DNA of 59,480 nucleotides, the filler included, from Sphacelaria rigidula (Eukaryota), in NCBI GenBank assembly GCA_964200075.2. It is 6 parts of 6 records of this genome, joined end to end, with 100 filler letters (N's around TTAATTAATTAA, not from the genome) between each part and the next. Parts side by side here need not be neighbours in the genome. Positions count along the whole stretch, not along the records: positions 39,724 to 49,552 come from CAXNAA020007671.1; positions 49,653 to 59,480 come from CAXNAA020007672.1; 4 more parts are not named here. The stretch is one strand, 5' to 3'. Of this stretch, positions 1-59,480 are shown in pieces. The notes below the pieces were generated by a model. It made no database searches. It was not told the DNA's origin and saw only the letters and a list, made by a program, of their open reading frames with translations. Position 1 is the first letter of the stretch. Each line of letters opens with the position of its first letter. The position numbers and the translations under genes were made by a program.

Positions 1-47
1 GTACTCATGATCATGCATGCCATAGTCATAAGACCATTGACCTTGCG
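1..47. mobile_element. Terminal inverted repeat fragment of a TAGGG-type MITE family (inverted partner copy at 893-945)
   Basis: gtactcatgatcatgcatgccatagtcataagaccattgacc is the reverse complement of 898-945. Both arms flank one ~320-bp copy at 47008-47325. Confidence 0.55.
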
Positions 48-205
48 AGGGGGGGGGGGGAGTGGTGACCTGCAGATCACCTCGTGACGGTACCATTCAG
101 TTCAAAACATGTTCTGCACAGCCGATACCATAGATATCTCCCCCGCAACGCACGACATGTCCACTGGAGATAGACGAACTCGTGCTGCTGCGCTTCGATG
201 AGCAG

Positions 206-3200
206 TCTGTGATCGCGTTGCTGGACTCCACTCTCGGCGACGCTGTCATTCACGGCGGAGGAGGCGGGCAAGGACGGGGCGACGACGCTTCACGGGAAGA
301 GGGAGACCTGTCCTCTTTTGGGGGAATCGTGTTCCCGTCTGACGAGTTTCAGTTCTGGGCGAGGTGAGAACCATGTATCGCAACATATCAAGGTGCGCAT
401 TTAAAAGAAGAATTTGGTAACCTTAAGCATGCTCTTCCTGGAAAGGTGTTTGTGATCGCAGTGTGCGTACCTGAATGAGCTCTTTCGACTCCGTAGGCAT
501 ACGAATGACAACCACGGAAGCGAATGATGGGCCGACGACCTCTACATCTAAGTGCCCACATGTGTTGGGAACACTTTCGGTGCAAATTACGTTAGGAACA
601 GGGCGAATCCTGCGGCATGACACTTCAGCTTATTATTTGACGTCTATGGGCTGTCCCCATGAGGGCACGTGGTCAACTGTCTATCGATGGCGACGTGCGC
701 GACTCGGACGCGTCATCGTGGTGGAAATGAACGTTCCCAAAAGCAATATTAAGTCATACGACCGTAAAAAACTCCCGGCAATGGCACCAAGGCATATGAA
801 GCTACCCTAGAAGACGAACTTATCTGAAGATGGGACAGACAAGACATGTATCAGTGACCGTTACCAAATGAGGGATTTCTGTCCCGGCTTCGTAGGGACA
901 CGATGTCAATGATCATATGACCACGGCGAGCAAGATCATGAGTACACGCCCTTCTCCCTTGGATACCCCTGTTCTCTTGACAAATCCTGTTTCAGTTATT
1001 CAGGGCGAGGCGCTGATAGAGATCTAGTAAGCGCCGTCACGAGGGCTTTCGAGCCACTGCGGGAACAGTTTTCAGGATTGAGCAGCCTGCAAATTGCCGA
1101 GGTAGGCGTCATAGCCCTGCGCAAAGTCTGCACACCCTGGGCCATATATTTCACCGTAAAAAAACGTGTACCGCGTACAGTGTGGAATCTGTTGTCTATT
1201 GCAATAGATGCACTAGTCGATACTGTGCACAGCACACGTTTTTACAGTGCAATCTAGAGTCCAGGGTGTGAAATTCTAGCTTTTTGGTAGAGAATAAGGA
1301 TATATCAAGACACCGGCTTCTGAGATTGCTGAGGCAAGCGACGACACTCAGGAACCGAGCAGCAGGGGAGGAGGGTAGCCTGAGAATACATGGAGTACGC
1401 ACTGCGTGCTGACGGAGAATAGATGCCGCGTTGAATGGATAACTGACACCGCATTCGATTAAGTGACCTTATGTCGCCACGTTACCGTCAGAAAATGACG
1501 ATCTTGATTGATTCATTTGATTGATTGTTGTCGTACATTAGCTGATCCCCGAGCAGTCCAGCTGCCGTCACACAAGGTAAACATACGTGAGGTATACATG
1601 ACGGAAACCACTCACTTTTCGTGAGCATGGGAAACATATTTAGAAATGAAGATAGAACACTCAAGATAGTACCTCGGTCATTCATTCGCCTCACGAGAGG
1701 AAGAGTTTCGACCTCTCCGACCAAAATCTCCACTGTATCGGATATCGTGCCTGCTTTGTAGCAACCACCACCCCATGACAGATTGGTGTGATGTACCCAG
1801 GATCGACTATACTTGTAGATGCACAAAAACCGCTAGGGAATCGGGGTTTATAGGACGAAACCCGAGTCCAGCCCTGCGTTTTTACGTGTTCTGATACCAA
1901 ATCACTGTGGAAGGTGGAAGAGTTGATGGAGTTGGCGCATTCAGCCTTAGATGAGGTGTGGAAGGCGGACGGCGGGGGGGGGGCACGGGGTTCCTATCCC
2001 CAGGCAAGAATGGCTCACCTGTTCGATGTCATCGGCGCCGCCATTTGCAGGTGAGGGAGAAAAACATCTCAAATCCGATTGCATTTAGAACAAGGTTCGG
2101 TGAATCTTCATATATGAGGGGAAAATTGGCGAGCCTAAACCTATGGGGGTAAGTCACAGATAATCCACTAGGGAACGGGAGGCCCAAGACGAAGCAGGAA
2201 GCCCATGTGGGGACGGGGGCTGGGCCAAGTGGCATATGCAGTGCCCCGCATGGCGGAGTCAGAAGACGGCAGTGCCTGCCGTGTGTTGAGGCTGAGGAAC
2301 TGCTATTTTTGGTACATTGGCGTGGCCGCTGTTACCGAGAGCTGACGCAATCGTTTGCTGCACAGGAATATGAGGGAGCGGCTTCAAGGCTTGGATATAT
2401 GGGAAGGTCCTCTGTGCGATATCCGCACGAGATTACTGGAGGGCGCACAGGTGGGGGGTACAGCATCATTCTCCAACTCACACCGATAGACCGCGCCTAT
2501 AGAAGGCTCAGACATTTTTGTAGGGGATGGTGGAGATTCAGCGAAGCAATGTACCACAGATATTGAATAGTTCAACCGCCAAAAGCCCGGGGAAAAATTG
2601 GAGCTGGAGGGTGGCAGATGAAACTAAGTGATGATGCGTGGGCATCTGCTCTGTAAGGTTGTTCAACGTCCGTCGCGTTGTTTGTTTTTACGGCATGATC
2701 GAAAGGCGTTCGTCTGAACTCCTCGCGAGGCATTACGTTGCCCGACCTACCCTCATATGTCAGTTTACACTTCGTTGCCCTCATACTTGAGCGTGGGTTA
2801 CTCTGTGACGAAGCCTTCGAGTGACGGCATCGCACTTCATCTCAGAGAAGCATCATACGTCATCGCGTAACACACACGCTTGCGTGCGCGTGTATGCGTT
2901 TTGCTCTACTAGTGAGTGCAGCGACGTTTTCAAACTATTGTACAACCAGCAGGCCCGAATGATAGAAACGTGGAGCCGGGTGTTCCATCAACGTTTGTAC
3001 CAAAAGACTCGAGATCTCCAGAGTCCCAGGTCGTATGACAGCGACTGTTGAGTGAAGTATCTTGAGTTGAACACGGAGGACTGAATTGCTTTTGTCGTGT
3101 CAGGTAGACCATAGGCCACAGGAGATCTTGCAGCGAATTTTGGTTTCAACAATGAGTGGCATATGGAGAAAAAACTATGACGCACCCAAATCTTTTGTAT

Positions 3201-6200
3201 AAGCACAATGTTTTCGGGAGGGGGGAGGGAGTACTCTAAATCCTAGCAAAGAAGTGGTCGGACGTAGCCAGCCAGTCCTTGGAGACTGAAGTTGGTTCAC
3301 GCATTGAGACTATGTTCATGGTATGACGCACCCAAATCTTTTGTACAAGCACAATGTTTTCGGGAGGGGGGAGGGGGTACTCTAAATCCTAGCAAAGAAG
3401 TGGTCGGACGTAGCCAGCCAGTCCTTGGAGACTGAAGTTGGTTCACGCATTGAGACTATGTTCATGGCATTGGTTCCGGAGCAAGAGTGCACATTGCTTT
3501 GAAGAGTTTGATGCGCGTTGACCTCGAGTAAGAGAGATCGGGCTGATGCGTCGACATAGTGAAGAAAAAAGTTAGGCAGCTGACGACGCCACCGCTGTAT
3601 TAGAGAGGGGGTGTAGGAGAATATCTCCTCAACCAACCACTTTTGTCTATGTACGTCGGGTCGCCGCCCCTTGGTTTTAACGCAGCTTTTTAAAGCCTGC
3701 GATGGTGGAGTTTTATTATTTTTATTTTTCTGAATGCCCTCGGTATCGTTTGACGTGCCATAGCCAGCAGCACCAAACAGAACACTTCCTGCCGGGTGCC
3801 TTAAGCGAATTTTGGCTGGTGCAACTCGAATTGACTCTAGGCACCTTGCGCAGCAAATTGGGCATCTCTACTCCCATATGCGCCGGACAGATCTTGACCA
3901 CGTATCAGACAGCGTCTCCCTTCTCCCGCCGACACTCCAAGGTGTGTGCCAAGTGGTGCCGAATCACGGAAGAGCTGTCGTCATCCTACTGGCCCGGCTT
4001 TATCCAGCACCCTTGGAAGGGTAACCCCCACGCGGATCACCTCACGGCCGGCACAGCGGCGAGACTAGAGGTGCATGAAGCTTTTATAAAGGCTCCGTTT
4101 TGTTTCTCCCGGCGTCCGGCAAAGAATCAAGAACACACCGTCGCTCGGTGGACGTTTGGACCCAATGTCAGCGTCGCAATTTATCCTGCAACTACCGTGT
4201 AACTGACCGTGCGGGGTGTTTCGTTCTGCTCTAGTTGTGTAAGCGCTGATGTCCCGCTCATGGATCTGATGTACCGTTTTTTGTCGAGGCCGGCTTTCAG
4301 TCACCGTGGGGCCCATGAGAGAGCTAAGATCGGGTCAGCTCATGCTCGCCCCCACTATTGACATTCAATTTCAACCAAGAACGATTACATGTAGTTTACC
4401 GACACAAGCAGTGAGCGGACCCATATACGATGTGCCTCTACAGCATGGCACGTACGTAAAGTATGACGTCGTACGTTTCTCGCGGTGCACCGGCGTTGTA
4501 GTCATTAGGTAAGAGGTGGTCTCTGAAAAAGGAAATATATGGTGAACTATATACGGTATGCTTCGAGGCGGGTTACCACCGTACGGCACTTTAACGTGTC
4601 TATCTACTGCGTACGGGACGGGCCCTCCGATCGACAGCTCTCAACAAACCTCCCACGCAAACTAGGCGTTGAGAATAACCAATGCTGAGGGTGAGGCGTT
4701 CTGACAGACTTTATTGTGTGAACTGTTTCGTGCAGGAAATTCTCCGACTGAGGACAACGCGGGAAGAGCTCGGTCGTTTACTCGGAACATCCACTAGCGG
4801 AAGGAACAATGGCGAGGGCGGCGCCACTGAACCCAATGGACACGATGCGTTCAAGCCCGTCAGAAGCATGGCTGCGCTCAGGTATAGCATATTGCGGCGC
4901 GGAAGGCTGAAGTCAACAACATGTTCACACTGCCTGCACAACAACTATCTTCGGAGCCGCGGTGACAACCCTGTAGTTGCAGCTCGTCTTCATCCTCCGT
5001 GCGCCGATATCCCCTTGTTTTGAAGGCCAACTTGCAAATGTACAACCTGGACGCGCCCAAAACCACCCCCGGCTGGGGGTTGTGCCCAAGCGGCTGCCAA
5101 GAGCCTGAGTCGTGGCATACGTTTACGAAATCCTGCGTCGCCGTTAGTCCTCACTCACTTGTTTATTTTCCCTGATTTTCACCTGTTTTGGAACGCACCC
5201 GGAAAATATGTTTTCTCCGCACTTTTCAAACTACACCCGTGGCACACTTTACGGTGTTCCTACCCTACCTATACTGAATCGCCGTTCTCCCTCGGAGCAT
5301 GTACCCATTGGTGTCCCTCGCTCCCGATCTGAAAATAACAACATTTTCGTGAGATTGAGAGTAGAGCGCTGATTGAGAGTGGCTTTGATCATTCGCTTCA
5401 ACTTAGCAAATTGTTCATTCTGTGTGCGCTTTTTTTACCCTCCATCACTGGCGTGCGTGTGCTTACAGCTACACGTCGAAATCCTACTCCAGGATATCAA
5501 GGGCCTCAGTGGCAAGCTACTACAGAAATAATGTCGGGCCATGTGGGGGGGTATTTCTGTGAACTGAAACAGGTCATTCACTAAGTGGCCGCTTTTCACT
5601 CTTAATCGTATCCTCTACTCTCAATCTCACGAAAACCTTGTTATACTTACTCTACACAGTCGTGATCCACGAAGCGTGAGCGATGATCCGGTATCCCTCG
5701 CCTTTCGGATGAAGTGCTTGACGGTGATGTAAATTTCCCATGGAAACCCTGCTGGCAAATATCACCTAACCGTGTTCGTACACGAGTGGATTGTGTTTGT
5801 GCGTTAATTGTGCTACTCGTCCTGCGACGTTGCCGTCAGCCTCCACATGAATGCCCCGTTGCTGTCTGCGCTCCGGTTCCTGAACTGTGTCGCACGAAAA
5901 CCAGCTATAATCCGTACACTCAGCACGAGTGGGAATCACGGGTGAAGGAGTTCGAGCAGTCCCTGCAGCCATTAGAGACGGCCGCTGCCAACAGCTTCCG
6001 CAGGCAAGGACGAACTATCAAACGCGTGGACCGCCCTGGATGATGACTCTGTTTTTGTCACACGTTTCCCGTTTTTTTTTTTTCTCGCCGTATATTCTGG
6101 TTCTGCCCCCGTTTCCCCCTACATTTTTTTTCCTTCCGTGCCCTCGGTGACGTGATTTTGTGACAAAGTGTCTGATGATGTTCGACGTAAAAAAACATGA

Positions 6201-8239
6201 CGATGTGAATAGCAAAAAAAGGGTACTCATGACGAGTGACGATGCGGGGCGGGAGTGTTTGGTCATGATCCAATCCGCGATTTTAGAACATAAGGCGTGA
6301 ACCGGGGGAGGGATCAGTTGATCTCTTGAGGTCGCGGACTCATCCCGGGCAAGGCGGGGGGTGAACAGGGTAAGGTCAAAACGAACGAAATGTCGACGAA
6401 CGGAAAATGGTCTGATATATCTTCGCCACACGTATTTACTCCTAAAGGCACGGTAGAGGTGAGCATTAATTGCATTTACCCCTTCGCGAAACCCAGCAGC
6501 CGTGAGCTCATGGCAGGTTTTCGACCATAGCATCTGTTGTTTCAAGGGGGGGGGTAGACATAGAGGCCAACCGTTGCCTCGAACGTGGTCAATACCGACC
6601 CTTGATACGTCCGTCCGAGAATCTCACTATGCCGGTCAGGACTAGTGTGTAGGGGTGGGCTCGCATCGGAAACGTTCACGGGTTCACCGAGGCAACCGGG
6701 AGGAGCTACAGTAGGTGAACCTATGCAAACCATCTCTATAGTTAATTATGATACCTATTATGGAGTATGGCACATTTCTTGCGAAAACACGGCAGTAGTA
6801 AGCACCTCTGAAGTAAGCATTAGACGGCAGTGTAGCTCCTGAATGGAGTATGGTGATCTACATTGAGCATACTTTTTTTCTGGACCTACTGTATGTATCT
6901 GGTCCACTGGAGTGGGGTGGATGAATCTCCCATGATGGTCTGCATCAGTGTTTCGAGTTGAGTTTCCTGAGCTGCTATCCACGCCGGAACAATTCTAACG
7001 TGACCGTGCCTACAATACACGACTGCAGTCGTGTCCTGCCGCCGCTCTGTGCCCCCTAACCGACATAATGGGACTTTCCTCACTAGACACCTGGAAAACT
7101 TTCCGCGCTCGGGAAAACGTATTGGTTGCTTTTGGTCGTTACAACCCAACACTTCTTCTGAACGCTTTATTCTCTTTACAACGTAACCATTTGACCGCCA
7201 GGGTGGGCGGTCTGGGCTTGCACACATTTTTCAAGTGACGATGATGCACCGCCGCGCCCCGGTGATGTAAATTAGAATGGTTCGACCGTCACCATCAGGG
7301 TGGAGAGAACGTGGGTTCGGTTCCCGATGCGTTGGGTTCTTTCTTCGAAGTATTTGATATCCACCGCCGAAAGCGGGAGTGCACAAGTAAACTAAATGTA
7401 GATGACAGAGTTTATTTGACACGCGGTGCGGGAGTGCTGGTGGTCATGATCCAATCCGCGAGACCGAAATGCAAGGCGTGTACCGGGGAGAGATGGCTTG
7501 ATCCCTTGAGATCACAGACTCATCCCGAGGAAGGGGAGGAGTTCAATGTGCGGCAAAAGCAAAAATGATGCGGGTTCGGCAGGTGACTCACCTTGGAGGT
7601 GAAACGGTCAACATGGTACGAAACATCACGCACTTGTTATGACTACCGGTATATGCCTCGGGGGTCAGTGAATGTGCGACAACCAATTGATTGATTGATT
7701 GATTGATCGATTGCCGCACTTCAAGTGACCCCCCAGGGGTCTAGCCGTGGTCTCATGGTGGACATATCCAAGAAAACCGAAAGTGAAACACGCTCTGAAG
7801 AAAAGAAGGAAAAGAAAAAAAAAAAGTCGAACAAAACGACATAGCAGACTAAGTCGTAACAGCAAAAAAAAAAAAGTCAACTGCGGTATACTCCGACATC
7901 CGATAGGTTCCGACATTTTTAGTCACCGTCATCACCCACAAAAAATGTTTCGTTCGTTTTTTTGTGTACGCGCTGTAATTTTTTTTTTTTATAGTCTCTG
8001 TAAGATCCGCTGAACTATGCGAACACGGAAAAAAGCAAATGTATCTCCCTCTTTTTGGGCTGTCTTTGCGACCTGTGTGCGTGCCTTTTTTTGTTGCCTA
8101 GTCAGTGTAGCTGCTGACACTGTCTGTATTTGAACTTGTCGATCTTCCGATTATCTTGTCGCACTTGCTCTCCGTAACCGCATAGGCGAATATCTGGAAT
8201 GGAAGCGAGGCCGCAGTTGCTCCTCAAGGAGTTTCACAG
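206..8239 (+). CDS. DYNC2H1: Cytoplasmic dynein-2 (IFT dynein, DHC1b) heavy chain, N-terminal tail region, partial gene (8 internal exons)
   Basis: Exons ~206-363, 996-1101, 1914-2050, 2366-2450, 3942-4070, 4736-4881, 5905-6003 and 8186-8239 splice in phase. They give SVIALLDSTLG...GIVFPSDEFQFWAS...FEPLREQFSGLSSLQIAEVEELMELAHSALDEVWK...YPQARMAHLFDVIG...LDIWEG...VCAKWCRITEELSSSYWPGFIQHPWKG...RLEEILRLRTTREEL...YNPYTQHEW...PQLLLKEFH. This is colinear with the recalled DYNC2H1 motifs GILTPSDEFQFW, YPESRMLHLLDIIG, HPWK, YNPYT and PQQLL. The first acceptor is approximate, and the gene runs off both ends of the scaffold. Confidence 0.9.
1152..1249. mobile_element. ~100-bp palindromic MITE (CACYGTAAAAA...TTTTTACAGTG)
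   Basis: Self-complementary ends; homologous copies at 27741-27858 and ~57507-57617 on other scaffolds. Confidence 0.7.
3176..3467 (+). repeat. 146-bp direct tandem duplication in a dynein intron
   Basis: 3176-3321 and 3322-3467 (tatgacgcacccaaatcttttg...gactatgttcatgg) differ at only about 2 positions. Confidence 0.9.
5339..5642. mobile_element. MITE with GTTTTCGTGAGATTGAGAGTAGAG TIRs
   Basis: ~24-bp TIRs at both ends; second full copy at 40357-40644 and a partial copy at ~39150-39350. Confidence 0.8.
7250..7690 (+). mobile_element. tRNA-derived SINE (A/B-box head, conserved body, CAAT/ATTG tail)
   Basis: Head cgccgcgccccggtgatgtaaattagaat...gggttcggttccc is shared with 59124-59217. Body ggtcatgatccaatccgcga...actcatccc is shared with 6240-6360 and 29795-29840. 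The 3' end cctcgggggtcagtgaatgtgcgacaaccaat is shared with ~1500-1560 (minus) and 59064-59115. Confidence 0.55.
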
Positions 8240-8398
8240 GTGGGAGTCTTAGGAAGATTGTTAGTTGTAGCTGGTGGCGGGAGAACATCTGCTGCCTCAA
8301 CCTGTCGATGGTGAAAAATCATGAACCATCTCAAATATTTTGTTCCTTTTGGTGCGTGGCTGATGTCGACTCGCGAAAAATAGAGGGCCGCGGTTGCC

Positions 8399-8400
<2 letters not shown>

Positions 8401-8473
<73 letters not shown>
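8401..8473. repeat. (GT)n microsatellite
   Basis: Directly visible; a (TCTA)n run follows at ~8600-8631. Confidence 0.95.
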
Positions 8474-8474
<1 letters not shown>

Positions 8475-8598
8475 CTAACCGTGCGCCCGGTGTTGCGTGA
8501 GATTGATGCCTTTCGAACCCCAATGATCGATGAGGTTGATGGCTCGGTTGTTCGACTCGCAATGTTCCTCTTCAAATGTTGAATATAGACATACAGTA

Positions 8599-8632
<34 letters not shown>

Positions 8633-9243
8633 ATTTTTATACGAAAGTATACTGCAAGGTCTCAACACCTCACGCGTGAAGTATTGCAGGTTAATTCCCG
8701 GGTGTCGTCACCGTCCTATCAGCCGCGTGTTCACCTCTCGAATCGTCTTCTGTGTAGTCTGTTCTACTGTACCGGCAGCTCATGGTGGCCATATCGTGTA
8801 CAGTAGTATTCACACACACAGATGTACATATATATATTTACATATGGCCGCTCGCCCGATGTTTTATGAGATGCCTTCAAGTCCCGTTGATCGGTGAGGT
8901 TGATGGTTCGATTCTTCGATTTGCACACATTCTCCCTCAAATTTAGGAAATATTGAAAAAAGTCTGCAGACCTGCGTCACGGATCGTGAAGAATCCTCCA
9001 AAGACTAGAATACCGCCGATTTTGACCAAAGTTGACGATCGAATGAAGAGAACTGCACCCACCGGCGTGGCAGCTCATGACAGGCGCCGAGGCATCACAC
9101 TTCCAGCCTTGGACGCCCCACGTCTTCGCTTGAGACTAACGGGATGAATTAAATATCAACGCGGTCGAAATGGGATACCGACTCTATCCAGCGCAAGCGT
9201 CGAACGATTAATGGTTTGTCTGTAAACTAATTGTTTTTCGTGT

Positions 9244-9445
9244 ATTTGATTCGTATCGTGCGAATCAATCCTTGAGCTTTGCTTTCAGCGTTGCCCCCAA
9301 ATCACGTGCCAGCCAGGCGCGTGGAACAGCGTGATATTTGCGCGGAGAAGTGTGATCCGTGGTCGACTTTTTTCTTTTTCTTTTGCGAGCCATCAGGTCT
9401 CAGAAATGGTAGATTTGGTGATTCGAACCAGCGATGCTTCATTCC
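9244..9445 (-). mobile_element. ~210-bp interspersed element ending in a TTGATTCGNNCNNTNCGAATCAA palindrome (Helentron/HINE-like)
   Basis: Homologous copies at 28505-28720 and 57164-57380 (+). The 5' GTTCGAATCA motif is inverted relative to the 3' palindrome. Confidence 0.6.
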
Positions 9446-9832
9446 ACGCTTGAAACAATGCCTCCCGCGAGGACTCAAGCAGTCAAGGACTTCCACTGGT
9501 GAAAATCGAAACGGTTGTTTCTTGGGCGGGCAGGGGGCAGAGGCTCATCAAGGAGCATCACAGACGTAAAGGGAACACGTGTCACCGTATACAGGTAGCG
9601 AGCACCGTGCCACCGCTCAAAGGACTTGGGGTCATGCTACGATAGGGGGGGAGGAGGGATGTTTGATTTCACGAAAAAACGAGCTCATAGGTGCGTCAAA
9701 CGACCTAAAACGCTTGTGGTGCCCTTGTATTTGGGTAAAAGCGGTGTCAAGCGGGATGAATGATCGCTCTGTATCGAGAGCAAGCGCGTTCGAACAACCG
9801 TTGGCTGCTTTCAACGACGAATGAATTGAACT

Positions 9833-9932
9833 NNNNNNNNNNNNNNNNNNNNNNNNNNNNNNNNNNNNNNNNNNNNTTAATTAATTAANNNNNNNNNNNN
9901 NNNNNNNNNNNNNNNNNNNNNNNNNNNNNNNN
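9833..9932. other. Artificial scaffold linker (N44 + TTAATTAATTAA + N44)
   Basis: Identical linkers at 19765-19864, 29695-29794, 39624-39723 and 49553-49652; the joined pieces fall in descending length order. Confidence 0.98.
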
Positions 9933-11097
9933 CGAATCAGAAACGAGCGAATTCGATTCGACCGCACGTTTTCGACACCAAAACAATTTGATAAGACACG
10001 GCCTCAGATTCCGTGTAATGGGTCGACCCACAGGATGGCGAGAATAGGTCATCCGTTGAATCGGTATCAATTTTACTGGGGAAAAGTATGCATGATCCAG
10101 CTGGACTACCCTCGCAATCCAAGTTATCCGTTGGACAGCGAGAGCAGGCCACCTGTTGAATCGGCATCAATTTGTCTTGAAAAAAGTATGGATGATCCGG
10201 AAAGACTAACCTCGGGGTCTAAGGGAGAACATGGTTCATGGTTATTTTGGTCGCTACAAAAAGAGGAAAGCTGCCCTGACGATTGAAATGCCCCGTAGTT
10301 GCAGTCCAGTCAGTATCGTTCAGTGACGATCTCAGCCAAGCAACACAAGCAGCGTCTTTTTTCCCCCTTCCACCCATCCAGCGGGGGGCAACATTATTCA
10401 TTGTCCTGGGTTGGGGATAAATTTGTGTTGTCGAAAGTGAGGGTGGATTGTGTTTCCGTTCCATTTGCTTGCGGTGTTCCTCTGGCACCAGGGTGGCGGA
10501 ACCTCACGTGAAAAGATTCGGACTTTCTTCATATAGTGCATCTTCGTTCGCATCTAACTACACTTTGCTTTTGCTTTGATGTCTGCCCGCTGAGGATATC
10601 AAATATATGGATGTTGCAGATTCACGGGAGAAGCAAAAAAACGCATACGAGTACATACAGTAGTAGCCCCGAGCTTTTCAACATCATGAACGTCAGAGGT
10701 ATCTCAAGTGCGAGGTTCCCGGTATACTTGAGTGCTGAATATACCGGGAACCTGAGGTTTGAGATACAGTATGACCATCTAGTGTGTCAACCATATTCAG
10801 AAGCCTTCATCGAAATTTCACCTTCGCAGCGCGAACCATTTCTGAATTCTCGAACAAGCATAATCATCGCGCTATCATATAAAACGGAAGAACTTTCTCA
10901 CCCAAGATAACAAGGCGGGAAAAGTATATCCGTTTTCTATTCTTATCATCAGACATCATGATATCTCACCGCCCAACAAGGGTGCACCCCCCGCCCTACC
11001 GTCCCCCCGCCCCCTACCCCCTCACTAATCACACACAACGCCCTTCTCATTCACACATCATCGACCGATAGCACCACCAATATCTCCTCTATCCGAG

Positions 11098-14000
11098 ATG
11101 GCTTCTGCAGCCGCGGCCGTGGCCGTATTCATGTTGCCGTTGCTGGCTGCCGGTCAAGATACCAGCCTCCAGTCATGTGTACAAAGCGGCTATGCAATGC
11201 TCAGGAGCTGCCCCTGTGATGGGGCGCAGTTCACCTTCTCATTGGAAGGGGAAACCAGGATCGTTGATAACACGGTAAGCTACGAAAGAACAATCGCGTC
11301 TCGCGTGCCCACTGAGGCGCGATACTATTTGATCCTCATACGGACTGTGTTGATTGCTTGAACTGCTTAGGCTGGTTTGAATGCCCGCAGCAAGTCGGTC
11401 GGTACCGTACCCTACTGTACTGTACTGTACTGTGTTGAACTGTGTTGAACTGTATTTTGTATGCACTGCACTCCACTGCACCGTCCTGCGCTGTGCTGGC
11501 CTGGGCTCTGCGCTGTACTAGACGGAAAAGCTATCGTTGTGATGATCGGATGGTGCGCAGTAGCAGCATGTCTATCGATCGGCGAGCTCGTGTACCATAC
11601 GTCGTCGTCTGTGGCGTTACTGCATGGCTTCTGTCATAGCACCATTCCGAAAACCGTTTGAACCTGCGTTTGTGAAGTGCGCCGTTGTCAATTCTGAGGT
11701 GACCCTTGAACCTAATCCCAACCCAAGCCATACCGAGAGCCCTCGAGCAAGGAGGGTACAACGGGTGTCCTAGCCTAGGAGGTGTGCATTGGCGGACCTC
11801 GAATTGGCGCCTCCGGTGATTGGGACAAAAACGCGTGCCGGGTGTGTTAGTAGGCACTGTAGGTTGTCCACTGAAGATCCAGATCTCAGTTCCGACACTC
11901 GAGTCAAGCGAGGTTATCCACGGATAGGATGGGGCCAGGGTGCAGGGCTGTTTAGCCACTGGTCGCAGACTGTGATCGATACTATGAATGAGTTGTCGGC
12001 AACCCTAACCCTAACCCCGACCAAGGCATATGAGCCCTCGGGTACGCGGGGTGCAGAGAGTGCCCCACGTACGCAATATGTGCACTGGTAGACCCCAAGG
12101 GTCTATTTGGATCGGACGTTCTGGAGGGACATGAAGCACTTCGCACTGTCACCCGCTCTAAAGATCGAAAATCAGTGCAGACCTCATGTAACAACCACTG
12201 CCTTCGACCATTTTGTACACTCTTGCCGGGGTGAAACAAACCCCACTCCAACGGCATTTATTTCTTGTTTCTCCGACATTTCATATCCGGGCATGAAGTG
12301 CGCGTCCAGGCGAAGGTAACGAGACCGTCCCCATCCTAGTCAGGACTTCCCCTCAAGATCTCTGATTTGACCCCTCCGTTGTCCCCGGTTGCGGGCGACG
12401 GTTTCGGTCTTAACCGGCGCTCTACCAGTTCGTAAATTACTCAAGCTCGAGATCGGAGAAATGGTCAGGTGGCGAACAAACCATCAATATTCTTCCGAAT
12501 CTAGCGGTGAAACCAATCCGTGTAAAGTCCACCATCTCGGTGATATCACCCGATATTGCATCGGAGTTCGAACAACCCTAGGGTTGGGGTCAGGGGCGTA
12601 GTCCCTGCAGGGACTGGCCCGATTGGTTTTGAAAAACGTCGATCCTGAGGTGTCTTGAACTACGATGCGGTCCCTTAAGCACGCCGTCCTCTACACGTTT
12701 TTCCTTCGAATGTGAGCACAAGGTTTCACACTCGTAGCTCGCGCCGTAAGCCTTCTTCCCCCCTTGGTTTTTGTCGAGACAGCAAAACCTCCTATTCTTG
12801 GTCATTCCCCCCACCCCCCGTCTTGGAAGAGGATGTTAGCACGTATCCACTGAGCTATCAGCAGCTCTAACTCATAGCTCAGTGGGTATGTTGTATATCT
12901 AATAGTTTGCTCATTACTAATCGGCCCGACAAATTGATTTCGGGATCATCATTCAGCGATTTGAACCCCGTGATCGGAGAGGTCAATCATGTGTCCATCA
13001 CGGGTCTAGCTAGGTTTTCAAACACCCCGAAACCGAATACTAGTGGCTAGGTCATTTATCATTCTGCCATGCAATCAATTGTAGATGGTGATGGTACAAC
13101 CCATTCTCACACACTTGTCTCTTCCCCGTTGCGTGTGCTAACTGACAGGTCGATCTAGCCATCGTGCTAGACGGGTCGGGCAGCATTGACTCTGCTGATT
13201 TCCTTCTCGAGAAGGACTTCGCGCAAAACGCAGTAGCTGCGTTCGCCAACCGCAAACTGTTCGGGAACGGCGGGACGGCCTCGTACGTGCAATTCAGTGA
13301 TGATGTTGAATCCTTCGGCACATTCGTATCTCAGGCCGACTTCGATGCGTTTGCCAACGGTGACAAGCAAGCGGAAGGTGCGGAGCGTATCATGTACCAT
13401 ATGACTCACGACAGTGTTTTGTTGTGCTGTGCGGATGCTTCTGATGTTCGTTTTCGTAGATCGCCGAACGCACGGCGCTGACTTGAAATATATCACTTAT
13501 TGCATACCGCGGAAACACGCGGTCTGAGTTTTGTCAGCGTCTTGGCGCTGCGATGACCGTAGTTCTGCAATCGGCATCAGTGCTACAAGAACTCACTAGG
13601 TATTGCACATCCTGTCATGGTGAAGCTATCCGGAAGTGTGTCGCGTTTCTCCGTTCATATGCCTGTTGTGCTTGTCATTGTTGACCAAATCAAGCGTCGA
13701 TCGAGGGGTGTGATGGTGGGTGCACAATTTTTCTCTTAGGCTCTGCACCCTGGGAGCCTCTCGATGAGAAACATGTAGGCCTCGGTGTGCCGCCTGAAAA
13801 CGTTTGGTTCGTGGGTGGAGAATGACTCTCGGATATGATGATGGCTAGTGCGTGCTGCGTTCTCCAACGTGGTTTTGGTGCAACGAAATTGGCAAAAGCG
13901 TCATCGCGCTCATGTTCTTTCCTGGATCAGTGAACAGCTATACTTACGGCACCGACAACGACTGTGTAGACTGTTGGCACACGCGTCATGATACTGCCGA

Positions 14001-17000
14001 TCGTCGTTCTACTGCTGTACAACACCCGTGAATGTACAGGCGGGACGGATATCCCGAAGGGGATTGAGGAGGCCAGAAGACTCCTCAACGCGCAGGCCGG
14101 CACTGCTGCCTTTATGATCGTCATCACAGATGGGAACGGGGGTGACCCCACCGAACAGGCGCAAACGGCGAGGGACGAAGGAACCATCGTCTTTGCCGTT
14201 GGTGTAGGTACGGGTGTTTCTGATTCGGGGTACAAGTGAGATTGAGATGAAATTGTTGGTTCGAATCTGATTTCCGTCGCCCGAAAGCGCGCCAACTTCA
14301 TGTGGCGAAGGCATTCCTCGATTCGTTGGGAATCAACGGCCGGGCTGTGAGAGAAACGCATTGGTCCCTCGTAGTTCAAAACACCCTGAAATCGACGTTT
14401 TTCAAGACCGCTCGGGACAGACCTTACGAAGACCACGCCCCTGACCCAAACCCGAATCATAGGGGCGTCTAAACTCCGATAATCGCAGTCACCCAAGCAC
14501 GCGGTCGACCCACATATTACAGCGGCCGCACATCTCAGCGTACGTTGAGATTGTAATGCGTGAGAGGACCGCGTGCTTAAAGGACCGCGCCGTAGTTCAA
14601 AACACCGAAGGATCGATGTTTTTCAAAACCTATCAGGCCTGTCCCTGCAGGTACCACGCCCCTGACCGACACTAACCCTGACCCCAACCCTAACCATGGG
14701 GATGTTCAATCTCCGCAGCGGTCCTCTCACGCATTACAGAGATGTTCACATCAGTGAGGTGGTCGGTGTCGCTCTCGTCACCTGTCGAAAGTGCCATGTT
14801 TACTGTGTGCATTTGACTGCTGCCGTCATCTAGCGTCTATCTCGTAATCTGTGCCCCCCTCGGTTTTTCCCCGTGATGCTTCCGCGACCTATCAGGCAAT
14901 GAGGTGAGCGACGCAACGCTTTTGGCCATCGGTGGTGAGGAGTCAAACGTGTTCACGATCGGAGACTTCGAGCAGCTTGACCGTGAGTGTTTGATATCGA
15001 CTGCTGACTGACCCATGAAACCCGCGCACTAGTCTCGCCGCGTGGAACTATGTAGTTCGGATTTCCATGAAAGTCGAGTTGGGGAGAGTGCGCTTGTTGA
15101 CGCCAAGATTTTCGTATTTTGTACTCGTCCTGGATGATTCACTCATGCCGTATCGTAGGGTCGCGAACGTATCATGACATATGCCCGATCACCCGGGAGT
15201 AGGTACACCCAAGTCGACACTCCCTTTCCAAGCCAGTGAACCTTTACAGCTCACACAGTAAAAAACACTACATGTCTCCTTCATTTTCTGAAACGTACAG
15301 TTGCGACCCCCACCTGCCCATCTCCTCTCGAGCCCAAACTCACAGAGCACACAAATCACGTTTCCCCCCCTCCGCCACAAACAAATTCTCCTTGGATAAC
15401 GCCACTAAACTACAGAGGCACTGGCCGCCATCCTGAGTGGAGCGGGTGGATCCGTGATCCCTTGCCCTTCCACCAACGCCGTAATCGTTGTCGACTTTGG
15501 AGACATCCGCGTATCCTCGGCCACGACGTCCGCCAACGGCGGTACGGCCGAAGTCAGCGGCAGCATGGTAACCTTCAAGGTGGGCAGTCTGGAAGCCAAC
15601 CTCGCGGAGTTCACTGCACTGTTGGACACATGCGCCGAGCGCGCAGGCGCAGATGCCGTAGCTTCCGTGAGCTACATGGATGATGAGGGCAACGACCCTG
15701 ATCTTAGCGCGGTGGATGATGTGGCTGTCGATTCGGGCATGTGCGATGATCCTCACATGGTGGGACTTGCGGGTCAGAAAATCGATTGGTCTGGGGTGGA
15801 TGGAGCGTGGTACTCGCTGCTCTCGTCGTCAGGCGAAGGTAGGTGGGGGAAGGAATGTCTCGTTGCGTTTTCTCGCCCAGGGGTGTCAGGTGTATGCGTG
15901 TGGGAATGGAAGATGGGCGCGCTTCAAATAAGGGAGGATGATTTCTCTCAGGTGCAATATTTTTACATCATGAAATGCCCTCTTGTACATCTGTCATGAT
16001 TGTTCCTCGATTAACCTTCTCCAGGCCAACCCATCAGCGCATCGCAGCACGCAACCCAAGTCAACGTCCGCGTTACCGCTCCAATGGGCGAAGAATTCCC
16101 CGACAGGCAACTCGTCACCGGGGTTTCCATCCTCGAAGGCGACCACTCTCTTGTCGTGGAGGTAAGACGTCGAACTTAACGACTTGAGCAAAGCATATGT
16201 GCAAAATATACGAACGTGACTTGTTTTGAGAGTGTCGCTTCTAAAAAAATCTTGTACTAGTCAACCGCCGCTTGCTCGCTTGAGGAGTAAACACTTACTG
16301 AAGAGATCGTTGGAAGACCTACGCTTTCTCCCAGAAGCATTTCCCTGCGGCCACCTCATGTACCCACATCATGGAAACAATTTCGGAACGTGAACTGCAT
16401 ACACAGGTGAAGGATCCCTACACCACAAGGACCCAGGGCTGCCGCAAGCAGGATGCGAGACCGTGCCTGGCTGAGGGCGGCCTTCATGTCCTGGTAGACG
16501 GTGTTGAGTCCGATGCTCTGGAGGGTCCCACCAGTGTCTCCTTGTTCGCCGACACTGATAGCGAGATGGAGGTGACTGCTTCCAACCTTCCCGCCGAGTG
16601 CCGCCCGTTCGGCGGTGACCTGATCTGGGCGCGGAAGTTCGCTAAAATCTCTTCAGCCATCGCCGCTGCCTTCCCTGGCCGCCGTAACCTCAGGTGGGTT
16701 TGGATGAACTACAAGCATCCATAGTATTGTTCGTGTGTGCTCCTTGAGTTGGAGGTCTGACGGCGAGTCAGGAAGAACAAATAACGGCAATCAGGAGACT
16801 CTGAGATCAATCTCTTTTTTTGCGGGTGATCAATATCACCCGTGTGGAAATTGGCTTGTTGCTTGCAGCTTTTACTTGGAATCTGATTTACACACACACA
16901 AAAACACACACGCACACACACTTTTTCTGCCTTACCCGCCCTCCTTACCCCCCCGTCCTCCCTACCTCTTGCCGCACGTTAATACCTTTCCCCGAAATCA

Positions 17001-17786
17001 CGGGGAATATCTACCCTCCACAGGAGTACGTCGGCGATGACCTTCCCTGAGTGGGTCATGTCCGGCCCGCCTGTCGCTGCGCCTGCCTGGTGCGCTCAGT
17101 TCGTGAAGGAACACTACTTCACTAGCAGCGGCGCGATCACTATTCACCCCACTGGTCCTTTTGCGTTGACTGAATCCAACCACGCGGTGTTCAGGATCGA
17201 GACCCCCTCTCTCGAGATCCGCCTTAATGTGGGCACGAACTATCAGGGCGGGGAGACCATGCCCGATGGCCGCGTTCTGCCCGAGCTCGAGTTCTGGCAG
17301 ATGAACCTCGGCATTGAGCGGTTCAAGGGTGACCACGTGAACATCGGCAGCGGTGAGTAATGTAGGGATTTTTTTGGTTTGAGGCCGGTGCTACTTTTGT
17401 TCGCTCAATGTTTTCGGAATTTTATTTAAGCGAGCATTTCCGTTTAGTTCACCGTAGGCACGTCTACCGCGGGACCAAGGTTGGGTCCATCGGGAATCAG
17501 TTGCGACAATCAACCAAATAAATGAATGGACTCGACGTTGAGCCGTTGGACGATTCGTTTGCTCAACCTGCCCGCAATTCATTTGTCCGTTTTTGGTGCA
17601 GGCGGCTCGTTATTCCGAGAAATGCCACACAAGCACTTGAGCGGCCTGTTGGGCGAGACGGCGCGCCCCGTGGTCGGTGCCGACGGCATGCCCGTGTTGC
17701 ACGGTGCCGGTGCCATGCGTGGAGAGGTGGAGAACTACCGGGTCGACGGACCACTTGGTACCGATTTCCATATGTTGCACATGTAG
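11098..17786 (+). CDS. Secreted von Willebrand factor A (MIDAS) domain protein with C-terminal VWD-like (DDPH) domain; complete, 9 exons, 673 aa
   Basis: Exons 11098-11274, 13149-13377, 14040-14207, 14896-14982, 15416-15838, 16025-16161, 16407-16693, 17024-17352 and 17602-17786 all have GT-AG boundaries in phase and total 2022 nt. Signal peptide MASAAAAVAVFMLPLLAAG. VWA motifs VDLAIVLDGSGSI, GGTDI, IVITDG and VFAVGVG. These are followed by CDDPHMVGLAGQKIDWSGVDGAWYSLL and a C-terminal GLLGETARP...NYRVDGPLGTDF. Confidence 0.92.
14532..14740 (-). mobile_element. Non-autonomous Helentron-like (HINE) element with TAACCC-like core
   Basis: Perfect 21-bp inverted repeat tgtaatgcgtgagaggaccgc at 14552-14572 and 14718-14738. 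Adjacent stem-loop atctcagcgtacgttgagat at 14532-14551, and internal ctaaccctgaccccaaccctaacc. Related copies at ~12540-12685 (inverted), ~14360-14490 and ~11700-12020. Confidence 0.65.
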
Positions 17787-20670
17787 AGCACAGCCCAGAG
17801 CTCAAGTCCGGCCTTACTCGTCGTGCGCTTCTCGTACTATTATTTTGATATTTGACCCATCAAGTGGCTGAGAATTATAGCACATGATGCACGTATATCC
17901 TGTTACACTACGCCACAAGTCGTCTTGGTTTGGTTGGGTTTTCGCGCTCAATGCTCCGCTGCTGTAGCACAGTTGAGTTCGATCATGCTGAATAGCAACG
18001 CACCGTATGTGCGTGTCGTTGTGTTTGGCGGCTCTTCTGACGAGCCCGGGGGTGCAGGCTAGGTCAGTGGCGACGTACGGTGCCGTGCTGGCATTATGTA
18101 AATCGTGGAGGCCTGCTCGAGAGGGAGTAGCAGCTGATGCATGTGCGCAATTTGCGCCTGTGTCATCTTTTCTCTCCTGGAGCAAGGACTTTGCTTTCTT
18201 AGTTGTACTAGTGAGGTGCAGCGGTAATCGATGATCGTGGGTGCTGGTGTTTTTTTATTTGGGAGGACTTGAGGAAAAGGGGATAACTAATGGAAGACAT
18301 CGAAATAGATCTGGAAGTTGAAGCCGGAAGTGCGATTTTTTCTGTCAGCATTGTGAGTGTTGTCGGCGGTAGTATGACGCGAATCTGTGGATCACGTGGG
18401 CTGGGTCACCCAGCAAGTCTGTTCTGTGCTTCGGGATTGGTACGCTCTTTCGCGAAGTTCTCGAGATGCATACTTCGGCGTTGGCATATGTATGAGTTGC
18501 CTATCCCGTGGTTGTTTTTGTCGGGCTATTTCGGGATGAGTTCAGGGTACGACGGTGCAACATATAGCACGGTTGAAAGAATGCAACATTGTATCATTGT
18601 CCGTATCGTCGCCTCAAGCTTGTGGAGCTCATATCTCGCGAACGAGGTATATGAGTGTTCTGTGTCTAATGCTAAGGATTCGAATCTACGATTGCATCGG
18701 CCGCGGGTAAGAACTCTCCACGCAAGTTTGCGTTGGGGTGTGCGTACCTGTGGTGTAGGGCAATGGGGAGCAGAGCTCAGGGATTGATTGGTACTGTACG
18801 AATCAAAAGAAAATGTGACACTTTCTACGATAGTTCCCCCCCTCGAGAACCAGCCCAAAAGTGTCACGAAAAAAGTGGACACATAGCACTTGATGTTTAG
18901 GTTCAGGCTGCATGAAGCGCCTCATATTGGCGACATTGGCTAGAACGAATCCAAACGTGGGAATTTCCAGCTGCTCATTGTGCTCGGCTTTTCCCATTTT
19001 GATTTAGTGAAGATGTTGCCTCCCAAAACCATGCACATTTGGGGGGAAAGCCATCGAATTTTTTTCAAACGAAACATTGTTCGTCCGGCCCTTGCGTATA
19101 TTGCTGCGGGATTCTCGCGTGCCGGTGATGATACGTATAACACAATCCGGGGTTTTACAAATCGATGGTGGCCGGTTTCCGTCAGAATGGCTTGGGGCAC
19201 CTTCATGAGCATCGAAGTACAATACCTCGAAAATGAAATAGTCCACATGCAAATAGTAAAATCTCCGTGTTGATGCCGAACAAAATAGATTTCGTGCCGC
19301 GACAGGGGAGCCCACGTCAACTCTTTCTGCAGTGAGCCATCTGCATGCAGGTGAACTTTACGCGGCCATTCGGCTGACTCGTAGAGGAATTTTCATACGT
19401 CATCTTCGGTTCCGTCCGTTTTAAGATCCCCCCTAGAGGTTCTTGAGTAATCGTAATCCTCTGTATCAAGACTCGAATGTCTGTGTCGATATGAAATTTC
19501 CCTGAATTGTTTTGCAAATCCCATGTACACTCGCAAATGAAATTTGTACACCAGAAACTGTTCGAAGTAAATCCTCATTTTGCCTACCAATTCCTGTAAT
19601 TGGGCATGAAAAGATATTTATTTGCGAGCAGCTTCCGCTGTTCAAGTCCCACATCCGACACGGTAACGGTGGATGATAGTCGAGAGACGGCAGAAAACAG
19701 CCGATTTTCGAAAATGGGGTTGAAATAAAATGAGGTTCAACTCAAAAGCCGTCCTTTCCCTGACNNNNNNNNNNNNNNNNNNNNNNNNNNNNNNNNNNNN
19801 NNNNNNNNTTAATTAATTAANNNNNNNNNNNNNNNNNNNNNNNNNNNNNNNNNNNNNNNNNNNNCAGGCCGAAGAACTCGTGAATTTGGTGATTTTGAGT
19901 CGTGATGATTTGTCCTAACCGTGAAAGTATTGGTATCATATTGGAACATGTTGTATTGTCCAGGGTATAAGCAACACAGCCCCGGTGACCACAGGGGTAC
20001 CAAAAGGCGCATATCGACCCGCGTTTCATTGGACACGCTCGCGAAGCAATATATTGAGCGTTTTCGGCATCTGGTGATGATTTTTTCAACGGCGGCCGAG
20101 CACACGAAAATGCCTACCGTAGTAATTCCTGCACACTTTCCAATATACAAATTGAACAAGAAATATGTATTGCTCCACCATACATATGTGGCGGTCGATT
20201 CCGTCGCACATTTTTTGCCCAATATATATCGGCATCTCGTTATTTTTATTTTTGGTAATACTTTTGTTTGTTGCGTTCGCTCTTGTAATTGGGCTGGAGT
20301 CTAAAAAGATGATGGAGGACTCCATGTCTTGTGAAGAGTAGCAGGGACGGTACTGGAAAGACGAGCCTACGTCTGTGACCACGGGTTCTGGAGATCGGAT
20401 TCATGTGCGGATATAATAATACTGATGATGATTATGATAATAATTAATAATATAGTAATGATGATGATTATCATTAGAATTATAACTAGTTGTAAGCCAC
20501 GGCTGACGCACGTGGCAGCACCGCCGTAGGTACCAACGCCACGGTTCTCGCATGCGTGGTGGTGTTGAACAAAAGTTGCAAGAAGCGAAAACGACGCCTA
20601 CCACAATTAATAAGTACAAAGTATATGCAAATTAGGGCTTCCAGCCCCACGGCTAACATGGTGAGCGTTA

Positions 20671-20927
20671 CGCACGCGACCATTTGGCTACCCCCCAAAT
20701 TCCTCCAGGGCGGTCAACTTTTCGAGTCTCCGGGGGAATTAAACGCCTCTGGAGGGGTGCGCGGCCCTCCAGAGGAGTGATTTTTTGTTTCCTCCAGAGA
20801 AATCGAACGCCTCCGGAGGCTTGTTTTTGCCCAGAGGGATTGAAGGCCCCTGAAGGCTCGTTTTGCCTCTGGAGGGCCGCGCATCCCTCCGGAGGCATTT
20901 TGAGGGGTAGCCAAATGGCCGCTTGTG
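20671..20927. mobile_element. MITE with CAC-type TIRs (…CCATTTGGCTACCCC), TA TSD and internal CCTCYRGAGG palindromes
   Basis: ta|cgcacgcgaccatttggctacccc ... ggggtagccaaatggccgcttgtg|ta. Confidence 0.7.
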
Positions 20928-23900
20928 TAGGGGTAGCCAAATGGCTGGACTCCGGAAAGTGTCCGGGCTGTGCGGCGACACTTTACTACCCATCGCCCCC
21001 TTTCCTTCGTTTCTTGGGATACACTTGATTCTAGAATGCATCCTTGACATGGAGAAATCGTGCGCTGAGGTAACGCTCTTCATATTCAGACGCCACATGC
21101 ACTTTCACACTACTGAGACATTCCGGGGTTGATCCTTATTTTCAAGTATAAATGTGTGTAGTACCGTGTTGGGCTCTACAGATGACCATGCTTCTTGCGC
21201 AGGTCATGAATAGTCTGCGGTCTCGCATGTGCAGCGTAGCAGTGCGTTTCTCTGGTAAGTCCTCACACATGAAGAGCTCGCTTACAACAGTAACGAAGTG
21301 GTTTTATTTTTCGCAGCATGACACGGGTTTGTTTTTTCTGCTCTACCCCCCGTTGCCCCCCTCCCCAAAAGAGAATCCTAAAAGAGAGTCCTGGGGGTGG
21401 GTGTTTTACCGTGTGGCGATGAGAAGGTGGTGCTATATATTGTCTTTCCATTGTTCAAAAAATAAAACCAATCAACCATCCATCCTCAAACAATCTTAAA
21501 TGAATAAATTCATTTATAGATATATGTTTACATATATGTTCATTTTTGTACGTGGTTCTATATGTTCTATTTTCTCGTACCTATGTGAAAGGATGTGAAA
21601 TGAAAAGCATGGACAGGAAGGGGCGTTGTACACGAGAAGAGCGTCTGCGAAAATGTTGTTCCGAAAAGGATCATTGGTGACTTGGATATATTATAGAAAA
21701 ACCGGACACCACCGATTTGATTGCAGTGTACAGCGGAGCGACATTACACTAATAATAAATAGGAGTAATAATGAATAAGATAATTATACGAGCTGGGCCA
21801 GCCAAGAGTAGGTGTGAATCTCGCTCAGGCGGCGCACGGCGCGATATTAGGAGTTGGACGCTGAAATTTTGACAGCAGCTTCTCATGATCGAAATGCAGA
21901 AGATCACGGGACCAGCAAATAAAAAAAGAATAAAAGAAGTTATGAGCATTTGAAATTTCAGCAAAAACAAGACAATGCCATAAGTCCAGGAAAAAAAGGA
22001 GAATCTGCAGCTGGACACGTGAAGAGTTAGTTCTTTGGGTGCAGAAGGTCTTCCTGAAATTTCAGCCCAAGACTCGTCGAATTGGGCCGTGCGTTCAAGA
22101 TTTTCCGTGACGCTGCTGCACCCCTATAAATCAAGTGATGGTAGACTCCAATTATGGAAATCATGAGTTCGAATCCCGACATATTCTCTCTTTTTTTCGT
22201 CCGTCACCAAGGTAATACATTATGCAGTACATTTTTTCCATTTTTTTTTTCATTCAGCGGCGGTGCCGTGTGTTACCAGGTTGGCCTACACTTCACAGTG
22301 ATATGCTTACATCGGGTTCATTCGGGAAACTGGGGAAGCGGTGATATGAGCAAGTTTTAGCAGCTTTTAACCCTTTTGGAACTCACAATGGAAAATTGAT
22401 CATTTGCAATTGACGGTTTTTTAGCAAGGTATGGTTGATGGTTCACAGCTTGGACGCAACAATTTTGGCCAAACGCGTATTTCTCAGACCCGTACGAGTG
22501 ACAAGTTGAACAAGAGAAGGTTTCCCATTTTCTTGCTGCGGGGAGGTCCAGGACCCGTCGGCGTTTTTTTCTACACTCACAAGCTCCTTCCCCGACCACA
22601 TTGCGCGGCAGGCCTCTGTGAAGCATGCTTTCCGCCTGACCTGCACGCTCTGCCCGCTGCAGTTTATACTATTTGCAGTGTCTTAGCAACAAGGGCAACG
22701 CCGATGGCACATTCGCCATGTTTATGGACTGGCGGTGTAATACAATCCCAGCCAGTCACCTTTCCGTGCCGCCGGGGGTGCTGCGATACTGCCCTGTACA
22801 GTACTGGGTGTGTTTACCGCAGTTTGGGGTAATCTCGACTGCAGACTCACGTCATGCACAACATCGCGCTCATGCACGTTCCAACAGCACCATCCCGCCG
22901 TTTGAAAAATGGGTAAAGGCGACGCAGACGCCATGTGCCCTGCAGTTATGCACCGTCACTGTGGTGTAGAGTCTGCCAAGTGCCGTCGCCCCAGGGGTGA
23001 TGCCTTACTGCTTCGTGTCATGTCTGTATTGTATTTGAAAATATCTCTGTAAAACGCGAGGCATGCACAGAACTGCGCTCTGCCAAGTACGTGCCGAGAA
23101 CATCATACTGCGGGTTGACTATTACACAAGGGCGTAGCGAAAGGCACAGTTGCCCCACCACATCTTTACCGCGGGTTGAGCGTTCCCGACCGTTGCACAG
23201 ACATACTTCAGGCTGCATGAGATTCATGACGCCGGCTACCGCTATCGTCTCGTGCCGTCTACTCTTGTGGCCGACTTCGCACGACATGCTCACATTTATC
23301 TTGCACGGAGTGTAGCCGCAAGTGAAAACTGTAACCTACTGTATTCACTGGCTGTAGTGTTTTTCATCTGGTCTGATTACGGTAGGCGGTGCCCGCTGGC
23401 TCCCTCCCGTGTAAATGTATGTCGCCTGTTCGGACCCCTGCGATTACGCCCGCCATGTACCGCCCGCACAACTCACTGTGCCTTCCACATGTGGCGACGG
23501 GATTTCGCTGGGTTCAGCCATACTATGCTGTATGTACGGTGTGGATTGGTAAACTCGCCACCCGATGCTGCAGCCCGTCAAAGCGGTGCTTCCCTTATGT
23601 ACAAATGCTAATATACGAACGTGCCAGGTTGGACCCTGGGGCCCATTGCTGTTTTTTTATTGGAATGTTTCATAGTGGTTTTGCTGATTTTTGTCGACGG
23701 ATATAATTGAACACACTTCATCCGTTGCGTGGTATGATTGGACAAACCTTACCGAAATTCTCCAGGGAGGACATTCTTCTTTGGTCTTCCATTATAAAAA
23801 TGGTTGCCGTCGGCCTATTATGTGTCCATGTTTTCCTCCTCATCAGGGCTTCTCATAATAAGGCGTTTTGGCCAGGGGGCAGGAGGGGAGGGTTCCGAAA

Positions 23901-25062
23901 GGGTTAAGCTGCCCCAGCTCGTAATAGTATTGTGCGCAGTGATGCGCGACAGTTTGGGGCAGCACTATGTGTTGTCGCCTCGGGAGTTGAGTACATTGAA
24001 TCCTCAATACATATACTGACCTCGGGAGGCAGCCAATGTACTACTCGACAAGTGCATATTGGCACCTTGCCGCAACATAATACTCCGCCACCGAGTCATG
24101 ACATTTTTCCAATTTTTGCAGAAACTTCATATCGCTCCATTTTTTTTTTTTTTCTGCTTGGCATCCCCGGCAAGGTTGTGCGTAGTGATGATAAAAATGC
24201 TGTGTCAAAATTTCAGCGCCCAACGTTTCGGATTACCCACCGCCCGGCCCGGATACATTCGCAAATCACTGTCAGCTGGCCCAGCTCGTATATTGACCTG
24301 TCTCTCGTTCCATCATATTGCTCGGCCACAATGTATCGAGCGCGCGACGCGTAGACATGTTTGGCAAGAACATATATTGCATATTGTATTGTCCAGGGTA
24401 GGCTTCTACTTATTATGCTATAATAGCACGCTTTTACAAAAAAAAAAGTGACCCATGATTATTTTCAAGATGAACGATTTTTTTTTTTAATTGTGCTAGC
24501 ATAAAAAGTAGAAGCCTAGTTCAGGGTGTGCGCAATTCCGACCACTTTTTTGTTGTTCATTCCCATATACTGAATGTGCGTGTCTATTATTTCAGAATCC
24601 CCTGTTGAATAAACGTCAGGCGAATATCTAGTTTCGGTCTTGAGATAAATAAAGAAGGAAAAAAAGAAGAAAAACGCCAAGCCTTTGTCGCAGGGCTTCA
24701 AGTAGGGATACCGTGGAACCACAGCACAAGACCAGAATAAAATGAAGGCAGTGGAAGCCTGTTACGTTGCGACTTGAGCATCTCAGAAGTACCCCACGAC
24801 ATGACGAGGGAGAAACTACGGGTCGCTCTTTAATCCTTAGACAGCGAGAGTAGGCCATCTGTTGATTCAGCATCAATTTCACTCGGGAAAAAAGTATTCA
24901 TGATCTATATAGATGGACTATTCTCGCGGTGTAGGGGTTAGGAACCTTTTTGAGAACAGAACGAACAACAGCAAACAACAGGTAAGTTTATTAACAGTAG
25001 CCCGAACTTTTGTCATCCTCCACCCCCCTTTCCCCAAACATTGTGTGTCCCGCCGCTTCCAG

Positions 25063-28000
25063 GGGAGTGTAAGTAAAGTGATGGACTTCGGTTGCTTCGT
25101 GGAACTGAGGGGGTTCCCGCAGTTGGCCAACGGGAAGCGACAGGAGGGTCTGGTCCACGTCAGTCAGATCCAGAACGGCATGCTGAAGGACCCTAGCAAG
25201 GCAGTGAAGCGCGGCCAGCCCTGCAAGGTCAAGGTTATATCCATGGTGAGTATCTTTTACTCGGTAACCTTGTGATGAAGCAAGTTCTTGTTTTTAATTT
25301 CATTTCAATCTCCAGTTCGCTCCCCTTTTGAGGGTTGGCGTCGGTTGAACGACACTGTAAAACACGCCATTCAATGCGTAAGCTAGGCAACCAGGTTACC
25401 GTTTTTTTATTTCCGCTTTCGTTTTTCATTTGCGGTAACTAAGGCGATGTGATCGAGTTAGATCATGTTGTGCGGGGTGAGGAACCTCAACTCCGTGCAC
25501 AGGGAATGATCGCACCATGCAGTGCCTAGATGGTGAGCCACCCATGAGGCGGTGTGTAGCACGTAGGTGTCTCTAGAAATGATGATACCAGAAAACCAAG
25601 CAGTTCATTCGAGGCTGTCATCCATATATAAGACGATCAGTGCGCGTAGTTGGAAAAAAGAAAAAAATTGAAAAGTTCAACGATCCGAACAAGTGTGTAT
25701 TGTTAATTTTTGCACGATTCGTACTTTTCGAAAGTTGAAAAACAGGGCTCTCTACGGTATACGTCACACGTACGTTACACGTCACAGACGTTACGTCACA
25801 CGGGTGTGACGTGACGTAACGTATGTTTTTCGAAGACGTCACAAATGTGGCGTGACGTAACGTACCGGTGAAAAAATGTGGCGTGACGTGACGTAGTTTT
25901 TGAATGCGTCACATTGGCGCATTTTGAAAAGTCTCTTGTAACGTGTAACGTGTTTTATACGTTACACGTCACAATGAACGTTACTCGTCACACTACACGT
26001 TTGTGATGTCTGAATGTACGTCACAGCCGTCACACGCTCAACTTGTACCACAATTAGTGTGATATTAGCATATGTGATACTCGTATTATATAATACATGG
26101 GGTTCACGAACAGTGTGCATACGCCATCAAAATACGCATGCGATGTAAGCGCAAGTTCAGGGCCACGGCACGGCATGTACCGCCACACCACACCCAACCA
26201 TAGAAAAAGCGAATATCGGAATCCGAAAGCACTAGTTTCGAATTTCCGAATTTCAACTTTCCAACTTCGATAGCACAGACGGGGCGGGAGCGACTTGTAA
26301 CGTGAAGATGAGCACGGCCCAGGGTTTCCCTTCAGAGCATGTCAAGGCAAAATAAGAACTACGAAGTATTCAGAGACCTTGTGACTTTTAAGAGGTGCGA
26401 AGGATGACACGAGCTTGTGACCTCGTGGACAAATTCGGCAGCTTCACTGCTGTTCTGTGGGTTTTCTCTTCATTCAGTTGGTTTCGCTTTTTTTTCTCAT
26501 GTTCGTGTTATTTTGTTTTCCTGTTTTTCTGCTCTTCTTCTCTGTTTGAACGTTTTTGTGTAAGTTTTTGTCTCTCTTCTTGGCACAATGAGTCATGATA
26601 TGATTCTACCTTCATGATGTCCGCCCTGTGAACGCGGGTGGGTTCGTACCGGATCATCAGTTTATGTGTATTGTATATATATAGAATATACAGATCTTCT
26701 GCATACACGCCCTGCTGAGTGAGCAATTAATTATAACAATACAGAATCGGATTGCCATGTGCTGGGTGTCCTACGAAATGCCAACCAACTACCAGATATC
26801 ACCAACGTATGATCTGTACATACTTGCGTTTGTATGTGGACATCATGGCCTGCGCGCATCTTGGTATCTCATCACGTATCTGATTATCGTGCATCAATAA
26901 CGTACTCATGTATTTATTTGAAATTGCAACGCGTGAGTCAGGGACGCGTGAGCGATACACACAGCTGAAACGTTTTCTTACATGTCAAAATAGCGAGCAG
27001 AACGCGCCTCATGCTCGGACAAGGCAGCCACCGTGAACCTCCCGTACCAAGTCACGGTACATGAAACCTTACAAGGTCGTATGTAGTGTTCATATGCCCT
27101 CAACACGGTCGAAGTGTAAAGTTTCATTGTACGTTACACGTCACAAACGTAACGTATATTATTCGTTACACGTCACAATAAACGTTTCAAAATACGTTAC
27201 TGTGACGTGATGTAACGTATGACTTATTAAAGCGTCACAAAGTGTGACGTGACGTAACGTACCGGTAAAAAAATGTGACGTGACGTGACGTAATTTTTAC
27301 GATGTTACATTTGTGAAGTAACGTGTAACGTGTAACGTAAAGAGCCCTCCAAAAAACTAATGCCATGAGAGTACTTTTGACTTGTGGTGCAAACTTTGTG
27401 TCGTCGTAAGAGCTGGGGAGGGGGGGGGGGGGACTAGTAAGCATGGTGTACGTATATGAGTCGTCGCACGATTCGTCTTTTTTATTTCACGACGGGTTTG
27501 GAGAGTAACTTAAGAACGTAGTGTTTTTGTCGTGTCGCACATTTCATGCTTTCTTTGCAAGGTGAGAAGAGCCTACCTAGCAGATATATTTATGTTAATG
27601 TTGTCTCACATATCGTCATTCCTTTTCAAGGTGGGAAGAAGAACCTATGATACTCGTATGGCAGACATGTTTATTATATTGTTCTGTCGAACGATTCATT
27701 TCATTTCTTTTTTTTTTTGCCGAAAGTTGGGATAATGACACAATAGATTGCATCGTCGAACATGTACGGCGTCAGTACGGAATCTTTCGTCCATTGCAAT
27801 AGACAAAAAATAGTCGATACTGTACGCGGTACACTTTTTTTGACAGTGCAATCTATTGTCATTGTTGTCCAGGCTACGGAAAATAATGCTAACAAAACAT
27901 GGGTGTGCTTACTAATGAATATTTTGTTGGAAAAAAAAAAAATCCGTCATTCTTCTTCATTAATTTTCAGGCCGGGTCTAGGCTAAGCCTGAGCATCAAA

Positions 28001-28171
28001 GAAGTGGATCAGAACACAGGAGAAGATCTCATGCCTGGCCGAGGCCGTGAAGCCTCCGAGAAGCTGGCGGATGAACTCAGTTCCAACCCGTCCGGACCGG
28101 CAGGCGGGTCCAATCCGGTCCACCCGGGTATGACCCAAGAGCGGCTCCGAGCCATGGAAGCAGAAGAGGAG
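25063..28171 (+). CDS. DHX8: Pre-mRNA splicing DEAH helicase DHX8/PRP22, S1 domain region, partial (2 exons)
   Basis: Exons 25063-25245 and 27971-28171 (phase 0, GT-AG) give GSVSKVMDFGCFVELRGF...QEGLVHVSQIQ...VKRGQPCKVKVISM|AGSRLSLSIKEVDQNTGEDL...SNP. This is the PRP22-type S1 domain with its K-D/E-V-D-Q-x-T-G-E-D-L signature. Confidence 0.88.
25743..27349. mobile_element. 1.6-kb non-autonomous hAT-like DNA transposon in the DHX8 intron
   Basis: TIR CAGGGCTCTYTACG / cgtaaagagccct, with dense subterminal GTGACGT/GTAACGT/ACGTCAC repeats at both ends. No 8-bp TSD resolved. Confidence 0.7.
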
Positions 28172-28782
28172 GTATGTACAGCGGTTATTAGGGCTAAGCT
28201 CATAAGAGTAGGGTGACGCATGCTCTGCGCCAAGTTGATATGGGGTTTTTGGTGGGTTCGATTCTCCACACTTGCCTTGAGCAAAGCTTTGCGAACGCTC
28301 GAGGCGCCTACCGTACCCCACATGATTGCCGTACCAGGCTAGAAATCCGGGTTATCGAGATACGAACCCGCTTGGGGGGGGGGGGGGGGGAGGGGTCGGG
28401 TTTGAGGTTTCCTCATTTTTTCAAGGAAAGAAAAAGAAAAGCGGTTGGTGAGCGCTTGACTGCTCGAGTCAGCGTCATAATCTGAAAACACTGTAGGGTC
28501 GGACAAATCACCGCCGGATCGAGTCACCAAATCTACGATGCTTGAGGCGTGATTGCTCGAGAGAGGAACAAGTTGACCGCGGGTAGGAAAAAAGCCTCCA
28601 CGCTTATGTTGCGCCATGTCACGTCTTGCCTCGGATGCACATACCTGGGGTGCAGTGCGACGCTGAAAAGAAAGGCAAAGTATTTAAAGTATTGATTCGA
28701 GCAGTAGGAATCAATTACACTTATTTTTGTTTTTTGTTCTTCCTTTTTTTTGCTTCTTTTTCTCCTTGTCTTTGACTTTGTT

Positions 28783-28783
<1 letters not shown>

Positions 28784-28835
<52 letters not shown>

Positions 28836-28930
28836 CATTGTGTTGACATCAAAAACCGTTCCGATATCTGCGTAGTACTCTATACTGGGCATCTGGTGCG
28901 AACGCCTTCCTTGGTCGCGGGCTAGCTACC
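28784..28930 (-). mobile_element. Retroelement 3' end with (CAA)n tail
   Basis: (GTT)n at 28784-28834 followed by aaaaccgttccgatatctgcg...; a homologous copy at 48015-48630 is split by an insertion. Confidence 0.55.
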
Positions 28931-30183
28931 CAAAATAGGGTATAAGAAAATAAAAGAATGAATCGGACCCAGGAAAATTCACACAGGCACGATACCAACA
29001 AAAAAAACGAAAGCAGACGAATGAAAAAATAATGACAAAAAAGAAGGAAAACAATACTGCAGACCTCATAAGTTCCGATGCCGCAGACGACCATTCGGTC
29101 TACTGGAGGCAGGTCCCAATGGTTTTACACTTGAATCAAGTGTTTTCCAGACGAATCGTTATTAATCTGACTCTTCGGAAATATTTTGTGAAAGCAGCAG
29201 CGTTAACATTACACAATTTGTTCTGGATTTGGATCTCAGGTTGTTGTAAACATACCATGAAGAATTTATTTCAGAACTATGTTCATGTTCATCGATGCGT
29301 TGAATGAAGTTTTAAGACATGAATGTTTAGCTGATGGATTCGGATCCCAGCGGGGCATCACTGTCGCTCACGCCATTCATACATACATACATCATTTGCA
29401 CGTGTCTAGTCACACGTCTCTCCACAGTCACGTTTACACATACCTCTTATTTGGCGTGAGACTCGAGATCTTACTTCCTTTGTCATAGCCAAGGTGCGGT
29501 CATCGTGTCAAGCAATTTTTCCAGTGTAAATAATTCCAGTTTTGACAGATTTTCCGCCCCAACGGTAGAAAGGTTTGAATCGTCGGCCGAGAAGCAGTGG
29601 GTTCATGATTGAGTTGATTTATGCCAAGCCCCCCCCCCCCCCCGCCCAACGCCGGCCGTCCCGCCCCGCTCCTCTGCGCGGGCGCGCCGTGGTGNNNNNN
29701 NNNNNNNNNNNNNNNNNNNNNNNNNNNNNNNNNNNNNNTTAATTAATTAANNNNNNNNNNNNNNNNNNNNNNNNNNNNNNNNNNNNNNNNNNNNTGACCA
29801 CGGATTCATCCCGAGTAGGCGGGGGGGGTTCAAAGTGTGAGGAATATATATATATATATATAGTTAATGTCGCGTGCATAGGGGAGTGGATTTGTTCCGA
29901 CACTGAATTACCTTGCGGGCGTACCGGTGCCATGCGAGTTTTATTGAGACCCAGCTCTTGTTGCCGTGCGTGTATTAGCTTGTTTCTATTTCGGCTCTTT
30001 GATCCGAATGCAGCTTTTCTGGGATGCCCACTGTAGTAAAACTCCGTCGATAAGAGTTTTGGCTGCTGACGTGGCCTGGTTTATCGGTACCGGGATGAGC
30101 AAAGCATACCTTGTGAGGTGGTCCATCACGGACAGTACATATTCACATAGTTCTCCAGCGTTTGACATCGAAGCTGTTTTGTA

Positions 30184-31466
30184 CAGTAGGGGTTCCGGTT
30201 TAGCGGTCCCTAGTGTCAAAACGGAAAATAACCGCTAAACCGGGACCAACCGCTAAACCAGTTTAGCGGTTCTTAACCGCTATTTCGGGTCCTGGTTTAG
30301 CGGTTGGAACCGCTGAACCGGAAAGCCCCCCTCAACTTCACATAAGAGCAGCGTTGCGTTTGATAACATGTAATTTCGATAGCGTCATGCATGTGTGACT
30401 GCTGTATACAGCAGTACAGTATTACAGCAGCAGTAGAACCGGGGTGTACGACTACAGCTGCGATAGTGCACAAGAGACTGCAAGTGTAGACCAAAATGCA
30501 GACTGTGCTTCGAAGTAAAACAAATCATTAAGAGAACCGTAGCCCCCCCCCTGCCCACACCATTTCACCATCCTGATACGTGTACACCGCAAGTGCCGGA
30601 GACCCCTTTCTACTCTACGCTACGGCATATCTTCTTGCCAACACGTGTCTAGTACAGCGTGTGTACTGCTGCACACGGGGCACACAAGAGCGCAGCGTGC
30701 GACTTGAAGCATGGAGTTAAAGCAAAACAAAACAAAACAAGTTCAAACATCCCCAACGACTTCACATTTTTGAATCCTAACTCTTTGACTGCCAGGGTAG
30801 ATCATATGGGTCACGAATGAAATTGTCAAGTGAAAATGAGGCCAACGGCACAAACGGCCAAATAGCTCACTCTCCATCAGAAGCTAGACGCTCAATCTCA
30901 CGGAAACCTCATTAGGCGTAGGAAGAAAAACCACACACGTGAATCATTCCGTGATTCGATTTCCCCCCCTCTTTGATATGGGATCACGCGTCAATTTCTG
31001 CATTCCATTGGGGTTTGTTGGTTAATTGCACCCTCGACAACCAACGAGCCCCGAAGTCTATGCAAAGGTTTGCAGGACGTATCACACACACGCCCACGTG
31101 TTCACATTCCAGCGCCAACTATCCACAGTTTCGATTGACTTTTCTCTATTGTACAAGCAACGCAGTAGGCAGGTGCAACAATTTAGTACATTTTCACGAC
31201 AAACAGTGGACTGTGCTCGTACTAGCTTTCTTTTCAAGTACAGTAGTAGGGGTCCCGGTGCTGCTGCTGCACTGCCGCTGTTGTACTGCGGGGCACACGC
31301 CCGCTATCCTGGCTGACACCGCCCTAAATAACCGTTAAACTGGCAACTGTCCGGTTTAGCGGTCATACAACCGCTAAACCGGGGTGAAACGGTGCCAGCA
31401 GAACCTTGAACCGCTGAACCGGGACTAAACACTAAACCGGTAACCGCTGAACCAGCACCCCTACTG
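30184..31466. mobile_element. 1283-bp non-autonomous Tc1/mariner-type element inserted in the Gypsy integrase
   Basis: TA|CAGTAGGGG...CCCCTACTG|TA, with subterminal AACCGCTAAACC repeats. Removing it restores the integrase frame DLVEY-KTASMS. Confidence 0.88.
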
Positions 31467-31851
31467 TATTCGACTAGGTCTGCCGACATTCTTTCGTGTG
31501 GTCGTCCTATCGGAACGTGTCTCATCGGCAAATTTTGGCCGGTTCTGGACCTTTTTTCGGCGTTGGCAACCCTGACATAGTGTGCGAACCCCCGTGTTTG
31601 CTCTTTTTGCAATATTTTCGCGCTTGACTGACAGCTCTCGTCACTTTGCACCGGCTTCGAACGGCGGAGCTTCTCAGCTGGTATTTTGAAATCGATGCTG
31701 TGGTTCAGCTATTTGCAGCGCAGAGTCTTTTGGCACGTTACAACATATTCGTGTGAGCAACGGCTTGATTTTAGCTTCTTGTCGCTCTCCAAACGCAAAC
31801 AGTCGTGAGAGGGTGTCCGGAATAACATGACGTTTCTCCGGCTTTTGTCTG

Positions 31852-31951
31852 TTATTATTATCATTACCATTATTACCATTATTACCATTAATAATAATAA
31901 CATATTATTATTACTATTAGTATTAGTATTATTATTATTATTATTATTATT
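31852..31951. repeat. (ATT/AAT)n microsatellite
   Basis: Directly visible. Confidence 0.9.
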
Positions 31952-34900
31952 TCTATGATAAAGTTTTTTCCAGTTTTTTGTCTCTTGCATTGAGGTGATA
32001 TAACCTAAAACCGTATTGCGTTTCAGCTTTACATGTCGGCTCGACAGGTTGGTGATTTGTACCATTGCCGTCGTATTTGTTGCCGACAACGTGCATACTG
32101 TTTTTGCAACAATGATGCGCGTGAATGCTTGAGGTACAACAGACGGTCGATTGCCTTCCTCGGTCATTATGGGTGGCTTCACGGCAGCTGCTGTCGTTGT
32201 TGACGGGGCATTCTCCGCTTCGACTAACACTGCCATTGCGGTGGCCCACTGCATTTTTATTTTTTCAGAGAAAGGCTGAAACGGGGTCGTTCAAATATTT
32301 CACTCTAACAGAACAGTGTGTGGTTTCGGAGTGTGTAGGGTCTTGTGAACCATGTTATTTTCAATGCGATGCTTTGATTTTCATACTGGAATCACGGAAT
32401 CTCAGCTCTTCTGCCTACCAGTCGAGTATAGCTTTGAAAGCACTCATAATGGAATTGTATAGTAATGAACGATCCGGCCCCAGATTAGGTATTACAAACG
32501 CCTCTACTGGCAGGGTTTTTATCCCCAACGTAATCTCGAAACGAACGATCCTACGACGTTTATGGGGGAACCGTCCGCGCTTCTGAGATCCATGGGTCCT
32601 GGCGGTAGTGGTTTTATACCAGCTGCAATAACTGCCGGGTGTTGATCAATGAACTGATTTGAAATCGATTGTGACTTTTTCAGCGGGGTACCATTCACTC
32701 GGGCTGCAACTCTAACGCGTACTGATGCACAGGATAACGCTGAGAGCGTATCTGTATACTTGCAGAAGTGATGATGCGTTGTATGAGTCATAGCAATGAT
32801 CGTCTAAGATCGGGTTACAAAAAGGAGGCTGGTGTTTCGATTTCGAATCAACAGCCCCTGCTTATAACGTTGTTGTTTATTCTGGCTACCGGTTGAACAT
32901 GTGTCCACGCGCAATGTAACGTTACCGATTCATTGGGGCACGGCGCAGAATGTAGCATGGTGAGAGCCTCAACAAGTTGAGCTTCATTTTCGACAATGAT
33001 GGACCTTTGTCCGGTGTATTGCTTTTTCCACGGCTGCTCTGAAGGCTGCTTAAGAACCAACTTTCACCGTGCTCTTTTTCAGCTTCTGCTCCTAATATGT
33101 ACTTTCACGTCACAACTGAGGGCTGTTTTGGTGCCTCACCGGAGGAGTTACTGTTATGACTAGGAAACCCACTTCTCTCCGCTACTTCTTCACCAGACTG
33201 TTGACACTTTTCTCCATTGCATGCGTACTGAGGTGTGAAATATTGAACTGTCTGGAGCTCTGAACTCCTCTCAGCTTCCGAGCTGGAATGCGGTAAGACC
33301 GTCCCATACACCTCCTTCTTTCGCTTGCTAAATGGTAGAGAATGACAAGGTACTGCATTTGCAGGGTGGGAAAATAGTTTTGTTAGTGCTATTTCGAGTC
33401 ACCGTGTTTCCAGAGGTCGGCCTGCTTGATTAGTTGCCGTGCCTCTTGCACTATGGTGGAGAAAGGTTGGTTGGTAAGTGTGGCTTCGCTGTTTGATTAG
33501 ACATTTTGATGGTATATAATGTACGCTGGTGAGACTAATTCCGCGTTTCTCTGTTTGACTAGCCGTACAGGTGACATATAATGCACACTGCGGGAGGCTA
33601 ATTTCGCGTTGACCCAAACACGTTACTCCGATAGCCTCTCAACTCGACTAATTATGCACATGACCCATACGTTTCACCGGGAGTAGCGTTCCTTGGAGGA
33701 GTGTTGCCGGTGTCAGGGAGCAGTCGGTTCTCGTTTTGGTTTTTTACTTTTACGGCCTGTCTTGCCTAAGTTCTTTTCTGGTGTCGCCAATGTGAGGAAG
33801 GCGTATCGCTAGAGTAGACAGACTTAGGAGGAGGCTATCTTGGGAGATGTCGTCCGGATGCCGAGGGAACTTCGAGACTGGCGATGATTTCCTCTTGTGA
33901 TATGTAGGCAAGAAGCTGGATCAAACGAGAAGTGATCGCCGGGGGCGACCAGTTCCTCGGGGGATGTTGATCCGTCCTAATATCAGGCTCTTCCTGGCAT
34001 CACCCCTAGTTGTCTAGTATCGTTGGCATTACAGGGTCCCGGTAATCTGGTCCTTTCAGACCGTTTCTACCTTGTACCTGCATGCGCTGGTTCTTCATAC
34101 ATGTGTGGCATCAGTCTCTGATATGTCAATGCAAAGAGGCGTCTTCCACATGAGGGGGAACATAATGTAGGAGGTAACTTTTCTTGACGATTTTGGTATT
34201 TTTCATCGCTAAGTCGTTCGAGCCTCACGGCATTTGTGTTGTGAAAATTGTATGGTTTTTGTAGGATGGAACTAAGAGTTTTCCTGCGTAATGATATGAC
34301 CCGGGCTAAACATCAGCAAGGGGGGCTATTAGAATATTGCCGACCTGAGCCCTGGTGCTCATGTACTTGGATTAATTCGGGTACACCTTGGTGCATGCTG
34401 ACGGCATTCTAGAATTTGGGGGTAGACGGATATCGTGTCATGACTGGATGTATGGCATATAAGGCGATGCACCTTGCGCGCTGCCCGCATCGCCCTCTTA
34501 ATTTCTTCATACTGCATATCTACATATTGGGTGTGGACGCAGCTCGCGTGGAGCTTGCACGGTGTTGATGTTGGGTGAGTAAATGGTATACGAGGTTAAT
34601 ACGAAGAGTTATCACACATCCCCCTCTATCCAGAGCACCTCCTCTGACAGGCTTTCATTGACAGGTGCTGTGATCGGGGAAGACGCGCAAGGCGGGCGCG
34701 TGCAGGTTGGGACCAACAAACTGAGCCAGCACGAAGCTCTTGTATCCTTGGTGATCGGTGGTAGCAGCTATCTGTCTCGCAGCAGCGTAATGTGTGGATC
34801 AATCAAGGCTACTTTTCCACTCATATTCCAGTCATTTTTTTCATCTGGTTGAAGAAAGGCCTCCGTATCTTGGTGTATTTAATTACTCTGATTGGTCGAA

Positions 34901-35615
34901 AAACTCAAAAACTCGTGCCCCTTTCTGTGGTAAGCTGCCTCATCAACCTAATCAGGGGCGATTTTGGTAAAAATAGTCTAATTGATATATATCAGCAATC
35001 ACATCATCAGCGCATGGCTGATGATTTATTGATTTATTTCAACTGATCAACTGAAATCAACGAGGTCAAAATAACTTGATTAATGATCAGTTGATTTTTC
35101 CAGGAAGAAAAGAGGCGTTTGCGTCGTGTAACATATTTGTTTTGCCTGCGGCGCAACCGTTAATCGACGGATATCTCCACTCATCGACTCTTTCCGCGAA
35201 AAAACGTCAGCAACGACGAACACACAGCAGCACACAGCAGCACACAGCAGCACAGCATACAAAGACGAGATTGTTTCCGAGGAAGACGTGGCCAAGGAGG
35301 GCGGTACTCCATGGTGGTGTGCGAAAGCACAGCGGTTGTATCCCCACGTCGCATCCTACCCCGCAAGTACCTTGCGGTTCAAGCTTCATATTCTGCTGCG
35401 TGCACACGTGGACAGGTAGCACCCTGTAGGACGTGCTGCACATGGTTCTTCACAGTCTTCGTGAAAACTCCTGTACAGCATTCGAAAACCCTAGTACTTC
35501 TACCAGCATTTTGTATAGCGCTTTTCTCGATACACTGTAAGAAACCCTGTGGAGGCACTCCCAATTTGAAAATTCCAAAAATTATTTGGGTACAAGATCT
35601 GTAGAATTATTTATA

Positions 35616-35768
35616 CTGCAGAAGCTGTTCGAAATAAATCCTCTTCTTGCCCAATATTAGAAATTGGGCATAAAGAGGGTTGAGGCTGTCGCAATAAGTG
35701 CTCTTTTTGCCCAATTTCTGGGTGAATTGGCGGGCAAAGTGAGGATTTATTTCGAACAGCTTCTGCTG
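35616..35768. mobile_element. 153-bp TA-flanked MITE (CAGCAGAAGCTGTTCGAAATAAATCCTC TIR)
   Basis: TIR matches at 27 of 28 positions; related copies at 35805-35897 and ~19550-19640. Confidence 0.75.
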
Positions 35769-37930
35769 TACAAATCCTATATACTCGCAGATTTGGAATT
35801 TATACAGCAGAATCTGTTCGAAAAATAATCCTCACTTTGCCCGCCAATTCATCCAGAAATGGGCGAAAAGAGCACTTATTGCGAACAGTCTCTGCTGTGC
35901 AAGTCTCACATACTGTACCGTAATCGGCGTATGAGATTCGAGGGACACAATAAATTGTTGAAAACCCATCCTTTTGCCCCCCGATTCAAATGTCATTTGG
36001 GGCAACAAGGGAATTTCCAGCAGTATGTGCTGCTTACAAATCTCATGCACTGACTGCGAGTATATGCCCGGACGGCTGTACATCATATGCCTCCATGACA
36101 GTCCTGAAAACCCCGTAGTCCCGTGTTTACAAAAACAACAACCACAAGAACAAGATATAGCAGGGATATTGCCACACCAATACGCACGGTATGGTGCTGT
36201 ACTGGGCCCTACAATACCGTCCAGGACAGCACCACACCGTGGAGATACGTGTGGTGGCCTATATACTATCGAGTTAGCGTGGCGGCATGCGCTATACGTA
36301 TGGCTGTACAATGTGGGTGCCTATCAGTTGAGATTTGTATATATAAGGGTATTATATACCTTCATGCAGCCGAGTGAGGTAGATCAGTATATATGCAGTC
36401 ATGACCAGCAAGCACGTAACAACTCAAAACAACAACAGCACGAAAATAACAGACCGTTTCGGGGAGTACTCTAACACCGTGTTGAAACGTTTCTCTCCGC
36501 CGGATATTTTTGTAGCCAGCATTGGGAAAACACATCGGCCCCCCCGCTGCCCGTGGACAGTGATTGCAATTCATGGGGGCGACCTACACATATATAACGA
36601 CCGGTGTTACGCCGGGGAAAAGTTTTTTCATAATAGTCTTTTGAACGCCTCCGCGAAAACTTTCAAAAACGGTGAATGATGGCAAAAATCTCGATTTCGC
36701 AAGGACGGTCCGCACCTGCTGTACATGCAGCAGCGGCCCAGACAGCGTCGCGCAGCGGAAGAATTTCACGCGAGGACGATCAAGGTAATTTGTGAATATA
36801 TAGACAGGCGGTTTATCTCGCAAATTGCAACGGAAACAGTGGTGTATGCAACGAATAAGGGCAGAATCCGTGCAGCTCAGGGTGAACACCACCTCCCCCG
36901 CTATAACCTGACATCCAGTGTCATGGGAGAGCACGGCGCTCGCGTAACGCCGGTGGGAGAGACACAGAGGAATGTTTCACCATGTAGATAAAGCAAACTT
37001 CCTGTTACAAAAGGATTCACTTGTATGTACATGTCTCATTTCACTTTTTCACCACTTTTGCCGAGTTTCCTCAGGCGGCAAGGCATCTTATCACGCGCTT
37101 ATTTTGCAGTGCATGAAAAGAAGGTGCAGCGGTACATTACCTTTCAGGTTCGGGTGTCATCTGATACCTGTGACGCTTGTTCTGGCCATCGAAAGTCGCC
37201 CACGCTGGCTCTTTTTCGCGGGGTGTCGATCCCGAACCACAACCGCCTCTACAAGACAACGGAAAATTTCAAACAGGAACCTAAACGACAAAAGCCTGTT
37301 CATGGCGGGTTATTTCTTTGCGTTCTCGTTGATTCTGGAGCACGAAGACAGCGATTATCCAGCGAATGTCACGGGAACATAAGAGCAAAACAGTTGAAAA
37401 CAATTGAACATTGCCTTCGCCTTAGTCAGCAGTAAAAACAAGACCGTGCAATGAGCCGTTCGCGAGTTGAACAAGGCACACACGTGGGCAAACGTCCTTA
37501 CTGTGAGTCAGCTGTGCTCGACAACCGCCGGGGGGTGACGATATCCCTGTGGTCATGCACCCCGAAAGAGAGGGTTCCCTCAAAGGATGAACCTGTGTGA
37601 AGTACCGGCGCAGGAACGTCCTTGTGACAGGGATGGCAGAGATGTCCTTGTGACAAGGATGCATCCCTGCACAAGTACTTCACGGAGGGCACTTAACAAA
37701 ATGTACGTAAAAAATGTTTGGTACAATGGAGATGCCATCAACTCTAACGCTAACCCTGGCACTAGCATCGACCAAGGCATGCCGAGAACTCTCGGGCAAG
37801 GGGGGTGCAGTTTCTCAGCTAAAGCGTGCGTTGCGAGAGCTCAAATCGACGCCTTTTGAGAGCTCAAATCGACGCCTTTGAGCCGATTTTGGATCAAAAC
37901 ACGTTCTGGACGACCTGGTTCTACTGCTCA

Positions 37931-38704
37931 GGCGGGGTCTCATCAGAAGTGATTATCACTTTTCGAAAAAACACTTTTGGAGAAGTGATTGCCCCCACAA
38001 CGACTAGTGCTGCGTCCTATCGACAAGCAGTTTTTTCATATCGAAGCCCAGATCTGCGCACAGGAAAAAAGTGCGGCGGTTCTGGAAGTGGCCGTTAGTC
38101 CAATATCTCTGTACTGCTGCGGACAAGACGCAAAGTGGTAACACAGCGCCGACACACCTAGCCACGAAAACCGACGGATAGACATTCACCACTCATGCGC
38201 ATTTGCTCAAGCGCTAGCTCTTGATCATCTACACACGGCAGCCTTTGTTTGACGGGAATCCGTCCAGTATTAGATGAAAGGCGGCCGCGTGCGTGTCAAA
38301 TAGCAACCGAAAACGCGCTGTTGCTGACTGTTTTGGTGCGTGTGCTGTGCGCGTGTCTCACGCGAATCATCATTTCTAACTGAATTCTGAACCGATTTGA
38401 ACAAGGTCACGCACAGCGTGCTCAGCTGATGAGCAGCAATGAATGGAGCGGTGTGTTCTGGTTTGGGAGGGCAATGCGATCCTCAGGTTCACGTGTGATT
38501 GTCTAGACTTGTCTGTCAAGACTTCGGTAATGCCCCTGTCAACGGGATGTTGTATGTTCCCGTTCGAGGTGTCACAAAATCACTTTTGCAAAAGTGATTT
38601 TGTGGCACTTTTTGGAAGGGGTGGTATCGCAGCAACCAATCATCGGTCGTTTTTCACAAAAGTGATTTTTGAAAAGTGATAATCACTTCTGATAAGACGC
38701 CGCC
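37931..38704. mobile_element. 774-bp PIF/Harbinger-type MITE
   Basis: TCA|GGCGGGGTCTCATCAGAAGTGATTATCACTTTTC...GAAAAGTGATAATCACTTCTGATAAGACGCCGCC|TCA; ~39-bp TIR and 3-bp TSD. Confidence 0.85.
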
Positions 38705-40356
38705 TCACGACTGCTCACCTGCCCCAAATCCTGATTTTTCTCAGAACTTCCTTTAGTCTGAAACCAATTCAAATCGAGTACCAATCGTTGTTTTTGTACA
38801 TTTCTTCAGGTCTACCAGTGTCGCACTACTGGGAAATGCATATATGCATGTGTAGATGCATAAACTTAGACATGTTGAGCGGCTGGACGGCCGATGAAGT
38901 AGCAAACTGGCACTGGTCCGTACAGCGGTGCTCTCTGGATCATGACCATCTGTAGTGCACCGATCGACATACAGTCTGTAGAGCTGCGCTTCATGGCGCA
39001 CGGCCCTTAGCACGCTGCAGCCGCTGCGAGGCGCTGAAACATCGAAACATCGCTCATAGGCTGTGCAAACCATAGTCAACAGTTCCAAGTCGCATTATCT
39101 GGTGCTGTGCTCTGCAGTAGTGCGCACTAGAGAGCAAAACAGTAAGATTTTGTTCCGAAAAAAAAAATCCTTTAGGCGCAGCACTGACTTCACAGGAACA
39201 TCTCTGCGCCGGTACTCCACAGGTTAATATCTGTGAGCTAGCCCGCTGCTTCGGTAAGGGCCTCGCGGAGGAATATTTCGGAAGTGAAACAATTATATAA
39301 CTAATTGATCGCTCTTCCTTCTCAATCGTATCCTCTACTCTCAATCTCATCGTTCTTTGTAATTGGAGTAACTGAATTAGGATTAAAAGAAGCAAAAGAG
39401 CCCTCATCAGTTGCGTTTGTTTGTTCACGTCTATTTATTGTTCGCGGAGGGCAATATATACCTGCTCGATCGAAGCGGACAAAGCGATGACTCGCGCGCT
39501 TTTTCTCCCTTCATTCAACCCATATGTATTATGTACATGTATTATTTCACATTTTCACCACTTTTGCCAAGTTCTCTCTGCCAAACAGCCAATCATCTAT
39601 GTTGAGGATGGTGCTTTTCATTGNNNNNNNNNNNNNNNNNNNNNNNNNNNNNNNNNNNNNNNNNNNNTTAATTAATTAANNNNNNNNNNNNNNNNNNNNN
39701 NNNNNNNNNNNNNNNNNNNNNNNCGGCCCAACTCGTCTGTGCCGATGAGATATTGCTTTTAGAGCTTAAATCCTTTTTTAGGCTGGCCCAGCTCGTAGAG
39801 CCAGGACGTTCCAGATATTTTCTTCCGGTACAAACCTTTGCGCATCGCAATTCATCACAATGCTCCACGTTCTGGCACCAAAGAGGGATAAGAGGCAATT
39901 CGGGGAATAAATTGGCCTATCCCCGGATTTTCGAAACAAATTTGAGCATTCTTCTCCGTGTTCGGCAATGCCGAACTCGACGAACACATTCACAGAGCTC
40001 TAAGCTTTCTGTTTGTTCAGAGCTACCCAACCAAGTGGGATTAGTTTCGACATAATTGTCGCAAAAATTTGGTGTTCGACGGACGTGACCGAGTTGCAAT
40101 GAAACACGTTTGTTGCCCCCCCGCCCCCCCAAAATTCTCGCCAAAATCGACAATGACTACGAGAACGGCAGACGTGGCTCGCAGACAGCAGCGAGCACGA
40201 AACAGAGCAAGCCAAGCAGCGAAAACTTCGCCTAATCTTTCTCGGCAATGACCTTCCACGCCCTGGTCCCTTACGGAGTAGCACCTACGGCGAAGATATC
40301 CACGAGTGGCGGGGGGTGTAAGGGGCGGGGGGGGGGCACGATACAGAGTAGACAAC

Positions 40357-40644
40357 GTTTTCGTGAGATCGAGAGTAGAATGCTGATTGAGAGCGGCTTT
40401 GATCATTCGCTTTAGCAAAGCCAATTTTTCATTCCGCGTCTGCTTTTCTTTGTCTCTATCACTAGCGTGTGCTTACAGCTACACGTCGATATCCTACTCA
40501 GGGATATCAAGGGCCTCAGTGGCGAGCCACCAAATAAAGCATATCGGGCCACACGGAGGTGCATTTCGGAACTGAAACTATTCAGTCACTAACTGACTGC
40601 TTTTCAGTCTCGATCGTATCCTCTACTCTCAATCTCACGAAAAC
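40357..40644. mobile_element. MITE, same family as 5339-5642
   Basis: Shared TIRs and body. Confidence 0.8.
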
Positions 40645-40968
40645 ACTGAGAGTAGTACGTCGAGTATCGGGTGGTACGCACAGTACTGGCACAATCTCTA
40701 AACGCGGTACTTGCAACACCTCTACACACAGTATAGGCAGGACCTCTATGGAGAGTAAGTGCAATCAACAGAACACGCCGAGACAGCAATGAACAGGAAA
40801 ACGCCAAGTGCTTCGTCGGCGGAGAATGCGGCGAAAATAATACCGAATCAAACACAGCGTGGCTGAGTGCAGACAAACACCACGCCACAGCAACAGCCCC
40901 TGGCTCTAGCTCCAGACACATGCGTTGTATCACATAAACTGAACGGCTCTTGACAGACAGTAAAGCAC

Positions 40969-41484
40969 CTGTCTCATCCGTGTTCCATCTATGATCGGTT
41001 GCTCGCTTTTCCTTGTGCACGTAGTCCTCACTGGCCGCATAAAACTCCGGCATTCGATCTTCTTCGTCGGCCGCACCACCCTGTCGGTCTTGTAGATGCG
41101 GTTGCTGCGCTCCCCTAGCCGCGGGTGCCTTCGAAGTAACAAGCCGAGCCATTTTCGACCTGAGCCTACTGTCGGGTCCTATGGCACCGGTCGGTTGTCG
41201 CTCCAGAGTGCCATAGCCGCCTGTTTCAGGCCATCTCTATTCAGGCCCGTTGACGAGCTAAGGCAAATTTTCAGCATATCTTCGAGGGAACTTTCCCCCT
41301 ACCTCGACAGTACAGTACCCGGACCAACCCTGCCAGCTATGCCCACGCTACCACTGACACGCTTCTGAGGCGAACCAATGAAGATTTCAAAGGTCTTTGC
41401 AGTAGCATGGGAGGTCATGCGACCGCTGCGTACCGCTTCTACGGCCTCTGTTGCACGTTCTGGGTCCACCTTTACTCTTTGCAT
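40969..41484 (-). pseudogene. pogo/Tigger-like (Tc1/mariner superfamily) transposase relic
   Basis: HTH_psq-like EAVEAVRSGRMTSHATAKTFEI, CENP-B/Tc5 HTH-like GRKWLGLLLRRHPRLGER, and DDE start WNTDETG. In-frame stops and a frameshift. Candidate TA|CAGTACC terminus at 41704. Confidence 0.8.
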
Positions 41485-42569
41485 GCTTAGCAACCGATCG
41501 ACCGAAAAGCCGATTTTGAAAAATGACACACACGCCCTTATTCACAGTGCTGTGGGATGGTGTTTTCTGATACAAAAGGCACGTGGAGTAGCTCAAACGA
41601 AGCGTCGTGCTCTTGTGCACACGCAGCAAAGAACAGAATGGAAAACAATCAATATTTCGCGGAGTTATGGACGAATAAAAAAAAGAGTACCTTACTTGGT
41701 ACTGTACCCAAATTGGTATGTTTACTCTAATGTAATATTTACCCCGAGCGTGAATACACGATGTGATCTAAACAATCTCAATCTCCGTGACTGACCTATT
41801 TGTTTGCATCGACCGTTCCACAATTAATTGCCCTCACATAAGCCTAGATTGTTTACTTTCGTACCCGTTCCACAAGCCTCAGATCCCGCTACGCTCCGAT
41901 CTTTCACCTTTTCTCATGAAAAATGGCCCTACGGTATGAAGGCCGGATGTTTATGGCAAACAGATTTTTGGCCCACGGATTGTTCACTTTTGGGACCCTG
42001 AACCCACGTTTTGACCCCCAAATAGGGAAAATCGCTTACACACGTCTCGTATACTTTGCATCACCCCACAGAGAGGAGCTTAGCCTACTTTTCAGAATCG
42101 CTTGGCTCCGAGGTTTCGAGATTGGCCGCTGAACAATCAGTCGTGTGCAGTAATCTGTGCTTGCCAGCATCACTCTGCCCAATAATCTGTGGAGATCGCC
42201 ATAAATTTTATTGCACACGGATTATTGTTCAGCGGCCACTCTCGAAACCTTGGATCCAGACGAACCAGCGACCTCGTTTTTGTAGGAACCCAAATATATG
42301 GGGCTTACTGTGCTACCCAAATCTCCGGGGACAGGACATGGAAATGCACACAAGGGCCTATTCGTGAATCGGCATCATTTTCAGCCTTTTCTAAGTGACA
42401 ATTATGCCGATTCTCAAAATGATCCCTGCAACAACCCGAGAAACGTTTTCGCTTAAAAAGTGCAACCCTACCGTAGCATCACTCTCGAAAGGTATCAGCG
42501 TTGCGGCGCGCACACATACAATAGTATAGTACATTACACTGTAGTACGCCTCTCCGACNNNNNNNNNNC

Positions 42570-43500
42570 TCCCTTGCACGTTCTGGGCAGTTCTTAGCTA
42601 CCGAGATCAACTGCCTATATACCGCTTCTTCATCCCTGCCCACTACATACATGTTCACTGCACCCTGCAAGTGATCGCCAGAGGGATACACAGAACTCAT
42701 GACAGTAGATCCTTTTGTCTTTCCACAGCCCACCTCGTTCTAGGGCGTGGTGAAAATGACCACATGGTAGCATGTACACTCCTTCCCGGTTTTCCGGTCG
42801 ACCCTGTGTTGGTGTAATTACTTCGTTCTAGTAGGAAATTGAGACCCAAAAAACCCACCGGAAAACTCGGGAACGGTACAGTATACTGAGTGCTAGTCAT
42901 ATCATACAACCAAGCTCCGACCGCCCTGCACTTGGAAACCTGCGAAGGCTTATCTGGGCCAGGGATAGGGTCCCCACACGATCTTTACAGTGGCATGATA
43001 CCCGCCAACAACCCCAGCACTGGTCGTTCCGGTCTGGTCGATAAATTTCGCCTCGCCGTGATTGGGCAGGTCGCTCGAAGACTTGTTTATTATTATTTCA
43101 CTAACACAGAGTCAACCCTGTGTTAGTGGGGGGTCGGTCCCAAAAGGGTTAATGAACTGTTCGGTCTTGTTTCGAAACAAAATAGTACAGTCTGTGGTGT
43201 TGCCAGATGATATCGCGTAGCTAGCTAGCTAGCTAGCTACCTAACCATATATCCAGCAGACGGTCCACGAGGGAAAGGCAGTGCTGATCCCCTGTCAGGT
43301 CGCTTCTTGTGGACTGAAAAAAATCTGTCTGAAAACTGCCCTTTCGAACCTTTCATCACGGATTATTGGCGGAATACGGGCTTTGACGGATTTGGCCTCC
43401 TCGGAAAGATTTGCTCTATTTTTCATGAGGATTCCAGCACGCTTGTCTGATATTTCGTACTCGCAGTTTTTCTCTTGGCCGGATTCTGGATTTTTTCAGT
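42570..43500 (-). mobile_element. Possible decayed LTR-retrotransposon gag remnant
   Basis: Fragmentary zinc-knuckle-like VAKNCPE near 42580 and a degenerate ORF upstream; weak. Confidence 0.3.
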
Positions 43501-44897
43501 CAGTTTGAAGTATTTGACCACGACAGCCGGTCACCTGCTGACGAGGCATGGATATCTACTCTTTTCATCTTACGATCAACAGAGGTATATCCAACTTTGC
43601 TCTCGGTTTCTTGGTGTATTCGCTGGCTCCTTGTTCTCTTTTTTTCAGTCCGGGTTTGAGATACAACGATTAATAATTTAAACATATTTTCGTGGAGTGT
43701 TTTGATAGATATGACGGTGGTAAATGTTTCTTCCCCAACTATTGTGATGCGTGAACACCAGGTCAACACCCGAATAAACGTCTCTTGAAAATGATCAGTT
43801 GGACTGTATAATAATAGCACGGTAGGTGCAGCCTTGTATACAGGACTATTTCTACCTCACCTGTTTATAGTATGTCCATATTACAGGAGAGTGCGTTCGT
43901 ACTACTGATTCATGTTCAAAAGGTGTAGCCCTGCATGCAGGGCTTCTATAAACTGTTGCTACCAAGGTACACTGACAGTCCAACAAATAGCTCTGCATGC
44001 AGGATGAACAGTGTTTCAGTGAGCTTGAGAGTAGATACTAAACAGTGAAAACGTAAAGCGGCCAATCAATGAATGATTTATTTTAAATCCTAAATGCACT
44101 TCCACCACGCACTACATGCTACCTGTGGTAGCTTGTCCCTGATGCCCTTCACATCCCTCAGTATGATATCGATGTGTCGCTGAGTGCAAACGCCCGTGAT
44201 AGGGGCAAAGAAGAGAACATACGGAATGAATGTTTGCCCAAGTGAAAGCGAATGATCGAAGGTACTTTCAATTGGCGCTCTACTCTCGACTCAAAGCACT
44301 CATGCCGACAACCGATGAACTATATCGATGATCACACTGTGACAAAATACCCCGCCATGAACACGCTTTTGTGGTTCTAGTTCTTGTTTTGAGTTTTGCT
44401 CGATCTTGAGGAGACTTTTGTAGTTCGGGATCGGCATCCCGGGAAATAGAGCCAGTGTGGGCAACTTTCGATGCCCAGAACACGCGCTACCGGTATCACA
44501 TGGCACCCAAACCTCACAGGTAATGAATGTACCGCTTCACCTTCTTTGTGCACTGCAAAATAAAGCGAGGTATAAGATGCTTTGCCGCCGGAGGAAACTC
44601 GGCAAAAGTGGTGAAAAATGCGAAATGATACATGTACATATATATATATATATATATATAGACGAACCCGCATTATTCCGCCGCTGACGGGATTTCAATT
44701 GCACCACGTTAACTTGGACTTCTCTGGCGCTGTGGCAGGCACACATGTTCACATCTTCTCAAGCGATATCGGGAATATGGAATGCCGTTGAAATGTTTTC
44801 ATGATTCATGACTTTTTATCACCTATATAATGTTGTCGTTTCGTATAAACAGCGCAAATCTCTCGAGGCGTACCACTCGTTGTTCGGAGACACTCAG

Positions 44898-44978
44898 GCC
44901 CACACGTACAGCGAGGGCTACGACTACATTTCTCGCCGCGTCCTGAGCCTGCTCATGGACCGCATCGCCTACCACTGA
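44898..44978 (+). CDS. Terminal coding exon of an unidentified gene (AHTYSEGYDYISRRVLSLLMDRIAYH*)
   Basis: CAG acceptor at 44895-44897 (alternative at 44909-44911), strong C/G-ending codon bias, TGA stop, then ~1.4 kb of 3'UTR-like sequence. Confidence 0.6.
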   Translation, partial: AHTYSEGYDYISRRVLSLLMDRIAYH

Positions 44979-45991
44979 TTCCCGGCACGCCGTCGAGGAC
45001 AACACCTGCGGTCAGACCCGCGGTCAAGAGCATAGTGTACGTACCCTCACACGGAAGTGCCTTGTGCATCATATGGATAGCGGATGGCCTTTTTATTTTT
45101 TTCTTCCATTCCTCGGTGGTCGTGAGACACAGGGCAGCTCGGAGTATTAAGGTCAGCGCAGTCGATGTGGATCACTTTCGATCTGTTGGAGAGTCAAGTG
45201 GACTCAACTCTCATAGTCTGACCTGGGTTGGCCTGGCGTGGCCTGATTTGGTTTGGTCTGGTTTTTGTTGGGGGCGCCACGATTTGGGGTGGGTTTCGGC
45301 GGTGGCCGTTGTTCAATGGAATTCCGATGGTTTGCGGTTTCAGGGTAGATTTGTTTTTGTGAATGATGTGGCGAAGAGACGTGAAATCTCCGAGGTTGTG
45401 TATTGAAGGGTACACCTGAAATTCGGGTACGTACACAAAGCGTATAAGGGATCTTTTGTCGACAAATACCCCTGCGAACCATGTTGGATTGTTCGGGACA
45501 AGGCTTCCGGACCAACCGAAATGCTCGGTACAGATTCCGGTATGATTGGGCATGCCCACCAAAATATTCTTGCTTTCCAGTGTATATACCCTATACTGTG
45601 AAACGAACACCTCGGGAATTTCGGATGATTTGGTTTGCAGAACGGGGATTAGATCTAACGTTCAGTCGGGTGGTGTTTTTTTGTCGGCTGACCTGAAATT
45701 TCGATGGATCGACTGTATTGTAGTGCTATCCCTACCGTCAGTGTCGACAGTATCTTCCTGATGTCGGTGGACCGCGGGGGCTGCCGCGGTGTGGATGATA
45801 TCCGGGCTTTGTTTTTAGTGACGCAATAGCGGTGAGCGAATTCGGGGGGTCTGTGTCCGAAGGTTGGATGAACCTTGGTGTGTGTATCATATTCGCATTT
45901 TACATCTTTTTCACCCGTTGTGGTCGCTTTTCGAGCAGTGTTTTACCGGTCTTCGGACGAATAGTTTGTAGTTTGATCTCCATGTTACGGA

Positions 45992-46032
<41 letters not shown>

Positions 46033-47007
46033 TCTGACCGGGATACACAGGAGAGTTGTTTGGCGTGGCCTGGGGTCGGCAGACCCTTCCCCCTTCCTCC
46101 GCTCCTGCTGAAGTATGGATAGACAGTAGAATTTTGTTGCGGGTCAACGGGTCGCCAAAGCACGAGCGCAGCTTGTCGTTCCGCTCTTGTTGTTATCTGT
46201 TGTTTTCCTCATGTGCTTGCGTTGTTGCCTGCCCCAGAAAAAAGAAGCCCTTCTGTTCCGTAGTCTCTGCTCATGTACGTGTGTGTTTTCATTCCATTTA
46301 TTCTGGTCGCGAGTCTATCTTTCGGTTCATGTCGGTACATCAGCCGGGGTCACACAGGCGTTTGTGTGTTTGTGTGTATGTGTGCGTGTTTCATTTTGTG
46401 TACTTTTAGCCGCCGAGAGGGTGTGCATGACAGCATCTTGCTCATGTGGTCTTTCTTGAAAGTTATACAGCTCCTCTCCTCCCTCTTCCTCAACCCCGCC
46501 CCGTCCGTCCCCCCGTCCCCCCTTACAGGGTGGGCGTCGGTTGGCAACGACGCTGTAAAATGGGCCACTCACTGCGCAAGCTATTCAGGCGACCAGATTA
46601 TCGTTTTCTTTTTGGTTTTGGTTTTCTTTTTTCGGCAAACGTGAAGGTGGTCGAGCTAGATCGTATTGCCCAGGGTGGAGGTCCTGAACTCCGGGCAAAC
46701 CGGACGATCGTAGAACGTCGTGTTTTCAATAGCGAGACACCCATGAGGCAGAGTGTAGCCCGTGGAAATAACAGCAGCCTCTGGAAGTGGAAATACCAGC
46801 AAATGAAGCAACTCATTTGAGGTTGTCATCCATATGCAAGATAATCAGTTCGGTTCGGGCCGGACAATCTGAGCAGGATGCAGCTCTCTATTGATACGAC
46901 TGTGCCGAATACATCACGGCGCTTCGCGCTTGGTGATTGAATGCGAGCCTGGTCCAGCGAAAAGCCGGCGTGCTCCGTCCCGGCTTTGTAGGGATNNNNN
47001 NNNNNTG

Positions 47008-47325
47008 TAGGGATGCGAGGTCAATGGTCTCATGACTGTGGCATGCAAGATCATGAGATCCTTCCCCCCAACTCACCCAGTGAATTCTGCAAGGGCTGTT
47101 TTCCTTTTTCCTCATAAAAAATGTTTTTGATCCGAGTTTTTTTGTCTGGCTTCGAGTAAATATGATGGTCGCGGGTCGCGGTTCCAACTGCTGGAGAAGC
47201 ATGTAAAGATGGTTCGGTTTGTGTGTGTGGGAGTAATCATCATCGTCCATGTCATAGTCAGGAAACCATGGTGGGGGGGGGGTATACTCATGATCATGCA
47301 TGCCATGGTCGTAAAACCAATGACA
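47008..47325. mobile_element. TAGGG-type MITE
   Basis: Inverted arms ...gtcaatggtctcatgactgtggcatgcaagatcatgag / ctcatgatcatgcatgccatggtcgtaaaaccaatgac; family shared with 1-47 and 893-945. Confidence 0.6.
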
Positions 47326-48110
47326 TGTTTTTTTTTTTGGGGGGGGGGGGGTACAGGTCGGGAGGCCACCTGCCCTGCTTCGAGGTGAACCATTTCACGG
47401 CCCATGTCCACGTTTGTGAGGCTAGCGAAATTCCAGGAAATAACTCCAGCCCGATATACCAACGTACGTACGCACGCCGTATATGTTTCACATCCGGGGC
47501 AATGACAATTTGATGTCAATGGATGCAATAGATGAATATACTGGGTAAAGTATAGGCATACTGAAACTATTATCGGTGTCTGTTGTAAGTAGCGGTATGG
47601 CCCAGTTCTAGCGCAATGGTTTCGGCTGTAGACATACCGACGTTTATTGTGGGACATACACTGCGAGTGCTGTTCTCTGAACGTGGTCGATGTTCTTCGA
47701 ACTGGTCGATGTTCTTCCTGGTCTCGTTTTTCAGTCATCGAGGTTGTCCAGAAATTAACTGTTTTGGTGTTCAACTTCACCTTACGTATAACATCAGTAG
47801 CTGATTTCACGTGATGATACACCTCAATATTTTTGCCCGTCCGTTTTATATCCTTCATATATTTGGAATAGTGAAAATAGGAAATATGCCTTGCTCTGGG
47901 GTCACCTGTATATTGCCCGTTTGTTCTAGGACTTCGTTTTATAAGTAGGTTTCTCCGGGGCAGGTTGTTGTCGATACAGTAAGCTGGGCTTGAGGTTTGA
48001 GTGGTGCTACGATAGTTGTTGTTGTTGTGGTGGTGGTGGTGGTGGTTGTCTTCGCATGAAAACCGCTCCGATATCTACGCAGCACTCCGTACTGGGGATC
48101 TCATGCGGAC

Positions 48111-48597
48111 TGTGACGGTTCTAGAGACGACCAACTAGACTACTGCCTGGTCAGCATCTATTGAACCGTCACAAAAGTTAGGCGTGGGGGTTCGATCCCC
48201 GTCCCTTTCACTCCGAGGAGGGCGACTCCCCTTGCCAGCACTCTATCGACTGCCAGCAGGATCTCTAGTGTTGTCACTCTCATTCCCTGGAGTTACGTGT
48301 CTCTCCCACTCATTCCCTGGAGTTACGTGTCTCTCCCACTCATTCCCAGAGTGTGTGCACTACGGTCCCTAGCAGTACACTCCAAACATAGCCACCAGGC
48401 CTATACCCCACCCTTTTTCATTTAGCCAATTGTTTACAGAGGTTTTCTCTCCTCTTTTTTTTATAAAGAAAGTGCGTCCGACGGGAATCGAATCAGCGAC
48501 TAACTTTTGTGACGGTTTAAGAGACAACCAACTAGACTACTGACCAGTCAGCGCTGACTGGACAGTGGTCTAGGTGGTTGTCTTTCGAACAGTCACA
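48111..48597. mobile_element. 487-bp TRIM-like element with palindromic TG..CA terminal repeats, 4-bp TSD (GGAC) and convergent tRNA-like A/B boxes
   Basis: GGAC|TGTGAC...GTCACA|GGAC. Terminal repeats at 48111-48173 and 48508-48597. B-boxes at ~48189-48200 (+) and ~48484-48495 (-). Internal 30-bp tandem repeat at 48278-48347. An empty-site homolog lies at ~28885-28930. Confidence 0.8.
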
Positions 48598-49866
48598 GGA
48601 CACGTTCCGTGGTCACCGCTGACTACTGGAGCTCGGAAATGGTTCCAGTTATAACCGGCCACTATCATAATGGTGATAATGGTAATGGTTGTATGAAAAT
48701 GTTGAATAATGGTTTCAAACCATCATTTATCGCTAGCGGCTTTGTAAGCCGTTATCGGCTACGTATTGTACATCGGAGTTTTGAGTCATCCCACGATAGG
48801 GGAGGGGTATTTGGTTGCACGAAAAAAGTGGCTCAAAAGTGTGTCGGGGGCGACCTGCCACACTCGCGGTGCGCTCGTATTTGGTATAAAACGGTGTCGA
48901 TAGGTATGAAAAAGCGTTATTTATCCTTAACAAGCTCGTTCGAGCAACCGTTGCTGCTTTCAACGACGGTTTGACATGGAATTTCGTGCAAGAAGTGGCC
49001 CAAAATACCCCTCCCCCCCCAATCGTAGGAATGACTCTTTTGCTTTCGTTCTTGTAGTGTGTATTATTTCGGGATATCTCTTTGTACGGCGTCGCAGCTA
49101 GCTCGTTTGTCGAAGAGTGCGTTTTATTGCTCTTATCTTTGTCACCTTTTGTTTCGTTTCCTTTTGTTTTCTGTTGCACTTGTTTCTTTCTATGACCACG
49201 GCTGAGTGCGCAGCGAATCAGTGAAAAAATGTTAGAAAATCCACAAATCAATCAACTGAGTGCATCTTGTATAGCTAGCTCCTTGCGATTGTGTACCGTG
49301 CCACCGTCTTCCGACATCAACTCAGCAATCGCTTACTAATTGTCTTTTTGCTGAAGAATTATCCCGCTGTCAACTTCAGGCGGTGGACAGCACACCCATG
49401 GTGCTCTGCCACGTTGCCTATCTTGAGCTCGTGGCCAGCCTTTACCATCGATGGCTCGTACTTGAGTCGAATCATCCTGCGATAGCGGGGGGGTTATTTT
49501 GGGCCATTTGTTGCTCGAAGTTTCGAGTCAGATCGTCGTTGAAAGCAGCAACNNNNNNNNNNNNNNNNNNNNNNNNNNNNNNNNNNNNNNNNNNNNTTAA
49601 TTAATTAANNNNNNNNNNNNNNNNNNNNNNNNNNNNNNNNNNNNNNNNNNNNTTTAGAAAAGGACGGCGAATGCCGTTCATCAGGAATATTTTTCATGGC
49701 AAAGGCGGTTGGGGGGACCGATACTCGTGACTTGAGACAATAAGCAAATTTCAAGGGTTCGAAGGTTTCGCCTTGACAGATGTTCACGTTGAAAAATATC
49801 TCAGATCCGTCGACAGATGACCCGACAGGGGCGATCATAAATCATGGCACAAGGATTTCCTCTTAC

Positions 49867-52237
49867 CGCGGGAGCTGCAGCCTCCAGCGCCGCCACCTCG
49901 GCAATGACATCATCGTCACTCATCTGCAAGTCCTCGTCGTCCATGCCTGGACTGTCCGATTCACGGCCGCGCTCTCTCACCCCCACCTCCTCTGCCCCTG
50001 TTGCACTGGAGTAATTTCCCTAAGTGATTGCTTGAACCAATACTGTATCAAGAGGACATCCACTAGAGAAGACAGCGAAAAATGCAGCAGAACTCCGGTT
50101 TGGAGTGTGCGCCCTTTGTTGGTTCTCCTTTGAAAGCTCTTTTATCGTGGCGATTTTGAGGACGTGAAGACAGAGGGCTGCTGGGAAGCGAACAGGACAT
50201 CGCATACCGACGTGAACGCAGATGATGTCCAGAGGCAGGCAGGGGGGGAGGGGGGAGGGGTGGAGACAATCTCAGAGATTACAGTACCACTTCTTACATT
50301 TCCGAGTGATCGGCAAGAATACCAAATGCGTGAAAAGGGCGAGACGGCGGTGGGGGAAAGGGGTGGGCACGGCATAGTTTCACACAAGCGCAGACACAAG
50401 GTTGCATCATTGTCGTATGGACGATACTGCAGATACTATATTCCGAGTCTGCTCTCGAACACAGTACAGTGTAGTAGTGGCCGGGGCAACACATGGTGGA
50501 CTAGTGCCGAAGCTCATGAGAGTAGGACGGCGCGTGCACTGCGCCAAGTTGACAGGCGGTTTTAGTGGGTTCGAACCCCGTACTGCCTTATGCAGAAATT
50601 CCCCCAACGCTGAGGGGCCTACCCTACATGACTGCCGCGAGGCGGTGTCGCCAAGCCTCCGAGGTAATCGGCATACGGACCCGTTCGCGGGGTGTGAGTG
50701 TTGGGTGAGGGTTCCTTGTTCAAGGAAAAAAGTGACAAATCATTTCTTTGCTACGAGGATATGCACAAAACAATGTTTTTGGGTGTGCTTGTACTACTGT
50801 ACGTGTATCTCGTGGCCACGGCTCAGAAGTTGATGTGAGGTAATCATTCATAATGGACCTCAGCAGCAAATGTTCATGACCTCATGGCACAGAAATGAAG
50901 AGGAGGCACCTCATGGTCAATGGTCAAACGACTAAGGCAAGCAACACATGAGAACGCCCCCCCCCGACCACCTCTCCTTGCACACGTCGAGTCGGGGACG
51001 CCGATCCACCCACTGCGGGCTTTTACATCAGCACGCGCGTCGGTCAGTCCGGTATTCTGCGTCGTTCCCGTGGTCATCGGTAAGCACTGTCTCTGTGTCC
51101 GTGTGCATCAGAATGGTGTACATTTATGCTGCGCTGTTAGACTAGACTGACTTGGAAAGAAACACTGTGCACACAAGAACATACTGCACATGCAAGAAAT
51201 TCTCCGAGAAAAGACGTGGGGGTAAGTATGAGGAACGGTATAGTACGGTACAATAATATTACAAAAGACAAACAACAGTACCGCTCCGACTCTGGGTGGG
51301 GCAGACTACCCTGTTACACGCTGCTGATGACATGATCCAAGCTTGCTATGTTGCACTGGCACAACAGTATGTGGAAAATACTACGAACAGCAGACCGCAA
51401 AAAAACATATCGATGTCTGGAGGCCGACTTTACGCACACGACTGTACTGTCTGTATGCAGTTGGCTCACGAGCGTCATGGTGAGGCCTCGAGTGCAACGA
51501 ACAACACATCGCGCGCGGGGGAAAGAATGCATGTACACTGTGTACACCCGCCGCAGTCTATTCTGTCAGGTTGCAAAGATGTGAAGTTCGGCCGCAGGAT
51601 CAACAAGTTGGTACAACAGTATACAACAACACGGTAATATCGTCCGTTACAGAGGGTCGAAACAATTTGACAGTCGCGTACAGGAACGTATCTGTGGTAT
51701 GTGAACCTTGTGATCCAGTGGGTCACAAACCTCTGCTCCTGCACCGCGAAAGGGCACAAAATTCACGAGTAACGTCCCCGACTGAAGAAGAGCGCAACTT
51801 GGGACCATATCGTGGAGCTCTGAGGACACCCAGCGGGGCAATACGAGACCCGATCGAGGTTCAGCACCTAATGCACCGGGATCTACGTACAGGATGTGCT
51901 TGAACTGTTTCCTCGAGATCGTTTAAAATTAAGCGATTTGATCGCTTCGTTCGGCACATTTCCTTCATTTCTGATAATGTGAAATACCACGGGCATCCCT
52001 GTATGGCTGCGTATAAAGGTAAATCTCAGAATCCAAGGGGTGTTCTGCCAATGCAACTCACCAGCCGATGTAGATGGCGCCTCTGTGTTCCAAGCCCCGC
52101 GCCTTTGCTGTCGCTGTCTTCTGCACTTTTCGGTATAACACTTGCTTGAACTTCGTTGTCAATTCCCGTCGGTCATATTGATGTAATCCCATGGTAGAAC
52201 GTCCTTCCTCTTGCCCGTTCCTGATGGTTGGTGTCAT
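49867..52237 (-). CDS. Probable multi-exon gene of unknown function, divergent from APC2 (partial; exon chain tentative)
   Basis: Best exon is 49867-50005 (…PGMDDEDLQMSDDDVIAEVAALEAAAPA|gtaaga). Candidate exons are ~50097-50180, 50623-50714, 50910-51086 and 52062-52237 (|gtgagt). The four downstream exons are phase-compatible; the first exon link is unresolved. Confidence 0.4.
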
Positions 52238-52519
52238 TTTATTAACCTCGTCTGTATTTTTTATACTCACGAAAGTGGTCGATAGAATAGCAGGAGCATG
52301 CACATCCCACCTACCACTTATCACTACGAGTACCCGGATTTTCTCTTATCTCTATGTTTTCTAGATAAACGTCGTTCACCAACCGCTGGATCGTAAATTT
52401 TCGGAATAGAAAAGATACCTCGACCAGATGTACAGCGGCAGTAACACTTTTCAGGAGTGCCTAAGCAAGGATTGCAGGCTACTTGCTCCCCACGTACGAC
52501 TTATCTCTCAACAGTGACG

Positions 52520-55500
52520 ATGGCAGCAATAGCACCGCAGCAAAAGTTGACGCTATCGGACGATGATCCGATGACAGCAAGCAATGACACCCTTCATCAG
52601 CACCCAGCTGTAACCCATCCCGCGCACCCTGATGTTGACGCCGCATGGGCGACAGTGATCAGGATAGTCGACAGCTTCTCAACCTCGCTTGACAAGGACG
52701 AGCCTTTCAAGCACACTAGCATTACTGCCGAGGATTTGGCAGCTCATATTTCCACGCTGCGCTTGGATACGGGCGGCGGCCTGCTCGACGTGCTCGGTGG
52801 CTACGTCTTGTCAGTGCTTGACCGCAGCGTGGCAAAAACGATTGCACCGCATTTTTGGTCCCTTCTCAGTAACAACGAGAAAATATCCGCGCCGGCCCCG
52901 AGTGATGTGGAGAGCGGGAGCGAACCGACGTCTGCAACTGGGACGCCACAGAGGCAGAAGCTCCGAGCCTACGGAAGAGTGGAGCGTGCGCTTTTGTACG
53001 TCGACGAGGCGGTGAAGTGCCATCTTGCCTTGGTTCGCCTGCTGGACCGAGCCTTTGTACTGTCCGCAGTGCAGCACACAGTAACACCAACCCCAACAGC
53101 AGGAGGAGGCGCCCAGGCGGCGGCGGCAACGGCAGCAAACAGTACTATAGAAGCACGCTATCGAAGCGCATTTACCGCGCAGGTTATGGCAGGTGCAAAG
53201 GGTGACTTCCACGGGACCATGCGAGCCTTTTTTGACCGCAATCTGCGCTTCTGGCACCGGAGCTGGTTGCTGCGGAAGAGGCGGAGGAGGATGAGGAGGC
53301 AGCGAGCGCGGCGGGGTAGCGAGTATAGTGGCGGCGGCGATGAGGGAGACGGCATGGACGTTTCAGATGATGGTGGTGTTGATCATGATGGGGAAGCTGC
53401 CGATGGTGACATGGTGTGTACTGTAGAGGGTTAACGACCAACCCAATGGGTCATGAAGCCTTGGGTCCGTGCCCAGAGAGAAAGGGACCACTCAAGCATG
53501 TATATGCAGAGAAGAAATTGCCAGTGGATGATCGCAACACCTTACATTCTCTTACTTTGTTCCACGAGCACTGGGAATGGCCAGAACCCAGCCAAATGGA
53601 AACCCGTTGTCGACACAAACAAGCTGTATCGTGGAGTGATCCGATCAAATGATACTCACCGGTACCATCATTACACCTGACGCGGCGACCGTTTTGTTGT
53701 CGCAACGGAAGTACACGGAGTTTTGATGGCCTGGTGCACGCTTCGAAATGGTACGCAGTGTACCGCATGCATGGTGGATGTCATGAAAAAATCTAAGTTT
53801 GACACGTCGGACAGCTCATGAGCTACAGTAGCTCATCTGAGAGCTATAGCTCACGTGTAGTCAGGCATGTACATGCGAGCTACGTCCGATAGCTCACCCA
53901 AGGTGAACGTGCGCTGATGAGCTACAGGTTGGTAGCTCACCCAGGACAAACATGCGTAGCTCATGTAGCTCTCATAGCTCACCTTGGACAAATATACGTG
54001 GCTCATGCAGCTCTCATAGCTCACCCACGGCGAATATGAGCTGATGAGCTACGGGTTGGTAGTTCACCTAGGCCAAACATGCGTAGCTCATGCAGCCCTC
54101 ATAGCTCACCCACGGTGAATATGAGCTGATGAGCTACGGGTTGGCAGATCACCTAGGGCAAACATGCGTAGCTCATGTAGCTCTTACAGCTCACCCAGGA
54201 AAATCATGCGTAGCTGACAGAGCTCTCACAGCTCACCCAGGAAAAATATATACGATTGAGCTACACTCGATAGCTCACCCAAGGCAAACATGTGTTGCTC
54301 ACGCAGCTCTTATGGCTCACCCAGAGAAAACATGAGTGGATGAGCTACGCCCGGTAGCTCACCCCGGGAACAAATGTTCATAGCTCACTCACGTCATCTG
54401 CCTAGCTAACCCGGTGTCGCTCATGATGTTACATTCTTGTTCGAATGGACGGCGTAACATATCACTAGACTGTGGTTTTCTGCTTCGCTTTTCGCCGTGG
54501 GGAGAAAAGATCTCAACACGAATCCTCGTTCGCATGGTCGAATGGTTCAAAACATTATCAAGATTCTGTGTCTTTAACAATCGACCATTTCATTACTTTT
54601 GGCCGCTGGGTCGCAAGGGTACGAGTCCATCTGGTAATGAATATTCTTTCCAAGTGAAAGTGAAGCCGATTCAACAGATGACCTATGCTCGCCATCAAAA
54701 GGGTTAACCCTTTGACCGCGAGGGTAGGTGATTTGTGAAATCATAATAATTAACATTCTAGGGTGTGAATGATGCCGATTCAACTGATTGCCTACCCTCG
54801 CGGTGAAAGGGTTGAGCGATAAAATATTGTTTGTGTGTTAATTTCTTCCTCCACATCGATCGCCTGTTGCGAAGGATCCAGATCCACGGCATCATTTCCG
54901 ACTGAAACGCGGCTAGAGTAGCTGGCCCCGGCGTTCGCCATGCAGGGCGGGTTTTGTGTGCGTGTGGTTGTGTGTGGGTGTGGTGGCTACGGTGGGGGTT
55001 GCTTCTGATGCGGTCATTGTTGATGTTTACAAACGGCAAACCCATCACTGCACAAAACGGAACACAGGTTGGTACAAATGTAACCGTCTTCACGTATCAA
55101 CGTGCATGAGCATCGGAACAGAAACAATTGCAAAATCGGCGTAGCTCCCGTGGCTATTGAGCTCAACCGGGGCAAACATGCGTAGCTGATGTAGCTCTCT
55201 CACACAGCTTACCCAGGGCAATTTTGCGTAGCTCACCTAGCTGCCATAGCTCATCGAGGGCAAACATGCTTAGCCCATGCAGCTCTCATTGCTCACCCAC
55301 GGCGAATATGAGCTGATGAGCTACGGAGTGACCACGCAAACCTAGGGTAAACATGCGTAGCTCATGTAGCTCTTACAGCTCACCCAGGAAAAACATGCGT
55401 AGCTCATGCAGCTCTCATAGCTCACTAGGGAGCTACGTTAAAAAGATCCAGCTCGAGCTACGGGGAGCTGATCTGTACAACGTGTGGGAAAATTCCTAAC

Positions 55501-56925
55501 ATCCAACGACTATGACTGTAATAAGAGTTGTGGGCTCGTAATCTTTGAAATATATGTCGTAGTTTTCCAGTTATATGCGTAGGAGTCGACTATCGGTGCG
55601 GTCGACGCCATGCAAGTCTCTGAGGATCGCGTCCAACCTGCCTATCTGTGCCTTACCCTTTTCTATTACTTTGGTTATGTGTGCATCCCAAGAACAGCTT
55701 GTGGAGATCTCCACGCCGAGGTATGTATACTGGTCTACGATCGGCAATTCCTCGTCTCCCTACTTCCATTTGAACTCTACCGGGTTTTTCTTATCTTCGT
55801 TACAGACGGGTACCGCGTATTTGTTGACGTTCGCTGTCAATCTCCATTTCCTAGTGTATTCTAGAGCCTTCTCTATCTGTTTCTGTAATCCTTCTGCTGT
55901 TCCTGAGATCCTCACAAAATCATCTGCGAATATCAAACCTGATATCACATCTTTACCCACCTTGACTCCTTGCTTTGCTGCTTTTATTGCTATTATCAGG
56001 TCATTAATAAATACCTTGAATAACGTGGGTGATAACGTACATCCTTGTGCAACTCCTTGTAAGATATCGAAATATTTCGGTATTCCCCCGTCTAGCCTCA
56101 TAGCACTTTGGCATATTCTGTCATATTCTTCACCATTCTCCACATCTTTCCTCTGATCCCAGTTTCCCACAGCTTTTTACACAACCCATTTCTCCGTACT
56201 GTCATAAGCTTTTTGTACGTCCAGAAAAAAACAATACGTTGTCAGCCCGGCGTCTTCCCTACCCTGAAATAGCATTACCTAGTTTCTACACATGGTCTAC
56301 GCAATTACGGTTTGATCTGAATCCTGCTTGCCCCTCGCTGATTTTCTTTTCCTTTTCTAGCATCGTTCCCACTTTATCGTTCGGAGTCTTGCAGAACGTT
56401 TTCCCTACCGTGCTTAGTAGCGTTATCCCTCTATAGTTTGCTGGGTCAGCCTTGTCTCCTTTTTTTAAAGGTTGACCACTACTCCTTTTCTCGACCTATT
56501 GGGTGTGTACTCACTTTCCCAGATCCTATTATGCAGCATAACCATCATGGTAACCATTCCCTCTCCCCCGTACTTTTGAAATTCTATTCACTATTTCGTC
56601 TGCCCCTGCTGCCTTATTGTTCTTGAGATTAGCTACGCACTCCTCTGCTTCATCTCTGGTAAATTCTATCTGCATTTCTTTCAGGCCACCATCCTCCCGT
56701 TTCGACGTCTCTACATTTGCCTAATCTGTAGACCAAAAAAAGATTACACTACGCGCACATGCTCGCAGGGTTGTTGAGCATTCCATCGATTTCGCTTCTT
56801 ATTGACAATTATCCAATGTCATCTCCCTCAAAGTTCCAAACTCGACCGCTTTCGATCTGACATCAGGAGGGGAAGGAGGAAGACGACGGCGGCGAAGAAG
56901 AGAGCGACGATAGCAGCGGCAGCAT

Positions 56926-56965
<40 letters not shown>

Positions 56966-57099
56966 AACTTGTCGGATATATCTCGGGGAAAACTCCTGAA
57001 GCTGTGGGGCGTGCTGACACGGTTGGGTTGGTTTTCCCTGCTTCAGGAAGCATTTACCGGAGTGATGTTCTCCCACGTCCTTGCCTATGTCAAGAAGAG
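52520..57099 (+). CDS. ANAPC2: Anaphase-promoting complex subunit 2, N-terminal part (first 2 exons)
   Basis: Exon 52520-53413 gives AAWATV...LDVLGGYVLSVLDRSVAKTIAPHFWSLL...FHGTMRAFF. Exon 56867-57099 gives poly-D...LLKLWGVLTRLGWFSLLQEAFTGVMFSHVLAYVKKR. Both are colinear with the recalled APC2 motifs AWNTV, ISPEFWNAI and LSQVLHRL. Phase-0 GT-AG intron. Confidence 0.82.
53803..55484. mobile_element. ~1.7-kb non-autonomous TIR element with AGCT-rich subterminal arrays (CACTA/CMC-like)
   Basis: Imperfect TIR cacgtcggacagctca / tgatctgtacaacgtg. Arrays of TGAGCTAC/GTAGCTCACCCAGG units at 53810-54400 and 55140-55475 flank a unique core. Confidence 0.65.
55490..56724 (-). mobile_element. 5'-truncated, decayed LINE reverse transcriptase in APC2 intron 1
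   Basis: NNKAAGADEI, KKGDKADPANYRGITLLS, QAGFR, FLDVQKAYD, QGVAQGCTLSPTLF, FADD and YTYLG motifs, with frameshifts and stops. Confidence 0.92.
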
Positions 57100-57639
57100 G
57101 TGTGTGCGTGTGCGTCCGTCTGTCTTATACTCTGGTGTGTGTATGTGCGTGTGTGCTGCTCACGGATGAATCATCGCCGGTTCGAATCACCAAATCCGTG
57201 CTTCTTTGGGCCTGATCGCTCGAAAAAGAGAAAAAGAAAAAAAAGTTGACCGCTGGTCGAGAAGGCCTCCACGCAATTTTCGTGCCATTCCACGTGCGTG
57301 CCTCGGCTGCACGTGCCCTGGGTCTCAACGCTGAAAACAAAGTCGGAGGATTGATTCGTACGGTACGAATCAACTACACTAAAATCAAGTGATTGCCAAA
57401 CGAATCATTCATTTGCCCGACCCGTGAAAGAAACAGAGAGAGAGAGAGAGAGAGAGATGGAGAGTGAAGGAGGGAGTAGAGAAGGAGGGAAAGCACACCC
57501 TGGACGATATATTACGTTGTCGAAAAACGTACTGCGTACAGTATGGAATCTGTTGTCTGTTGCACTAGGCACACTAGTCGACACTTTACGCAGTACACTT
57601 TTTGACAGTGTATTCTACTGTCCAGGCTGTGAAGGAAAG

Positions 57640-57925
57640 CGAGGGAGAGAAGAGAGAGAAAGAGATAAAGCGGGAAGGAGGGAGTAGAGAAAAAAAAAAG
57701 GGCGGGAGCGAGGAAACCCAGGGGGGGGAAACAGAGACAAAGAGAGGAGGGGATAGAGAAAGGGGGAGGGAGGGAGCGAGGGANNNNNNNNNNAGAGAGG
57801 GAGGGAAGAGAAAGAAAGAAAAAAAGCGGGAAGGAGGGAGTAAAGAAAAAAAAAAAGGGCGGGATCGATGAAACCCAGGGGGGAGAAACAGAGACAAAGA
57901 GAGGAGGAGATAGAGAAAGGGGAAG
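57640..57925 (+). repeat. Purine-rich ~145-bp tandem repeat spanning an N10 gap
   Basis: Two similar units (aaagcgggaaggagggagta...gaaacccaggggg...aacagagacaaagagagg) on either side of 57784-57793. Confidence 0.75.
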
Positions 57926-58800
57926 TGTGGGAGCGATGGAATCCAAGGACGGAATAAAACATGTAGAGCAGCACAGCTAGGAACAGCGGAAGACCACTAG
58001 CGAAGGATAAGGTCATCAACCGACGGCTGAAGACAGGAGCAGATCAGTTTCCGTCTCAATCGAGCTTCCCTCATTCATCCCCAGCGGGGTACAAAGCGGG
58101 AGGGACACTCTCTCGACCAATTTCATCCTGAACTTCCTCATGAGCTGTACGGGTAGTAAGGTTGGAATTTTTCTCTCATTAGTGAATGGAGCATGACGGC
58201 GAGATTTTCACAGATAGGACCTACTTATGCACGATACGCCACGTCGCGATCAAGGGGTCGAAAGTGTTGTGCCACATTTCGTGTCGCTGCGGCTATGGAG
58301 GTCGGTTATCCGGCCTTTAGGGCAATTTCAGCATACCCCTGACGTAACGAAGGCATAGGATCCAGCCCCTTTGTGGTCGTTGTCCCACGTTTTGTTTTCG
58401 TCCTACCGATAGTATTAGTCCCGACAGGTATATGGCGGAAAGCATACGTCGACGAAGTGTATGCATCATAATCTAGTACGATAATAGAGGGTGTTATTTC
58501 CCGTATATGTCGGGGATCGTTTACGGCGCTCGTAAAAATATATATCTGAAAAAGTCAAGTACCATCAAATTTGGTAATCGACGGAGGGAGAGTAGGGTAT
58601 CGCCAGCCAGAATGATATTCGCTGTTCTACGCACGGAACATCCATGTAATCAAAATGCTCCGAAAGTACAGATTTTTTTGTCCACATCCACTGGGAGTTT
58701 GCGACGCATTATTGAGCGCTCCCGACATATGCGTTGAGGGTTCCCGTTTTGCTTACCTTGGGTGTGTTTACCATTTGGATAATGACTATGGCTGGGTCCC

Positions 58801-58802
<2 letters not shown>

Positions 58803-58859
<57 letters not shown>

Positions 58860-59062
58860 GATATGTTGTCGTCCCATCTACTCTGGACGCCTGTGTACAC
58901 CTTTCGGTATATGAGGGCGCACCAGCCGGGATCACACAGGAGTGTTTTCATTTTTTTTTTTTGTGTTAGTACTCCACCTTCCTTCTGCGGTGCTTGCCTT
59001 TTTTTCCATCGCGAGAGAGGTCGAGTAGCCCCTTTCCCTCGTCGACCGTCAAGTCGAAATTT
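58803..59062 (-). mobile_element. Retroelement 3' end with (AC)n tail
   Basis: (GT)n at 58803-58857 followed by gtcgtcccat...ccagccgggatcacacagg; related piece at ~46280-46370. Confidence 0.5.
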
Positions 59063-59123
59063 GCCCTCGGGGATCACTTAACGTGCGATCATCAACCAAT
59101 CGACCGATCAACCAGTCAGAATT

Positions 59124-59240
59124 CGCCGCGCTCCGGTGATCTGATGGTAGAATCGACAACGTCAGGGTAGAAAAACCGCAACACCGTCACGGTGAAAATA
59201 GCGCAGGTTCGATTCCCTCCAGATGTGCGATTGTCTTTTT
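59124..59240 (+). mobile_element. tRNA-derived SINE head
   Basis: A-box-like tgatctgatggtag and B-box ggttcgattccc; homologous to 7250-7325. Confidence 0.55.
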
Positions 59241-59480
59241 GTTGTTGTTGTTGTCCTTCTTGTCCTTCTTGTCCCCTTCAAAGTATCCGATTTCCAACGT
59301 TCAAAAACATGAGGACGTGAATGGCAGCAGCAGAAAGAGTCCGTTTGATGAAGTTTGTTCGACGACAGTCGACGCGCGGTGAGGGATAGAGTGCTGTCCT
59401 GATCCAACCTGCGAGACCAAAATGCAAGAAGTGTGCTGTACCGGGAGGGGGGAGGGGGGGGGGGGGGGGGGGCGCCACTT

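Follow-up and report, generated by a model that had tools for sequence, protein, structure and literature searches.

Positions 48111-48597 of the analysed window (the whole 59,480-nt stretch from Sphacelaria rigidula, assembly GCA_964200075.2) are best described as a decayed copy of a very abundant, dispersed, non-coding and MITE-like mobile element. The analysis supports a genuine copy of a mobile element, bounded precisely at these positions. At about even confidence, we regard it as a non-autonomous element that was built from the head of a tRNA-type SINE and is moved by a DDE enzyme of the retroviral integrase type (Ginger- or Gypsy-like); the type of enzyme, passage through a DNA intermediate and transcription of any kind are inferred. 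The features are the following:

48107..48110, no strand: left copy of the target site duplication (TSD), GGAC, by direct inspection; the paralogue has one GAAC.
48111..48155, plus strand: left outer arm (A), which begins with TGTGACGGTT and is 87% identical to 48508-48552.
48156..48173, plus strand: remnant of the left inner arm (A'), consisting of its last 18 nt; the first 27 nt, A box included, are deleted, according to the comparison of the repeats and to fuller copies elsewhere.
48174..48215, plus strand: left B module, which forms a T-arm-like hairpin, contains a perfect B box (48189-48199) and is inverted relative to 48470-48507.
48216..48469, no strand: body, non-coding and strand-asymmetric, containing spacer, tandem repeat and plus-strand T-runs.
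About 48246-48278, no strand: possible degenerate second head within the body, from a weak inverted match.
48279-48347, no strand: 30-bp tandem repeat (x2.3) in the body, by sequence analysis.
48470..48507, minus strand: right B module, with a B box at 48484-48494 carrying one mismatch that the family majority (48493 T>C) repairs.
48508..48552, minus strand: right inner arm, whose minus-strand reading is the 5' half of a tRNA-like unit (A box 48528-48539, preceding the B box by 45 nt).
48553..48597, plus strand: right outer arm (A'), with the GTCACA terminus, 84% complementary to the inner arm.
48598..48601, no strand: right copy of the TSD, GGAC, by direct inspection.
28850..28920, plus strand: uninterrupted host-repeat paralogue, found by alignment and used as a stand-in for the empty site.

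The preliminary description of this DNA had proposed a 487-bp insertion with a 4-bp TSD, and its coordinates, its termini (TGTGA...TCACA, read on the window sequence) and the GGAC pair were all verified. After deletion of the element and one GGAC, the host-repeat paralogue at about 28850-28920 aligned without gaps over the insertion point, which upholds the earlier use of an uninterrupted host repeat near 28900 in support of the boundaries. This paralogue is about 75-80% alike and is not an orthologous empty site, and its target is a single GAAC versus the GGAC of the element. The GGAC/GGAC duplication is supported by the paralogue and was read at one copy only (n=1), a point that counts against the MITE-like reading. 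Since the comparison with the paralogue reveals a genuine target duplication, an IS200/IS605-like insertion without duplication was ruled out. An introner (intron-generating) design was also discarded, as inspection by eye found no combination of a GT start and an AG end in any register of the element plus TSD on either strand.

The right repeat (48508-48597) is, as had been described, a 90-bp palindrome formed by two 45-nt arms that are 84% complementary, with a spacer of 0 nt. As single-stranded DNA it folds with -33.1 kcal/mol (z = -10.7), and equally good folds were obtained in 0 of 200 shuffles. The left repeat (48111-48173) comprises the outer arm, 87% identical to 48508-48552, and the final 18 nt of the second arm; it is thus the right-repeat unit without the 27 nt located immediately past the palindrome centre, again in agreement with the earlier account. 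This 27-bp deletion at the left end would be explained by the instability of palindromes. When a 30-nt arm probe was searched allowing up to 3 mismatches, exactly two matches were found, corresponding to the two repeats, whereas none of 100 shuffles gave any match. The motif TGTGACGGTT is present at 48111, 48164 (minus strand), 48508 and 48588 (minus strand), and every palindrome joins a left-type to a right-type end. The terminal repeats are direct as well as inverted (in direct orientation, 45 nt with 87% identity and the 18-nt end). This direct-repeat nature is a second point against the MITE-like reading, and the repeats pass formally for two direct LTRs only because the repeat is a palindrome.

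The internal region is flanked by inverted modules (AAAGTTAG..TTCGAT.CCCGTC) that match over 28 nt at 89% (47 nt at 81% by BLAST, E 1e-5). Because the inverted symmetry continues in these B modules for about 40 bp inward past the palindromes, the ends of the element are best read as TIRs of about 130 bp rather than as LTRs, and the earlier term "LTR-like" is the less economical one. Motif scanning with A- and B-box consensus sequences placed the A-box-like TAGTCTAGTTGG at 48131-48142, in the left outer arm and pointing outward, and at 48528-48539, in both cases on the minus strand. The B boxes were located at 48189-48199 (perfect) and, on the minus strand, at 48484-48494 (one mismatch), so that both the A box in the arms and the inverted B-box modules at the internal ends were where they had been claimed. 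The copy holds a single A+B pair, in which the A box precedes the B box by 45 nt; such a pair occurs once in the window and in 0 of 200 simulations, which indicates a non-random promoter-like module. Its A-box half lies inside the terminal repeat and its B box outside, the putative tRNA-like unit spanning the junction.

ARAGORN found no tRNA at default settings or with -ps, and its -ps80 and -ps70 calls did not match the predicted unit. The Rfam tRNA model did not recognise the A/B-box unit in the element either, and Rfam returned on the element just weak miRNA, SAM-II and Y-RNA-like noise, which is caused by the hairpin. Hence, of the two inward-facing tRNA-like promoters proposed initially, the motifs stand, but only one A+B pair exists, its B box carries a mismatch and both ARAGORN and Rfam are blind to it. 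Such elements mislead tRNA and miRNA predictors.

Coding capacity, priming sites and a possible partner enzyme were analysed in the same sequence. Only two ATG-ORFs of at least 30 aa (41 and 32 aa) overlap the element. TGG is absent within 11 nt of the repeat, the sequence after which is AAAGTTAGGCG; the first TGG appears at +12, within the T-arm-like hairpin. The 20 nt preceding the repeats contain 45% and 35% purine on the two strands, which gives no polypurine tract (PPT). The absence of a TGG primer binding site (PBS), a PPT and an ORF was thereby borne out, though priming through the anticodon loop of a host tRNA is conceivable. All of the 181 ORFs of at least 90 aa in the window were scanned and no integrase or transposase was found; the only domain matches were VWA, S1 and an RVT_1 fragment. 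The latter, at another place in the window, demonstrates that this genome harbours retroelements. Neither a longer element sharing the ends of this one (TGTGACGGTTT) nor, by BLAST of the element, a second copy or fragment was found within the window.

These results bear on a different reading, in which the element is a Pol III-promoted TRIM (TRIMp3, Helenus-like), the palindromes are true LTRs and the RNA is copied by a Gypsy-type RT and integrated by the corresponding integrase. The direct terminal repeats, TG..CA ends and 4-bp TSD are those of animal Helenus (PMC10886601), the length of 487 bp falls within the Helenus range of 311-1263 bp given there, and the tRNA-like promoter module, the A and B boxes retained in the family majority and the RVT_1 fragment would fit as well. 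However, PBS by the repeat and PPT are absent, the tRNA-like unit apparently extends across the repeat/internal junction rather than being contained in the LTR, and the inverted internal ends have no role in an LTR cycle. In addition, the only T4 on the transcribed strand precedes the 3' repeat, so that transcription by Pol III would stop short of the R region. We consider this reading unlikely.

The plus strand of the body contains T-runs at 48414-18, 48443-46 and 48455-62, whereas the sole T4 of the minus strand corresponds to the A4 at 48173-48176, at the left repeat/internal junction. The minus strand is thus open for Pol III up to the opposite junction and the T-runs block the plus strand. 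It follows that the element is not orientation-symmetric, and as far as the body is concerned the former proposal of an orientation-symmetric panhandle RNA made from either strand does not hold. A further objection to the MITE-like reading is that the promoter-like module, together with a single minus-strand T4 exactly at the far junction, would suit an RNA intermediate. The probability that a 377-nt stretch is free of T4 by chance is about 0.2 (rough estimate), which makes this objection weak either way.

The hypothetical minus-strand RNA from 48552 to 48172 is predicted to fold with -130.1 kcal/mol (z -2.58; 1 of 100 shuffles equals it), and in this fold the 3' end pairs with the stretch immediately past the 5' arm. 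Such a fold could be expected from a new self-priming retroelement, in which an RNA initiated by Pol III at the palindrome centre would form a B/B' panhandle, cDNA would be primed from its 3' end and hairpin snap-back would rebuild the ends; the predicted RNA termini are about 48548-48552 (5', minus strand) and 48173-48176 (3'). The single T4 exactly at the junction and the lack of PBS and PPT agree with this scheme, but the panhandle is a trivial consequence of TIRs, T-runs close the plus strand of an element that is not orientation-symmetric, and rebuilding both outer arms involves steps without precedent; we judge the scheme improbable. Slightly less probable still is its most specific form, a Pol III retroelement devoid of PBS and PPT in which a tRNA-like head at one end and its mirror copy at the other would yield an RNA whose 3' end, cut at the junction T4, would fold back and self-prime reverse transcription beside the 5' arm, after which snap-back would restore the palindromes. 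If true, self-priming would be a replication mode not described for TRIMs, SINEs or MITEs.

In order to assess the abundance of the family, public sequencing runs were used. In run X1, from the same organism, 16294 contigs were placed on a 1.9-kb stretch, and among those listed none spans the whole of it; 90-bp palindromes break short-read assemblies. At least 113 contigs match from 48508 on and have unrelated sequence upstream (median 242 nt, agreement 0.36), sharing the boundary TGTGAC. A common boundary at 48508 is the signal expected of an outer terminus, because k-mers common to all four arms make them collapse onto whichever arm is best preserved. The unique flank was represented by one contig (depth 71.5), whereas the summed depth within the element ranged from 1.5e5 to 2.6e6, a rough indicator and not a copy number, and about 100 distinct contigs covered single positions (e.g. 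118 at 48493). The summed depths of the arm (~2.6e6), each B module (~0.8-0.9e6) and the body (~1.5-5e5) fit roughly the 4:2:1 expected of a symmetric element. The family is therefore multicopy and dispersed, and runs of the same organism contain it in very high abundance.

The family majority improves the palindrome at 48562 and 48567, restores the B box at 48493 (T>C) and retains both A and B boxes. The joints 48583->48164 (2 contigs) and 48558->48173 belong to other copies with a full left arm followed by the B module. Another joint, 48400->48508 (2 contigs, 6 letters between), places an arm right after 48406 in the body of another copy. This joint, together with the presence of a left-type and a right-type end in each palindrome and an arm depth more than four times that of the body in run X1, would accord with a composite structure, in which the 90-bp palindrome would be a minimal, TIR-only MITE and two copies would mobilise the SINE-derived DNA between them, by analogy with an IS-flanked composite transposon. 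Nevertheless, the B modules adjoin both palindromes in mirror symmetry and the A box of the arm lies at tRNA spacing from a B box located outside the arm. The latter argues that arm and B module are one ancestral unit and not a chance juxtaposition, and a composite origin seems to us quite unlikely.

Run X11, from organism B, yielded 4 placed contigs, 2 of them on the element. One contig of 70 nt spans the palindrome centre with 1 mismatch, and another (depth 2.39) contains two tRNA-like units in tandem. A related tRNA-like stretch is also present at 59183-59217 of the window. These units outside the palindrome context would be in line with a chance nesting of independent SINE heads or fragments, in which case the given boundaries would not belong to any element. 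Against this stand the one boundary common to 113 contigs, the intact left ends of other copies, the palindrome centre conserved in organism B, and the exact TSD and paralogous empty site; a chance nest is largely refuted and, in our estimation, scarcely credible. Since the family is multicopy and dispersed, neither a single copy nor a chance nest applies to the element first described.

Twenty runs were listed for the sequence words of the element; the best share was 0.48 and none reached half. No RNA run was among the 20, which says nothing on expression; the depth of run X3 (RNA by guess only) was excluded. Small word shares were also observed in marine and rhizosphere metagenome runs. Exact-pattern scans gave 0 loci in metagenome contigs and 0 in viral contigs, and 3 loci in bacterial records obtained in the 18-mer exact scan of genome contigs were taken as chance.

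Each TIR of about 130 bp combines a near-perfect palindrome of 90 bp, made of two 45-bp arms, with an adjoining module of 40 bp. According to the MITE-like reading, the inner arm and this module would form the head of a tRNA-derived SINE-type unit, whose A box precedes its B box by 45 nt, and the outer arm would be an inverted duplicate of the 5' half of that head. With no enzyme of its own, the element would be moved in trans by a Ginger-like transposase or a Gypsy-type integrase, a DDE enzyme that would recognise the TGTGACGG ends and cut with a 4-bp stagger. The Pol III-like module would be a legacy of the SINE ancestor, and minus-strand transcription that begins at about 48550 and reaches the T4 at 48176-48173 may still depend on it. 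If confirmed genome-wide, the element would be a major repeat of this alga-associated genome, with roughly thousands of copies (a rough figure from run X1), and a candidate first sign of integrase-type (Ginger-like) mobilisation in the lineage, or else a stramenopile counterpart of Pol III TRIMs. A palindromic TIR derived from a tRNA head blurs the LTR, TIR and SINE criteria by which non-autonomous elements are classified.

MITEs and foldback elements are small, non-coding and high in copy number, with TIRs, a TSD and hairpin-forming ends. The element shares all of these properties, but its TIRs are a tRNA head plus an inverted duplicate of the 5' half, and a limited search of part of the literature found no MITE of this type. 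With tRNA-derived SINEs (SINE2) it has in common a degenerate cloverleaf and a head whose A and B boxes are spaced as in a tRNA; in contrast, it has no A-rich or LINE-derived 3' tail, both ends being palindromes, and it shows symmetric TG..CA boundaries, a 4-bp TSD and a head mirrored at both ends. Retrozymes are non-autonomous and combine unusual functional RNA motifs in their terminal repeats with 4-bp TSDs. The element resembles them in being non-autonomous, in the unusual RNA-like motifs of its terminal repeats and in the 4-bp TSD, but no hammerhead ribozyme was found in it (Rfam, E<=10) and it has no PBS or PPT.

Gypsy LTRs and Ginger transposons are characterised in the literature by TGTNR ends together with a 4-bp TSD (PMC2836005), and the attribution of TG..CA ends and a 4-bp TSD to this group, made at the outset, matches that published rule. 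The element resembles Ginger1/Ginger2 (Tdd) in its TGTGA, which fits TGTNR at 48111 and inverted at 48597, in its 4-bp TSD (one copy) and in its TIRs of about 130 bp, within the 40-270 bp of Ginger TIRs (PMC2836005). Its target GGAC (n=1; GAAC in the paralogue), however, fits neither the CCGG or CCGT of Ginger1 nor the RTATAY of Ginger2, an integrase-like transposase partner was not found in the window, and the cited part of the same paper does not describe Ginger TIRs as palindromes or as tRNA-like. The hosts given in that part of the 2010 paper are animals, Dictyostelium and a fungus, algae not being listed (PMC2836005). For non-autonomous DNA elements in general, the Repbase rule asks for an equal TSD length and no more than 1 mismatch over terminal positions 1-11 (PMC4455052).

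Helenus, Cassandra and Ajax are grouped as TRIMp3, i.e. TRIMs whose LTR contains a Pol III promoter (PMC10886601). Helenus has a tRNA-like LTR and a PBS and PPT, which confirms that TRIMs with tRNA-like LTRs and normal priming sites exist, as had been stated; the portion of the article cited reports it from fungi, animals and plants only, and not from stramenopiles (PMC10886601). The element shares with TRIMp3 the small, non-coding format of a few hundred bp, terminal direct repeats, a 4-5-bp TSD, a promoter-like module derived from a small RNA and a proposed SINE origin. It differs in the absence of PBS and PPT, in its palindromic repeats, in a tRNA-like unit that apparently crosses the repeat boundary and in internal ends that are inverted repeats. 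No published description of such a family was found in a limited search of part of the literature. Among small mobile elements of known kinds, the element is an atypical variant; it is not clearly a new class.

The element was delimited as a 487-bp insert at 48111-48597, with GGAC directly before its TGTGAC terminus and again directly after its GTCACA terminus, as the preliminary description had proposed for an insertion with a target-site duplication (TSD) of GGAC; this duplication was read in one copy of the family only (n = 1). The host DNA is itself repetitive, and another copy of it, described earlier as uninterrupted, lies at ~28850-28920 (~75-80% alike). After removal of the element and one GGAC, the alignment with this copy spans the insertion point gap-free, bearing out that claim; the copy is a paralogue rather than an orthologous empty site. 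The ATG-ORFs of at least 30 aa that overlap the element number only two (41 and 32 aa), in keeping with the reported absence of an ORF. The structural observation was confirmed, and its parts are as follows.

48111-48173, left repeat: outer arm (87% identity to 48508-48552) and, from the second arm, its final 18 nt
48176-48173, minus strand: single T4, exactly at the left junction
48216-48469: body
48279-48347, within the body: 2.3 perfect tandem copies of a 30-bp unit (100% matches)
48414-48418, 48443-48446 and 48455-48462, plus strand: T-runs
48505-48508, plus strand: T4
48508-48597, right repeat: two abutting 45-nt arms, 84% complementary

As single-stranded DNA the right repeat folds at -33.1 kcal/mol, against -10.7 +/- 2.1 kcal/mol for shuffled sequences, none of 200 being as stable. 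The left repeat is the right-repeat unit without the 27 nt following the palindrome centre, as the preliminary description had it. A 30-nt arm probe (<=3 mismatches) matched the two repeats alone in the window, and none of 100 shuffles was matched. The internal region is bounded by mirror-image modules (28 nt at 89%; by BLAST, 47 nt at 81%, E 1e-5), and the order of the element is A-A'(deleted)-B-body-B'-A-A', where A is the 45-nt arm, A' its complement, B a 40-bp module and B' the inverted B. Reverse-complemented, B'-A-A' reads A-A'-B, and the ends are therefore terminal inverted repeats (TIRs) of ~130 bp containing the palindrome. The direct repeats that led to the label 'LTR-like' are present, but this appearance follows from the palindromic nature of the terminal unit. 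Alternatively, the element could be a composite in which each end is a palindromic mini-MITE of 90 bp, a reading we consider unlikely.

No second copy of the element was found by BLAST within the 59-kb window. Twenty public sequencing runs were listed, none with half of the sampled words (best share 0.48), and the contigs of four runs were aligned to 47400-49300 at a threshold of 80% likeness. Run X1 covers the unique left flank with a single contig (depth 71.5; 0 differences over 607 nt) and therefore contains the same organism. In total, 16294 X1 contigs align to 47400-49300, and ~100 distinct contigs lie over single positions of the element (118 at 48493 and 101 at 48204, for example); run X7 gave the same pattern. 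The summed X1 depth within the element, 1.5e5 to 2.6e6, is not a copy number and gives an order of magnitude only, that of thousands of family copies. The strongest loose end inside the element falls before 48508, where 113 contigs match from TGTGAC on and are preceded by unrelated sequence (median 242 nt, agreement 0.36). Because the four arms share k-mer words, assembly collapses them onto the best-preserved arm, which explains why depth falls as ~4:2:1 from arm to B modules to body; the 113 contigs are therefore outer termini of other copies, and the boundary is confirmed. A single copy, the outcome named beforehand as adverse to the preliminary description, is ruled out by these dispersed contigs with their common boundary. 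Two contigs join 48583 to 48164, representing other copies in which a B module follows a complete left palindrome, whereas a joint from 48558 to 48173 (one contig each in X1 and X7) is a different palindrome deletion. That SINE heads were nested by chance is, to a very high probability, ruled out by the shared boundary and by these intact left palindromes. The family majority letters at 48562 and 48567 improve the palindrome, and that at 48493 restores the B box. In run X11, from another organism, four contigs aligned to the stretch, two of these to the element itself. One contig of 70 nt spans the palindrome centre with 1 mismatch, and a 155-nt contig, to be treated cautiously at a depth of 2.39, carries two tRNA-like units in tandem without the palindrome.

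Immediately to the right of the element lies a further repeat of extreme abundance, 48616-49063, whose summed depth in these runs reaches 1.3e6, and 48950-49015 pairs with 49487-49552 as an inverted repeat (66 nt, 83%).

The A'-B segment is a tRNA-head-like unit, in which the A box TAGTCTAGTTGG precedes the B box by 45 nt. With one B-box position free, this module occurs once in the 59-kb window and in none of 200 simulated windows, making descent from a tRNA-type SINE head likely. By every model used the unit is not a tRNA: ARAGORN found none under default or relaxed settings, and an Rfam search at E<=10 yielded no tRNA hit, even when 111 nt were supplied. The two inward tRNA-like promoters described earlier are recognisable at motif level only: in this copy the A box is missing from the left unit and the B box of the right unit carries a mismatch.

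Related sequences were observed elsewhere in the window. Positions 59183-59217 resemble the arm/B-module junction plus B box (ACCGTCAC..AAAA.TAG.CGC.GGTTCGATTCCC) without the palindrome (local score 29; shuffles 14.6 +/- 2.0, maximum 26), followed by a (GTT)n microsatellite. At 12841-12891, arms resembling a tRNA 5' half form another inverted pair (21 nt, 86% complementary, 9-nt gap), each arm with an A box TAGCTCAGTGG, and a B-box-like GATTTGAACCCC stands ~80 nt downstream at ~12958; the architecture, a hairpin of a tRNA-like 5' half, is that of the element, the sequence different. The two-copy repeat 28196-28249 / 50510-50563 (83%), whose second site is followed by a palindromic B-box-like GGTTCGAACCC at 50567-50578, may be another small-RNA-derived repeat.

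The orientation symmetry first proposed fails inside the body, where T-runs occupy the plus strand, against one T4 on the minus strand. From these positions, a Pol III transcript could cross the body on the minus strand only, from ~48550 to ~48173. To judge from the loose-end consensus at 48400 and from the majority letters at 48461-48464, the plus-strand T-runs seem to be retained in most copies. A TTTT-free stretch of 377 nt has, by rough estimate, a chance probability of ~0.2, and the minus-strand polarity is thus suggestive only. In the predicted fold of this putative RNA (z -2.58; 1 of 100 shuffles as stable) the 3' end pairs beside the 5' arm, a pairing that is trivial given the TIRs. 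We regard the self-priming retroelement of the preliminary description as distinctly improbable. Coverage of the element in the runs is lowest over the tandem repeat in the body, whose repeat number therefore probably varies among copies.

The favoured reading, to which we give about an even chance, is a MITE-like non-autonomous element that would be moved by an integrase-type DDE enzyme and whose TIRs would derive from a SINE head plus an inverted duplicate of the head's 5' half. It is favoured because classical LTR-cycle features are missing. As previously stated, there is no canonical TGG primer-binding site (PBS) and no polypurine tract (PPT): after the left repeat no TGG occurs until +12, inside a T-arm-like hairpin, and purines make up 45% and 35% of the 20 nt ahead of the repeats. 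Such a cycle is further argued against by the inverted repeats at the internal ends and by the position of the sole terminator before the 3' repeat. Against the MITE-like reading stand the single TSD read, the Pfam searches of all 181 window ORFs of at least 90 aa, which matched no integrase or transposase, and the absence from the window of any other TGTGACGGTT-ended element, including the longer relatives that had been suggested. The sole Pfam matches among these ORFs were the following.

55763-56176, minus strand: RVT_1 reverse-transcriptase fragment (E 1.7e-10)
24913-25272, plus strand: S1 RNA-binding exon (E 8.9e-8)
13146-13478, plus strand: VWA exon (E 8.3e-6)

Separately, 16 of the 23 window occurrences of TGTGACG / CGTCACA (simulated windows: mean 9.6, maximum 16) cluster at 25762-26028 and 27139-27274, flanking ~1.1 kb, with a 59-nt direct repeat (25843-25901 / 27240-27298, 92%). 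The clusters resemble arrayed subterminal repeats of a different transposon, with a motif like the element's terminal TGTGACG.

The element is real, abundant and structurally odd, and its class and novelty need whole-genome tests. TIRs derived from a tRNA head and palindromic had no match in a literature search that did not reach Repbase, Dfam or brown-algal genome supplements. TGTNR ends with a 4-bp TSD are given as the signature of Gypsy LTRs, Ginger1 and Ginger2, and Ginger TIRs as 40-270 bp, in PMC2836005; the earlier assignment of the TG..CA ends and 4-bp TSD to Gypsy or Ginger matches this. Compared with non-autonomous Ginger derivatives, the element fits three structural features and fails one, since its GGAC target lies outside the reported Ginger targets, which counts against the MITE-like reading. 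On the RNA side, the closest described kind is Helenus/Cassandra/Ajax, TRIMs reported in fungi, animals and plants whose LTRs contain a promoter of small-RNA origin and whose TSD is 4 or 5 bp (Helenus length, 311-1263 bp); PMC10886601, consistent with the earlier statement that such TRIMs exist and keep PBS and PPT, uses none of the terms palindrom-, inverted, hairpin, brown alga or stramenopile. That the element is a Pol III TRIM resembling Helenus is a doubtful but not negligible alternative: those elements have a PBS, a PPT and the tRNA-like part within the LTR (PMC10886601), whereas the element described here has neither PBS nor PPT.
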